Virus record (IMG/VR): IMGVR_UViG_3300025645_000042
Location: 1-64,000 of that record
Origin: a virus
Length of the DNA stretch: 64,000 nucleotides
Direction: 5' to 3' (one strand)
Position numbers and translations under genes: made by a program. Below, piece after piece: positions 1 to 64,000 of this stretch (position 1 is the stretch's first letter; each line of letters begins with the position of its first letter). Below the pieces are notes generated by a model. That model saw only the letters and a list, made by a program, of their open reading frames with translations, was not told where the DNA came from and made no database searches.

Positions 1-99
1 ACACAAAGCTATGAATCGTTTTAATGATTTATAGCAACTGTTATCGACAGTTTTAATTGTCGAAATTAATTTAAAAACAAACTACTAAAACAATAGATA

Positions 100-477
100 A
101 TGAAAGAGTTTTTTAGAATGGTAAATAGAGTGACTGCAAAACAAATTTATGTGCCTAAAATATTAAGAAAGTACGTTCCAACGATTGAAACAAAATCTGG
201 TACAAGACTAAAACAATATAAAACAAAAATAATGAAAAATAATAAAACATACCAAGAACTTCATAGAAGTATATTACAAGATGAAACACTTGAAAGATTA
301 CATAAACAGAAAATACAAGTCTATGTTAATTCTAAACCAACATATACTATGGCTATTAATAATAATCAATATAATATAACCCCTTCAATCGATGAAAAAT
401 CTAAAGAAATAATAAAACAAATAGATGAACGTATTCAATCCCGTATAATGGAAATACATAATTACTATAAATGCTAA
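100..477 (+). CDS. hypothetical protein
   Basis: 125 aa ORF; no motif recognised. Confidence 0.6.
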   Translation: MKEFFRMVNRVTAKQIYVPKILRKYVPTIETKSGTRLKQYKTKIMKNNKTYQELHRSILQDETLERLHKQKIQVYVNSKPTYTMAINNNQYNITPSIDEKSKEIIKQIDERIQSRIMEIHNYYKC

Positions 478-582
478 TAAATCTATTCTCCCAAGACATC
501 TATACTATTCTAAAAATAATCCAAATACACTATGGGTGAACTCCCTATTAAATACAAAAATTTATAACCCTAATAACCATGT

Positions 583-716
583 ACACAAATGTGTCCATAA
601 ACATATAATAAAACCAAATAATACATAAGGATATATACATAGGTACACATTTGTGTATCATTAAATATATCACAATATATAAGCCCCTCTAAGGCCATAT
701 AGGTACACATTTGTGT
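583..716. promoter_or_regulatory. three copies of palindromic site ACACA-(TT/AA)-TGTGT at about 60 bp spacing (operator- or iteron-like)
   Basis: Copies at 583-594, 645-656 and 705-716 in non-coding DNA; further copies at 12476-12487, 25115-25126 and 25703-25714. Confidence 0.6.
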
Positions 717-1351
717 AGTAGGACAATTTAAGAAAGATATACAGGGAAATACCCCTAGAAATGCGTTTTAAAGAACCCTTTATGATACCTGTCTCAGAAT
801 GACACGACACGTATGCATTATTTCGGGGATACCACCTTTTACCACTTTTTACCACAAAATTCCACGATAGAGATATTCGTGTTATATATGAATAAATCAT
901 TTCCCAAGAAATAGTCCGACCCGTGTGTTTAAATTGCCAAAATTTTTAAGAGATTTCTCAGGCGGCCCAGGTAAATCTTGTACCAGGTAAATAAGGTATT
1001 TACTAATGGGTACATAATAAAAAGAGGGATAAATTGGTCCTATAAAATATGTTCTAGGATTGGTGGCCGAAATAATTTTCGGAATAGGGATAAAAGGTGG
1101 TGCCCCATTCATGGCAAAAATTTGCCATGAGGGGTATCGTGCCATACTATCAAGATTTTTTTGATATAGGCGTGTAAGGGATTGCCTCAGTGCCATAAAT
1201 TTTTGGCATAGAGGTATGTGGTCGGCTACTATGTAGTAACCGAAGTATGATACAAATATACAATAAATTATTCGATAAAAAAAATTTATTTCATTAGGAT
1301 ATTAAAAAAAAATGTTGTATCTTTACGGGGCCATAGGTAGCAAGCGTAATA

Positions 1352-1430
1352 AAAAATTTGAGTATAAGGTAGGTTGGAGTCTACTCTTCCTGATTGTTAG
1401 TCACCGCCCTTAGAGTCTTTCCTCATTGTC
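1352..1430 (-). ncRNA. small two-hairpin RNA family, copy 1 (longest 5' region)
   Basis: Minus-strand TAtcTTTG promoter at 1436-1443, no ORF, conserved motif at 1369-1390, U-tract downstream. Confidence 0.65.
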
Positions 1431-1569
1431 TATTACAAAGATAAGTAATATAAATGATACTACCAAATAATTTGTGGTTTTTTTTAATTTATTTTTTATA
1501 TAGTTTTATTTTGTGGTTATATAATATTATTGTATATTTGCATCAATGTTTAATTAAAACCACAAAATC

Positions 1570-1878
1570 ATGAGTATTACAGCAAACGAAGCAACCTTAA
1601 AGACATTAAAAGCGGAGCGCAAATCTTTAGATGGACAAATCAAATTATTGGAGCGAGTTATTTTTAAACAAAAGCTGCCTGAAGATGGTATTATATTAGA
1701 TGAGGGTCTTGGAGAGCGTTATCCAATGTCATCGGGTTATTATGGTATTATAGTTTCAGAGAGGCCCGCAATGCATATATATCAAGATAAGATATATGGT
1801 ATTGAGATATGGCAGTATAAGGAAGACTCTGTAGACATCAAAATAGGTTATGTTAGTACTAAGCATGGAAATTTTTAA
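1570..1878 (+). CDS. early hypothetical protein
   Basis: ORF directly downstream of a consensus promoter and A-rich leader. Confidence 0.8.
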   Translation: MSITANEATLKTLKAERKSLDGQIKLLERVIFKQKLPEDGIILDEGLGERYPMSSGYYGIIVSERPAMHIYQDKIYGIEIWQYKEDSVDIKIGYVSTKHGNF

Positions 1879-1956
1879 AAAAAAGTATAAAATAATTTGC
1901 ACAGTATATAATAAAGTCTTATATTTGCATCAGTAATAATTAAAACAACAGATATT

Positions 1957-2859
1957 ATGAAAAATTTATTTCCATTTGAGTACATTGAAAATCCATTAAA
2001 GAATCAAGATGGTACTGATTCTAATTTCAGACAGGTGTTTGGGTTAGGTGGTATTAACGTAGCTTGTCCAAAAGGGTCTTATCATATTGTTAAGGCGACA
2101 GATTTAAGTTCATTAGGACATTCCTTTATTGATAAGGGATATGAGGTAACGACATTCAACCATAGATGTGGTGAAGTTATTGGGCTTAACATTTCTTTTG
2201 GGGAGAAGGGTACAAAGGTAGGTGATTGTAGTTATAAGTTAATTATCACAGTTCCAAATAATGGAGGTGGTAAGGGTTACTTATCAATTAAGCAGACACG
2301 TTTAATTTGCACCAATGGTATGGTATCTAATAAGACTGTACACAAAGACAATTACATTAAGATTCCACATACATGGAATTACAATGATAGTATTAAATTG
2401 ATGGAACAGTCGATTGGTAGTTTCACATCTTTAATGACACAATTAGAGAATAGAGATGAGATATTCAATGAAGTTGCACTTAAGGATACTGAAGTTATGT
2501 ATCACCTTAATAAGTGGTTTTTTGAGCAAGAATTACCTGTATCTCAAAAGAAGGTTAAGACTGAAGATGGATGGGTTCCAATGACTTTAGATATGTTTAG
2601 AGAGATGTTAGTTACATCACCAAAAGAAACGCCTTCATACGCTCGTTACTGTGAGTTAAAAGAGGCTTATGAGAGAGAGATTTCTTATAACAAAGAGTTA
2701 GGTTTAGATTTAACCATGTACACAGTATATGCATCGGTAACGAATTACTTATCACGTAGAGTTGAGAGTTCAGGTTCAAAAGCATCGAATGAGGTGAAGT
2801 TTGAGAGAGCGAGTAAAAAGTTAGTTTACTTTGATTCGATTGAATCGAGTTTAGTATAA
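1957..2859 (+). CDS. DUF932/DUF945-family protein
   Basis: RLICTNGMV motif typical of this family; own promoter; terminator follows. Confidence 0.7.
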   Translation: MKNLFPFEYIENPLKNQDGTDSNFRQVFGLGGINVACPKGSYHIVKATDLSSLGHSFIDKGYEVTTFNHRCGEVIGLNISFGEKGTKVGDCSYKLIITVPNNGGGKGYLSIKQTRLICTNGMVSNKTVHKDNYIKIPHTWNYNDSIKLMEQSIGSFTSLMTQLENRDEIFNEVALKDTEVMYHLNKWFFEQELPVSQKKVKTEDGWVPMTLDMFREMLVTSPKETPSYARYCELKEAYEREISYNKELGLDLTMYTVYASVTNYLSRRVESSGSKASNEVKFERASKKLVYFDSIESSLV

Positions 2860-2865
2860 AAGCAT

Positions 2866-2900
2866 TGGGGTAAGATTGGATGCCTTACCCCATTTTTTTT
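2866..2900 (+). terminator. intrinsic terminator
   Basis: tggggtaag/cttacccca stem plus T-tract after the DUF932 stop. Confidence 0.85.
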
Positions 2901-2961
2901 AATTTTTCATTTTGAATCCCATCAGTTAATTCTGGTGGGATTTTTTTATTGAAATATAGTA

Positions 2962-3020
2962 AGGAAAAATAAAGGTAGGTTGGAGTCTACTCTTCCGATT
3001 TGTTAGGTCAGGCCCTTTGT
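2962..3020 (-). ncRNA. small two-hairpin RNA family, copy 2
   Basis: Promoter at 3026-3033 on -, motif at 2975-2996, one mismatch from copy 6 over about 60 bp. Confidence 0.7.
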
Positions 3021-3201
3021 TATAACAAAGATAAGGAATATATTTCATTCCACCAAATAATTACCAGGGTTTTTTTTCATGCTAGAGAAGCTAAAAGCTG
3101 CTTATCCCGCTAGTGGTGCGGGATACAGGCGAAAATAAATTTGCGAGATAAATAATATTGTTGTATATTTGCATCAATGTTTAATTAAAACCTAATATAT
3201 T

Positions 3202-4650
3202 ATGAAATGTAAGTATTGTGAAAACGAAGCCACGGTTAAAGATTATAGAACGTGGGATGGACAAACAGGTAAAGAACTTGTTTGTAATGATTGCTTTGGA
3301 ATTACCAATGATAGTTTATTGGATAGGAAAGCTGAAATAAATGAAGTTAAAGAAGAGTTATTCAATTCAGGGTTGGATAATTTAGCTGAAGAGTTTTTAG
3401 AAAAAGGGTGGGGAGATATGTGGACGACCATTAATAGTGAAATGGATGAGTATAAACAATACATGATAAATGAGTTTGAATCTCAAACAGGTCATGAACC
3501 ACATAAAGATACTCTTGAGAAGTGGGATGAAATTATTTTATCTAAAATAAATAAGTTAATTAAAAAGTCGATATAAATTATGGCAAATTGTAAATCAGGA
3601 TTAGGGTTAGGATTAGTAAAGTTTGAATTAAGAAACAGGGAAGACATCGAGAGTAAGTTATATAGTATTATAGCTGTTGATTGTGATTTAAGTGAGAATG
3701 AGGATTACTTTAGGGAAGATACATTAGAGTTGGGGTATGAATCAGAGGCTCATAGATTGGTAGCCGAAGCTGTTAAGGATAAAGACCTAACGGAAGTAAA
3801 AGTCTTTGAGGAAGTCTTTGAGGAAGTTTTTAGTGCTATAAGTGGACAGGAATATTTTGATGATTGTGATTATAAGGTTGAAGATATGGGTTCTGGTATT
3901 GTTATGGTGGCTTATGCATATGGTGGTAATTATAGTTGGTAGGATATGAAAGCTAAAGATATAATAAAATTATTACAAGATAATCCAGAGGCAGATTTAA
4001 TTTTCTGGGATGGTGAAGATAACCATGATATTAATAATATTGAAGTGGATGGCATTAATGGTGTGGAGATAGTTATAAATATTTAAAAATGCTAACTATA
4101 GTATGTTGTGGGTACAGGGAATATGTTTTATCTTTGTACCCATAACATTAAAACATATATTATGGAAATTTTAAGTAGACAAGAAGTTATTGACCAATTA
4201 GTAAATGATGAGACTGATACAATATCCCAGATGATATTTCAGAATGATTATACCTACATTGATGCTATAATGCGAAGTGGTGTTGGTGGTATTGAGGATT
4301 TATGTAATGAAGATTTGGTACAGAGATATTATGAAAGATTTGATGAAACAATTAAAATAGGATAAGATATGAAATTATATGTAATAGAGTACATTGGTGA
4401 TGTGGATTCATCAATAGAGGGAATAACCAATAATCCAGAGTTATGGCTTAGACAGCATAATGCTTATAGGGTTGCTGATGGTGAGATGCCAGAGTTGGAA
4501 GATGACTTTAATTTTTTGGAGTTTGATTATCAGGAGCGCACCCAGAGCAATACTGATGATTATTCATTATATATGTGCAATGATTGTCATGTGTTGGTTC
4601 CAGTGGTCCATACCAGAGATGGTGATGATTATTGTGATATGTGTATTTGA
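3202..4650 (+). CDS. four small early hypothetical proteins (3202-3576, 3580-3942, 4162-4365, 4369-4650)
   Basis: Acidic ORFs downstream of promoters at about 3145 and 4110; 4108 start corrected to ATG 4162 because the upstream part is promoter. Confidence 0.75.
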
Positions 4651-4666
4651 ATTAAATGTTAAATTA

Positions 4667-4698
4667 TTTGGTAGTTATATAATAAAGCCTTATATTTG
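4667..4698 (+). promoter_or_regulatory. representative Bacteroidota sigma70-type early promoter (-33 TTTG, -7 TATATTTG)
   Basis: TTTG at 4667-4670 and TATATTTG at 4691-4698, 20 nt spacer. Confidence 0.9.
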
Positions 4699-4718
4699 TA
4701 TCAGATAATCAAAACAAC

Positions 4719-5150
4719 ATGAGAACAGTATATCAAAAGACAGCCGATAACAAAACCATTCAACGATTAGCGAAGCACGTTAGAACAGATGGTGGAAACT
4801 TCAAGGGAGTATGTGTATCGGCTTGTCTATCTTATTTCGGCATACAGCCAGACCAATATAAGTATACATGGTCCAAGCGAGTTGGGAATAATCACCATGC
4901 AATTTTAAGAAGATTTGGGTGGGCAGTTAGAAGTCGTAAGTCAACTTTATTGAAGGGTACGAAGACTGTAGGAAGTGTACGTAGAGCGATAGCGGCATAT
5001 GAAGATTACACGCCAGACATGATGTATATGGTTCATGTATCGGCTCATGTATTATTGCTTAACAGCAAAGGAGAAACGGTGGTTGACACATCACCTAGAA
5101 AGGTAGACCGTAGAAGAGTATTGAATGTTGTGGCAATATTTAAGTCATAA
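4719..5150 (+). CDS. basic protein with possible papain-like (Cys-His-Asp) peptidase fold
   Basis: CVSACL ... HVLLLN ... VVDT in C-H-D order. Confidence 0.4.
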   Translation: MRTVYQKTADNKTIQRLAKHVRTDGGNFKGVCVSACLSYFGIQPDQYKYTWSKRVGNNHHAILRRFGWAVRSRKSTLLKGTKTVGSVRRAIAAYEDYTPDMMYMVHVSAHVLLLNSKGETVVDTSPRKVDRRRVLNVVAIFKS

Positions 5151-5191
5151 TATTTGGTAGTTATATAATAATTTATTATATTTGTAACATT

Positions 5192-5545
5192 ATGGGACGA
5201 CATACAGGTGAGCGTAATAAAGGTAGAAGATATCATGATGGTTTTCATCCATCAAATAGTAGTAATAAAAAATTCTCTGAAAGGACATATAATACAAAAA
5301 ATTATATTAAAAAAGATAAAAGTAATAAAATCATATATCAAGTTTCATCAGATGGTAAAATAGTTAGGAAATGGAAAAACATATACGAAATTTCTGAAGT
5401 ATTAAAATCTTATCCTGATAAACTAAAGCAATATATTGATAAAGAAAAATTAATTGGAGGTTGTTTATTAGTAATGATGATTAATTATAAAACTACAATT
5501 GATTATGTTAAATTAATAAAATATATTAAATCAAAAACAAGATAA
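5192..5545 (+). CDS. NUMOD1-like DNA-binding domain protein
   Basis: KIIYQVSSDGKIVRKWKNIYEISEVL matches the NUMOD1 pattern. Confidence 0.55.
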   Translation: MGRHTGERNKGRRYHDGFHPSNSSNKKFSERTYNTKNYIKKDKSNKIIYQVSSDGKIVRKWKNIYEISEVLKSYPDKLKQYIDKEKLIGGCLLVMMINYKTTIDYVKLIKYIKSKTR

Positions 5546-5547
5546 CT

Positions 5548-7073
5548 ATGGATTTTACACCACAGGCACAGATAGAGCAAAAGGTAATTGATATTCATTT
5601 TCCTACGCTAAAGAAACATTACAATTCAATGATGGGAAACTTTCAATTTTCAAAGAGAGAGTTGGAGATTAACATTGTAGCCATTACAAGATGGATGGAT
5701 ATGTTTAATGAGTATAGTATTATATGTCAAAAGCATGAAGAGTATAATGGTAAAGAATTTTTCTTAACAGATTTCTTTCAATAATTAGGATATTAAATAA
5801 TAATCTCTTATATTTGTATCATCAATGTTTAAAACCAAATAATATGTCAGCAAAAATTTACAGTGCACCAAAGAGTATTAAGAAACCAGATTACGATTGG
5901 AACAAAGGTCGTGATAATTGGAGAGAAGAAGAGCAACGTTATATCAATGAGATTAAGGCTCATAATAAGAGCATGGGATATAACGGTAAGAACATGGGTG
6001 AAATAATAAAATTTCAGGTTGCCGATGGTTATGCCGAGTATATGGTATTGCAGATGCGACCATTATCTTTAATCCATTTGGATATTATGGATGGTTACGA
6101 ATTCCATTATGCTCACCTAATGACAGCTAAGGAAGTCAATGACCAACTTAAGCGTCAGAGAGCTATGAATGAAATTTTCAGAAAATCTAATACAGCCACA
6201 CCTGATGAAGTTGTTGGAGTATTAGGTAAGGTAGGAGTTGAAACTACCAATATGTCAAAGCAAGAAATTGGTTCATTTGATACCACAACAATTGGTAATA
6301 GTCATTTTCATGTAAAATGGGATGGTAAGACATATATGATACCACCATTTTCAGGTAAGGTTTATGGGGAAAATTCACATAACGTATTTAAATTTTTAGT
6401 TAACAATTATAAGATATAAAACTATGATTTTAGGTAAAGTAACACACGCATATTACAATTGGGAAGTAACCGTAAATGACGGTACGATATTATTCAAGTG
6501 TAATTTAAGACCACCAGAAGGTAGTGGCATCCTGAAAATGGCAAGGGAGTATGATATACCTAAGACAGCCAGAGAGATTACATTTGAAGGTAGTTATATC
6601 AGGATTGATGATGGTAAACAGCTTATTGAATTTAAACTGGAAGGTGAGAGCTGTATTGTTGGTGATGTCTGGGAAGACGGTGAATGTATTGATTCAATTG
6701 CCATGTATGATTTCTGGGAAGATTATGTTTCTCAAGATTAAATGTTAAAATATTTGGTAGTTATATAATAAAGTGTTATATTTGTAATGTAATCAAAACA
6801 ACAGAAATTATGGCCAGAAAAAAAGTTTATATTGTAAAGTCAGGAAGTCTTCATAAGACTGAGAGAAGATATTGGTTAACACCAAGTTACTTCACCAGTA
6901 AGAAGGGTGCATTAGCAAGAGCTAAAAACATCTTAGAAGTCAACAGAGCTACCAACATTGTAGAGCATAAAACTCATGGTGAGTTTGAGTTAAGATGGGT
7001 TGATTATGTAGGTGAGGAAGGCAAGTATGATGGTAGGATTATTGTTGAATGGGCTTACTTAGAAACATATTAA
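5548..7073 (+). CDS. four early hypothetical proteins (5548-5784, 5844-6419, 6424-6741, 6810-7073)
   Basis: ORFs behind promoters at about 5790 and 6755; 5814 start corrected to ATG 5844. Confidence 0.75.
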
Positions 7074-7119
7074 CGTTAAAATATTTTGGATATTAAAATA
7101 AATTGTTGTATATTTGTAT

Positions 7120-7400
7120 TCAACGATTAGCAGTTAGAAGTAGGAATGATTACTGGAAAACTAACGGAGCGGTATTCATCACTTGAAATTTGGTAAACTG
7201 ATGATAAGCGTGGACAGGTAACTGAAAGCGGTATAACATAGATAACAGATAATTTTGACATGACCAAGCCGAGTACTTAACACAATAACTCTACAACTAT
7301 AATGTTTAACCTTAAAACCTAGAAATCATGTAACGTTATTAAAAGTTATATATAATAGAAAATAAAATAAAATAACTCTATCATTAATTTGGTAGAGTTC
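7120..7400 (+). ncRNA. candidate structured ncRNA (about 200-280 nt)
   Basis: Full promoter at about 7085-7117, no ORF over 16 aa, pairings CAGUUA/UAACUG and UCAUCA/UGAUGA, terminator hairpin at 7374-7399. Confidence 0.5.
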
Positions 7401-7446
7401 TTTTTTTGTTGTATCTTTACAGTATCAATGTTTAAACCACAAAATA

Positions 7447-8525
7447 ATGGCAAAGTATAAAAGAGTATTCCAAATGGGATTTGATATTGCAGAAAGAGAA
7501 GATGTTTCCAATGATGAACTCGAAGACTTATTCCTTTATCTCGAAGACTGTATCAACAACTACAAGTTTAAAGAAACAAAAGGAGAACCACCATACTTTA
7601 AGTCGGTAGGGTGTGAGAATACAGAAGATATGAGCCATGCTTATGGAGAGAAAGAACTAAAACAAATTAATGAAGATGAATATAGTAGATAAATTAAACA
7701 ACAGGGACAGGTTAAAAATTCTGGCCCTGATTGTAATTTTAACATTTATAATTTGGATTATATAATATAAAGTCTTATATTTGTACTAACAATGTTTAAA
7801 ACCAAATATCATGGAAGGAATTAAAGAAGTTATAATCAAACGTGCAAATGAATTAGGCAAGCAAGGTGCTTGTATGGGTAACGGTTGGGACGAAGATACT
7901 CCAATGACTGAATTAGCTGAAGCAATCACATTCTTACTTTTAGAAGATGATGTTATAGGTGAAATTTCAGGTGAAGATATCTATGAAATATTAAGTGAAA
8001 AATTATATTAATTAAATTAGGTAGTGTCAAATATATTTCTTATATTGATACTATCAATGTTTAACAATTAAAAACCCAAAAGAGATGAGCAAATTAAAAA
8101 CATATAAATACTCATGCAGCGGTAATGTTGCATGGACCAGTTGGGACCACGGTGAAGTAAAAGCCCACAATCCAACAGATGCATGGAACTTTGCTGCACA
8201 GGAAATGCAAAAGAATTTAGACTTAGCCAATATGATACTGGCGGGTAATGTATTAACCAAGGGTATGTCCGTTGGAATGAGTTTCAACGACCTTGAGGTT
8301 GAAGAGGTAAAACCCATATCAAAATTTTGTGAAGTAAAGATTGAGCATATAGATGACAATGACGTAGCACATATTGATGGTTATAAATCAGAAGACTTTG
8401 AGGCTGAAGGAATTATTCTGGGTTATATTGTTAACGGAGAAGTATACTGGACGAATTCAGAATATCAATTTGATGAGTATGTTATGAATGTCATAAAAGA
8501 TTTTAAGAAACATCAGGAGGCTTAG
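7447..8525 (+). CDS. three early hypothetical proteins (7447-7692, 7811-8011, 8085-8525)
   Basis: Each has its own promoter cassette. Confidence 0.75.
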
Positions 8526-8589
8526 CGGCCAATTGAATAGGGGATAGGGTTGAGGGACCTTATCCTCGGTGGAACTGGAAGCTGGCCGC
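8525..8589 (+). ncRNA. GC-rich structured RNA element in 3' UTR
   Basis: Outer stem GCGGCC/GGCCGC and an 11-bp inner hairpin (8540-8550 with 8557-8567) in an AT-rich background. Confidence 0.5.
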
Positions 8590-8622
8590 CTCCGACTTAC
8601 TACAGGCCATTAAACATTGATT

Positions 8623-8651
8623 AAAAAAGCTGGGGTGGTTCCCAGCTTTTT
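8623..8651 (+). terminator. intrinsic terminator
   Basis: aaaaagctggg-gtggtt-cccagcttttt. Confidence 0.85.
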
Positions 8652-8723
8652 GCATTTTAAATGTTAAAATATTTGGTAGTTAAATAATAAAGTCTTATAT
8701 TTACAGTATCAAACAAACAGACA

Positions 8724-8849
8724 ATGGCTAAGTTAAAGAAAATAGTAGTAACACAACAAGAAATCTGGGCAGCCACCAGACCTAACGTGTACAAGAACAA
8801 GAAGAAATACACGAGGAAACCAAAACATAAAAATAAAGGAGATGAGTAA
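8724..8849 (+). CDS. 41-aa basic peptide, ArfA-like (ribosome rescue factor-like); not in the ORF track
   Basis: MAKLKKIVVTQQEIWAATRPNVYKNKKKYTRKPKHKNKGDE, directly behind its own promoter; KNKK..Y.RK.KH motif. Confidence 0.6.
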   Translation: MAKLKKIVVTQQEIWAATRPNVYKNKKKYTRKPKHKNKGDE

Positions 8850-9755
8850 GAAAATACCTGAAATAGTTTTAAGAGCTGAAAAAGAAGCCATCGCTATTAT
8901 GAGATGGGCTAGGAGTTGCGAAACGCCAGAACAATTTGATAATATTGAAAGGTTTTCCAAAAAACATAAGTGGATGACTAATATAGCTTATGATAATGAT
9001 GTTCAATATTATGTTGGTGCAACACATGGATTTATTATTGCATTAAGAAAAACTAAATTTAATTTGGATATTAAATAATAATCTCTTATATTTGTAATAT
9101 CAATGTTTAAAAACCAAAATATTATGAAAGTAAATTTCGATAAAGCAGAAGAATATTTAGTTCAATCCGATGAGGAAACTGATTTTCCTGTTCATAAACA
9201 AGTGTTGGCTATATATAATCAATCTAAGATTAATGATACTATGATGATTGACCACGTTGATGGTGTTCAAACTGTTGAACAATTTGAATATACATTTACC
9301 TGTCGAGATTTTCTAGAGCATATTGGCAATAAGTTAGCCAACTTGAAATTAGCTATTGATGAGGAAAGTGTTAACATTTATGTTGATAATGGAGATGACC
9401 AAGAACCAACACATATCGTGTATTGGCATATAGATGAGTTTGAAGAAGATGGTAGTGTTTGCATCTCGGCATTAAATGCCTTACAGTTGTTCTATACAAA
9501 CCCACAGGAATTATTAGACCGTTTAAAAATACAATTATGAAAGAGCTTATATGTGAAGTAAGGGTATCTAGAGATGGTGAGTATGAAAATACTGAAACCT
9601 TCTATATTGAAATTGATAATGATACACCTGAAGATAAGGAGATGGAAGCTATGATGACTGAAATTAGAGGTGATATGGAAGCTGAATATGGTGATGACCC
9701 CGATTGGGAGGAAGGAAATATATCTTGGGTATTAGATACTTGGGGTGAGTGGTAA
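8842..9755 (+). CDS. three early hypothetical proteins (8842-9078, 9124-9540, 9537-9755)
   Basis: Overlapping or coupled ORFs; starts corrected to the post-promoter ATGs. Confidence 0.75.
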
Positions 9756-9784
9756 ATTAGAATATTAATTAAATTTTATATATT

Positions 9785-10321
9785 ATGAAAAATGTATTTT
9801 TATTACTAGTATTATTTGCTGTATCATTTACAGCACAATCAGAAACTTTAGAAGACATTCGAGATGTCCTGAAGTATGTTGAATCAGAACATAACCCAGC
9901 AGCTCTGGGAGACTTTAGAGGTGAAACGCCCACAGCATTTGGAATACTTCAAATTAGGAAGATTGCCATCGATGATGTGAATCGTATATACGGTACAAGT
10001 TATAAAGTTTATGATGCATTTAATATTAAATGTTCTGAAGAAATATTTGAACTTTATATAAATCATTGGACTGATAAATTAGAACAGCGTGAAGGTAGGG
10101 AGGCAAGCACACTTGATATTGTTAGAATCTGGAATGGAGGTCCCAGGGGATATGAGAGAACCAGTACCCTCTGGTATATGAAAAAGTTTTTAAGATACAG
10201 AAAAAATAACTATCTTTGTAAAAATGGAGACAAATCAGAAATGTATAATCAATGGACAACTGGGAATAGTAACCAGACGGTATACACATACCGCAGATGT
10301 CTTTATGTGCAAGACTCGTAA
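9785..10321 (+). CDS. secreted lysozyme-like protein (invertebrate/destabilase-type fold)
   Basis: Signal peptide, VESxxN..A.GD, GILQI, RIWNGGPRG motifs. Confidence 0.65.
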   Translation: MKNVFLLLVLFAVSFTAQSETLEDIRDVLKYVESEHNPAALGDFRGETPTAFGILQIRKIAIDDVNRIYGTSYKVYDAFNIKCSEEIFELYINHWTDKLEQREGREASTLDIVRIWNGGPRGYERTSTLWYMKKFLRYRKNNYLCKNGDKSEMYNQWTTGNSNQTVYTYRRCLYVQDS

Positions 10322-21600: not shown

Positions 21601-24600
21601 ATATAAGACTTTTTTATATATAAACCTAATTATTTAACATAAAAAAAGGTGGGAAACAACGCCCACCTTTTAAGTAATCAAAACACAACATTGCCCTATT
21701 GAAGTTGGTAGTCGGGCGGTCTACCTAAATTTATTTACGCATTACTTCATGTATTTGATTCGTTCCTCATTCGACTTTAACTTGTTGGCAAATTCTCGTT
21801 TACTTTTACCATTCCAATACCTTACCATATCTTGAAACCCATCTTTGGCTTCCTCTTGATATTCTTCCTCGCTGATAGTTTTAACTTGGTCTAACAGCTT
21901 ATTAAAATCTTCTTTGCTGTGGAAATAGAACCCTATCCCCTCGAAATACTTGTGTGCCATTGTTTTAGTCTTGTTTTGATTACAGTGCAAATATACAACA
22001 ATATTATTTACCGTGCAAATTATTTAACGTTTAAATACAAATTCAATTGCTGACCATACTATACAAGCGTATTCAATCACTTCATCATCAAACTCCACGC
22101 TACCAACATAAAACCTGATAGCCCAATCCTTACGCATTTGTTGTTCATTAATATATACACCACCTAGAACATTATTAGCATCTTCAAATGGGATAAGTTT
22201 AGCAAACTCATCATAAGATATATCATCGTTTAAATCATCTATAATGGTTTCTAATTCATCATAGTTTGTAGGTGATACGCAATTGTATTTGAACTCGTAC
22301 ATTAGTGTTGTTTTGATTACACTACAAAGATAAGACTTTATTATTTAATATCCAAATACTTTAACATTTATCTTACCAATTTGCTTTTATTTGATATCGA
22401 CCTTTAACCAATAACCCATCCTCATATAAACATTGAACTATTTTATGGATTTCATATTGACTATAATTCCCCATTTTAATTCTTTCAACATCTCCATCAA
22501 AAAACAGGGCTGACGAAGGAACTTCAAAATCAATTACTGAATTGTTAGACATCTCTTGTTCGGCTACTATTTCATATGAACCACCATAAGCTTTTTCAAC
22601 TATTTTATCAAACCTATCAGTGTCAATAACAAATCTTGTATTAATATCAAAGTTACTCATAACATCTTTTTGTGTCTGTGGTAACTTTGGTAAGTTCTGT
22701 TCTAACTGTTCACATAATACTTTTAGAATTGCGTTCTTTGATGCATCTAATCTGACTGTCTGTTCTGGTGTAATATCACCAGAAATAGTATTTATAATCC
22801 CATGAGCATCTACAAATACTTCTTCAATAGCATTCACAATCATTGAATCTAATTCTTCCTTTTTACTTTCTATTCTAATATCCATTATTCTGTTATTTTG
22901 ATTACACTACAAAGATAAGAAATTAAATCGACACTATCAAATATTATGTAATATCATCTACAATTTTTTTTGCTGCATCAACACTATGTAAATCTACCAT
23001 ATATCTATCATCACGTTGGTGAAGTCTAATATCAAACCCTCTATAATTCATAGAGTTATCATAAATCTTATAACCTTTGTAAGTTTCAATTAATTTCATA
23101 ATTCAGGTTTATTCCAGCTTTGTTTTGTGGTGCTTAACCATCTACCCGTTGTCTTTGTAAATACGAATGGTCTATATGGTCTATCATCTAATGACTCTAA
23201 CTCATAGAACACTCGGTCATCATCTTCATTCCAACCAACACCCAACTCAACTTGGGTTCCAATACGTTTGATTTTACCTTGAATTGGTTCACAGTCTTTA
23301 TATGCTTGATACCATACTATATCTCCTACTTTCATTAGTTCAAACAGATTGGAATGTTCATATTACTTACTACAAATACGTTGTAGATTTCGATTGCGAT
23401 AATATACTCTATTTGATTCATCATAATATTGTTGTTTTGATTACAGTACAAATATAAGACTTTATTATTTAATATGCAAGAACTTTAACATTTAATCTCA
23501 ATAAAGGTAATTTTACCTAACCGCTCTCTCCATTGATTTATACCACCTTCCCAAGTCCTTATCCCATAAATTGGATAAGGGTCAAATCGAATAAGTTTAC
23601 CATTGTCATCATATATGGGTGACTTCCATTTTGGGTGTTTACCTTTTCTAAAACCATGCTTATCTGGTTTACCAAAACTATCAACCCCTTTCTTATAGAA
23701 CTTATAATTTCTTTCAATGGATTTTTGACCACCATTTATAAACTCTGATACAGTTTGATTAGGTAAAAACTCACTCAATCTATCTGCTGTAAAATCAACT
23801 GAATACTTCCAACCATTCTCACACTCAAAATAAAATAGTGATTCTACTCCATAAGCATCAAGAATAGTCTTGTAATAATCATTAGCTTTTATTACCGTTG
23901 GTTTAATATCTATTTTCATTGTCTGTTGTTTTGATTACACTACAAATATAAGACTTTATTATTTAATATCCAAATACTTTAACATAAAAAAAAAAGGATG
24001 GGAAACAACGCCCATCCTTTTACAAATAATCAATACACAGAATCACACTAAACAACTTCCATTTCAGATATGGCTTGGTCAACCCTTGCCTTATCAGTCT
24101 TGGATAATTTCTTATAGTTATCATTGAATTGCTTTTCACTACCATTGTTATGGTATTTGATAAGGTTATTAATGTTAGTAAATTCAACACCACTAACCTT
24201 TCTGATGAAATCTACAGTTAAATCATACTTCGTTGCAATAACCTCAATCTTTTTAGCTAACTCATCGTAGCTTAATTTCTTATTATCATTAACCTTGTTA
24301 ACTTCTCTAACTGCTTTCTCTACTCTCTTTGATACCTCAATTGAATTCATACTTTCTATTTGTTATAAATCTTATACTTTGTTACAAAAAATACCTCATT
24401 GCCCTCGACAATTAATGCATAGATATAACCGTTACTTGTCTGACCAATGTGGTTTAACTTATTTAATCTTGATTTGTTTTTCATGCCAAATACTCCACCA
24501 TATGTGTTAACCACCCTTGCTTTATCATTTACAAATTCAACTGTATATGTAGTAGAAAATGGTCGCTTCATTGAAAAGTCTTTGTAAAATGTTATCTCTG

Positions 24601-25029
24601 TTATTGTTTCCATACTTCAAAGATAATACTTTATTATTTAATAACCTAAAACTTTAACATTTTATTTTAACCATTACCCTCACATGTCGGACATGGCATC
24701 TTACCATCTTCTGAATATAAATCTCCATGCTCATAATCTTCTATTCGCATCTCACCTTTACATCTCCAACACTTCAATACTACATCTAAATTAACCCACT
24801 CATCACATGTATCTAGGTTAAAACCGTTAATCTCTTCACCAAACACTCTCATTAACTCTACAACCAAACGCTCACCCTCATTCCAATCCTTTTCTCCAAA
24901 CGTTTCATCACCAACGTTACCATTATCTCTAGTGGTAAATAATAACTCATCTCCATCATCAAAATCTTCTAGGTCACCATCTAAAGTAAACCAACTATTC
25001 TTGTGTATGTAATTTACAATGTCTTTCAT
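18692..25029 (-). CDS. cluster of about 15 small early hypothetical proteins (18692-18997, 19050-19319, 19319-19660, 19805-20056, 20190-20420, 20798-21055, 21274-21573, 21742-21960, 22024-22302, 22373-22885, 23096-23335, 23485-23919, 24048-24350, 24356-24613, 24667-25029)
   Basis: Almost every ORF begins just after a repeated promoter-leader cassette; no function recognised. Confidence 0.7.
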
Positions 25030-25129
25030 GTTGTTTATAGTTTCTTTTTCTGTTATAATTGTTTTGATTACAGTACAAAGATAAGGATAATATTTCTATT
25101 ATCCAAATCTCAGTACACATTTGTGTTAT

Positions 25130-25900
25130 TTAATAATTTTGTATTTGTTCTAATTTATAATCTAATGAATATCTACCACCATTATATTTATTACAACATG
25201 AACCACATGCTGAAACTCTTCTCTTCTTCTTATGACTTGCTTTCTCTACACCACATGATATACATTTTAAAGTATATTTACTTGCTTTAGCATCAACCTT
25301 AGCCCTACCACACCTTTGACCATTACAACCAATCATCTTTGCTATTCGAACCCACTTATAACCATGACTAGTCCCACAATCTACGTTAATCTCACTATCA
25401 ATAGCATGAGCAATCTCATGTAACATAGTATCAACCCACTTCTCAAATGGAGCATCACTATTAACAATTAACCATTGTGATATCTCAATCTTTTTATTAA
25501 GCATAACGTATTCCATACGTGCTAATTCGTTTGACCATCTTCTTGTTATTCTTTTACCACATATCCCAAATCTAGTTCTATTGGTATTGAATGAAAAGTC
25601 CCAACCTAATTTATTCATGTTGAATACTCGACCATCTACAACAAAATCCTTGTCCATCATTTCCATTGCCATACGTCTAACCGATGCAACTGAAACACTA
25701 GTACACATTTGTGTGCCTTCTACTTTTGGTTCGTTTGGTGTCTGAATTAATTGCTCTCCACCACCATTTTTAATGCGATTAAAGAATACTTTTCGCTCTG
25801 TGATAGATAAACTATAATACTGAATGATATTTGCGTCTGTGAAACCATTACGCCTTAGTGGTGCATAGCTTGGTAATTTTTGTAGTTGTTCTAATGTCAT
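25130..25900 (-). CDS. SprT-like zinc metalloprotease with C-terminal Cys knuckles
   Basis: TRFGIC, IEIS, TMLHEIAHA (HExxH), HGYKW, CxxC...CxxC. Confidence 0.8.
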   Translation of the reverse strand: MTLEQLQKLPSYAPLRRNGFTDANIIQYYSLSITERKVFFNRIKNGGGEQLIQTPNEPKVEGTQMCTSVSVASVRRMAMEMMDKDFVVDGRVFNMNKLGWDFSFNTNRTRFGICGKRITRRWSNELARMEYVMLNKKIEISQWLIVNSDAPFEKWVDTMLHEIAHAIDSEINVDCGTSHGYKWVRIAKMIGCNGQRCGRAKVDAKASKYTLKCISCGVEKASHKKKRRVSACGSCCNKYNGGRYSLDYKLEQIQNY

Positions 25901-25971
25901 AATGTTGTTGTTTTGATTATTACAAATATAAGAAAACCCTATGACTTTTCCAAATCATAGGGCAATTATTT

Positions 25972-26217
25972 TTATCCTTTCCAATTATAATTGGTGTTGA
26001 TATACTCAACTACTCTATCCTTATTACCTTGGCTCAACTCCATGAACCATACAAAAATACCTTGTGTACCACTAAGATTTCTACTTCTACAAATATTATC
26101 GAATTTATCTCGCAAATGACTTGGTGCTGTGGTAGCTTCAAACATAGCGTTTAATTGACTTGGTAAAAAGTTGTTCGCAAAGAACATGAAATTTGTTACT
26201 GCTTGTGAATTGTTCAT
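25972..26217 (-). CDS. early hypothetical protein
   Basis: Start corrected to MNNSQ after the promoter. Confidence 0.7.
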   Translation of the reverse strand: MNNSQAVTNFMFFANNFLPSQLNAMFEATTAPSHLRDKFDNICRSRNLSGTQGIFVWFMELSQGNKDRVVEYINTNYNWKG

Positions 26218-26409
26218 AATGTTGTTGTTTAGATTATTTGTTATGCAAATATAAAACATATAAACAATATATCCTAATAAAACTTTAATAAACTTTCATT
26301 TTATGTAGTTCATCGAATATTTGTGTATTTCATCGAATAAATTTGGTGGTAAAATACAAATACCTTAAATTTGTATCAAACAAATAACAATAATTAAAAC
26401 AACAACATT

Positions 26410-26991
26410 ATGAGCAATTTAAAAACAGTATTAGATGTATTAACCGAAACAAATGTTAAACACGTTACAACTGCTGAATTAAGCGATATACTAGCTAATA
26501 CAGTTATCATTAACCAAATGGCAACATTTGCTTCTGTTATCCAATTAACAGAGCCTAGATGTACTAAAAAAGATAGAAAAACTAAAGAGCCTTTTAACGG
26601 TTTAGTTCAAAAATTAAGTCAAGTATCTATCATATTAAATTCACAATATGAAAAAAATGTGACTAACCAATTAACTAGAGAAAATAAATCTGAAAGTGAT
26701 TATAAAAAAGGTGTAAATACTATGCCTTTAACTAAAGGAGAAAACAATAACTTTTTTGGAACATTCTACGATAAACCTGTAATTGAATATAGACCAAACA
26801 CGCAGAATTTTCCTACAACTTTTTTCTTCCTTAATGGTAGTAGAGTTGAAAAAACAGATTTACCCGATGTTTTGCCTACAACTAATAAAGCAACTAATCA
26901 AGGTACAGATAAAGAGGTTTTTTGGAGGAAATTATACGTCAAGAACATCGTTCAGATAACTCTTAATGGTGTAACATACCAAACCATCTAA
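26410..26991 (+). CDS. conserved phage hypothetical protein, divergent from the minus arm
   Basis: Own promoter at about 26343-26375; terminator at about 27015-27040. Confidence 0.75.
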   Translation: MSNLKTVLDVLTETNVKHVTTAELSDILANTVIINQMATFASVIQLTEPRCTKKDRKTKEPFNGLVQKLSQVSIILNSQYEKNVTNQLTRENKSESDYKKGVNTMPLTKGENNNFFGTFYDKPVIEYRPNTQNFPTTFFFLNGSRVEKTDLPDVLPTTNKATNQGTDKEVFWRKLYVKNIVQITLNGVTYQTI

Positions 26992-27113
26992 AAGTCCATT
27001 AGAACGCCTTAAAATAAGCCTATCGAAAGATGGGCTTTTTGTTATTAACTTTCTAAAACTTTAACATATAAAACTTGTATATATCAATAACTCATAGGAG
27101 CCGTTCTAAGCGA

Positions 27114-27174
27114 CCCCCCTCCGTAGGTACCCCCTACATACCCCCCCTCCGTATTCCCCCTTATATACCCCCCC
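27114..27174 (-). other. five C5-C7 runs (G-quadruplex potential on the - strand)
   Basis: C-runs at 27114-19, 27130-34, 27141-47, 27156-60 and 27168-74 in AT-rich DNA. Confidence 0.75.
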
Positions 27175-27264
27175 GTACCGCCTCTGAGAAGCTGGGTCGG
27201 ACCTGTGTTCGTAATTTTTTTTAGAAATTTTTTTAGAAATTTTTTCGAATTTCCTTAAGTACCC

Positions 27265-28647
27265 TTAATGATGGGTATTTTTCATCAGGCCATATTCACT
27301 ATTAAGAATTTTGTATACATAACTCTTACTAAGGTTATACTCATTCTCAATATCCTTAACTTTTGATATTTTATGAATATACTTTTGTCTTATTTGATAT
27401 GCTTCATCTTTTGTAACCATAGTAGGAGAATGAGTAAAGTTTTTTTTCATACCCTTTAATAAAAGTAAGATGTAATCTTTACCTACATTAAATTCTTTTC
27501 GTAAATCGGATTGTGTTTTATTGGTATTTTTCCATTGTTCAATAATACGGTTATTAAATTGGGTTTGTTCTTCAGAAGGGAATTCTAAATCTTTTGGTGT
27601 ATAAAAATATTCACCATGACCCCATTTAAGGTTAGATACTTGGTAGTTATCTGAACCATCAATTGTTTTAACATTAGTCAACCCAGATGGATTTGGTAAA
27701 AACAATTCAGCAATTACATTTTTAAGTTTTTTATTTTTTATCTTATTGGGTGGGTTAAAGGATAATCTTTTCATTTTTAAATTAAAGACTCTACCCATAT
27801 TAGAGATTGCATACTTATTATCAAATTTTTTAAATATTTCATTTGGAAATTTAATAAGGGGTACTTTTTTTAATGATTTATAATACTTTATAAACATTTT
27901 TTTTGACACCCCATATTTTTTAACCAAGGGTTTAATTTTTATATTAGTATTGGTATATTCACTTGTAATTTCAAAAACTTCTTCTTCATTTAAAACAGAC
28001 TCAATTGGTTTAGATTTACCTCCACGATTCTTTATTTTATCATTAAGCCAATTCTTACGTTCTTCACCTTTTAATTTAAAAATTTTATAATTATTTTTTA
28101 TATCTACATCAACATTAGTAAAAGTTATATATTTTATAGCGGCCATAATAGTATTGGCGGTCACATTATATAACCTTGCGATTTCACTATAGTTATTATT
28201 TGTTTCATCATACATCTGTCTAATTTTTCTAACATCAGATTTAGTCAACACTTGGCTATGACATCTATCTCTAAAATTATTGTGTATTGCATGTCTAACA
28301 TTATGTAAATGGGTACACCATTCTAAATTGGAATGGTGATTATTCATTTTATCACCATCTTTATGATTTATAATATTATTAACTTTAGGGGTTGGGTTAT
28401 TTACAAAATTCTTGGCTACTATTCTATGTATATTACCACCTTTTCTACCATTACTATTAGTTAATAAACGCTTATGATACCCATCAGAATTACAAAATGG
28501 TTTAAGTATTTTACCCTTTATTAATCTTGGATACCCATTACTTGCCATTCTATCGAGTGTTCTAACCCTTCCATGGTTACTTACTTGATAAATCCCTTCA
28601 TAATCTTCGATATCGACCCATATTTCTAAATCATTATATTTATTCAT
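27265..28647 (-). mobile_element. freestanding NUMOD4-HNH homing endonuclease with repeated HTH segments
   Basis: IWVDIEDYEGIYQVSNHGRVR (NUMOD4); HRIVA..F..NP..INHKDGDKMNNHHSNLEW (HNH); second degenerate YAISNMGRV...DNYQVSNLKW unit. Confidence 0.85.
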
Positions 28648-28820
28648 ATGACAAATATACTTAATAATTTTCAATAAAACAAATTTTAGAAGTCGTTCCC
28701 CTGTATAGAAAAGGGTACCCCCTTAAAATCGTGACCCTCAAAAAATTTTTTGGGAAAATTTTTGAAAAATAATTAGATATCACGAAATAAAGTTGTTTAT
28801 ATGGAAATAATTTTATATCT

Positions 28821-31762
28821 TTGCATAAAGTTATAATTATGGAATCAAGATTAATGAATAATTTAATAAAATTATCAATAACATATATTATAGTGATTAC
28901 TATAATGGTATTATTTGATTATATTAGTGGTGGTCCAATAGATTGGGGTATAAATATATTTTTACCTTTATTTCTTATTGGTATTATTTGTTTATATGGT
29001 GGTTTATTAGATTTATGGACCAGAAATCAGAGGGGATTAAAATGAATATTGAGACAAGGAGATTTATTTGGGGATTAATAATTATTGGGATTAGTTTTTG
29101 GGTTGAAGTATTGTCATTTGGAGCGATATTTAATGACCCTAAGAATTATTTTAATTATGTTATGGTTATTATTGGGATTATTGGTGTAGCTAGGGGTCAA
29201 CATATAATAAATAAAACATTATGAATAGAGATAGGTGGGAAAACATATCTGGAGGGATATTAGCATTTGTTATAGTTATGTTATGGGGAGCATATTTGAT
29301 ATATTCAGATGTATGGCCATTTGGTTGGTTTTGGATGCTCACATATTCAATCATGGGTGGATTAAGTTATATAGCATTAATGTATCCACAATTAGGAGAT
29401 AAAGATAAATTTAAATAAGAATAAAAGATGGTAAAATTATTAGTATTAGCAATTGGTTTTGTATTAGGTTATTATTATAGGTTAATAAAAGCTTGGTGGG
29501 ATACACGAAGTGGTAGTAACAAATTAGGGGATAATTAAGATGAGATACGGACAATTAATAGATATGATTGCATTTCATTTCAAGGAATTTAATGTACGAT
29601 ATGCATGGAGTGAGGAATATGAATATCAGCAGATTTATTTATCACTTCCAAACAGTGATAAAGAGATGTTGGTAGATGTTAGGAACATAGGATTGGTAAA
29701 GACTGATTCACCAGAGTTCAAGGCATTCATGGATGCTATTATCAGCAATTTAAATCGTATTTCTAAGGGATGATAACATATTTGGTCATTTCATTAATAA
29801 TATATTTAATGTTATTAAGTATTGATAAGATTAGTGGCAAGGAAATTTTCAATTCTGATAATGATAGGATGATACGTGTTGGATTAAGTTTGATATGGCC
29901 ATTAACTTTAATAATATTATTAATAATATTTAAGAGAAGGGATGATTGAGATATTAGCTAACATTATAATAGTAATATTAACGCCTATTTTATTCATAAT
30001 ATATTATCGAAATGGTGATAAGGGGTAAGGTGTTTGTATGGCCGTCCTTCCTTCGGAAGGTATAAAATAAAAAATTATGGAATTTAAGTTGGTAAAGTCA
30101 AAAAGTAATTATAAAGTAATTAATGGTTGGAATCAGAGGAATGAGTTAATATATAATTCATTAACATATTCTGAGAGGATTAAGGTTGATAAGATATTAC
30201 ATAGACAGGTTATTAATTTTTTACCCCATGAGCGCATGAGTTTTGGTGAAATAATAAATATGGTTCGACCAATAACAAATGAAGAGTTTAATATTTTAGG
30301 AGAATTGAGGATTAATAAATTATTTAAAGATTTAAGAAATGGCGACTATTTTAAATAAAAATTTAATACGTGAGAGCACGGAGAGGGTTAATAATAAGGA
30401 GATTATAATAATTTTAACATCTGAGCAAGAGATTGAATTAAAATTAAAGGGTAAAAGGGGTAGTGGTGAGACTATTTATATTAAAGACTTATACAATCAG
30501 TTATATAAGATTAAGGGTGGTGATAAAAAGGAGCCAGAAGGTCCATTAACTATAACTCAGAATAAGCCTAAAAAACGTGGTGATAATAAGATGGTATCTT
30601 TATATGATTTAAGGACACATAATGCTATTTCGACATTAGATTTAGCCACAAAAGCTAAGTTTGACCAAATAATAAAGAGTGTGATAGATAGTTATTAATG
30701 AAACAAATTAAGGGTGCGGTGGAACTACATGGTGATAGTATTACAATCGTTAATTACAATAATAATGAATATGTAATAATAGAGGGTGTTAGTACATACG
30801 ACATTTATTCTTATCTTAAGGGACAGGATTCTAACTTAAAAATTGATTTAATCAAGGAGCTTTGCAGCGATTTATCAAATATAGATAAATTAGGATTAAT
30901 TAATTGGTTAGATATTAAAAAGTAGATATTTATTAACAATATTAAAACATTGTTATAAAATGCTATACTTATAGGTATGTGTAACACTATAATAGCTAAG
31001 TCAAAATTAAAGAGGTTAACTTCACGGACCGAGAAAGATTTATATTTATTACGATATGAGTCTAATAGTTTCACTCCCCTTACTGAAGACACATTATATT
31101 TGGTTAGGGACATTTGCAATGATAATAATATATTATGTCCATTATATAAATGGTCAGGTGAAATAAAATTCAAACACACTCAAAAAGATTTTTATAATTC
31201 ATTAAAATTATTAGCTACAGAATATTCAATAGTTTTCAATTTAAAAAATATTTATTAAAAAATTTTGTATATTAACATAAAAGTTATATATTTGTAATAT
31301 GATAATATTAATAATATATTTTTCAATTGCCTTATATTCATGTGTGTATACCAGGTTAATTTTAATGGAGAGTTGGTCTGATTCTATTTTTGGTGGAATT
31401 ATATGGCCATTATGTTATTATGTACATATTAAAAGTATTATTAAATGGATAATAAAATTATTTAAAAAGGTATGAAAAAGATTCCTAACGACATGAACAA
31501 CGATTGTATGGGGCATCATTTAGAGCTTCTTGAGATTGGTGATTTTGGAAAATTATATAGATGTCCATTATGTGGTAAATCTGTATTGGATAGTGGTAAT
31601 AAGAGTAATTGGTTTTTAAAATTGGTATTAGTATTATCAATAACTTTAATTATTTTTACATTCATCATATTAATTGGGTTAATATTTTGGCCAGAGATAT
31701 TTAACATAAGTGGTTTAGGTGGTGATATGTATTCAGAGGAACATAAAATATTTAGGAATTGA
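28821..31762 (+). CDS. cluster of small, mostly hydrophobic (membrane) hypothetical proteins
   Basis: ORFs 28821-29045, 28943-29224, 29221-29418, 29540-29773, 30077-30358, 30339-30698, 30698-30925, 30977-31258, 31472-31762; many have TM-like stretches. Confidence 0.6.
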
Positions 31763-31952
31763 TGATTTATTTTATAATACCTATAATAGGATTAGTGTCG
31801 ATGATATTTGCAATAAAGATAGATATGAGACACAAGAAGAATCGTAGAAATAGGAATATTCAGAGTATATATGATACATGGGATGAGAATCAGAATATAA
31901 TATAAGGGAATAACAAAATAACCTACAATTAATGATTACTTTTTTTGTCCCG

Positions 31953-32538
31953 TTATTTCCTTCTTTTTTTAGTGGGCCGTTTCTTAGTTGAGACGGTCTT
32001 TCTTTTTTTCTTTTTCTTCTTTTTTTTCCATGTTGGTTTACCAAGTGTTTTACTTCTAAGTCCTTCATCGATTAATTTTTTATCCACGCCAAATTTTTCA
32101 GTTAGGATTTCGATATTTATTTTCCATTTAATTTTAGAGCGTTCTTTATGTTCTTGGAAGCAATATCCTACATAAGCTATTACTTCAGCTTTCTTCCATT
32201 TATTAACTTTTCCTATATGTGTAAACACTTTTGATTTTAGACCTACTGCCATACTTCTACCTATATGTTTTACTTGATGACATCTAGGGGCACAAACTCA
32301 CTAATTCCTTAAGAAGTTGCACACCGTCCTTTTGATAAACCCATATCTCATGACACTCTAATTTATGTCTATAACCTTGATTGGTTCCCACATCACCACA
32401 TATTTGACATTTAAAATTTGCCTTTATATATGACTCTTTCCTCAATCTATCCCAGTCTTTTGTTGGTAAAATACTTCTAACGTTTGTATAAAATGATGTT
32501 GATGGTATCAATTCTATTGTTAATTTTGGTTTCTTCAT
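31953..32538 (-). CDS. HNH/zinc-finger protein split by a +1 frameshift at CCC-UAG (32284-32290)
   Basis: ORF 32284-32538 stops at LCP*; the +1 frame continues PRCHQVKHIGRSMAVG into ORF 31953-32252, restoring CPxCH..KH. Confidence 0.75.
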
Positions 32539-32539
32539 A

Positions 32540-32896
32540 TTAATAATCTATTTTTTGCATTATCATTAGTGTAGTATCTTCAGTTAGAATAACTTTATGG
32601 TCAACTGAATACATGGGTACATCTTCAAGGGTTCTAGCTCTTACAAGTATTTCTTTATTTTTTAGAAAAGTTGGTAATTCAATTATTCTATTATCTGGGA
32701 CCATATCATTAAAATATATATGGTTCATATCCACTTCTTCTTCAATAAAATTGGATACTTCATATAGTTTATTAGTTTTATTACCGAAGTCATCAGTTTC
32801 AAAACGCCATGATTGTTCAGAAGTTATTTTATTTAAAGCGATTAATATTCTAGTATTATCTACTACGTTTGGTAATTTTAGTTTAAGTTTTTTCAT
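32540..32896 (-). CDS. hypothetical protein
   Basis: 118 aa ORF in operon context. Confidence 0.7.
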   Translation of the reverse strand: MKKLKLKLPNVVDNTRILIALNKITSEQSWRFETDDFGNKTNKLYEVSNFIEEEVDMNHIYFNDMVPDNRIIELPTFLKNKEILVRARTLEDVPMYSVDHKVILTEDTTLMIMQKIDY

Positions 32897-32899
32897 ATA

Positions 32900-33442
32900 T
32901 TATTTATTTAACAATTTCATTAATCTTTGATAATCTATTTTTCCTTTTTCGCCTTTTTTAACTATTGTTTTTCTTTGAAGGGTTTTGGAATCATATACTT
33001 TAAAGTTATTTAAGAAGTTATGTCTTGGGATAAGCCACCCTGAAGTTCCAGAATTAGCATCACCTGAGTTTTTAGTTTTATATAATGTTTCTGAATTTTC
33101 TTCTATTAACTTTAATAGGTCTTTGGTTTTAATGTACCAGATTTCGTTAAGGTATTTAAAGTATGTAACGAACCATTCGGCTTCGGTCACTATAATGCCA
33201 GATTTTTTACCTCTACATTCTACTTCTACGAATAAATTTCCTCTATCGGAATGTGGTTCACAGTAGACATCTGTCTTAATTTCGTATTTTATTTTTTCAC
33301 CATTTCTTTCGATAAGAGCGTCATATCGATTATCTTTATTCTGGTGTAACAGGGTTCCCCCAAGTTTTTTAAGGTGTTCTATCACTGTTATTTCACCGTC
33401 TTCACCTTCGATAAGGTCTTCTTTAAATTTATAATATGCCAT
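32900..33442 (-). CDS. PD-(D/E)XK nuclease-family protein
   Basis: EGEDGE...YDALI...YEIKTD and NLFVEVECRGKKSGI. Confidence 0.7.
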   Translation of the reverse strand: MAYYKFKEDLIEGEDGEITVIEHLKKLGGTLLHQNKDNRYDALIERNGEKIKYEIKTDVYCEPHSDRGNLFVEVECRGKKSGIIVTEAEWFVTYFKYLNEIWYIKTKDLLKLIEENSETLYKTKNSGDANSGTSGWLIPRHNFLNNFKVYDSKTLQRKTIVKKGEKGKIDYQRLMKLLNK

Positions 33443-33516
33443 ATAGATAATTAATATAGAATATACACAATTTTAGAGAAAAGTCAAGCTATTTATAGTG
33501 TAAACATCGAACAAAC

Positions 33517-34050
33517 ATGAAGAGTAAGGAAGATATAATAGCCTTTATATATAAGGCATTAATATTAGGAATAATAACCAGTCAAATTTACATGATTATA
33601 TGTGAGGAAATAAATTTCTTCACATTAGTGTCTGCATTTGTGATGATTATATATTTGGTATTTAGATTTTACTTATTATTCAAGTTATCGAGGGATGCTA
33701 CAAAGATGGGCATACCTTTTTCAGAGTTTTTAAAAACTAGGTGTCTTGGTTGTCGTGAAAAAAGTGAAAATTGTACTTGTAATAAATTATAACCTAATAT
33801 TGGTTAAATAATTTATAACCAATTCTTTTGCATATTTTTCATCACAAGCAAAAATGTTAATAATAATTTGGATAATATCCGAAGCTATCATAGCTTTATT
33901 GAGGGTTTGTTTAATAGGGTAGTGTTTTCTATCTTTTCTAAGATAACCTTCAGGAATGATGATAGCATTAGCCCACTTATTACGGTGGTCTCTGGTTCTC
34001 TTGATAGGGAATTCAGATTTAATAAAGTCGATTATAATATTTTTGTGCAT
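33517..34050. CDS. two convergent hypothetical proteins (33517-33792 +, membrane; 33787-34050 -)
   Basis: ORF track; TM segments in the first. Confidence 0.55.
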
Positions 34051-34148
34051 AACTTTACTAATAAATAGTTGGATTATCTACATAAATTTGTTATCTTTGA
34101 TAATAATAAGCCTTTGCCAAAAAGGCAATTAAAAAAAATTTAAAAAAT

Positions 34149-34463
34149 ATGGCATTAGAAATTACAAGTAAGAATTTTGATTCTCTATTATCGGAAAAAG
34201 AAGTGGTAGTAGTAGATTTTTGGGCACCATGGTGTGGACCCTGTAAAATGATGGGACCAGTCGTAGATGATTTGGCCAAAGAAAACGATAGTGACAGTAC
34301 TATTATTGGAAAAATAAATGTTGATGACAATTCAGATTTAGCGGCTAAATTTGGGATTAGAGGAATACCGACATTAGTATTTTTCAAAGATGGTGAGGCT
34401 GTTGAGCGTGTATCGGGAGTTAAATCAAAAGTGGAGATAGAAGAAATCTTAAAAAATCTTTAA
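34149..34463 (+). CDS. trxA: thioredoxin
   Basis: VDFWAPWCGPCK active site, GIPTLVFFKDG. Confidence 0.95.
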   Translation: MALEITSKNFDSLLSEKEVVVVDFWAPWCGPCKMMGPVVDDLAKENDSDSTIIGKINVDDNSDLAAKFGIRGIPTLVFFKDGEAVERVSGVKSKVEIEEILKNL

Positions 34464-34518
34464 CGATATAAACCCTCCTAAAAGAGGGTTTTTTCATTTA
34501 TAATGTATATTTATTAGT

Positions 34519-35317
34519 ATGAGTAAAAAATTAATCATAAATAAAAGGCAATTAGGTATCATCAGTAACTATGTTAGTGAGAATATGGCTAATGTCAGAT
34601 TGAAAAATAAGATTCACGAATTCTTGGATGTTGACTATGAGCCATCAATGGGAGTTAAGAAGATGGCTAATGAATTTTATAATCAACCATTAATCAATAA
34701 AAAGATTGATGGGTCATCGATTACGCCACAGGCATTAGCTGATTATATTACTCATAAATTTGCTGGAATTAGCAAGTCGGAAATAAATGATTGTATTGAA
34801 GGTTGGTATTATGGTGATTATGATAAAGAGACGGGTATGAGACGGAAAAAATAAGTTAATCAATTAACTATAATCTAGCCTATCATTTATTTATAAACGA
34901 TAGGTTTTTTTTATAAATAAAAGTAAATTTTATTGATGTTTAGGATATTGATTTGATATTTATCTATAACTTAAAAAAGGTAATAGTATGAAATTTAAAA
35001 ATCAAAACCTTACTACCTTGGGAGACAAGTTCTCAGGTAGAATTCACGAAGCTTTTAGAAGCAGTTCCATTAATAAATTATTCACTGATATTGAAATTGA
35101 CCGTATCATAACTTACAATGAAGTCCTTGGGGAGTTTATTGATTTAGGTTATCAACATTTATATGATGAGTTTGAGATTAGAATTTGCGTTGGTGAATGC
35201 CCTAATTTAATATTAGAAGAATTAATCACAAGGGAAGAATCTAAACCCACATTAGGTTATTTATTAGGGCAGATTAGTTATTTTATTGATAAAGACATTA
35301 TGAAATTATTTGACTAA
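34519..35317 (+). CDS. two hypothetical proteins (34519-34854, 34988-35317)
   Basis: First is preceded by the TATTTAT late-type motif. Confidence 0.7.
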
Positions 35318-35373
35318 ACGTTTGTTTATTCCGATTTTTTTGTATATATTTGTAAATTAAAGAGTAAATTGTT

Positions 35374-36819
35374 TTGAGTAAACAAAAAAATCCTATTAAA
35401 CGTATCGAATTTTTGGCTAAGAAATTTGATGTCTTCGATGATGAAGACCTTGATAAATTGGTTAAGAAAGACTTTTACTTGTCAAATAATGAACAGTATG
35501 AACATTTATATAATATAAAGGACACTGGTGAAAACCAGTTATATGCTTTATATACATTTAACCAACGTTTATTAAAAAATACTGGTGCTAAGGTTCCAAA
35601 GAAAATTAGGATTGCTGATTTTGTTTTTATTGATGTTGTTCAAAACGACCCGACTGAACATAAAGAATATGTTCAATGGATGTTGACGACATTTACTAGA
35701 TTGATAAAAGAGAATGAATTAATGCAAGCGTTAATGTTTGTTAGCGAGGATTTATGGTTAGCTTCTGATTATCTTGAGGTATTTCATAAGAATAGACATA
35801 AACCAAAGTTTAAAGCAATGTGCAGACGTAATTTAGCGTTTGCTAATATTACTGACCCATCAGATATTAATCAGTATAGGGATTTATCCCAATTATTTGA
35901 TGCAGTTGACCCTTTTATTGAAAAGGACGTTAGTAAATTGGAAAGGGATATTAGGATTATGGCCAAGTTAAAGCATGGTGCCATTCCTTACGAAGATAGA
36001 TATGTAATAATTTTCAATCCAATTACGATTAAAGCTAGTAGGTTATTTGCAAAATTAACCAATTGGTGTACCACATCTAATAAAGATACTCATAAGAGTT
36101 ATATTAAGAATTATAAAACACCAACGGGAAAAAAGAGTACATTACATGTACTTATTTTTAAAACATATTTGTTAGAAGATGGTAATCCTAATAAAACTGA
36201 TGATATTTATCAATTTCATTTTGAAAGTGGTCAATTTATGAACAGAAAAGATGGAAGAATTAAAGATATTCCATCGTTGATTAGTGGTAATATTGGGTTA
36301 AAAAAATACTTTTACAATTCATTGGTTAAATTGACCATGGAGTGTAAATTTAATAAATTAAATAACAAGTATATAAATGCGTTATTCGAATTTGGATTTG
36401 TTGATGTAATATTTGAGATATATCCAGATGACACTAAACAATTAAGGTTTCATGGATTTAATATATCTGAAACCCCAGATATTAGTAAATTTAGTAACTT
36501 AAAATTATTATATTTAGTTAATTGTAAGTTAGAAAGAATAGACCCAAGTGTGGGAGCATTAAAAGAGTTAACTATGTTAACGTTAACTAATAATAAATTA
36601 AAAACTATACCCAAGACTATTGGTAATTTAAAAAAGTTAAGGGTATTATCTTTAACTGGTAACTCGATAAAGGGTTTACCTGAAGAATTAGGTCAATTAG
36701 ATAAAGCTAACGGTGGTTCACTGGAAATTTTATCAGTTGATAATGAATTGTTTGAAGAGGCTAGTGAATTATTTCCTAGTATAATTGTAAATCAATTCGA
36801 TAAAATAATGAGTAAATAA
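35374..36819 (+). CDS. PcfJ-like domain plus C-terminal leucine-rich repeat protein
   Basis: TNWCT...QFHFESGQFMNRKD (PcfJ-like); about four LxxLxLxxNxLxxIPxxIGxL repeats. Confidence 0.75.
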   Translation: MSKQKNPIKRIEFLAKKFDVFDDEDLDKLVKKDFYLSNNEQYEHLYNIKDTGENQLYALYTFNQRLLKNTGAKVPKKIRIADFVFIDVVQNDPTEHKEYVQWMLTTFTRLIKENELMQALMFVSEDLWLASDYLEVFHKNRHKPKFKAMCRRNLAFANITDPSDINQYRDLSQLFDAVDPFIEKDVSKLERDIRIMAKLKHGAIPYEDRYVIIFNPITIKASRLFAKLTNWCTTSNKDTHKSYIKNYKTPTGKKSTLHVLIFKTYLLEDGNPNKTDDIYQFHFESGQFMNRKDGRIKDIPSLISGNIGLKKYFYNSLVKLTMECKFNKLNNKYINALFEFGFVDVIFEIYPDDTKQLRFHGFNISETPDISKFSNLKLLYLVNCKLERIDPSVGALKELTMLTLTNNKLKTIPKTIGNLKKLRVLSLTGNSIKGLPEELGQLDKANGGSLEILSVDNELFEEASELFPSIIVNQFDKIMSK

Positions 36820-36876
36820 CTACATACCCTCTTTTGTTTTTATTTATTCATTTAGTTAATTATAAATAAAAAAGAA

Positions 36877-37410
36877 ATGGAATTAAAAGACATGATTTGG
36901 AAGAGGGTACACCACGGTGATATCAAGGAACCATTAGTTGATTATTTAGAAAAAATAATCGATGAGCAACACGAAATAGGTAATAAACTTAAAATCTGTG
37001 TTGGTACGGATTCACAAAAAAATGGTAAAGGGTTTAAATACGCAACTGCTATTATAATTGAAATGAAATCCCCCGTTAATATGGGTGGTGGTAATATTGT
37101 TTATAAAGGTATTGGGGCTAAAGTAATTTCTGGTGTTTTCACTGAAAAACGAAAACCTACTATAAGAGAAAGGATGTTAAAAGAAGTTCAAATGTCTATT
37201 AATGTTTGTTTTCATATACTTGATTTAGTTGAATTATATGATATTGACATGGAAATCCATGCTGATGTTAATCCTAACCCAATGTGGGCATCTAATGTTG
37301 CTCTTACAGAGGTTGTAGGTTTCTGTAAAGGTATGAACTTTACATATAAAATTAAGCCCGACGCATATGCCGCAAGTTCGGGAGCCGACAGGCTCTGTAA
37401 TGGAGGATAA
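36877..37410 (+). CDS. YkuK/DUF458 RNase H-like protein
   Basis: VGTDSQ, EVQMS, EIHADVN, AAS.GAD acidic residues. Confidence 0.8.
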   Translation: MELKDMIWKRVHHGDIKEPLVDYLEKIIDEQHEIGNKLKICVGTDSQKNGKGFKYATAIIIEMKSPVNMGGGNIVYKGIGAKVISGVFTEKRKPTIRERMLKEVQMSINVCFHILDLVELYDIDMEIHADVNPNPMWASNVALTEVVGFCKGMNFTYKIKPDAYAASSGADRLCNGG

Positions 37411-37501
37411 TCATAAAAAGCACCCAATGGGTGCTTTTTTATTCCCAATTTTAAGGTAAATCAAATTAATTTTTGTATATTTGTAATAATATAAGAAACA
37501 T

Positions 37502-37708
37502 ATGAATATAAAGATTTCAAAGGGTACTGCTTGTGGTTCTGGTTATGGTTCTGGTAGAGGTAATGGTTCTGGTTATGGTAATGGTTCTGGTACTGCTTCT
37601 GGTTCTGGTTATGGTTGTGGTAATGGTAATGGTAATGGTTGGGGTGATGGTTATGGTAATGGTAGAGGTTCTGGTAATGGTAGAGGTTATGGTTATGGTA
37701 TAGGTTAA
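37502..37708 (+). CDS. glycine-rich (GX)n peptide 1 (68 aa)
   Basis: MNIKISKG plus GX repeats; TATATTTG promoter at about 37476-37483. Confidence 0.7.
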   Translation: MNIKISKGTACGSGYGSGRGNGSGYGNGSGTASGSGYGCGNGNGNGWGDGYGNGRGSGNGRGYGYGIG

Positions 37709-37720
37709 AAAATAAAACAT

Positions 37721-37840
37721 ATGAATATAAAGATTTCAAGAGGTTATGGTAGAGGTTCTGGTTATGGTTCTGGTTCTGGTACTGGTACTGGTTGGGGTGA
37801 TGGTTCTTGTGGTTATGGTTATGGTGATGGTAATGGTTAA
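37721..37840 (+). CDS. glycine-rich (GX)n peptide 2 (39 aa; not in the ORF track)
   Basis: MNIKISRGYGRGSGYGSGSGTGTGWGDGSCGYGYGDGNG. Confidence 0.7.
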   Translation: MNIKISRGYGRGSGYGSGSGTGTGWGDGSCGYGYGDGNG

Positions 37841-37852
37841 AAAATAAAACAT

Positions 37853-38107
37853 ATGAATATAAAGATTTCAAGAGGTGAGGGTAATGGTGATGGTGGTAAT
37901 GGTTGGGGTGATGGTGATGGTGATGGTTCTGGTAATGGTTATGGTGGTTATGGTTATGGTTATGGTAATGGTAATGGTTCTGGTTCTGGTGATGGTTCTG
38001 GTTCTGGTTGGGGTGATGGTAATGGTAATGGTAATGGTTATGGTAGAGGTTCTGGTGATGGTAATGGTTCTGGTGATGGTTCTGGTAATGGTTCTGGTAT
38101 AGGTTAA
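37853..38107 (+). CDS. glycine-rich (GX)n peptide 3 (84 aa)
   Basis: MNIKISRG leader and GX repeats. Confidence 0.7.
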   Translation: MNIKISRGEGNGDGGNGWGDGDGDGSGNGYGGYGYGYGNGNGSGSGDGSGSGWGDGNGNGNGYGRGSGDGNGSGDGSGNGSGIG

Positions 38108-38119
38108 AAAATAAAACAT

Positions 38120-38374
38120 ATGAATATAAAGATTTCAAGAGGTAATGGTAATGGTTCTGGTTATGGTTATGGTGCTGGTTCTGGTGATGGTTCTGGTTCT
38201 GGTTGGGGTGATGGTAATGGTTTTGGTTCTTGTGGTTATGGTTATGGTAGAGGTTCTGGTTATGGTGATGGTTCTGGTAATGGTAATGGTTCTGGTTCTG
38301 GTACTGGTTGGGGTAGAGGTGTTGGTGGTTATGGTAATGGTGATGGTAGAGGTTATGGTGATGGTAATGGTTAA
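38120..38374 (+). CDS. glycine-rich (GX)n peptide 4 (84 aa)
   Basis: MNIKISRG leader and GX repeats. Confidence 0.7.
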   Translation: MNIKISRGNGNGSGYGYGAGSGDGSGSGWGDGNGFGSCGYGYGRGSGYGDGSGNGNGSGSGTGWGRGVGGYGNGDGRGYGDGNG

Positions 38375-38386
38375 AAAATAAAACAT

Positions 38387-38677
38387 ATGAATATAAAGAT
38401 TTCAAGAGGTAATGGTTCTGGTTATGGTTATGGTTATGGTAATGGTGTTAGTTCTGGTTCTGGTGATGGTTCTGGTTCTGGTTCTGGTGGTTATGGTTAT
38501 GGTAGAGGTTATGGTAGAGGTTCTGGTTATGGTTATGGTAATGGTTCTGGTTATGGTAATGGTGATGGTAATGGTGGTAATGGTTGGGGTGATGGTTATG
38601 GTTATGGTTATGGTTATGGTAATGGTGATGGTTCTGGTAATGGTGATGGTGGTGGTAATGGTTATGGTAATGGTTAA
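38387..38677 (+). CDS. glycine-rich (GX)n peptide 5 (96 aa)
   Basis: MNIKISRG leader and GX repeats. Confidence 0.7.
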   Translation: MNIKISRGNGSGYGYGYGNGVSSGSGDGSGSGSGGYGYGRGYGRGSGYGYGNGSGYGNGDGNGGNGWGDGYGYGYGYGNGDGSGNGDGGGNGYGNG

Positions 38678-38740
38678 AAAAATGAAATAAATGTTGTATT
38701 TTATATTATTTATAGATATTTATATTAAAATACTAATGTC

Positions 38741-38953
38741 ATGACAGATAAAAACACAAAAGTAATTAAAATTAACGAGTCAAAACTTGTTGATATGATT
38801 AACGATATTGTTGAAGCAACTATAGTCGAAAGAAATTTAGTTCCAGCTGAAACCAAAAAAGTTTCTAAACCTATTAAGAAAAGAGTAACTGAATCTCAGT
38901 TAAGAGCTTTACAAGCTAAGGGAGCTAAAATCAACAGTATTAAAAAAATATAA
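38741..38953 (+). CDS. small late protein, possibly head-internal
   Basis: TATTTAT motif at 38717; KVIKINESKLVDMINDIVE N-terminus. Confidence 0.6.
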   Translation: MTDKNTKVIKINESKLVDMINDIVEATIVERNLVPAETKKVSKPIKKRVTESQLRALQAKGAKINSIKKI

Positions 38954-39036
38954 TCTAATAGATTATAATAATTAAAACCGTCTCTTCAGATGGTTTTTTT
39001 TATTTACTTATTTTAAAATTGTTTTATCTTTTTTTC

Positions 39037-39813
39037 ATGAAAGATAAAATTATTCTACCTGTAGGGAAGGCACATCAAAGAGTTATTAGGGAACAAAAAG
39101 AACTAGAAGAAAAACAATCTGGGGAAATACCAATTTGGGAATCCATCAACAGGGATATTTCAAATGCAGTGGTGAAACCAATAGAGCGTTCCTTAGCGAA
39201 GAAAATTGTTGAGGAATATGAATGGTTAGGTTGTATGCCAGCGTTCAGCAAATACCAGTTTGGCATCTTCTATGACGATGTTTGCGCTGGTGTTACAGTA
39301 TTTGGTACTGATTACATTGAAAATTTAGGTCATTGGGATAAATATTATTATACTGGACGTATGCTTTTATTGAGTAGAGGTGTTTGTGTTCATTGGGCAC
39401 ATCCACATTCTGGCAGTAAGTTAATTATGGAAAGTATAAAGCAACTTCCAAAGGAATATGATGTGATAACCGCTACAATTGACCAAGCAGCTGGTGAAAT
39501 TGGTACCATATATCAGGCTTGTAATTTCACATACATTGGTAGTATGCGTGAGAATAATCCAAAGATAAAGAATAAGAATCCAAGAGATAGGTTTGGTGTT
39601 AGAATTAATGGTAAGATTTATGGCCCTAGAGCTATGAGAACTAAAATTGGTAGTCAGAGAAAGGAAGAGATTTTAAAACACTTCCCAGATGCCGAATTCA
39701 TACCACAATTTAATAAACATAGATACTTTTATTTTTTAGGTAGTAAGAATAATAAGAGATTCTTGAAGAAACAGATTGAGCATATGATTAAACCTTATCC
39801 AAAGAGAAGTTAA
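39037..39813 (+). CDS. Mom-like GNAT-fold DNA (adenine) modification enzyme
   Basis: EYEWLG, LLLSRG..HWAH..SGSKL, ATIDQAAGEIGTIYQACNFTYIG pattern of Mu Mom homologues. Confidence 0.7.
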   Translation: MKDKIILPVGKAHQRVIREQKELEEKQSGEIPIWESINRDISNAVVKPIERSLAKKIVEEYEWLGCMPAFSKYQFGIFYDDVCAGVTVFGTDYIENLGHWDKYYYTGRMLLLSRGVCVHWAHPHSGSKLIMESIKQLPKEYDVITATIDQAAGEIGTIYQACNFTYIGSMRENNPKIKNKNPRDRFGVRINGKIYGPRAMRTKIGSQRKEEILKHFPDAEFIPQFNKHRYFYFLGSKNNKRFLKKQIEHMIKPYPKRS

Positions 39814-40966
39814 TTTCCTCCTTCAAATCTAAATATTGTTGCACACCTATTACATCTATGAAACTCGGTCCATGTGTAAGTATCACCCCAATCCGATTGA
39901 AATAATTTCCAATTATAATATCTTGGCCACTTAGAATTATTTACTATGTAAACATCAGAATCATTGAAGGGTTCTCTACATTTAGGACAATCTCCATATA
40001 GTCCTTTAGATTCAATCGATTCTTCTAATAAATCATCAGGTGCTGGCTCTTTATTTGGTGCGTATGCTTCAAAACCATTCATTATTTATATTTTTCAAGA
40101 ATAGCTAAAACTAATTTAAGAGGCACAGTTTTTCTCCATGGATTAGTTTCAGGGTAATCTTCATTTACCATATATATTTGTTCTAAAAATTCTATATCTT
40201 TTTTAATGTCCATTATATAAATTTTTTAAGTATGTTAAACCATTTATCCATAATTTCTTGGTAGGTATCACTATCCAAATTGTTCCAAACATCATCAAAA
40301 CCACTTCTATCAGTTAAATCGCTAACAATTTCATCGAAGGCATGATAAATATCTTTGTTTGATTTTCTATCAGATGGTGGAACATCTAGATATCTACATT
40401 GATTTATCTCATCCAAAAAATCATTGAAACGTCTTTTAACACACTCTATAACAGTTTCATCTTCATTTTCACGTAAATCTTCACCATCCCATAAAACATG
40501 TTCACCAAATAGAATAGCTTCATAATACCCATTGGTTTCATATTTAAATCCATATAGGTCATCACATTTATCGTTGAAATCGTAATTGATTAATTCTAGT
40601 TCTTTAAGAATTTCTTGCGTTAACATATTAATCTGCTATTAAAACTAAATTATAATCTCTAACGACTTTCCCTAGAATAACTTTTACTTTATCAATTATA
40701 TCATCGATTTGTGTTCCATCGTTTTTACCAGTCATGAAAAATCTTTCCCATAACCAACCTCTAAGTTCACTAAGGTTATCAAAATCACTAATAATTTTTT
40801 TCTGTTTCTTAGGGTTACTAAGTAAAAAATTTGAATAGTTAGAAATGTTAACACTAGGTTGTAATTCAACATAGCTGTATTTTAAGTTGGGTTCATATTC
40901 TGTCTTTACCCATACTTCAACTTCAAATAATGTTTTATTGTCTTTATCTCTTAAGTAAAATATCAT
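39810..40966 (-). CDS. three hypothetical proteins (39810-40082 with CxxC pairs, 40213-40626, 40628-40966)
   Basis: Operonic ORFs. Confidence 0.7.
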
Positions 40967-41403
40967 TCTTCTTCTAAAAATTTATCTTGATGTTTCATAA
41001 AATTCAATAATAATTTGATTATATTTTCAGCACCAGATGGATTAGCACTATGTACTGACCACAGTGGTAATTCTTTATTATAATCTAAACAATAATCAAC
41101 TAACCATTTGGCCGCATCCATTCCAGTTTTCTCTTGGAAGTCTTGTTCTTTGGACCAATCATTATAATCACCATATCTCTCTTCTGGAGCGTAGTGTTCA
41201 TCGGCTAAGTCATGGTCAAACGAAATCTTATGTGGTAATCCGTTGTGAATTATCCATTGTTCGAATTCTTCAAAGGTTTTAACCCAAATTACTACATCCA
41301 TATTCATTCTATCGGCAACAAATTCAGGGCAGAATTTATCTAAGAAAGAATTATATTTTGGACTACGATAATCATCGAGCCATAATAGCGTTTTAATCTT
41401 CAT
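40963..41403 (-). CDS. cyclic-phosphate-processing receiver-like domain protein
   Basis: LWLDDYRSP, ISFDHDL, TGMDAAKWL, HSANPSGAENI. Confidence 0.75.
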   Translation of the reverse strand: MKIKTLLWLDDYRSPKYNSFLDKFCPEFVADRMNMDVVIWVKTFEEFEQWIIHNGLPHKISFDHDLADEHYAPEERYGDYNDWSKEQDFQEKTGMDAAKWLVDYCLDYNKELPLWSVHSANPSGAENIIKLLLNFMKHQDKFLEEE

Positions 41404-41605
41404 TTACAATCCATCTATTTAATAACTTCCCTTCCATAGTTGGAAAGAAATCTGTTGAACCCATATCAGATATTGGTATTTCAAATGTTACTATCGCACC
41501 ATCATCTAACATAGTTGTATAATAAGCAACTCCAACTCTAATCATAGTTAAATTTGCTATTGGTTTTTGCTTGTATAAAGCTTTTTTAATTTCTGTTGTT
41601 GTCAT
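41393..41605 (-). CDS. hypothetical protein
   Basis: 70 aa ORF coupled to the receiver-like gene. Confidence 0.65.
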   Translation of the reverse strand: MTTTEIKKALYKQKPIANLTMIRVGVAYYTTMLDDGAIVTFEIPISDMGSTDFFPTMEGKLLNRWIVNED

Positions 41606-42316
41606 TTTATTTTTTTTTACCTACACATTTAACATATGTTACTTCAGAACTTCCATAATCGTCATAACCATAATAAACAGTACTTACATTGAAGTATACA
41701 TTTTCAATATTATACTTATCACTAAAATGTTTTATAATGATTTTTTCAGCTTCTTTGGGGGGTTAACTCAATTTCTATTTCTTCTTTAATTTTCATTTTG
41801 TTTTTGGGTTAAATCTTGACTTACCCTCTAATGTATTTCATTTTTGATGGTACACCATCTTGATATTCAGTAAGTTTAATTTTAGAATTATTCTTACGTT
41901 TTAAAGTTTGATACCAATCTAAAGTAATTTCTATTGTTGTTTTATTCATATTATTTTATATAATGTCTTACTGCTATGTCGTTATTACCACCATCTTCCC
42001 AAGCAATAATATAAAATCTACTTTTTTCTGTATCGTAGTAAACGTTATTATCTCTATCGGCAATCATTCCTTTTGGTAAATTTTTCATATTTCGTCTTCG
42101 TCTTTAATTTCTCTTATTGCTACCATTGCTAAATTAGTCATAGCTTTAGCCATATCAATAATACTGTTTCTTGAGCTATCATAATTTAAAACATACTTAT
42201 CCTTAACCAAACTAGGGTTAGATAATAACCCTTTAATAAGTTCTACAAATACTTTATCTCTGTCCATTAATTATATTTAGAACAAACATACAGAAAATAA
42301 TTTAAAAAAACAAGTT

Positions 42317-43723
42317 TTAATGTCCTCTATTTGAAATTAAATAATTGGGGGAGATTCTTTGGAAACCCATCTTGTTCCAGAATTCGATTGATTCTGGTTT
42401 TGGGGCCACGATAATTGAGTTTATTTCATTGAATAGTTGCCATAAACCATTTAAAGCTTCTTTCATTATATGTAGTTCTTCATATCCTTCTTTGAATTTC
42501 ATATCTACAAGTTCCAGTACTTTATCATCTTTAGGTGAAGATGTTACCACGATAATACCAGCATTTCTATCATTAAACTCAACTAATATAGAAATTGTGT
42601 CAGGTGTTTCATCAGTTATCATTAAATCCACCTTTTCTTTAATAAGTTTTTTTATGATTAATTTAGTTTCATCTAAACTCTTTTCCATTTTAGCCAATCC
42701 TTCATAATATTTAGGGTTCTCAAAAATATGGTCTTTAGCTATTTCATAAGCAACATCCTTATCAGATGTATGTTCTAATTCAACCTTAACACCCTTTGTT
42801 ATTGCTTTATTGATTACATCAATTGAAACGTCATGTTTCTTAGCAATATCTTCAACTGATTTAGTGTCAGCTAAACCACCTGGTATTTTATCACTTTTAG
42901 GGTCAAAAACTTTGCTACCATATTTTTTATCACTTTCAGAAATGCCTTTACGCCTATTTAATTCTTTTTTAACTCTTTGAATGGATTCTTCATTCCCTTC
43001 ATATCTTGATAAATTAACAATCATATCAGTTAAAGCATCATTTGAATATTCTTCAAATGATTCGTCTAAATTTTTATTATTCTCATTCATATTTAATACT
43101 TTTATATTTTTTGGGTCGAATACCATTCTAACTGTTGATTTTATTGAGCCACCTTCATAAGAATCCAAGACTCCTACTACATCCACATAATCAAATCCAA
43201 ACCATTCACCCAGAACTGCAACCACATCAGTTTTAAGACCACTGTCAGACTTTTGGTAGTATGCAAATTTTTTAATTGCTTCATCAATATCATTTTGAGA
43301 AATACCTGAGTTTATAAAACCACGTCTAACCTTATCAGTACTAATAAATCTAAATCTATCACCAGTTGCTACAATTGTAACTACATTACCATCAGCAACA
43401 TTAACCTTTAATAATTTTGGTTTTGTATTTTGGTAATCAAAAGCCCTTCTATCATCAGCATATGTTCTAGCTACAGAATTAATATTGGATAGGAAGATTG
43501 GTTTTCTCATGTCAAATTTAGCTTTGAACTTAGACATAATATCCAAATACTTCCAATAAGCCTTATCGTCCCCAGCTTCCCTACTTTGTTTTAATTTAGT
43601 TTGAATATCATAATATCCATCTAAATCATTAATATAATCAACAGAAATATTTCTAGCTGTGAAACCACCTTCTTTTTCCAACTCCCTTACATCGGGTGTT
43701 CCATGATACCAAACACTACTCAT
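42317..43723 (-). CDS. polyvalent protein: ADP-ribosyltransferase-like domain, DUF5661 and GNAT-like domain
   Basis: WYHGT...IFLS....ARTYA...MVFDPKNIK (ART); GGLAD...IAKKH...GVKVELEHT...IAKDH..ENPKYY (DUF5661); C-terminal IEFWNKMGF (GNAT). Confidence 0.65.
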   Translation of the reverse strand: MSSVWYHGTPDVRELEKEGGFTARNISVDYINDLDGYYDIQTKLKQSREAGDDKAYWKYLDIMSKFKAKFDMRKPIFLSNINSVARTYADDRRAFDYQNTKPKLLKVNVADGNVVTIVATGDRFRFISTDKVRRGFINSGISQNDIDEAIKKFAYYQKSDSGLKTDVVAVLGEWFGFDYVDVVGVLDSYEGGSIKSTVRMVFDPKNIKVLNMNENNKNLDESFEEYSNDALTDMIVNLSRYEGNEESIQRVKKELNRRKGISESDKKYGSKVFDPKSDKIPGGLADTKSVEDIAKKHDVSIDVINKAITKGVKVELEHTSDKDVAYEIAKDHIFENPKYYEGLAKMEKSLDETKLIIKKLIKEKVDLMITDETPDTISILVEFNDRNAGIIVVTSSPKDDKVLELVDMKFKEGYEELHIMKEALNGLWQLFNEINSIIVAPKPESIEFWNKMGFQRISPNYLISNRGH

Positions 43724-43725
43724 TT

Positions 43726-44849
43726 TTAATATGCTATTTTAGCCCATCTTGCTCTACCACTCATAATACTATCTTCTAGAATAACAAATGGTTGTTCTTT
43801 TAATATAACATCACCGTTACGTGTTTGATTATTGTATGCGCTATTTCCGATAACACCATTTCTAATACTACGTGCTGAATTACCTTTCCAAAGTCCGAAT
43901 TCTCTACTGATTGGTGATATTAACATATTACCATTTGATTCTTCAATTTGTACATACCCAGTATTTTGTAATAAACTTTTTATTTTATCCACCACATTAT
44001 CACTCATACCTTTAATTTTAACATAATCAGTGTATGATTCAATAGTATTTTCTCTCATGGCATATTCCCAAAGGTCATCAGTTTGATTAAGAGTTATTTG
44101 TCTAATTGAGTCGTATTTGGTTTTAAATAATTCTAATTTATTTTTTTCACCTTGAAGGTTTTCTTCTGAGATTTTTAAATCATCAACAAGACCTTCGGCA
44201 ACTATTCTAAGGCTATCAGCTAATACTAATGAAATTTGTTTCTCAACCAAAGCCAATTCCTTAGCTTCTTTTTCTTGTACAGCTTCAGCTTTAGCTGCTA
44301 AGGCATTAAATGATGCGTAAAATGAAACGGCAACTAGTATTGATACAATACCCCATAAGATATTATTTATCATTCTACTTTTTTTAGCATTTCTATTATT
44401 TTCTCTAATTAATTCTTTAATATCGCTCATAATAACTTTTAAGTATTAATATAAATAGCTAATTCCTCTTCAAGGTCTATTATATCGGTTTCTGAATTAG
44501 GAACAATTGCATGTTCCATTCTTTTTATTGATTTATCAAAAATTCTCAACCCTTGTAATTTCTTTTTGGTTGTTTTAGAATGATTGAAGGATTTTGTTAT
44601 AAATGCAACAGGTAATGTTTCACCAACAATAGTAGCAAGCCTATTAATAGACTCTGACATGTTTTCTAATTCAGTAAGAAAATCAGGTTTTATTATAATG
44701 ATACCAGCCATTAAAATAGCCAATACACCGCCAACAATCATTTGTATTTTTTGATTGCCAATTTGCGCTTCAAGTTCATCTTTATAAAACTCAAGGTCAT
44801 CCTTAAATTCTTCTATTAATATATGTTGTTTTGGTGTTAGGTTTGACAT
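43726..44849 (-). CDS. two membrane-anchored coiled-coil proteins (43726-44430, 44439-44849)
   Basis: Single TM segments; late-type motif upstream of 44849. Confidence 0.7.
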
Positions 44850-44925
44850 ATTTTTAAATCTTATCTGTTCTATATATTATAAATATAGAAAAAGCACCTA
44901 AAATTAGGTGCTTTTAAGATTTTTT

Positions 44926-47412
44926 TTATTTCGGATTGACGACTTTCGTCTTTATCCCATCCTTAGAAGTATAAGAAAGTTTAATAGTACCACCTTCTTT
45001 TAGGTTTCCATCCATTACTTCATCCGTTATCGGGTCTTCGATATATTTTTGAATTGCCCTTTTAAGTGGTCTTGCACCATATTCCTTATCATAACCTTCT
45101 TTAGCGACATAATCCATTGCTGTTTTATTCACTTGAAGTTTAAATTTAAGTTCTAGCATTCTATCCTCAACTTTTTTAATCTCATTTTTAATAATTAAAT
45201 TAATATCTTCTTGATGTAAAGAATTAAATATGAGAGTCTCATCAATTCTATTTAAGAATTCAGGTCTAAATTTATCCTTTAAAGCTTTTTTAATAATTGA
45301 TTTAGCACGATTATCTTCATTAACAATAGAGTTTTTAGTTTCATATCCAATACCTTTACCAAAACTACTTAACTCTTTAACACCAATGTTTGATGTCATT
45401 ATAATTATAGTATTTTTGAAATCAATTTTTCTATCATTACTGTCACTTACATAACCTTCATCTAATATTTGTAATAAAATGTTGAAGATATCTGGGTGAG
45501 CTTTCTCGATTTCATCTAAAAGTACCACAGAATAAGGTCTACGTCTAACTTGTTCAGTTAATTTACCACCTTCACCATAACCCACATATCCTGGTGGTGC
45601 TCCAATTAATTTAGTCATTGAGAATTTTTCCATATATTCTGACATATCTACCCTAATAAGAGCTTCTGAGTCACCAAACACATGTTCAGCAATCACTTTG
45701 GCTAAGAATGTTTTACCAACACCAGTTGGACCTAAGAAGATAAATGAACCAATCGGTTTATCTTTATCTCTAATCCCTAATCTACTTCTTCTAATAGCTT
45801 TAGAAATCTTCTCAACTGCTTGTGGTTGACCGATAACAGAATCTTTCATATCATCTTCAAGGTTCATAAGTGAATTACTTTCAACCGAAGTTAGTTTAGT
45901 TAATGGAATTCCAGTCATTACTGAAATTACTCGTTCTACCATTTCAGTGGTAATTTCAGTAAATTTACTTTCATTATCACCATCCCACTTAGTCATCATT
46001 TCTTCTAACTCATATTCTAAACGTTCTCTATCATTTTTAAGTTTAGCTGCATCCTCAAAGTCTTGTTGAAGGATTACCTGTTTCATGGTAGACCTAATTT
46101 TTTCAATTTTATTTTTAGTTTCTTTTATTTTTTTTGGTAATTTAATATCAATGTTAGTAAATGCACCAGTTTCATCAAGAATATCAATAGCTTTATCAGG
46201 CATTGCTCTATCAGAGATGTATCTATCAGCTAATTTAATCATTAAATCAACTACTTCTTCATTATAACTAACTTTATGGTACTTTTCGTAGTTACCTTTA
46301 ATGTTCATCAATATTGTTTTAGTTTCATTTAAAGATGGTTCTCTAATTAATACTTCTTGAAATCTTCTAGTTAATGCACCATCTTTCTCGATGTTTTCTC
46401 TATATTCATCGAAGGTTGTTGCACCAATTACTTGAATCTCACCCCTTGCAAGGGCTGGTTTGAAGATATTTGATGCATCTAACGAACCAGAGGCACCGCC
46501 AGCACCTACTATGGTATGTAATTCATCGATGAATAAAATAACATCTGGGTTATCTGTTAATTCTTCAAGAATAGCTTTCATTCTTTCTTCGAATTGGCCA
46601 CGATATTTAGTACCAGCTACAATAGATGCCAAATCTAGTGAGAATATTCTTTTTCCTAGTAATGGTCTTGGTGCGTCACCACTGTTAATTAAAAGTGCAA
46701 GTCCTTCAACAATTGATGTTTTACCAACACCAGCTTCACCTATTAATACTGGATTATTTTTCTTTCTCCTTGCAAGAATTGAAGTAACTCTTTTGATTTC
46801 ATCACCTCTCCCAACCACTGGGTCAATTCTTTGTTCAGCGGCAGCCTTAGAAATATCTCTACAAAAATTATCTAGAACTTCAGTTGAAGAACCAGTGCGT
46901 TTTTTTTTGGGATTTTGCTTTCTAGGGTTTAAAGGTATATCATCAAAGTTATTCGGCTCTTCAAATTCATTTTTATTTTCTTCTTTTTCCATCATTTCTT
47001 TAAAATTTATATAATTTAGTTTTAGTCTAGTAAATATTATTTGAGCATCACATTTTGTTTTTAATATCGCTAACATTAAATGTTTTTCATTAATGAAAGC
47101 ATCCTTCATAAGGTCTGATTCCCTTTTCATTTGATTTATCATAAACTTACATTCGTCACTTGGTAGTAATTCAGTATTCGAAGAATAAGCTCTGTTGGAA
47201 TTAATTGCATTATTAGTTAGAAGAGAATCAATCTGTTCATATAATGTATCCATGTCAAAGTTACTTATTTTTAGTATTTTTAAAATATCGTTATCTTCGT
47301 GAAGTATAAAAGATAAAACTACATGTTCTGGTCTTAGTTTATTATCTTCATAATCTTTGGCTTGTTCTTTAGCCTTTTTCATTATTTCACTTAACGTTGT
47401 AGTTAATTTCAT
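44926..47412 (-). CDS. clpC: ClpC-family AAA+ ATPase chaperone subunit
   Basis: Clp N-domain, GEAGVGKT, LFIDELH, UVR-type M domain (QDFEDAAKLK), GPTGVGKT, LLDEIEKAHP, GARPLKR. Confidence 0.93.
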   Translation of the reverse strand: MKLTTTLSEIMKKAKEQAKDYEDNKLRPEHVVLSFILHEDNDILKILKISNFDMDTLYEQIDSLLTNNAINSNRAYSSNTELLPSDECKFMINQMKRESDLMKDAFINEKHLMLAILKTKCDAQIIFTRLKLNYINFKEMMEKEENKNEFEEPNNFDDIPLNPRKQNPKKKRTGSSTEVLDNFCRDISKAAAEQRIDPVVGRGDEIKRVTSILARRKKNNPVLIGEAGVGKTSIVEGLALLINSGDAPRPLLGKRIFSLDLASIVAGTKYRGQFEERMKAILEELTDNPDVILFIDELHTIVGAGGASGSLDASNIFKPALARGEIQVIGATTFDEYRENIEKDGALTRRFQEVLIREPSLNETKTILMNIKGNYEKYHKVSYNEEVVDLMIKLADRYISDRAMPDKAIDILDETGAFTNIDIKLPKKIKETKNKIEKIRSTMKQVILQQDFEDAAKLKNDRERLEYELEEMMTKWDGDNESKFTEITTEMVERVISVMTGIPLTKLTSVESNSLMNLEDDMKDSVIGQPQAVEKISKAIRRSRLGIRDKDKPIGSFIFLGPTGVGKTFLAKVIAEHVFGDSEALIRVDMSEYMEKFSMTKLIGAPPGYVGYGEGGKLTEQVRRRPYSVVLLDEIEKAHPDIFNILLQILDEGYVSDSNDRKIDFKNTIIIMTSNIGVKELSSFGKGIGYETKNSIVNEDNRAKSIIKKALKDKFRPEFLNRIDETLIFNSLHQEDINLIIKNEIKKVEDRMLELKFKLQVNKTAMDYVAKEGYDKEYGARPLKRAIQKYIEDPITDEVMDGNLKEGGTIKLSYTSKDGIKTKVVNPK

Positions 47413-47518
47413 ATAATCTATAATATTCTTACAGCAAATATACTATAAAATATTTAATAAACAAGTTGTTTTTTCCTTTTTTTTATAGTATATTTGTTGT
47501 AAGATAAAAACAAAAGAT

Positions 47519-47938
47519 ATGTTAATTAGAAAACAAGTAACGAATGAAGCTGTAGTGAGTCACTACAATTCATCAAACCTATTGGTGTCAGAGTACGACC
47601 AGTTAAGTAAAGATTTAATCATCACATTTAAAAATGGTGGTGTGTATAAGTATGATAATGTTTCGGCTAGTGATTACATGAGATTTGAAATGGCTGAAAG
47701 TCAAGGTAAAGTCCTTAATTCATTAATTAAACCAAATTACGCCTTTTCTAGGCTTGAGGATGTTGATAGTGAAATTTTAGCTGAGAAAATCAACGCTATT
47801 AAACAAAATAACTTAAAGGATTTTCAAGGTGAGATTAAAGCTGATGCTTTAAAACTTGGGGAAAGTGAAGGGTTTGATTTGGTTTTATTTAAAAGATTAA
47901 TGGACCAAGGAAAAATTTATTTCGAAAAATTAAACTAA
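47519..47938 (+). CDS. KTSC-domain protein
   Basis: SSNL...EYD....L.I.FKNG.VY.Y.NV....Y..F..AES.GK. Confidence 0.85.
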   Translation: MLIRKQVTNEAVVSHYNSSNLLVSEYDQLSKDLIITFKNGGVYKYDNVSASDYMRFEMAESQGKVLNSLIKPNYAFSRLEDVDSEILAEKINAIKQNNLKDFQGEIKADALKLGESEGFDLVLFKRLMDQGKIYFEKLN

Positions 47939-48697
47939 TGAATACTTGGCACTACCAGTTTCTGGAAGATGAAAAACTACATTATCTCACCGAACTCCAT
48001 CCTGAAGATGGGGTTCTTGGTGAGTATTTTTATGAAGTACATGAATATGATAAATTATTAAAATTTGTTAATGAAAATAAAATTCCAGTATCATTAGAAC
48101 AACCCGTAATGTCGGAAGTTAAAGACCAAAGTGAATGGTTTGCATCTAAATATAAATTAGCTAATGTAGATTTTCAATGTAAAATTAGAATGTATGAAGG
48201 TGATGATAAACTTTTCAAATCTCAATACAGACTTACATTAGATATGATTGAACAGTTACCAGCTGAATCACTAGGTCACATTCTTAAAGATTTATTAACG
48301 CAATTAAAAAAACACGTAAAAGAACATGAGTAAAAATGATTGGAAAAAAGGGAAAGCTGAATCTGCAATGATTGAGCATGAAAAACAACAAATGAAAAAG
48401 TTTGTTGAAGAGTTCAAAAAGAAAAGAGCTGAAGAAAAAGAAATCACTATGGAGACATATGATGATAAAGAGGATGTTAATTGGGCTAAATATAAAATCG
48501 TGGTTCCAACAGAAGCTGATAAAAAAAGTTTAGAATTGGCATTTGAACATCTACATTACACTGACTGTGATACGAATTATGTTCCCGTTAATCAACTTAT
48601 TCACGAATATTTAACTGAGGAAATAACAGGTGACCCAAAAACTAAAAATAATATAATCGTAGACTCAGAATTATATCAAAAATTATATGAGAAATAG
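47938..48697 (+). CDS. two hypothetical proteins (47938-48333, 48326-48697)
   Basis: Coupled ORFs upstream of thyA. Confidence 0.7.
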
Positions 48698-49784
48698 TAT
48701 AGATAAAAAATATACAGACCTACAACAAGACATTATAGATAATGGTGTTAGTAAAGGTGATAGAACGGGTACTGGTACCATTTCTGTCTTTGGAAGACAA
48801 TTAAGACATGATATGTCAGAAGGGTTTCCATTATTAACCACAAAGAAGATGGCTTGGAAGTCCATGGTAGTTGAATTACTATGGTTTCTACGTGGTGAAA
48901 CTAACATCAAATGGTTAGTAGACCGTGGTTGTAATATTTGGAATGGGGATGCGTATAAGAGATATGCATCTGAAATGGAACGTGGAAAACATGGTGCATG
49001 GTTTGATAAAAAACGATTCATTGAAGAGATTAAAACCAATGATACGTTTGCTGAACAGTGGGGGGATTTAGGTCCTATCTATGGTAAACAATGGAGAAAT
49101 TGGTTATATTATAGTGAAGGTTTAAAATTTAGTGACACTGATATTGATTATCATGTTGAGTCTGTCGATGGTGAAGATGGTTATGGTGAACTTAGAGTGG
49201 TTGACCAAATCAAAAATTCGATAGAGTTACTAAAAATCGACCCAGATTCAAGAAGAAACATTGTTTCAGCTTGGAATGTAGGTGATTTAGATAAAATGAC
49301 TTTACCACCATGCCATAACTTCTTTCAATTTTGGACTAGAGATTTAACTTATGATGAATTTACAAATTATTATTCACACGAATTGTGGCAAGACATAGCT
49401 TGTTATTGTCCTAAAGGTAAAAGTTTTAATCAATATGCACAAGAAGGTGGGTTTAAAACTAAAGGAATATCTTTAATGTGGAATCAACGTTCAGTAGATA
49501 CATTTTTAGGTTTACCATTTAATATTGCCTCATATGCTTTATTATTGGAAATAATAGCTAAAGAAGTTAACATGGTACCATTAGAAATAATTGGTAATTT
49601 GGGTGATACACATTTATATAACAACCATATTGACCAAGCTAAAGAACAAATAGGAAGGGTGGGTTTTGAATTACCAAAAGTAAATATAAAACCTTTTGAA
49701 ACCATTGAAGAATTGACGTTAGACCACTTTGAATTGATTGGTTATAAATCACACCCAAGAATAAAAGCACCATTATCAAATTAA
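48687..49784 (+). CDS. thyA: thymidylate synthase
   Basis: DRTGTGT, FPLLTTKK, ELLWFL, LGPIYG.QWR, PDSRR, LPPCH, QRSVD.FLGLPFNIASY, GDTHLY.NH. Confidence 0.97.
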   Translation: MRNSIDKKYTDLQQDIIDNGVSKGDRTGTGTISVFGRQLRHDMSEGFPLLTTKKMAWKSMVVELLWFLRGETNIKWLVDRGCNIWNGDAYKRYASEMERGKHGAWFDKKRFIEEIKTNDTFAEQWGDLGPIYGKQWRNWLYYSEGLKFSDTDIDYHVESVDGEDGYGELRVVDQIKNSIELLKIDPDSRRNIVSAWNVGDLDKMTLPPCHNFFQFWTRDLTYDEFTNYYSHELWQDIACYCPKGKSFNQYAQEGGFKTKGISLMWNQRSVDTFLGLPFNIASYALLLEIIAKEVNMVPLEIIGNLGDTHLYNNHIDQAKEQIGRVGFELPKVNIKPFETIEELTLDHFELIGYKSHPRIKAPLSN

Positions 49785-49851
49785 AAACAAAAACTATGGG
49801 TTGGTATATGAAAGTTAGGTTTTTCATATTTATAATAAAAACAGTTTTATT

Positions 49852-50319
49852 ATGAGCGAATTATTATTAAAAATGCCAATACCTTATGAGCCAAAATTAT
49901 CTAATAGATGGTTAGTTAGGTTTAAGGGTGATTATAAAGGTGTACCAGTTTGGGCTATATCTAAAACATCTAGACCTAAATGGAGTGCTAGTGGAGATAC
50001 AACAAATATAAATAACGCTAATAGTTATTCTATAATGTCAAAAGGTAGATGGGAAAATATTGAGATTAATCTACGTGATATTATAGGTTCACCAACTTCT
50101 AAAATTTTATTTAATGCTTGCAGATTAGCGGGTAAAGGTGGTAAAGCTAAAGTTAAATATGATTTGGAAATATTGGATGCAAGTGGAGTTACAGTTGAAA
50201 AATGGAATATTAAAGGTATTGTTGAAACGTTTGATTTTGGCGATTTAGAATATTCAAATGATTCAATACTTGAAATAAAATTAAATATTAGACCAACAAA
50301 AGTTATATTAGAATACTAA
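49852..50319 (+). CDS. tail tube (T4 gp19-like) protein
   Basis: MP.PYEPK..NRW...F, W..I.I.L.D, LEILD..G..VEKW...G...FDFG.L.Y. Confidence 0.75.
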   Translation: MSELLLKMPIPYEPKLSNRWLVRFKGDYKGVPVWAISKTSRPKWSASGDTTNINNANSYSIMSKGRWENIEINLRDIIGSPTSKILFNACRLAGKGGKAKVKYDLEILDASGVTVEKWNIKGIVETFDFGDLEYSNDSILEIKLNIRPTKVILEY

Positions 50320-50370
50320 TAACGGTTTTTTTATCTTTTTTTATATATTTATATAAGAAAAGGTACAATT

Positions 50371-50592
50371 ATGAATGAAGTGATACATGCAGCATCAAAC
50401 GCTGATTTTACTGGATACACATATATTCAAGTATATGCTAGTTCGGCTGCAACACCTACAATTAATGCGGTTATAGTCTCTATGGCTGCTGGAAGCACAT
50501 TACCTATATTAGTAAAAAATATTAGTGCAACTGCTAATGTTTTTGTATTAGGTAGACAAAAATTAATAGCACCTTCTGTAATAAACGGATAA
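50371..50592 (+). CDS. small late hypothetical protein
   Basis: TATTTAT motif upstream. Confidence 0.65.
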   Translation: MNEVIHAASNADFTGYTYIQVYASSAATPTINAVIVSMAAGSTLPILVKNISATANVFVLGRQKLIAPSVING

Positions 50593-50609
50593 TTAAACTT
50601 AAAATATAA

Positions 50610-51326
50610 ATGAAAAAATATAATAGCGTTAAGCCAACTGGATTGAAAGGTAATGACCAAGTTAGTAGAATGAGGTCTCTTATGGGAATGGCACCTGTAA
50701 ATGAAAACACAAATAGGTCAGTTGTAGAATTAACTAAAAAGGGTCCTGACGGAAAAGTGTATGGTATTGTTAGAGAAAATCATAAGTATTTTATTAAAAT
50801 ATCTGATAAAACTGAAAATCTTATAGCTGAAGATTTCAATTATATTGGTGGTTTACAAAACAAAACTGATAAATCTTTCGATAGTTATTCTCAAGCTACA
50901 AAACAATTAAACCTTAAATTCATTAGTCTTAATGAAGCATTAGGTAAATCTGATGTTATCAATATCTTAAAAAATGATAACTTATTATCTGAATCATTTG
51001 AGTCTTACTCAGAAAAACCAAAATCTAGTCAACCTGATACTACATTAGGTACTGTTAAGGAAATTGGTAAAAATGATGGTCATGAAGAAGAAATCATCGG
51101 TGATGAGGGTGAAGATGGTAACCCAGATGTGGATACTCCACCAGTAGTAGAAGAAGGTGAAACTGAAACTGTAGATGAAGGTGATGATGTTGAATTGAAT
51201 GAAACTGAAAAAATGATTGACAGAATCATCCGTGAAATTAAAGAAGAAGAAACAAACAAACTTAAGATTACTACCGCAATAGGTAAAATCAAAGAGGGAG
51301 AACAAAGCTCAAAAAAAAAAGTATAA
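50610..51326 (+). CDS. late acidic protein (head-associated), ending at an A10 slippery site
   Basis: Ends TCA AAA AAA AAA GTA TAA; the -1 frame is open into ORF 51386. Confidence 0.8.
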   Translation: MKKYNSVKPTGLKGNDQVSRMRSLMGMAPVNENTNRSVVELTKKGPDGKVYGIVRENHKYFIKISDKTENLIAEDFNYIGGLQNKTDKSFDSYSQATKQLNLKFISLNEALGKSDVINILKNDNLLSESFESYSEKPKSSQPDTTLGTVKEIGKNDGHEEEIIGDEGEDGNPDVDTPPVVEEGETETVDEGDDVELNETEKMIDRIIREIKEEETNKLKITTAIGKIKEGEQSSKKKV

Positions 51327-51385
51327 CTGAAACTAAGTTTAAGTTAAAATTAGATGACCCATCTCCTGAACCACAAGCTCAGGAT

Positions 51386-52588
51386 ATGGGTTCTTCTGTT
51401 CCTAGTAACGATGAGGGTGGTTTTGATGAACTTCCAGATGCTCAACCAATGGAAGACCCAATGGGTGAACCAGAAAGTGATAAACCATTTAACGATGAAC
51501 CATTTGATGCTGGTGTAGAAGCTAACGAAGAAGACAGTCCTGAAAAATACATACAACAATTATCTGGTAAATTAGGTCAAAGCCTAAGAAAATATACGGA
51601 AGATTTAGGTGCACCTGATTATGACTTAGAAAAGTTTGCAATTAATTCTGTGTTATCTGCAACTAATTCAGGTGAAATGGACCAACAAGACCAAGCTGAT
51701 ATTATTCAAAAGGTAAAATCATCTACAACTGATGGTACTGGTAAAAAAAATGATGAACCAGCAGAGGCTGATGTTGAGGGTGGTGAAGAATTACCAAGTG
51801 ACGAACCATTAGATTTAGATAATATTGATATGGAAGAAAGTGTTTTAGAAAAAAAAAGCACTGACGACTTATTAAACAAGAAGGTTTACGTTACCAACAG
51901 AAAAGAAATGGGTATCGTTAAGAAAATTGACGGGAATGACGTTATTGTTCAAATGCCTAAGACTAAAGAAATGATTAACGTTACTTTAGCTGATGTTAAG
52001 GAAATTACTGAACATAATCCAAATGGTAATGGTAACACTGTATTTCAAGATGCATTTTTAGGTGTTGATGATGAAGGTATGGAAGAAAATAAATATATAA
52101 CTCTTGAATCTGATGAAAATGATAGTATGTTAAATCAAAGAATTAAAGAAATGGTTAAAGAAACATTTATGACAACGGACGTTCAACCAGTGGTTAAACC
52201 ACAAATTAAACCTGTAGTTGAACCGAAAAGGTCTACTAGAAGGTCTAAACCATGGACAATTATTCCAGAACAATTACCAGACCCTAAACCAAAAGCTGAA
52301 GGTGGAGTTCAATTTATAAATAATAGTGAATTTTCTGAAGATGGAAATTTAGTATCATTAGTATTTGATGTTGATGGTGTTAGATTTAATGGGGTTAATT
52401 TTATTAACACTGGTGAGGTGGTTGAAAAACCGTTAGCTTATGATGAACCTTATGTATTTGCATATCAAACTGATATCTTAGATAATGGTAAACAATATTT
52501 AATAAACGTATCTAAATTTGGTAACCCTGAGAATTTTGACGCACCAGTATTTACTGATGGTGATAAACCTGAAATAGAAGAAGTATAA
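51386..52588 (+). CDS. acidic late protein, probably the C-terminal part of a -1 frameshift fusion with 50610-51326
   Basis: Frame is open from 51311 to the annotated ATG; scaffold-like composition. Confidence 0.7.
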   Translation: MGSSVPSNDEGGFDELPDAQPMEDPMGEPESDKPFNDEPFDAGVEANEEDSPEKYIQQLSGKLGQSLRKYTEDLGAPDYDLEKFAINSVLSATNSGEMDQQDQADIIQKVKSSTTDGTGKKNDEPAEADVEGGEELPSDEPLDLDNIDMEESVLEKKSTDDLLNKKVYVTNRKEMGIVKKIDGNDVIVQMPKTKEMINVTLADVKEITEHNPNGNGNTVFQDAFLGVDDEGMEENKYITLESDENDSMLNQRIKEMVKETFMTTDVQPVVKPQIKPVVEPKRSTRRSKPWTIIPEQLPDPKPKAEGGVQFINNSEFSEDGNLVSLVFDVDGVRFNGVNFINTGEVVEKPLAYDEPYVFAYQTDILDNGKQYLINVSKFGNPENFDAPVFTDGDKPEIEEV

Positions 52589-54591
52589 TGGATAATTTAT
52601 ATTTAATATATGTTCATAAGATTGGTTACAATCACGCTAATAAATATTTTTATGAATTTATTTTTAGTGATACTGTAGACAACGTTGATGGTGAAGGTTG
52701 GGATTCATACCCAGCAAGTAGTAACCCTGAAGCACCATTTGATAACTTAATAGTTCAAGTGGGTAAAATTGAATCGGAATTTGAATTACATGTTGCACAA
52801 GACAATGAACAATTTTCAATGTATGATGCTTTAGATAATATAATTCCATTAGCTTGGGAAAATATAGATGGGTTAGAAGAATACCCAGATAAAAGATTAG
52901 TATTCCCATTCGGGATGGAAATAAAAAAAGTTGCCGACCTTTTATATGAAAAAGATGTGGTAATGGATTATAAAATCGAAATAGAAAATGAATAAAAAGG
53001 TAGTAACTAAAGAAAAATTACGTAAATTAATTTCTGAAAATGAAGAGTCAATGACTTATTCAGTAACAGCTGATGACCAAAATGCGGTAGATAAAGCAAA
53101 ACAAGCCTCTAAAACTGATGGTGTTGATTCAACAATTGAGTTGACTACTGAAGGTGGTGAAGATGATTTACCAGAAATTCCAGATGAAGAAAAAATGGAA
53201 AGGGGTGAAGAATATGGAGTTTATGGCGAAGATTTTGATAAGTTAATGGAAGAATTAAAAAATTCTAAATCACCTAAAATTAAATTAGGTGAAAATATTA
53301 AACCTAGAATTAAGAAAAATGATTTAATTAATTACATTAAAAATAAAAAATAATGGACGATAATAAAATTAAAAAGTTAGCACTTAAAGCCTTACAGGAA
53401 TTAAAAAAACCGAAAAGATTAAGTGAAAGTAGAATTAAGTATGATGATAATCATGCTGAAAGGATGGACCCTACTTTGGCTAAACAATTAAGAGAGCGTT
53501 CACATTCATTAGGCGCACATCCAGCTTTTCCTGAAGATGATGATATGCATTTTGAAGAAAGATTAATGTCTAAAAGATTTGGTGATGTTGTAAAAAACTA
53601 TAAAAGGCATCATGGTGAAGAAAGTATTGATGTTAATGAAATTATACAAAAGCAAGCCGCTTGTATGAGAAAAGTAATTGAACTTGAGGAAAAACATAAA
53701 GATGAATTGATTGAGATGGTTAAACAATTAATTATGGAAGAGTTCGATATCACTGAAGAAGATTTATTACTTGATGGTACGTTAACAACTGAAATGTCAT
53801 TAAATGTAGATAAGAGTAAACTTAGAATGGAATCAGAATCCACTGTTGAGTTTGATGACCATAACGAATTAGTTAACGCTAATAAAGAAGTTTACAAACG
53901 TAGAATGCTTAACGCATTAATTCAAGGTGCTGCTAAGAAAACAAATCATATGTTTCATTTATTAGATGAACAATTAGTAGAATTAAATCCATTGTTACCT
54001 AACCTATATTCTAAATTAATGACTGGTGCTGATTATATGTATATGGTTACTGATGATGTGAAAGGTAAGAATTCTAGAATGATTGGTGGTCTAGTTAATG
54101 TAGAATTTCCTAAAACAGAAGGTGATGTTCCAAAGATAATTGCAGAAGCTGTTTGTTTACCTGTTTTAATCCACGAGATGGTTAAAGGAGTGATGGAGGT
54201 ACTTTCATATCATGGTTTACCAAAAGACCCTAAAACAGCTCAATTCGTAATGGAAAAAGCTGATTTTATGGAAGCTGAAAGTTGGGACATGAGACTTGGC
54301 CCACCAATATGGGAAAAATTTTTAAATTGTATTCCAGCTGAAGACTACGGTTTGAAACATCATGTATATACTGAATTAGTAGAATTACCAGCTGATGAGT
54401 TTCACGAATCCTTTAGGGAAGTGCTTATGGGTTCTAGAAAAGGTAAAGCACTTATAAATGAATTTCTTACTGAGATTAAAGACGAATTAAGAAACGATGA
54501 ATTTGACAATGTAGTTGATAGAATTAGTGACGATGATTATTTAGGCCCAGAAGATTTAGATAATTTAGACACTGAAAATTGGTTCTTATAA
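52588..54591 (+). CDS. three conserved late hypothetical proteins (52588-52995, 52988-53353, 53353-54591)
   Basis: Overlapping stop/start operon upstream of terminase. Confidence 0.8.
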
Positions 54592-54687
54592 AAACATTTT
54601 AATTTACTTTAAAGGCCCGTCATATGACGGGCCTTTTTATTTATTGCACTTTATTGGCTGTTTTAGTATATTTATATAGAAAAAAGG

Positions 54688-56547
54688 ATGTTAACAGGTT
54701 CAGAAATATTACATGAATATACCGAGTGTTTATTAGACCCAGTATATGCAATTTGCACATATCTTAAAACTTTCGATAAAACACAAGAAGGTTTTGTGCA
54801 GTTTAAATTGTTTCCAAAACAAATACAAATCGTAGAAGCGTATAGAAAATATAGGTTTACTATGATTACAAAGCCGAGACAGGCTGGTGTATCCACAACT
54901 TCCGCTGCATATGCAGCAACCAAAGCAGTATTTGCTGACCCTAACAACCCAGAAGCTATTTTGATTGTTGCAAACAAACAGGAAATGGCGTTTGAATTCT
55001 TAGATAAAATTAAAGATTTCATTTCTCAATTTCCAAGATGGGTTTGGGGTGATGAATATTATGGTACGTCAGAAAAAGAAGGTAAGAGTATATATTCAGT
55101 TGAATCTAAAAAAGAAATAAAATTACCTAATGGTAGTAGAATTAAAGCGGTTGCAACATCTAAAGATGCGCTTAGGGGATTCACACCAACATGGTTAATA
55201 ATGGATGAAGCAGCCTTTATTGATGATGGTGCTATTGTATTTGGTGCCGCATTAACTGCTTTAGGTACTGGTGGTAGAGCTACATTAATTTCTACCCCAA
55301 ATGGTATGGATGCTTTATATCATAAAACATATGAACAATCTAAAAAGGGTAAAAATGATTTCCATATTATTGAGATGAAATGGTATCAAGACCCTAGATA
55401 TACAACCAATCAACAAACCAAAGTAAGAGACCTTATTTGGATTCATGAAGAGAATAATGATGATGTTATTGAAGAAATTAGATATATTAATTTCGGAGAT
55501 TCTGAAGAAAGTATATTGGAGGTTTATACCCATTACGAAAATATGGTGAATAAAGGTTATAAACCTAGTTCAAGTTGGTATAGAGAAATGTGTCGTGGTA
55601 TGAACAACGACAAAAAAATGATTGCTCAAGAACTTGATGTATCATTTATTGGTTCTGGTGGTAATGTAATTGACGATAAATACATTATTATGCAAGAAAG
55701 ACAAAATGTATCTGAACCATTATACACAGCTGGTGATAAAGACGAAATTTGGATTTGGGAAGAACCTATTGAAGGTCATGAATATATTTTATCGGCTGAC
55801 GTTGCTAGAGGTGATGGTGGAGATAATTCAACAATTGTTGTGATTGATTTCACAACTATGACACAAGTAATGGAATATGAAGGTCAATTACAACCCGATT
55901 TATTAGGTACATTGGTTGATGAATATGCTAGAATATATGACGCATTAGTAGTAGTTGATGTAACTGGTGGTTGGGGAGTTGGTACTATAACACAATGCCA
56001 GTACTTAGGTACACCAAATTTGTATTATGATGAAACATCAACAAAACCAATGGAAAGGGCAACAAATAAAGCACCTAAAGAAAGTAACATTGGTAAATAT
56101 CCTGGGTTTAATTGTACTGCGGGTAGGAGAGCACCAATAATTAGAAATTTAGAAAAGATGGTAAGGTTAAATGCAATTAAAATACGCTCTAAAAGGATGA
56201 CATCTGAGATGAGAACATTTGTATTTAAGAATGGAAAAGCTGACCACATGGAAGGGTATCACGATGATTTACTTATGCCATTGGCGTATGCTTTATGGGT
56301 TATGGAAACATCATTTAAAAAATTGAAAGAGGCTAAGGCTAAAACTAAAGCTATGTTGGCTGGATGGGTTAGAAATGATGGTAGAGTTGGAGTTACAGAT
56401 GACGATTTAAAGCGTAATGGATTTATATCTAAAGCTGATAGAAAAAAGAAAGTAACTGCTAAGAAACCAAACTTTAGTCCACAGGTATCTAAAAATATGC
56501 AAGACCCAAAAGGTAATTACATGTGGTTATTTAGCGGTACTAAATAA
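54688..56547 (+). CDS. terminase large subunit (T4 gp17-like)
   Basis: Walker A KPRQAGVSTT, Walker B LIMDEAAF, coupling ISTPNG, nuclease ADVARG.G.D.S and HDDLLM. Confidence 0.95.
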   Translation: MLTGSEILHEYTECLLDPVYAICTYLKTFDKTQEGFVQFKLFPKQIQIVEAYRKYRFTMITKPRQAGVSTTSAAYAATKAVFADPNNPEAILIVANKQEMAFEFLDKIKDFISQFPRWVWGDEYYGTSEKEGKSIYSVESKKEIKLPNGSRIKAVATSKDALRGFTPTWLIMDEAAFIDDGAIVFGAALTALGTGGRATLISTPNGMDALYHKTYEQSKKGKNDFHIIEMKWYQDPRYTTNQQTKVRDLIWIHEENNDDVIEEIRYINFGDSEESILEVYTHYENMVNKGYKPSSSWYREMCRGMNNDKKMIAQELDVSFIGSGGNVIDDKYIIMQERQNVSEPLYTAGDKDEIWIWEEPIEGHEYILSADVARGDGGDNSTIVVIDFTTMTQVMEYEGQLQPDLLGTLVDEYARIYDALVVVDVTGGWGVGTITQCQYLGTPNLYYDETSTKPMERATNKAPKESNIGKYPGFNCTAGRRAPIIRNLEKMVRLNAIKIRSKRMTSEMRTFVFKNGKADHMEGYHDDLLMPLAYALWVMETSFKKLKEAKAKTKAMLAGWVRNDGRVGVTDDDLKRNGFISKADRKKKVTAKKPNFSPQVSKNMQDPKGNYMWLFSGTK

Positions 56548-56602
56548 TAAAAATACATTGATTTATTTAAAAAATATAGTATAATTAATAAAAAGAATTA
56601 AG

Positions 56603-59600
56603 ATGGCAAAAAAACAAACAGTTTTCCAAAGATTAAGTAACACTTTTGGGAAAGAAGGTTTAAACCCAAATGTTGAAAAAAGGAGTAATAAATATTCTCT
56701 TGGTAACAGTAAAGAAATATTACGAACTCAATCTAAACAAGAGTTCGATGTAGCTAAACTACAAGCGCAACAAGATAAGTACTTAGCTGGTATGTGGTCT
56801 AGAGTTGATGGTGAGTTATATCAACAAGCTATTCATTATGAAACTACAAGAGTTGGTTCCTATTCAGATTTTGAAACAATGGAATTTTATCCAGAAATTG
56901 CTGCTACATTAGATGTATTTAGTGAAGAATCAACAACACCAAATGATAAAGGTGATGTTATTAACGTTTACTCTGGTAGTAAAAGGGTTAAAAGAATTCT
57001 TGAAGACTTATTCATAAATAGATTAGATATTCACACATCATTACAAATGTGGGCCAGAAATTTACCAATAAGGAAAGATAGTGTAATTCCATTATTAAAT
57101 GGGACTAATAAAACAATTATTGAGATTTCAAAGGAATTAAAAGAAACTCCAGATAAAGAAATCTGGACTTATTCAATTCAAGATGGAACTAAAAATATTT
57201 TACCAAGTAAAATTGTTTGGTGTGATTTGACTAGAAAAAATAGTGAGTTATATAGAATAACGTTAGATAATGGTACTCATATTGATACCACCCCAGACCA
57301 TGAATTTTTACTAAGAGATGGTTCATATTTACGTGCTGATAAATTAACTGAGGGTCTTAGTCTAATGCCATTCTATACTAAAATTAGTGAAAATGAACGT
57401 GTATCTGGTTATGAGAAAGTTTACAACCCAAATACAAACCACTATAAATTCACACATGGATTAATTGGTCGTGAAATGCATAGAGATTTGAAATATGAAA
57501 ATAGTGTTGATGAAAAGTTTGTTACCCATCACATAGATTTCAATAAATTCAATAACTCACCGTCTAATTTAGTTAGAATGAGTGTTAGTGAACATAATAA
57601 ATATCATGGTAGTTTAGCTGATTTTCACTTGAAGAGTCCTGAAGTCACTGAAAAAAGAATGATTGGTATTAATAAATGGCTTCGTTCTGATGAACGTAGA
57701 GAAATGTTATCTAATAAGATGAAGGGTACATACCCTGACCCATTTAAAAAATATAATTCAAGTTCTTTACATGAAACTCACAATGACATTAGAAGTGATG
57801 TTATGAAAAATTTATGGGGTGATGATGAATATAAATCTAACACATCAAAAAAAATGCGTTATAAATTGAGTGGTAAAGCTATCAACATGATAGAGGTACT
57901 TATTAAAGAGACTCCAAATTATATGTCATTAGATACTTTATGTGGTAAATTAAAGAATGAACCAAAATTCACCAAAGAATTCATTACATTTAATAAACAC
58001 ATTAAGCGTGATGCGATTAAAGGTATAAATAGGAGAACTATAAATGAACTTTTAAAAAGGACGTTTGAAATTGATTATTTAACTTTCGTTGAAGGTTTAA
58101 AGCCTAATATGGTAAATGATAACACTTATATTAGAGCTAAAAATATATCTGAAACTAAAAAAAATAAGACAATTCTTAATCATAAAGTAGTTAGTGTTGA
58201 ATTATTGAGTGAGGGTGATGATGTTTATTGTATGGAAGTGTTAGGACCAAATGGTGAAGGTGATAGACATAATTTCCCAGTTTGTACCAAAGATGATGAA
58301 GGTAATTTTAAACGTGATGGTGTTTTTGTATCCAACTGTAAATATGGTGATAATTTTGTACAATTAAATATTAGTTCTAAAGGTGGCGTTACTGGAGTTA
58401 GACAATTACCTAACTTTGAGATTGAAAGAAGAGAGAATGATATCAATGGAATTATTTCACCATCTCAATTAGAAGCTATTAATCAAGATGAAACTAGAAA
58501 TAAAACAGTATTCTACTGGAAAGGTAGAGATATTAGTTTTGAATCGTGGCAAATTGCTCACTTTAGACTTTTAGGTGATGATAGAAAATTACCTTACGGT
58601 ACTTCATTTTTAGAAAAAGCAAGACGTATTTGGAAGCAATTAATTTTAGCTGAAGATGCTATGCTTGTTTATCGTGTAACAAGAGCACCAGAAAGAAGAG
58701 TTTATAAGATATTTGTTGGTAATATTGATAATGAAGATGTTGGTGCATACGTGGATGACATAGCTAATAGATTTAAACGTACTCCACTTGTTGACCCACA
58801 AACAGGTCAAATGGATGTTAGATATAATCAATTAGGTATTGACCAAGATATTTTTATTCCAGTAAGAGATGAAAATGCACAAACACCTATTGATACTTTA
58901 CCAGGTGCGCAGAACTTAGACCAAATTGCTGATATTGAATATTTACAAAGAAAATTATTTACTGCGTTAAGAGTTCCTAAAGCTTTCTTAGGTTTTGAAG
59001 AACCTCAAGGTGAAGGTAAAAACCTTGCATTACAAGATATTAGATTCTCAAGAACAATAAATAGAATTCAACAGGCATTATTACATGAACTTAATAAGGT
59101 TGCTATTATTCACTTACACTTATTAGGATTCGCTGATGATTTAGATAATTTTACAATTACTTTAAACAATCCTTCAACACAAGCAGAAATGCTTAAAATT
59201 GAGCAGACAGCCGCTAAAGTTTCTTTATATAAAGATGCGGTTGCTGATGCTGGTAATGGATTTGGTTCTATGTCTATGACTAGAGCTAAAAGAGAAATTT
59301 TAGGTTGGAGTGATGATGAAATCAAACAAGATTTACTTGAACAAAGAATCGAGAAAGCAGCTGCTATGGAATTAGAAAATACTGCGAATGTTATTAAAAA
59401 TACTGGTATCTATGATAGAGTAGATAGAGTTTATGGTGATATGGATATGGCCAAAAAAGGCGGTCAAGTTCCTGAAGATGGTGAAGGTGGTGCCGCTGGA
59501 GGCGGTGGTGCTGGAGGCGGTGGAGGTTTCGGTGGAGGGTTTGATGATGCTGGTTTAGATTTAGAAGGTGACATTGAAGATGCTGAAGCTACTGAAGATA

Positions 59601-59893
59601 TAGGTGGTGACGAAGGTTTCGGTGGTGAAGATTTAGGTGGTGACGAAGGTTTCGGTGATGAAGAACCTACTGAAGAAAATAGACGTTTAAAAAATAAACC
59701 GTTATTAAAAGAAATTAAGAACGCATCAACTAAGGAGTATATGTCCATGTTAAATGGTAAAACAAGTAATGAAGAAAAACTTAGAACTGAAGCTACTAAA
59801 ATCTATGATAAATCAATAATGTTTAATAAAACCATGGATAATATGATAAATGAAATCGATGAAAAACTAGACTCTGATAATGAAACCAAATAA
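56603..59893 (+). CDS. portal protein (T4 gp20-like) interrupted by an intein
   Basis: MEFYPEIAA.LD..SEE, W.RN/CKYGDNF, HFRLLGD...LPYG.S.LEKARR.WKQL.L.EDAML.YR..RAPERR, ALQD.RF. Confidence 0.95.
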   Translation: MAKKQTVFQRLSNTFGKEGLNPNVEKRSNKYSLGNSKEILRTQSKQEFDVAKLQAQQDKYLAGMWSRVDGELYQQAIHYETTRVGSYSDFETMEFYPEIAATLDVFSEESTTPNDKGDVINVYSGSKRVKRILEDLFINRLDIHTSLQMWARNLPIRKDSVIPLLNGTNKTIIEISKELKETPDKEIWTYSIQDGTKNILPSKIVWCDLTRKNSELYRITLDNGTHIDTTPDHEFLLRDGSYLRADKLTEGLSLMPFYTKISENERVSGYEKVYNPNTNHYKFTHGLIGREMHRDLKYENSVDEKFVTHHIDFNKFNNSPSNLVRMSVSEHNKYHGSLADFHLKSPEVTEKRMIGINKWLRSDERREMLSNKMKGTYPDPFKKYNSSSLHETHNDIRSDVMKNLWGDDEYKSNTSKKMRYKLSGKAINMIEVLIKETPNYMSLDTLCGKLKNEPKFTKEFITFNKHIKRDAIKGINRRTINELLKRTFEIDYLTFVEGLKPNMVNDNTYIRAKNISETKKNKTILNHKVVSVELLSEGDDVYCMEVLGPNGEGDRHNFPVCTKDDEGNFKRDGVFVSNCKYGDNFVQLNISSKGGVTGVRQLPNFEIERRENDINGIISPSQLEAINQDETRNKTVFYWKGRDISFESWQIAHFRLLGDDRKLPYGTSFLEKARRIWKQLILAEDAMLVYRVTRAPERRVYKIFVGNIDNEDVGAYVDDIANRFKRTPLVDPQTGQMDVRYNQLGIDQDIFIPVRDENAQTPIDTLPGAQNLDQIADIEYLQRKLFTALRVPKAFLGFEEPQGEGKNLALQDIRFSRTINRIQQALLHELNKVAIIHLHLLGFADDLDNFTITLNNPSTQAEMLKIEQTAAKVSLYKDAVADAGNGFGSMSMTRAKREILGWSDDEIKQDLLEQRIEKAAAMELENTANVIKNTGIYDRVDRVYGDMDMAKKGGQVPEDGEGGAAGGGGAGGGGGFGGGFDDAGLDLEGDIEDAEATEDIGGDEGFGGEDLGGDEGFGDEEPTEENRRLKNKPLLKEIKNASTKEYMSMLNGKTSNEEKLRTEATKIYDKSIMFNKTMDNMINEIDEKLDSDNETK
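57065..58336 (+). mobile_element. intein (424 aa) with HNH endonuclease; atypical Pro1, block-F Cys, Ser-Asn C-terminus, Cys+1
   Basis: PIRKDSVIPLLNG aligns to block A CLxxDTxIPLLDG; TTPDH (block B); HHIDFNKFNNSPSNL (HNH); DVYCMEV...HNF (block F); VFVSN/C. Confidence 0.85.
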
Positions 59894-59942
59894 TAAACGG
59901 ATTTTATAATTAAAAAGACATATTTATTTAAAAACAAGAACA

Positions 59943-60713
59943 ATGCAAAATTTTGGACAAATACATGAAACTTTCAAGGACATTCTAGCGAATGGTATCG
60001 TAGAAGGAAATAATGAATATAAAAAAATATTCAAAACATATGCTAAAGCATTGAAAGAGAATTCTACTCTTAAAAAACAATTTCAAGTGTTTGATAAACT
60101 TGAGAACAAAGTTGTTGTTGAAAATGAAGGTGAAAAGCAAAGATTTTTGGTAGACGAATGTATATCAATGTTAGCGGGATTAAAAGTTAATGAAGCTAAT
60201 CAGAAATTAGTAAACTACCTTAATAAAAAAGGGTTTGAATTATTGGAAGATTACGATAATAAAGAATTATATGAACATATCCATAATTTAGCATTTACAA
60301 AAAAGACAGCAAAAAATATTGATTTAATTATTGAATCAAAATTATTTGTTACAAAACACTCTAAAGTAATTTCTGAATCAAAAGAAATAGTTGAGCCATA
60401 CATGAATAAATTTATGGGACCAGCAATGGTTGAGAAATTTAATTCTAAGTATATGGAGAAATTATCTGAAACAGAGCAAAAAGCTTTTAAGATTATTTCT
60501 AACGGTACTAATGAAGAAAAAGAAAATTTATATAAAGGCACGCTAATTGAGTGTATTGATTTAATTAACGGTAAATTAAATGAAGAATCAAATATAGATG
60601 AAAAGGACACATATTTAAGAGTTAAAGATAAATTGTTAAGGTATAATTTTTCTCCAGATAAATTTATATCAGAAATTAGCGAAATAGCATATTTAAAGGA
60701 TACATTAAAATAA
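59943..60713 (+). CDS. late hypothetical head-assembly-region protein
   Basis: TATTTAT motif at 59921; between portal and protease. Confidence 0.75.
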   Translation: MQNFGQIHETFKDILANGIVEGNNEYKKIFKTYAKALKENSTLKKQFQVFDKLENKVVVENEGEKQRFLVDECISMLAGLKVNEANQKLVNYLNKKGFELLEDYDNKELYEHIHNLAFTKKTAKNIDLIIESKLFVTKHSKVISESKEIVEPYMNKFMGPAMVEKFNSKYMEKLSETEQKAFKIISNGTNEEKENLYKGTLIECIDLINGKLNEESNIDEKDTYLRVKDKLLRYNFSPDKFISEISEIAYLKDTLK

Positions 60714-60714
60714 T

Positions 60715-61011
60715 ATGTTTAATTTTAATATATTACAAACATCACCAAGCTTAGTTGATTGGTTGGTACAGCAAGCACCAGTGGTAGTAGTGATGGGTGC
60801 TGCTATATATTGGTTATCTAAAAAATTAAACAAAGCCGAAGGTGATAAGGATGAAATGGCTAAGGATGTTATTAAACTAACAGCACTTTGGGAAGAAAAA
60901 AGTGATAAGTTAGATGTTAAGAATGAAAAAATGGATGAGCGAAACATCAAAGTTAATGAACAAATTCTTGAATTACTTCGGGAGATAAAATTAATTGTTA
61001 GTAGAAAATAA
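60715..61011 (+). CDS. single-TM coiled-coil protein (holin-like)
   Basis: APVVVVMGAAIYWL TM segment followed by a charged coiled coil. Confidence 0.4.
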   Translation: MFNFNILQTSPSLVDWLVQQAPVVVVMGAAIYWLSKKLNKAEGDKDEMAKDVIKLTALWEEKSDKLDVKNEKMDERNIKVNEQILELLREIKLIVSRK

Positions 61012-61511
61012 TGAAATCGATATTAGATAAATTTTTTCCTGAGAAAAATGAAAATTATAATAAAGCCAAAACTAGTTTAATGGAAATTAAAAAAAGATTT
61101 GATAGTTTTGTAATTTCATTTCCTGATGTTACACCAAATGAAATAATAATAATTAAAGAACAGTGGGAAAAATTACCACAGAAAATTTCAAAAGGTGTCG
61201 AAGTCATGGGAATAAAAGCTGTTAAAGAATATAAATCTCTTATTTTAGCTTACAAACCAAATTCTTATATTATGCCACACGTACATAATAATTTATATGA
61301 ATATGGGAAAATATTAAAAGGTTCCATTAAAGATAAGTTAACTGGTAAAATATATAAAACTGGTGAGACTTATAAGTTCAACCCTAATCAACCACATTAT
61401 TTAAACACCAACGGAAGTAGTTGTATGGTCTATTCTATATTGACCGAGGATTCGAATTTTAATATGAAACCTTTACCAAAAAAATTGAGAGAGACTCTAA
61501 ATCTGACGTAA
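61011..61511 (+). CDS. cupin-fold protein
   Basis: PHVH...EYG.ILKG and FNPNQPH metal-binding cupin motifs. Confidence 0.65.
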   Translation: MKSILDKFFPEKNENYNKAKTSLMEIKKRFDSFVISFPDVTPNEIIIIKEQWEKLPQKISKGVEVMGIKAVKEYKSLILAYKPNSYIMPHVHNNLYEYGKILKGSIKDKLTGKIYKTGETYKFNPNQPHYLNTNGSSCMVYSILTEDSNFNMKPLPKKLRETLNLT

Positions 61512-61605
61512 TTAGGACCTTTCAATAATTCTAAAAATTAAAATACCAGGGTTTACGATACTTACCAGGTCTTGACTTTTAATATATTTTATGTATATTT
61601 TATAC

Positions 61606-62076
61606 ATGGAAAAAATAAGAGGAACAGAATTTACAATAGATATTAATAATAATATTAATGTTATGTTTGGGTCAGTTGATAAGAACAACCCTAAAACCGT
61701 TTATATAAAATTTAGTGGTTGGGGGAATACTATCGACTTTGACGAAGATTTAGAATATAAAACAATAATTAGAAAAATTACTAAAGAAATTAAGAGGTAT
61801 ATTTATTTTAATATAAAACCAAATTTATTCAATAGAGAAATGACCATGGTAGATATGGATATGCGGGAATCTGGAATATCTTCAGAAAAATCTAGTTTTA
61901 TGAGTTGTGAAATCACTTTATTTCAAATGAATAACTTTCTATTGGATAGTGACATCTTAAAAGATGAAATGATAAGATTAATTAAACATGTGTGTGAAGA
62001 GATATTAAATAAAGATTTATATTTTAAATTTTATAAACATAAAAAACAAGCAAAAAAGAAATTACTAGAAGCCTAA
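61606..62076 (+). CDS. conserved hypothetical protein
   Basis: ORF; start corrected to MEKI. Confidence 0.7.
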   Translation: MEKIRGTEFTIDINNNINVMFGSVDKNNPKTVYIKFSGWGNTIDFDEDLEYKTIIRKITKEIKRYIYFNIKPNLFNREMTMVDMDMRESGISSEKSSFMSCEITLFQMNNFLLDSDILKDEMIRLIKHVCEEILNKDLYFKFYKHKKQAKKKLLEA

Positions 62077-62138
62077 ACAATTAAAAAGTTTAGGCTTTTT
62101 TGTTTGTTTGAGCATATTTATTGAGAAAGACGGTAAAT

Positions 62139-62831
62139 ATGACAAATGATTTTAAAGTAATTAGAGGCGGTAAGACTGGAACTGGGTTATTAATTGAAGG
62201 TGACGCTGGTTTCATTGAACCTAGAGACCTACGAAATAAACCGTTTATTAGTGAAGCTAACAAAATAGGTTCGGGTCCAGTTATGTTTGAACCTCTTGAA
62301 CTATTCGTAGTACTACAAAAATACGGCATAGAAAATAGAAACGGTAGAATATACCCAGAAGAAATTTTAAAAAGAGAAGCTAGAAGGTATCAAGAACTTA
62401 TTGATATGAGATTAGCCATAGGTGAGTCTGACCATCCTGAGAGTAGTGTTATTTCAAACAGTAGAGTTTCGCACGAGATTAAAAAAATCTGGTGGGAAGG
62501 TCAAACATTGGTTGGAACTATTGAAATAATAATGTCACCTGGTTTTGTTAATCAAGGGATAATTTCTTGCGAAGGAGACCAAATTGCAAACATGCTTAGA
62601 AAAGGAATTAGAGTTGGTGTTTCATCAAGAGGTGTTGGTTCATTAAATGAGGTTGGTGGAAAATTATTAGTTCAAGATGATTTTGAAATTATCTGTTGGG
62701 ATATTGTAACTTCACCAAGTACACCAGGTTCTTATATGTTTAATAATATAGCTGAAGCTCAGCCATTTATGGAATCTGTTGGTAAAAAAGATAACTTGTT
62801 AATTGATAAATTAAATAAGTTTTTACTGTAA
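62139..62831 (+). CDS. prohead core protease (T4 gp21-like)
   Basis: ENRNGRIYP, GESDHP, VGVSSRGVGS, DIVTSPSTPGS. Confidence 0.93.
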   Translation: MTNDFKVIRGGKTGTGLLIEGDAGFIEPRDLRNKPFISEANKIGSGPVMFEPLELFVVLQKYGIENRNGRIYPEEILKREARRYQELIDMRLAIGESDHPESSVISNSRVSHEIKKIWWEGQTLVGTIEIIMSPGFVNQGIISCEGDQIANMLRKGIRVGVSSRGVGSLNEVGGKLLVQDDFEIICWDIVTSPSTPGSYMFNNIAEAQPFMESVGKKDNLLIDKLNKFLL

Positions 62832-62966
62832 AAAACAAGGGTTAAAAATAAAAATCATAATTTTTTTTAATGAAATGGCGTATTTTGGTAAAATGAGACA
62901 TATTTATTAAGTAACTGTGCAACAGTAGTTGCATGATAATCTAAATTACAAAAATTTACAAAACAA

Positions 62967-64000
62967 ATGAAAGACGAAAAAAAGTCTGTAATAGAAGAAG
63001 CCTTAGCGGAATTTACTCTTATTCAAGAGAATTTAAATTCGAATACTAAAGAAATACTTCGTTCGGTAGCGAAAGAAGAAATTACCAGTACGCTAAAAGA
63101 GTCCTTATATGAGGATGATTATGATATCGAAGATATCGAAGACGTTGATGCAGAACCAGAAATGGGAGCTGATGTTGACGCATTACCAGTTGATGACGCA
63201 CCTGAAGCGGGACTAGAACCAGAAATGGGGATGGAACCAGAAGGTGGTTCTGAAGAACTTGGAATTGATGACATAGGTATGGACACTGCGGATGGAGACT
63301 TAGGTCTTGGAGCAGAAGAAGGTGGCGAAGACTACGGAATGGACATGACAGGAGCATCAGACGAGGAAGTTATCTCAGTTTATAAAAAATTAAGCGGAGA
63401 AGACGAAATAGAAGTTGTATCACCTAACGAAGTAATTATTAAAGACCCAAATTCAGGGGCAGAATACAATGTAAAAATGGGTGGTGGTAGTCTTATCGAC
63501 CAAGGTGAAATGTCAGCAGACGATTTAGGTTCAGAAATGGATTTAGGTATAGATGCAGAAATGGACGTTGAACCAGAGATAGGAGTAGAACCAGAAATGG
63601 ATACGGAAGTAGGTCCAGAAATGGATTCTGAAGAATCAGAAGAAGAAGTGCCAGCTCCAGCAATGGGTGGTGAAGAATCAGAAGAATCTGAAGGTGAATC
63701 TGAAGAAGAAGAAGAAGAAGAAATGGAAGAGTCTGTAGTTTATGAGATTGAATTATCGGAAGATGAGGCGATTGAAGAAGGAATTGAAAATGACCTTAAA
63801 ATAAACAAGGATAGTAAAATTGGTGCAACCGCTGACGGTAAGCCAAGAACAGCTACAAGTGACGTTACATCAAAAGGTGGTTCATTACCAACTGGAGATA
63901 TAGAAGGTCAAAACGCTCCAAACGATTCTGATTCAGGGGATAACCTTGATGGTGGTTTCACAGAAGACCACAATGGTAGCGGTGATGCACATGCACCACA
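62967..64000 (+). CDS. prohead scaffold/core protein (partial, runs off the window; not in the ORF track)
   Basis: ATG at 62967, MKDEKKSVIEEALAE..., highly acidic, directly after the protease. Confidence 0.8.
   Translation, partial: MKDEKKSVIEEALAEFTLIQENLNSNTKEILRSVAKEEITSTLKESLYEDDYDIEDIEDVDAEPEMGADVDALPVDDAPEAGLEPEMGMEPEGGSEELGIDDIGMDTADGDLGLGAEEGGEDYGMDMTGASDEEVISVYKKLSGEDEIEVVSPNEVIIKDPNSGAEYNVKMGGGSLIDQGEMSADDLGSEMDLGIDAEMDVEPEIGVEPEMDTEVGPEMDSEESEEEVPAPAMGGEESEESEGESEEEEEEEMEESVVYEIELSEDEAIEEGIENDLKINKDSKIGATADGKPRTATSDVTSKGGSLPTGDIEGQNAPNDSDSGDNLDGGFTEDHNGSGDAHAP

Follow-up and report, generated by a model that had tools for sequence, protein, structure and literature searches.

Tandem Gly-X micro-protein genes in a marine phage fragment: a probable amplified offshoot of a phage family that accompanies the Sm-like protein DUF6948

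The 64,000-nucleotide stretch of viral DNA analyzed here (the window; positions 1 to 64,000 of IMG/VR record IMGVR_UViG_3300025645_000042) forms part of a genome fragment from a large marine Bacteroidota phage and carries a tandem array of five very small genes. Judged by sequence comparison, the array appears to be a mobile, amplified branch of the (Gly-X)n proteins found widely in phages, a family that usually stands beside an Sm-like protein, DUF6948 (PF22253), a membership that was overlooked in the initial annotation of this DNA. Taken together, this well-supported identity and the far less well supported mechanism proposed in the Discussion are given a probability of about 0.5.

Results

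The array consists of five ORFs in the same frame on the plus strand (37502-38677), encoding 68, 39, 84, 84 and 96 aa, each of which starts with a MNIKIS(K/R)G head and continues as (Gly-X)n. Unit 1 (37502-37708, 68 aa) has the head MNIKISKG and a net charge of +4, and unit 2 (37721-37840, 39 aa) has the head MNIKISRG. Unit 3 (37853-38107, 84 aa) is acidic with a net charge of -6 and contains the GWGDG motif twice, while unit 4 (38120-38374, 84 aa) has a net charge of 0. Unit 5 (38387-38677) is the longest with 96 aa. GWGDG occurs in all five units, and the layout given in the initial annotation (coordinates, lengths, heads and motif) was reproduced throughout. Strict Gly-X alternation makes up 89-95% of the unit bodies. 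X is mostly Ser, Tyr, Asn or Asp with some Arg and Trp, whereas Pro, Met, Gln and Leu are nearly missing. GYG and SGYGS motifs are found throughout the units and Gly-Ser, Gly-Cys and Gly-Thr dipeptides are common. The 24-nt leader pattern occurred five times in the window and not once in 100 shuffles. Neither a further copy of it nor a second Gly-X tract of this kind was found in the 119 kb of the record, which is estimated to be 33% complete. The count of five units is that of the single, short-read assembly of this record, in which the repeat spans 1.2 kb.

Scans of the units against Pfam, PHROGs and NCBIfam gave only compositional matches below threshold (TrAA12, a serine-rich protein model and CFAP143), and a word-indexed protein search with unit 5 gave two matches, each a Gly-X tract within another protein. 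Searching 1.84 billion representative proteins with a profile gave 221 matches at E ≤0.001; among the 15 that were read, one was a true family member and the rest were Gly-X tracts within larger proteins. A tblastn search of a unit from the TARA relatives against cultured phages gave no match, the query probably being masked by the low-complexity filter. Disorder was predicted for unit 5, with a mean pLDDT of 28.3 for AlphaFold2 with the family alignment and a value of 0.38 for the ESM Atlas model.

The same 39-nt linker joins the units at all four junctions on the plus strand (37706-37744, 37838-37876, 38105-38143 and 38372-38410), comprising the TAA stop, an A-rich stretch of 12 nt, and the ATG with the leader codons. 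The conserved translational punctuation described earlier was thus present, but the linker is 39 rather than about 38 nt long and its four internal copies are identical rather than near-identical. It is also nearly identical to the linkers of a related phage, phage B. A read-through polyprotein was rejected, since TAA is the usual stop codon here and the spacers vary elsewhere, with a 4-nt spacer at one TARA junction and a 13-nt junction in L150, both out of frame.

Upstream of the array, a strong hairpin followed by a U-run (37415-37439, plus strand; 11-bp stem, -14.6 kcal/mol, z -4.6) terminates the RNaseH_like gene (36877-37410) and is the left edge of the inserted cassette. A probable Bacteroidota host-type promoter follows at 37472-37484 on the plus strand, with a -7 box TATATTTG at 37476-37483, 18 nt 5' of the first ATG. 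This 13-mer has no other exact copy within the window, and we infer promoter activity from its alignment with the early-promoter consensus of the window. The sequence TTTGTATATTTGT, the same as at the window array, precedes both sub-arrays of relative L129. No terminator was found between the array and a 70-aa gene downstream (38741-38953, plus strand), which is probably co-transcribed with it; the next terminator lies at 38974-38997. This 70-aa ORF was considered as a partner of the array and rejected, as its homologues in array-free relatives come after the RNaseH_like gene, which makes it a backbone gene. On the minus strand, a 314-aa His/Asn/Gln-rich ORF (37461-38405) spans most of the array. 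It was rejected as a gene because NAC and CNN codons, none of which can be a stop, make up the antisense of (GGT NNN)n, so that a long ORF arises automatically from the repeat. In phage L133, whose repeat is less pure, no antisense frame stays open for more than 147 aa.

The comparison with relatives for conserved starts and stops that the initial annotation had proposed was made over 39 units from the window, phage B and the TARA relatives, covering at least five phage lineages. The start codon was ATG in 39/39 units and the stop was TAA in all 37 complete ones. The 8-aa head was retained despite synonymous changes at N2, K4, S6 and G8 (AAT/AAC, AAG/AAA, TCA/TCG and GGT/GGA/GGC), a variation that is three-periodic. 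In the TARA relatives, Gly content was 35-51% despite mixed Gly and Ser codons. As starts, stops and head are kept with synonymous change across relatives, the units very probably form a real, translated gene family. The earlier view that separate peptides are under selection, and that plain slippage does not explain the array, gains from the same observations.

Unit number differed between arrays, from five and six up to at least eight, and one TARA scaffold carried at least 19 units over three pieces. A non-functional selfish repeat expansion, or an assembly artefact, would agree with the low-complexity, slippage-prone sequence, with an array that is dispensable in four relatives and with the single assembly available for this record. 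However, the six-unit array of phage B was identical in the assemblies of three samples, the punctuation and head persist across diverged lineages, and the composition is constrained to near absence of four amino acids. We consider this explanation extremely unlikely.

Codon usage within the array was monotonous. As the initial annotation had noted, Gly is encoded almost exclusively by GGT; the bodies in the window use it in 165/165 cases, compared to 65% in the long ORFs of the record. Ser is TCT in 38/39 cases (26% in the long ORFs), and Tyr, Asn and Asp use a single codon each. Phage B shares this one-codon alphabet, including GAG for Glu, which is disfavoured in the genome, and in both phages together 342 of the 344 Gly codons are GGT. 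The array has tandem periods of 6, 12 and 18 nt on a G/T-rich strand. Elsewhere other codons are used, with GGT, GGA and GGC in the TARA relatives and GGC in Chlorobiaceae phage CV-1-33. One codon per residue within a lineage and different codons between lineages is the signature of hexamer slippage, and the all-GGT/TCT/TAT coding is therefore a lineage-specific product of six-base slippage and not a DNA signal. A diversity-generating retroelement, first suggested by the variation at codon positions 1 and 2, was rejected on the basis of the non-NNT Arg, Trp, Glu and Ile codons, the avoidance of codons starting with C and the lack of a template repeat.

The monotony, the six-base periodicity of the strand and the Sm-like, potentially RNA-binding partner in relatives might also point to a function at the level of nucleic acid or of the act of translation, either as a (GGU NNU)n RNA platform or structure, or as a sink for tRNA-Gly or ribosomes. 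Against this, codons vary in relatives (including the GGC of CV-1-33) while Gly, head and punctuation stay, the head varies synonymously, and no tRNA genes were found in the record. A function of this kind is thus very unlikely, and the earlier suggestion of a tRNA-Gly sink gained no support.

The array is flanked by genes for an LRR protein, an RNaseH_like protein (PF04308) and a Mom protein (PF25680), in agreement with the neighbors named in the initial annotation. In four relatives with the same LRR/RNaseH_like backbone the array is missing at this site, and the leader pattern is absent from up to 197 kb of record in each of them. The array is thus an accessory cassette, and the empty site together with the variable unit number agrees with the expandable cassette proposed earlier. 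Because the RNase H-like, LRR and Mom genes adjoin each other without an array in these relatives, they are backbone bystanders; a functional tie of the array to them was rejected on synteny. The closest linker belongs to a phage with which no shared flanking proteins were detected.

In phages B and L133, the array lies directly behind an early sigma-factor gene and not among head genes. This bears on the possibility that the products are packaged in the virion and injected, with the 8-aa head serving as a capsid-targeting or cleavage signal as in the T4 internal proteins and the bodies as anti-defence cargo. A short conserved N-terminus, hypervariable bodies, tandem paralogues and presence or absence between relatives would all suit such proteins. 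T4 internal proteins, however, are expressed with head genes and have an N-terminal targeting peptide that is cleaved by the prohead protease, whereas the window units combine their conserved head with a host-type, early-looking promoter. No protease motif is evident, and the heads of other Gly-X family members are quite different short sequences. This interpretation was considered highly unlikely.

The relation to the wider family was traced through DUF6948. In phage B, a sigma gene, six MNIKIS units and a DUF6948 gene (E 1.7e-20) follow each other, and in L150 DUF6948 lies ~0.8 kb from two or three units headed by MEVISNG; both phages fall within one MNIKIS/MEVIS group with the window array. 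The pairing of Gly-X genes with DUF6948 was confirmed in 11 other loci. At heterogeneous Gly-X loci found by DNA pattern alone, a DUF6948 homologue adjoined in 5/5, as it did in all four cultured phages checked (Ralstonia NK-7, Pectobacterium Pappous, Iodobacter PhiPLPE and Chlorobiaceae CV-1-33). The DUF6948 model had a pLDDT of 93.8 and its best structural matches were Sm/LSm rings. In the 119-kb, ~33% complete record neither DUF6948 (PF22253 or alignment A3) nor another Sm-like gene was found, and the examined portions of the TARA loci contained no DUF6948. A length of 381,124 bp is given as that of the longest contig for one unit of the family and likewise for one DUF6948 protein, an observation that is suggestive only.

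The phage (Gly-X)n/DUF6948 module is an operational definition. The window units have the body that it describes, with X as Tyr, Ser, Asp or Asn behind a short non-repeat head, and their architecture matches the genes of three of the cultured phages. In NK-7, XCO36015, annotated as a 'fibroin heavy chain-like protein', lies behind XCO36016 (DUF6948); in Pappous, the Gly-X CDS0032 lies behind CDS0033 (DUF6948); and in PhiPLPE, an unannotated Gly-X ORF follows gp84 (DUF6948). All share with the window units a short Lys/Ile-rich head, a near-pure Gly-[Y/S/D/N] body, one codon per residue within the lineage and hypervariable length. The window differs in its five tandem copies, its fixed MNIKISxG head, the lack of DUF6948 in 119 kb and the insertion of the cassette between unrelated backbone genes. 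The annotation of gene 25 in CV-1-33 uses the wrong frame. A literature search found no paper on these Gly-X proteins or on DUF6948, and the module is known from database entries only.

The layout of the units also resembles that of ribosomally synthesized and modified peptide (RiPP) precursors, in which a conserved leader would precede variable cores rich in Ser, Cys, Thr and Asp that are processed by an enzyme of phage or host, such as an ATP-grasp ligase or a heterocyclase like that of microcin B17. Prochlorosins, the MSDIN family and McbA likewise combine a conserved N-terminal segment with a hypervariable rest and many paralogues, Gly-Ser, Gly-Cys and Gly-Thr dipeptides are frequent, and one L140 array has an ATP-grasp gene of the R2K clade (PF18299, E 3e-38) ~0.3 kb away. 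However, microcin B17-type peptides have a leader of ~20 aa or more and a nearby cyclodehydratase (YcaO/McbBCD), whereas the head of the units measures only 8 aa and bodies of 30-95 aa are long for RiPP cores. YcaO (PF02624) was absent from the record under a search that did match in control genomes, and no YcaO/McbBCD-type gene was found beside the related arrays examined. R2K ATP-grasp was absent from the record in a search run without a positive control and from the contexts other than L140. Across six contexts the arrays have no enzyme, protease or exporter as a recurring neighbor, and the recurrent neighbor in the wider family is the Sm-like protein. A RiPP precursor is quite unlikely on these grounds, and the microcin B17-type precursor considered in the initial annotation was not upheld.

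Discussion

We infer each step of the molecular function of the amplified Gly-X family as follows. Host RNA polymerase would make one early transcript that carries all five ORFs. Each unit would be translated separately, probably through translational coupling by termination-reinitiation over the short A-rich linker. The products are predicted to be a mix of intrinsically disordered proteins of 39-96 aa. The array evolves by three routes: six-base slippage, duplication of entire units, and the cassette as a whole being gained, lost or exchanged between phages. Composition and head are under selection, residue order is not, and the proteins would thus most likely act collectively during early infection, as flexible chains that are multivalent and sticky, with aromatic and Arg residues as stickers and Gly, Ser, Asn and Asp as spacers. 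The low confidence of the structure predictions is compatible with cross-beta or other assemblies of such chains. We put forward this composition-driven, multivalent or condensate-type action only tentatively.

In the version that we favor, the chains, joined by the phage Sm-like protein if there is one, may bind or organize RNA-protein assemblies, although a specifically RNA- or Sm-linked action is rather doubtful. A more elaborate form, a phase-separating scaffold encoded by large marine Bacteroidota phages themselves, seems unlikely; here, early, dosage-amplified and oppositely charged Gly-X chains studded with Tyr and Trp would form an RNA-protein compartment with RNA-binding proteins of the host or an Sm-like ring of the phage, capturing or shielding transcripts during takeover, and phages would exchange the cassette in one piece.

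A parallel may be seen in the Gly-dipeptide tails of SmD1, SmD3, SmB and LSm4 and in the [G/S]Y[G/S] segments of FUS and hnRNPA, low-complexity regions whose function is set by composition and not by sequence. The likeness lies in the Sm fold, which is found in the phage relatives, and in a Gly-rich disordered chain studded with Arg and Tyr; repeated [G/S]Y[G/S] triplets occur in the predicted-disordered region of the units. There is no homology, and in the phages the repeat is a separate gene, Asp/Asn-rich and often acidic.

Gly-X genes recur across very different phages, where selection keeps them and they move as cassettes. In one phage group they have been amplified to between 5 and at least 19 copies. 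Genes as small and low in complexity as these are often missed or misframed by gene callers. For the window itself, the picture is corrected to one of bystander neighbors, GGT coding made by slippage and a spurious antisense ORF. If the function is composition-based and often coupled to an Sm-like protein, it would represent a new kind of phage takeover tool and offer a tractable model in bacteria for the biology of low-complexity proteins.

Bombyx fibroin and the mammalian KRTAP proteins are also comparable, sharing the period-2 Gly-X repeat, small Gly/Tyr-rich proteins and tandem gene families. This is a compositional analogy: in the phage proteins X is polar, charged or aromatic and not Ala or Ser, AlphaFold2 predicts no structure, and the setting is an infected bacterium. 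The ESM Atlas neighbors of the units included a viral cluster in which 16% of the members carry the KRTAP Pfam family.

Organization of the array

The array consists of five tandem ORFs of 68, 39, 84, 84 and 96 aa (37502-38677, plus strand). All five share the head MNIKIS(K/R)G, followed by a body with 89-95% Gly-X alternation, and the four unit junctions were identical across 39 nt (TAA, AAAATAAAACAT, ATG and the leader codons). The 24-nt leader pattern occurred five times in the window versus none in 100 shuffles, and no further copies were found elsewhere in the 119,101-bp virus record, which has a G+C content of 30.7% and an estimated completeness of 33%. Glycine was encoded by GGT in 165/165 cases, compared to 65% in the long ORFs of the record, and serine by TCT in 38/39, compared to 26%; Tyr (TAT, 36/36), Asn (AAT, 35/35) and Asp (GAT, 21/21) each used a single codon. 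Upstream of the array, 37415-37439 can form a strong hairpin trailed by a U-run, and a -7 box of the Bacteroidota type, TATATTTG, occupies 37476-37483; the first terminator-like site 3' of the array, at 38974-38997, lies beyond a 70-aa ORF. The five-ORF MNIKIS-(Gly-X)n array described in the initial annotation was thus borne out in every detail.

Coding frame and protein-level constraint

Since (GGT NNN)n leaves several frames open, an open frame proves nothing here. An antisense ORF of 314 aa (37461-38405) was rejected as a gene: inside the repeat it contains only NAC and CNN codons, neither of which can be a stop, and it is a by-product. It measured 468 aa in phage B, the relative described below, and was fragmented into short pieces in the TARA Oceans locus L133, which has a less pure repeat.

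An exact-leader scan of viral contigs retrieved one more phage, phage B, from three samples (L006, L007 and L008; 100% and 99.96% identity in the overlaps), and a degenerate-leader scan of metagenomes retrieved relatives from TARA Oceans (L129, L133, L134, L139, L140, L143 and L144). Together the units define a real gene family that is constrained at the protein level in its head and its composition. ATG started 39/39 units, TAA ended all 37 complete ones, and the head followed the consensus M-N-[I/V]-K-[I/D/V/N]-S-[R/K/S/N/I]-G. Synonymous codons alternated at its fixed positions (AAT 33/AAC 4, AAG 28/AAA 11, TCA 34/TCG 5; for Gly, GGT 33/GGA 5/GGC 1), and this variation, restricted to third codon positions, indicates selection on the peptide. 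The earlier proposal of selection on separate peptides, with stops and frames kept in relatives, therefore stands, and we consider it very unlikely that the array is junk or an artefact.

Backed by these relatives, the sense frame can be taken as the real coding frame. The TARA arrays encode Gly with ∼77% GGT plus GGA and GGC, and Ser with TCT, AGT, TCA and AGC, while their Gly content stays at 35-47%; Chlorobiaceae phage CV-1-33 writes the same protein type with GGC. Because Gly content is kept while codons differ, the conserved entity is, as judged from sequence, the protein and not a GGTNNT DNA or RNA motif. No tRNA genes were found in the record, and an action of the array at the RNA or tRNA level is considered very unlikely.

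The window and phage B have a one-codon alphabet in common, which includes ATA for Ile and GAG for Glu (10/10, versus 17% genome-wide) and argues against simple optimization to preferred codons. Tandem Repeats Finder detected periods of 6, 12, 18, 27 and 33 nt. The array evolves through slippage and duplication; most economically, every hexamer type would have had a single origin followed by spread via slippage and unequal exchange, and unit diversity would stem from the reshuffling of a small hexamer set.

An accessory, probably exchangeable cassette

In L129, 3' of an RNaseH_like gene with 90% protein identity to that of the window, the same TTTGTATATTTGT promoter heads each of two groups of three units, which are separated by two unrelated genes. 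Four other relatives (L155-L158) keep the 109-aa, LRR and RNaseH_like genes, with a homologue of the 70-aa ORF in L155 and L157 and the Mom gene in L155, but have no Gly-X units at the array site and no leader match in records searched up to 197 kb. As to the gene neighborhood, suggested as a check on the array, the LRR and RNaseH_like backbone occurs without it in these relatives. At the exact site of the array L155 carries a different, 65-aa gene (2572-2768), and small-gene swapping seems to have a hotspot in the gap 3' of the RNaseH_like gene. Unit number varied from five in the window and six in phage B to at least 19 on three pieces of one TARA scaffold, in agreement with the expandable cassette first proposed. 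The array acts as an accessory cassette, and by these comparisons probably an exchangeable one.

The window linker, with its 12-nt TAA-ATG spacer, was near-identical to that of phage B and unlike the 6-nt spacers of the closer relative L129, while no match to the flanking proteins of phage B was detected in the 119-kb record. A terminator hairpin overlapping a promoter of the Bacteroidota type (its loop contains TTTG and is followed by a T-run and TATCTTTG) was present on the minus strand of the window at 13066-13150, 13952-14035, 15953-16035 and 18606-18690; in phage B a copy 81-89% identical to these precedes the sigma-factor gene (L008 7035-7126). Because this element recurs in both, the two phages share early regulatory elements, without shared flanking proteins having been found. 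Combined with the linker, this suggests cassette exchange among phages of one host range. Next to the array in L133, a repeat-rich, tail-fibre-like protein of 1218 aa (3099-6755) could be aligned in part, at many places and with 38-66% identity, to the distal region of the record of the window (105500-118000), which supports kinship of these phages.

Properties of the products and the DUF6948 partner

Family-wide, the bodies contained 43% G, 10% S, 9% D, 8% Y, 7% N, 4% R and 2% W, and Pro, Met, Gln and Leu were nearly missing. Trp was present in 31/34 aligned units, and 33% of Trp residues precede Gly-Asp, compared to Asp at 14% of X overall. The GWGDG motif reported in each unit was confirmed in 5/5 window units but occurred in only 9/34 family-wide. 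Net charge within the window array spans +4 to -6. The products are predicted to be disordered (pLDDT 28.3 for AlphaFold2 with the family alignment; 0.38 for the ESM Atlas model). Library scans put no name on the units; in the ESM Atlas, small hypothetical proteins of similar kind from viruses and bacteria formed clusters with hundreds of members. We consider it very unlikely that the units are RiPP precursors, and equally so that they are packaged cargo.

The Gly-X family is tied to an Sm-like gene, DUF6948 (PF22253), in related and unrelated phages. The gene directly 3' of the phage B array is a DUF6948 member (E 1.7e-20, confirmed by a second check), and in L150 one lies at a distance of ∼0.8 kb from tandem units whose head is the variant MEVISNG. 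A blind (GGTNNT)x8 DNA-pattern scan yielded mostly microsatellites; its heterogeneous Gly-[Y/S/N/D] loci adjoined a DUF6948 homologue in 5/5 cases (L035, L048, L060, L087 and L115). Four of four cultured phages opened after a DUF6948 search had a Gly-X ORF right behind it: Ralstonia NK-7 (annotated 'fibroin heavy chain-like protein'), Pectobacterium Pappous (53 aa), Iodobacter PhiPLPE (MSRLVNNKNGDGSGYG..., unannotated, L151 about 1175-1410, between the DUF6948 homologue gp84 and gp83) and CV-1-33 (gene 25, L154 1786-2031, GGC-encoded). The database annotation of gene 25 (MAMAMALAMA...) is probably an alternative, wrong frame of the Gly-X ORF. The AlphaFold2 model of DUF6948 (pLDDT 93.8, pTM 0.85) had Sm/LSm and archaeal SmAP chains as best Foldseek matches (E ∼1e-3, target-normalized TM-scores up to 0.79), giving modest but uniform support for a predicted Sm-like fold.

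PF22253, the DUF6948 alignment and the LSM family had no match in the 119-kb record (estimated 33% complete), and the TARA pieces examined gave none either. The longest contig listed has the identical length of 381,124 bp for the family unit P0003 and for the DUF6948 protein P0154, which hints at, without proving, one complete relative with both genes. Full-text searches retrieved no paper on DUF6948, 'fibroin heavy chain-like' phage proteins or such arrays. With this window the family gains a subgroup whose head is fixed (MNIKIS), its clearest comparison of insertion and absence, evidence of cassette exchange and a case without an Sm-like partner nearby.

In a second, well-populated phage family, which had no match in Pfam, a short head plus Gly-X tract is joined to a globular domain that is conserved at the C-terminus (motifs IDGxPTII, GNxAKG, CYxVK and FAHGxTLxEA). 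Members are P0002, P0004, P0007, P0009, P0011, P0033, P0087 and the proteins at L087 2552-3118 and L115 1691-2398 (minus strand), the latter two adjoining DUF6948.

Putative expression and role

The array is probably transcribed early by the host polymerase, because its promoter matches and because arrays lie 3' of an early sigma-factor gene, at equal short spacing, in phage B and L133. Translation may be coupled over the 6-15-nt gaps between units. Function would rest on bulk composition and multivalency; a multivalent role driven by composition, whatever its form, is given a probability of roughly 0.3. In the version that we favor, the products would be flexible and sticky and would assemble on RNA-protein complexes or together with them; a role linked to RNA or to the Sm-like protein is distinctly more tentative.

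Near one TARA array (L140 1909-3872), genes for an ATP-grasp protein of the R2K clade (PF18299) and for an AAA_33 kinase that weakly matches a tRNA-ligase CPD domain were observed, placing arrays among RNA-repair or protein-modification gene islands. In the window, a 146-aa protein (40963-41403, minus strand) matches the cyclic-phosphate-processing receiver domain cREC_REC (PF20274, E 7e-20), whose family has links to RNA repair.
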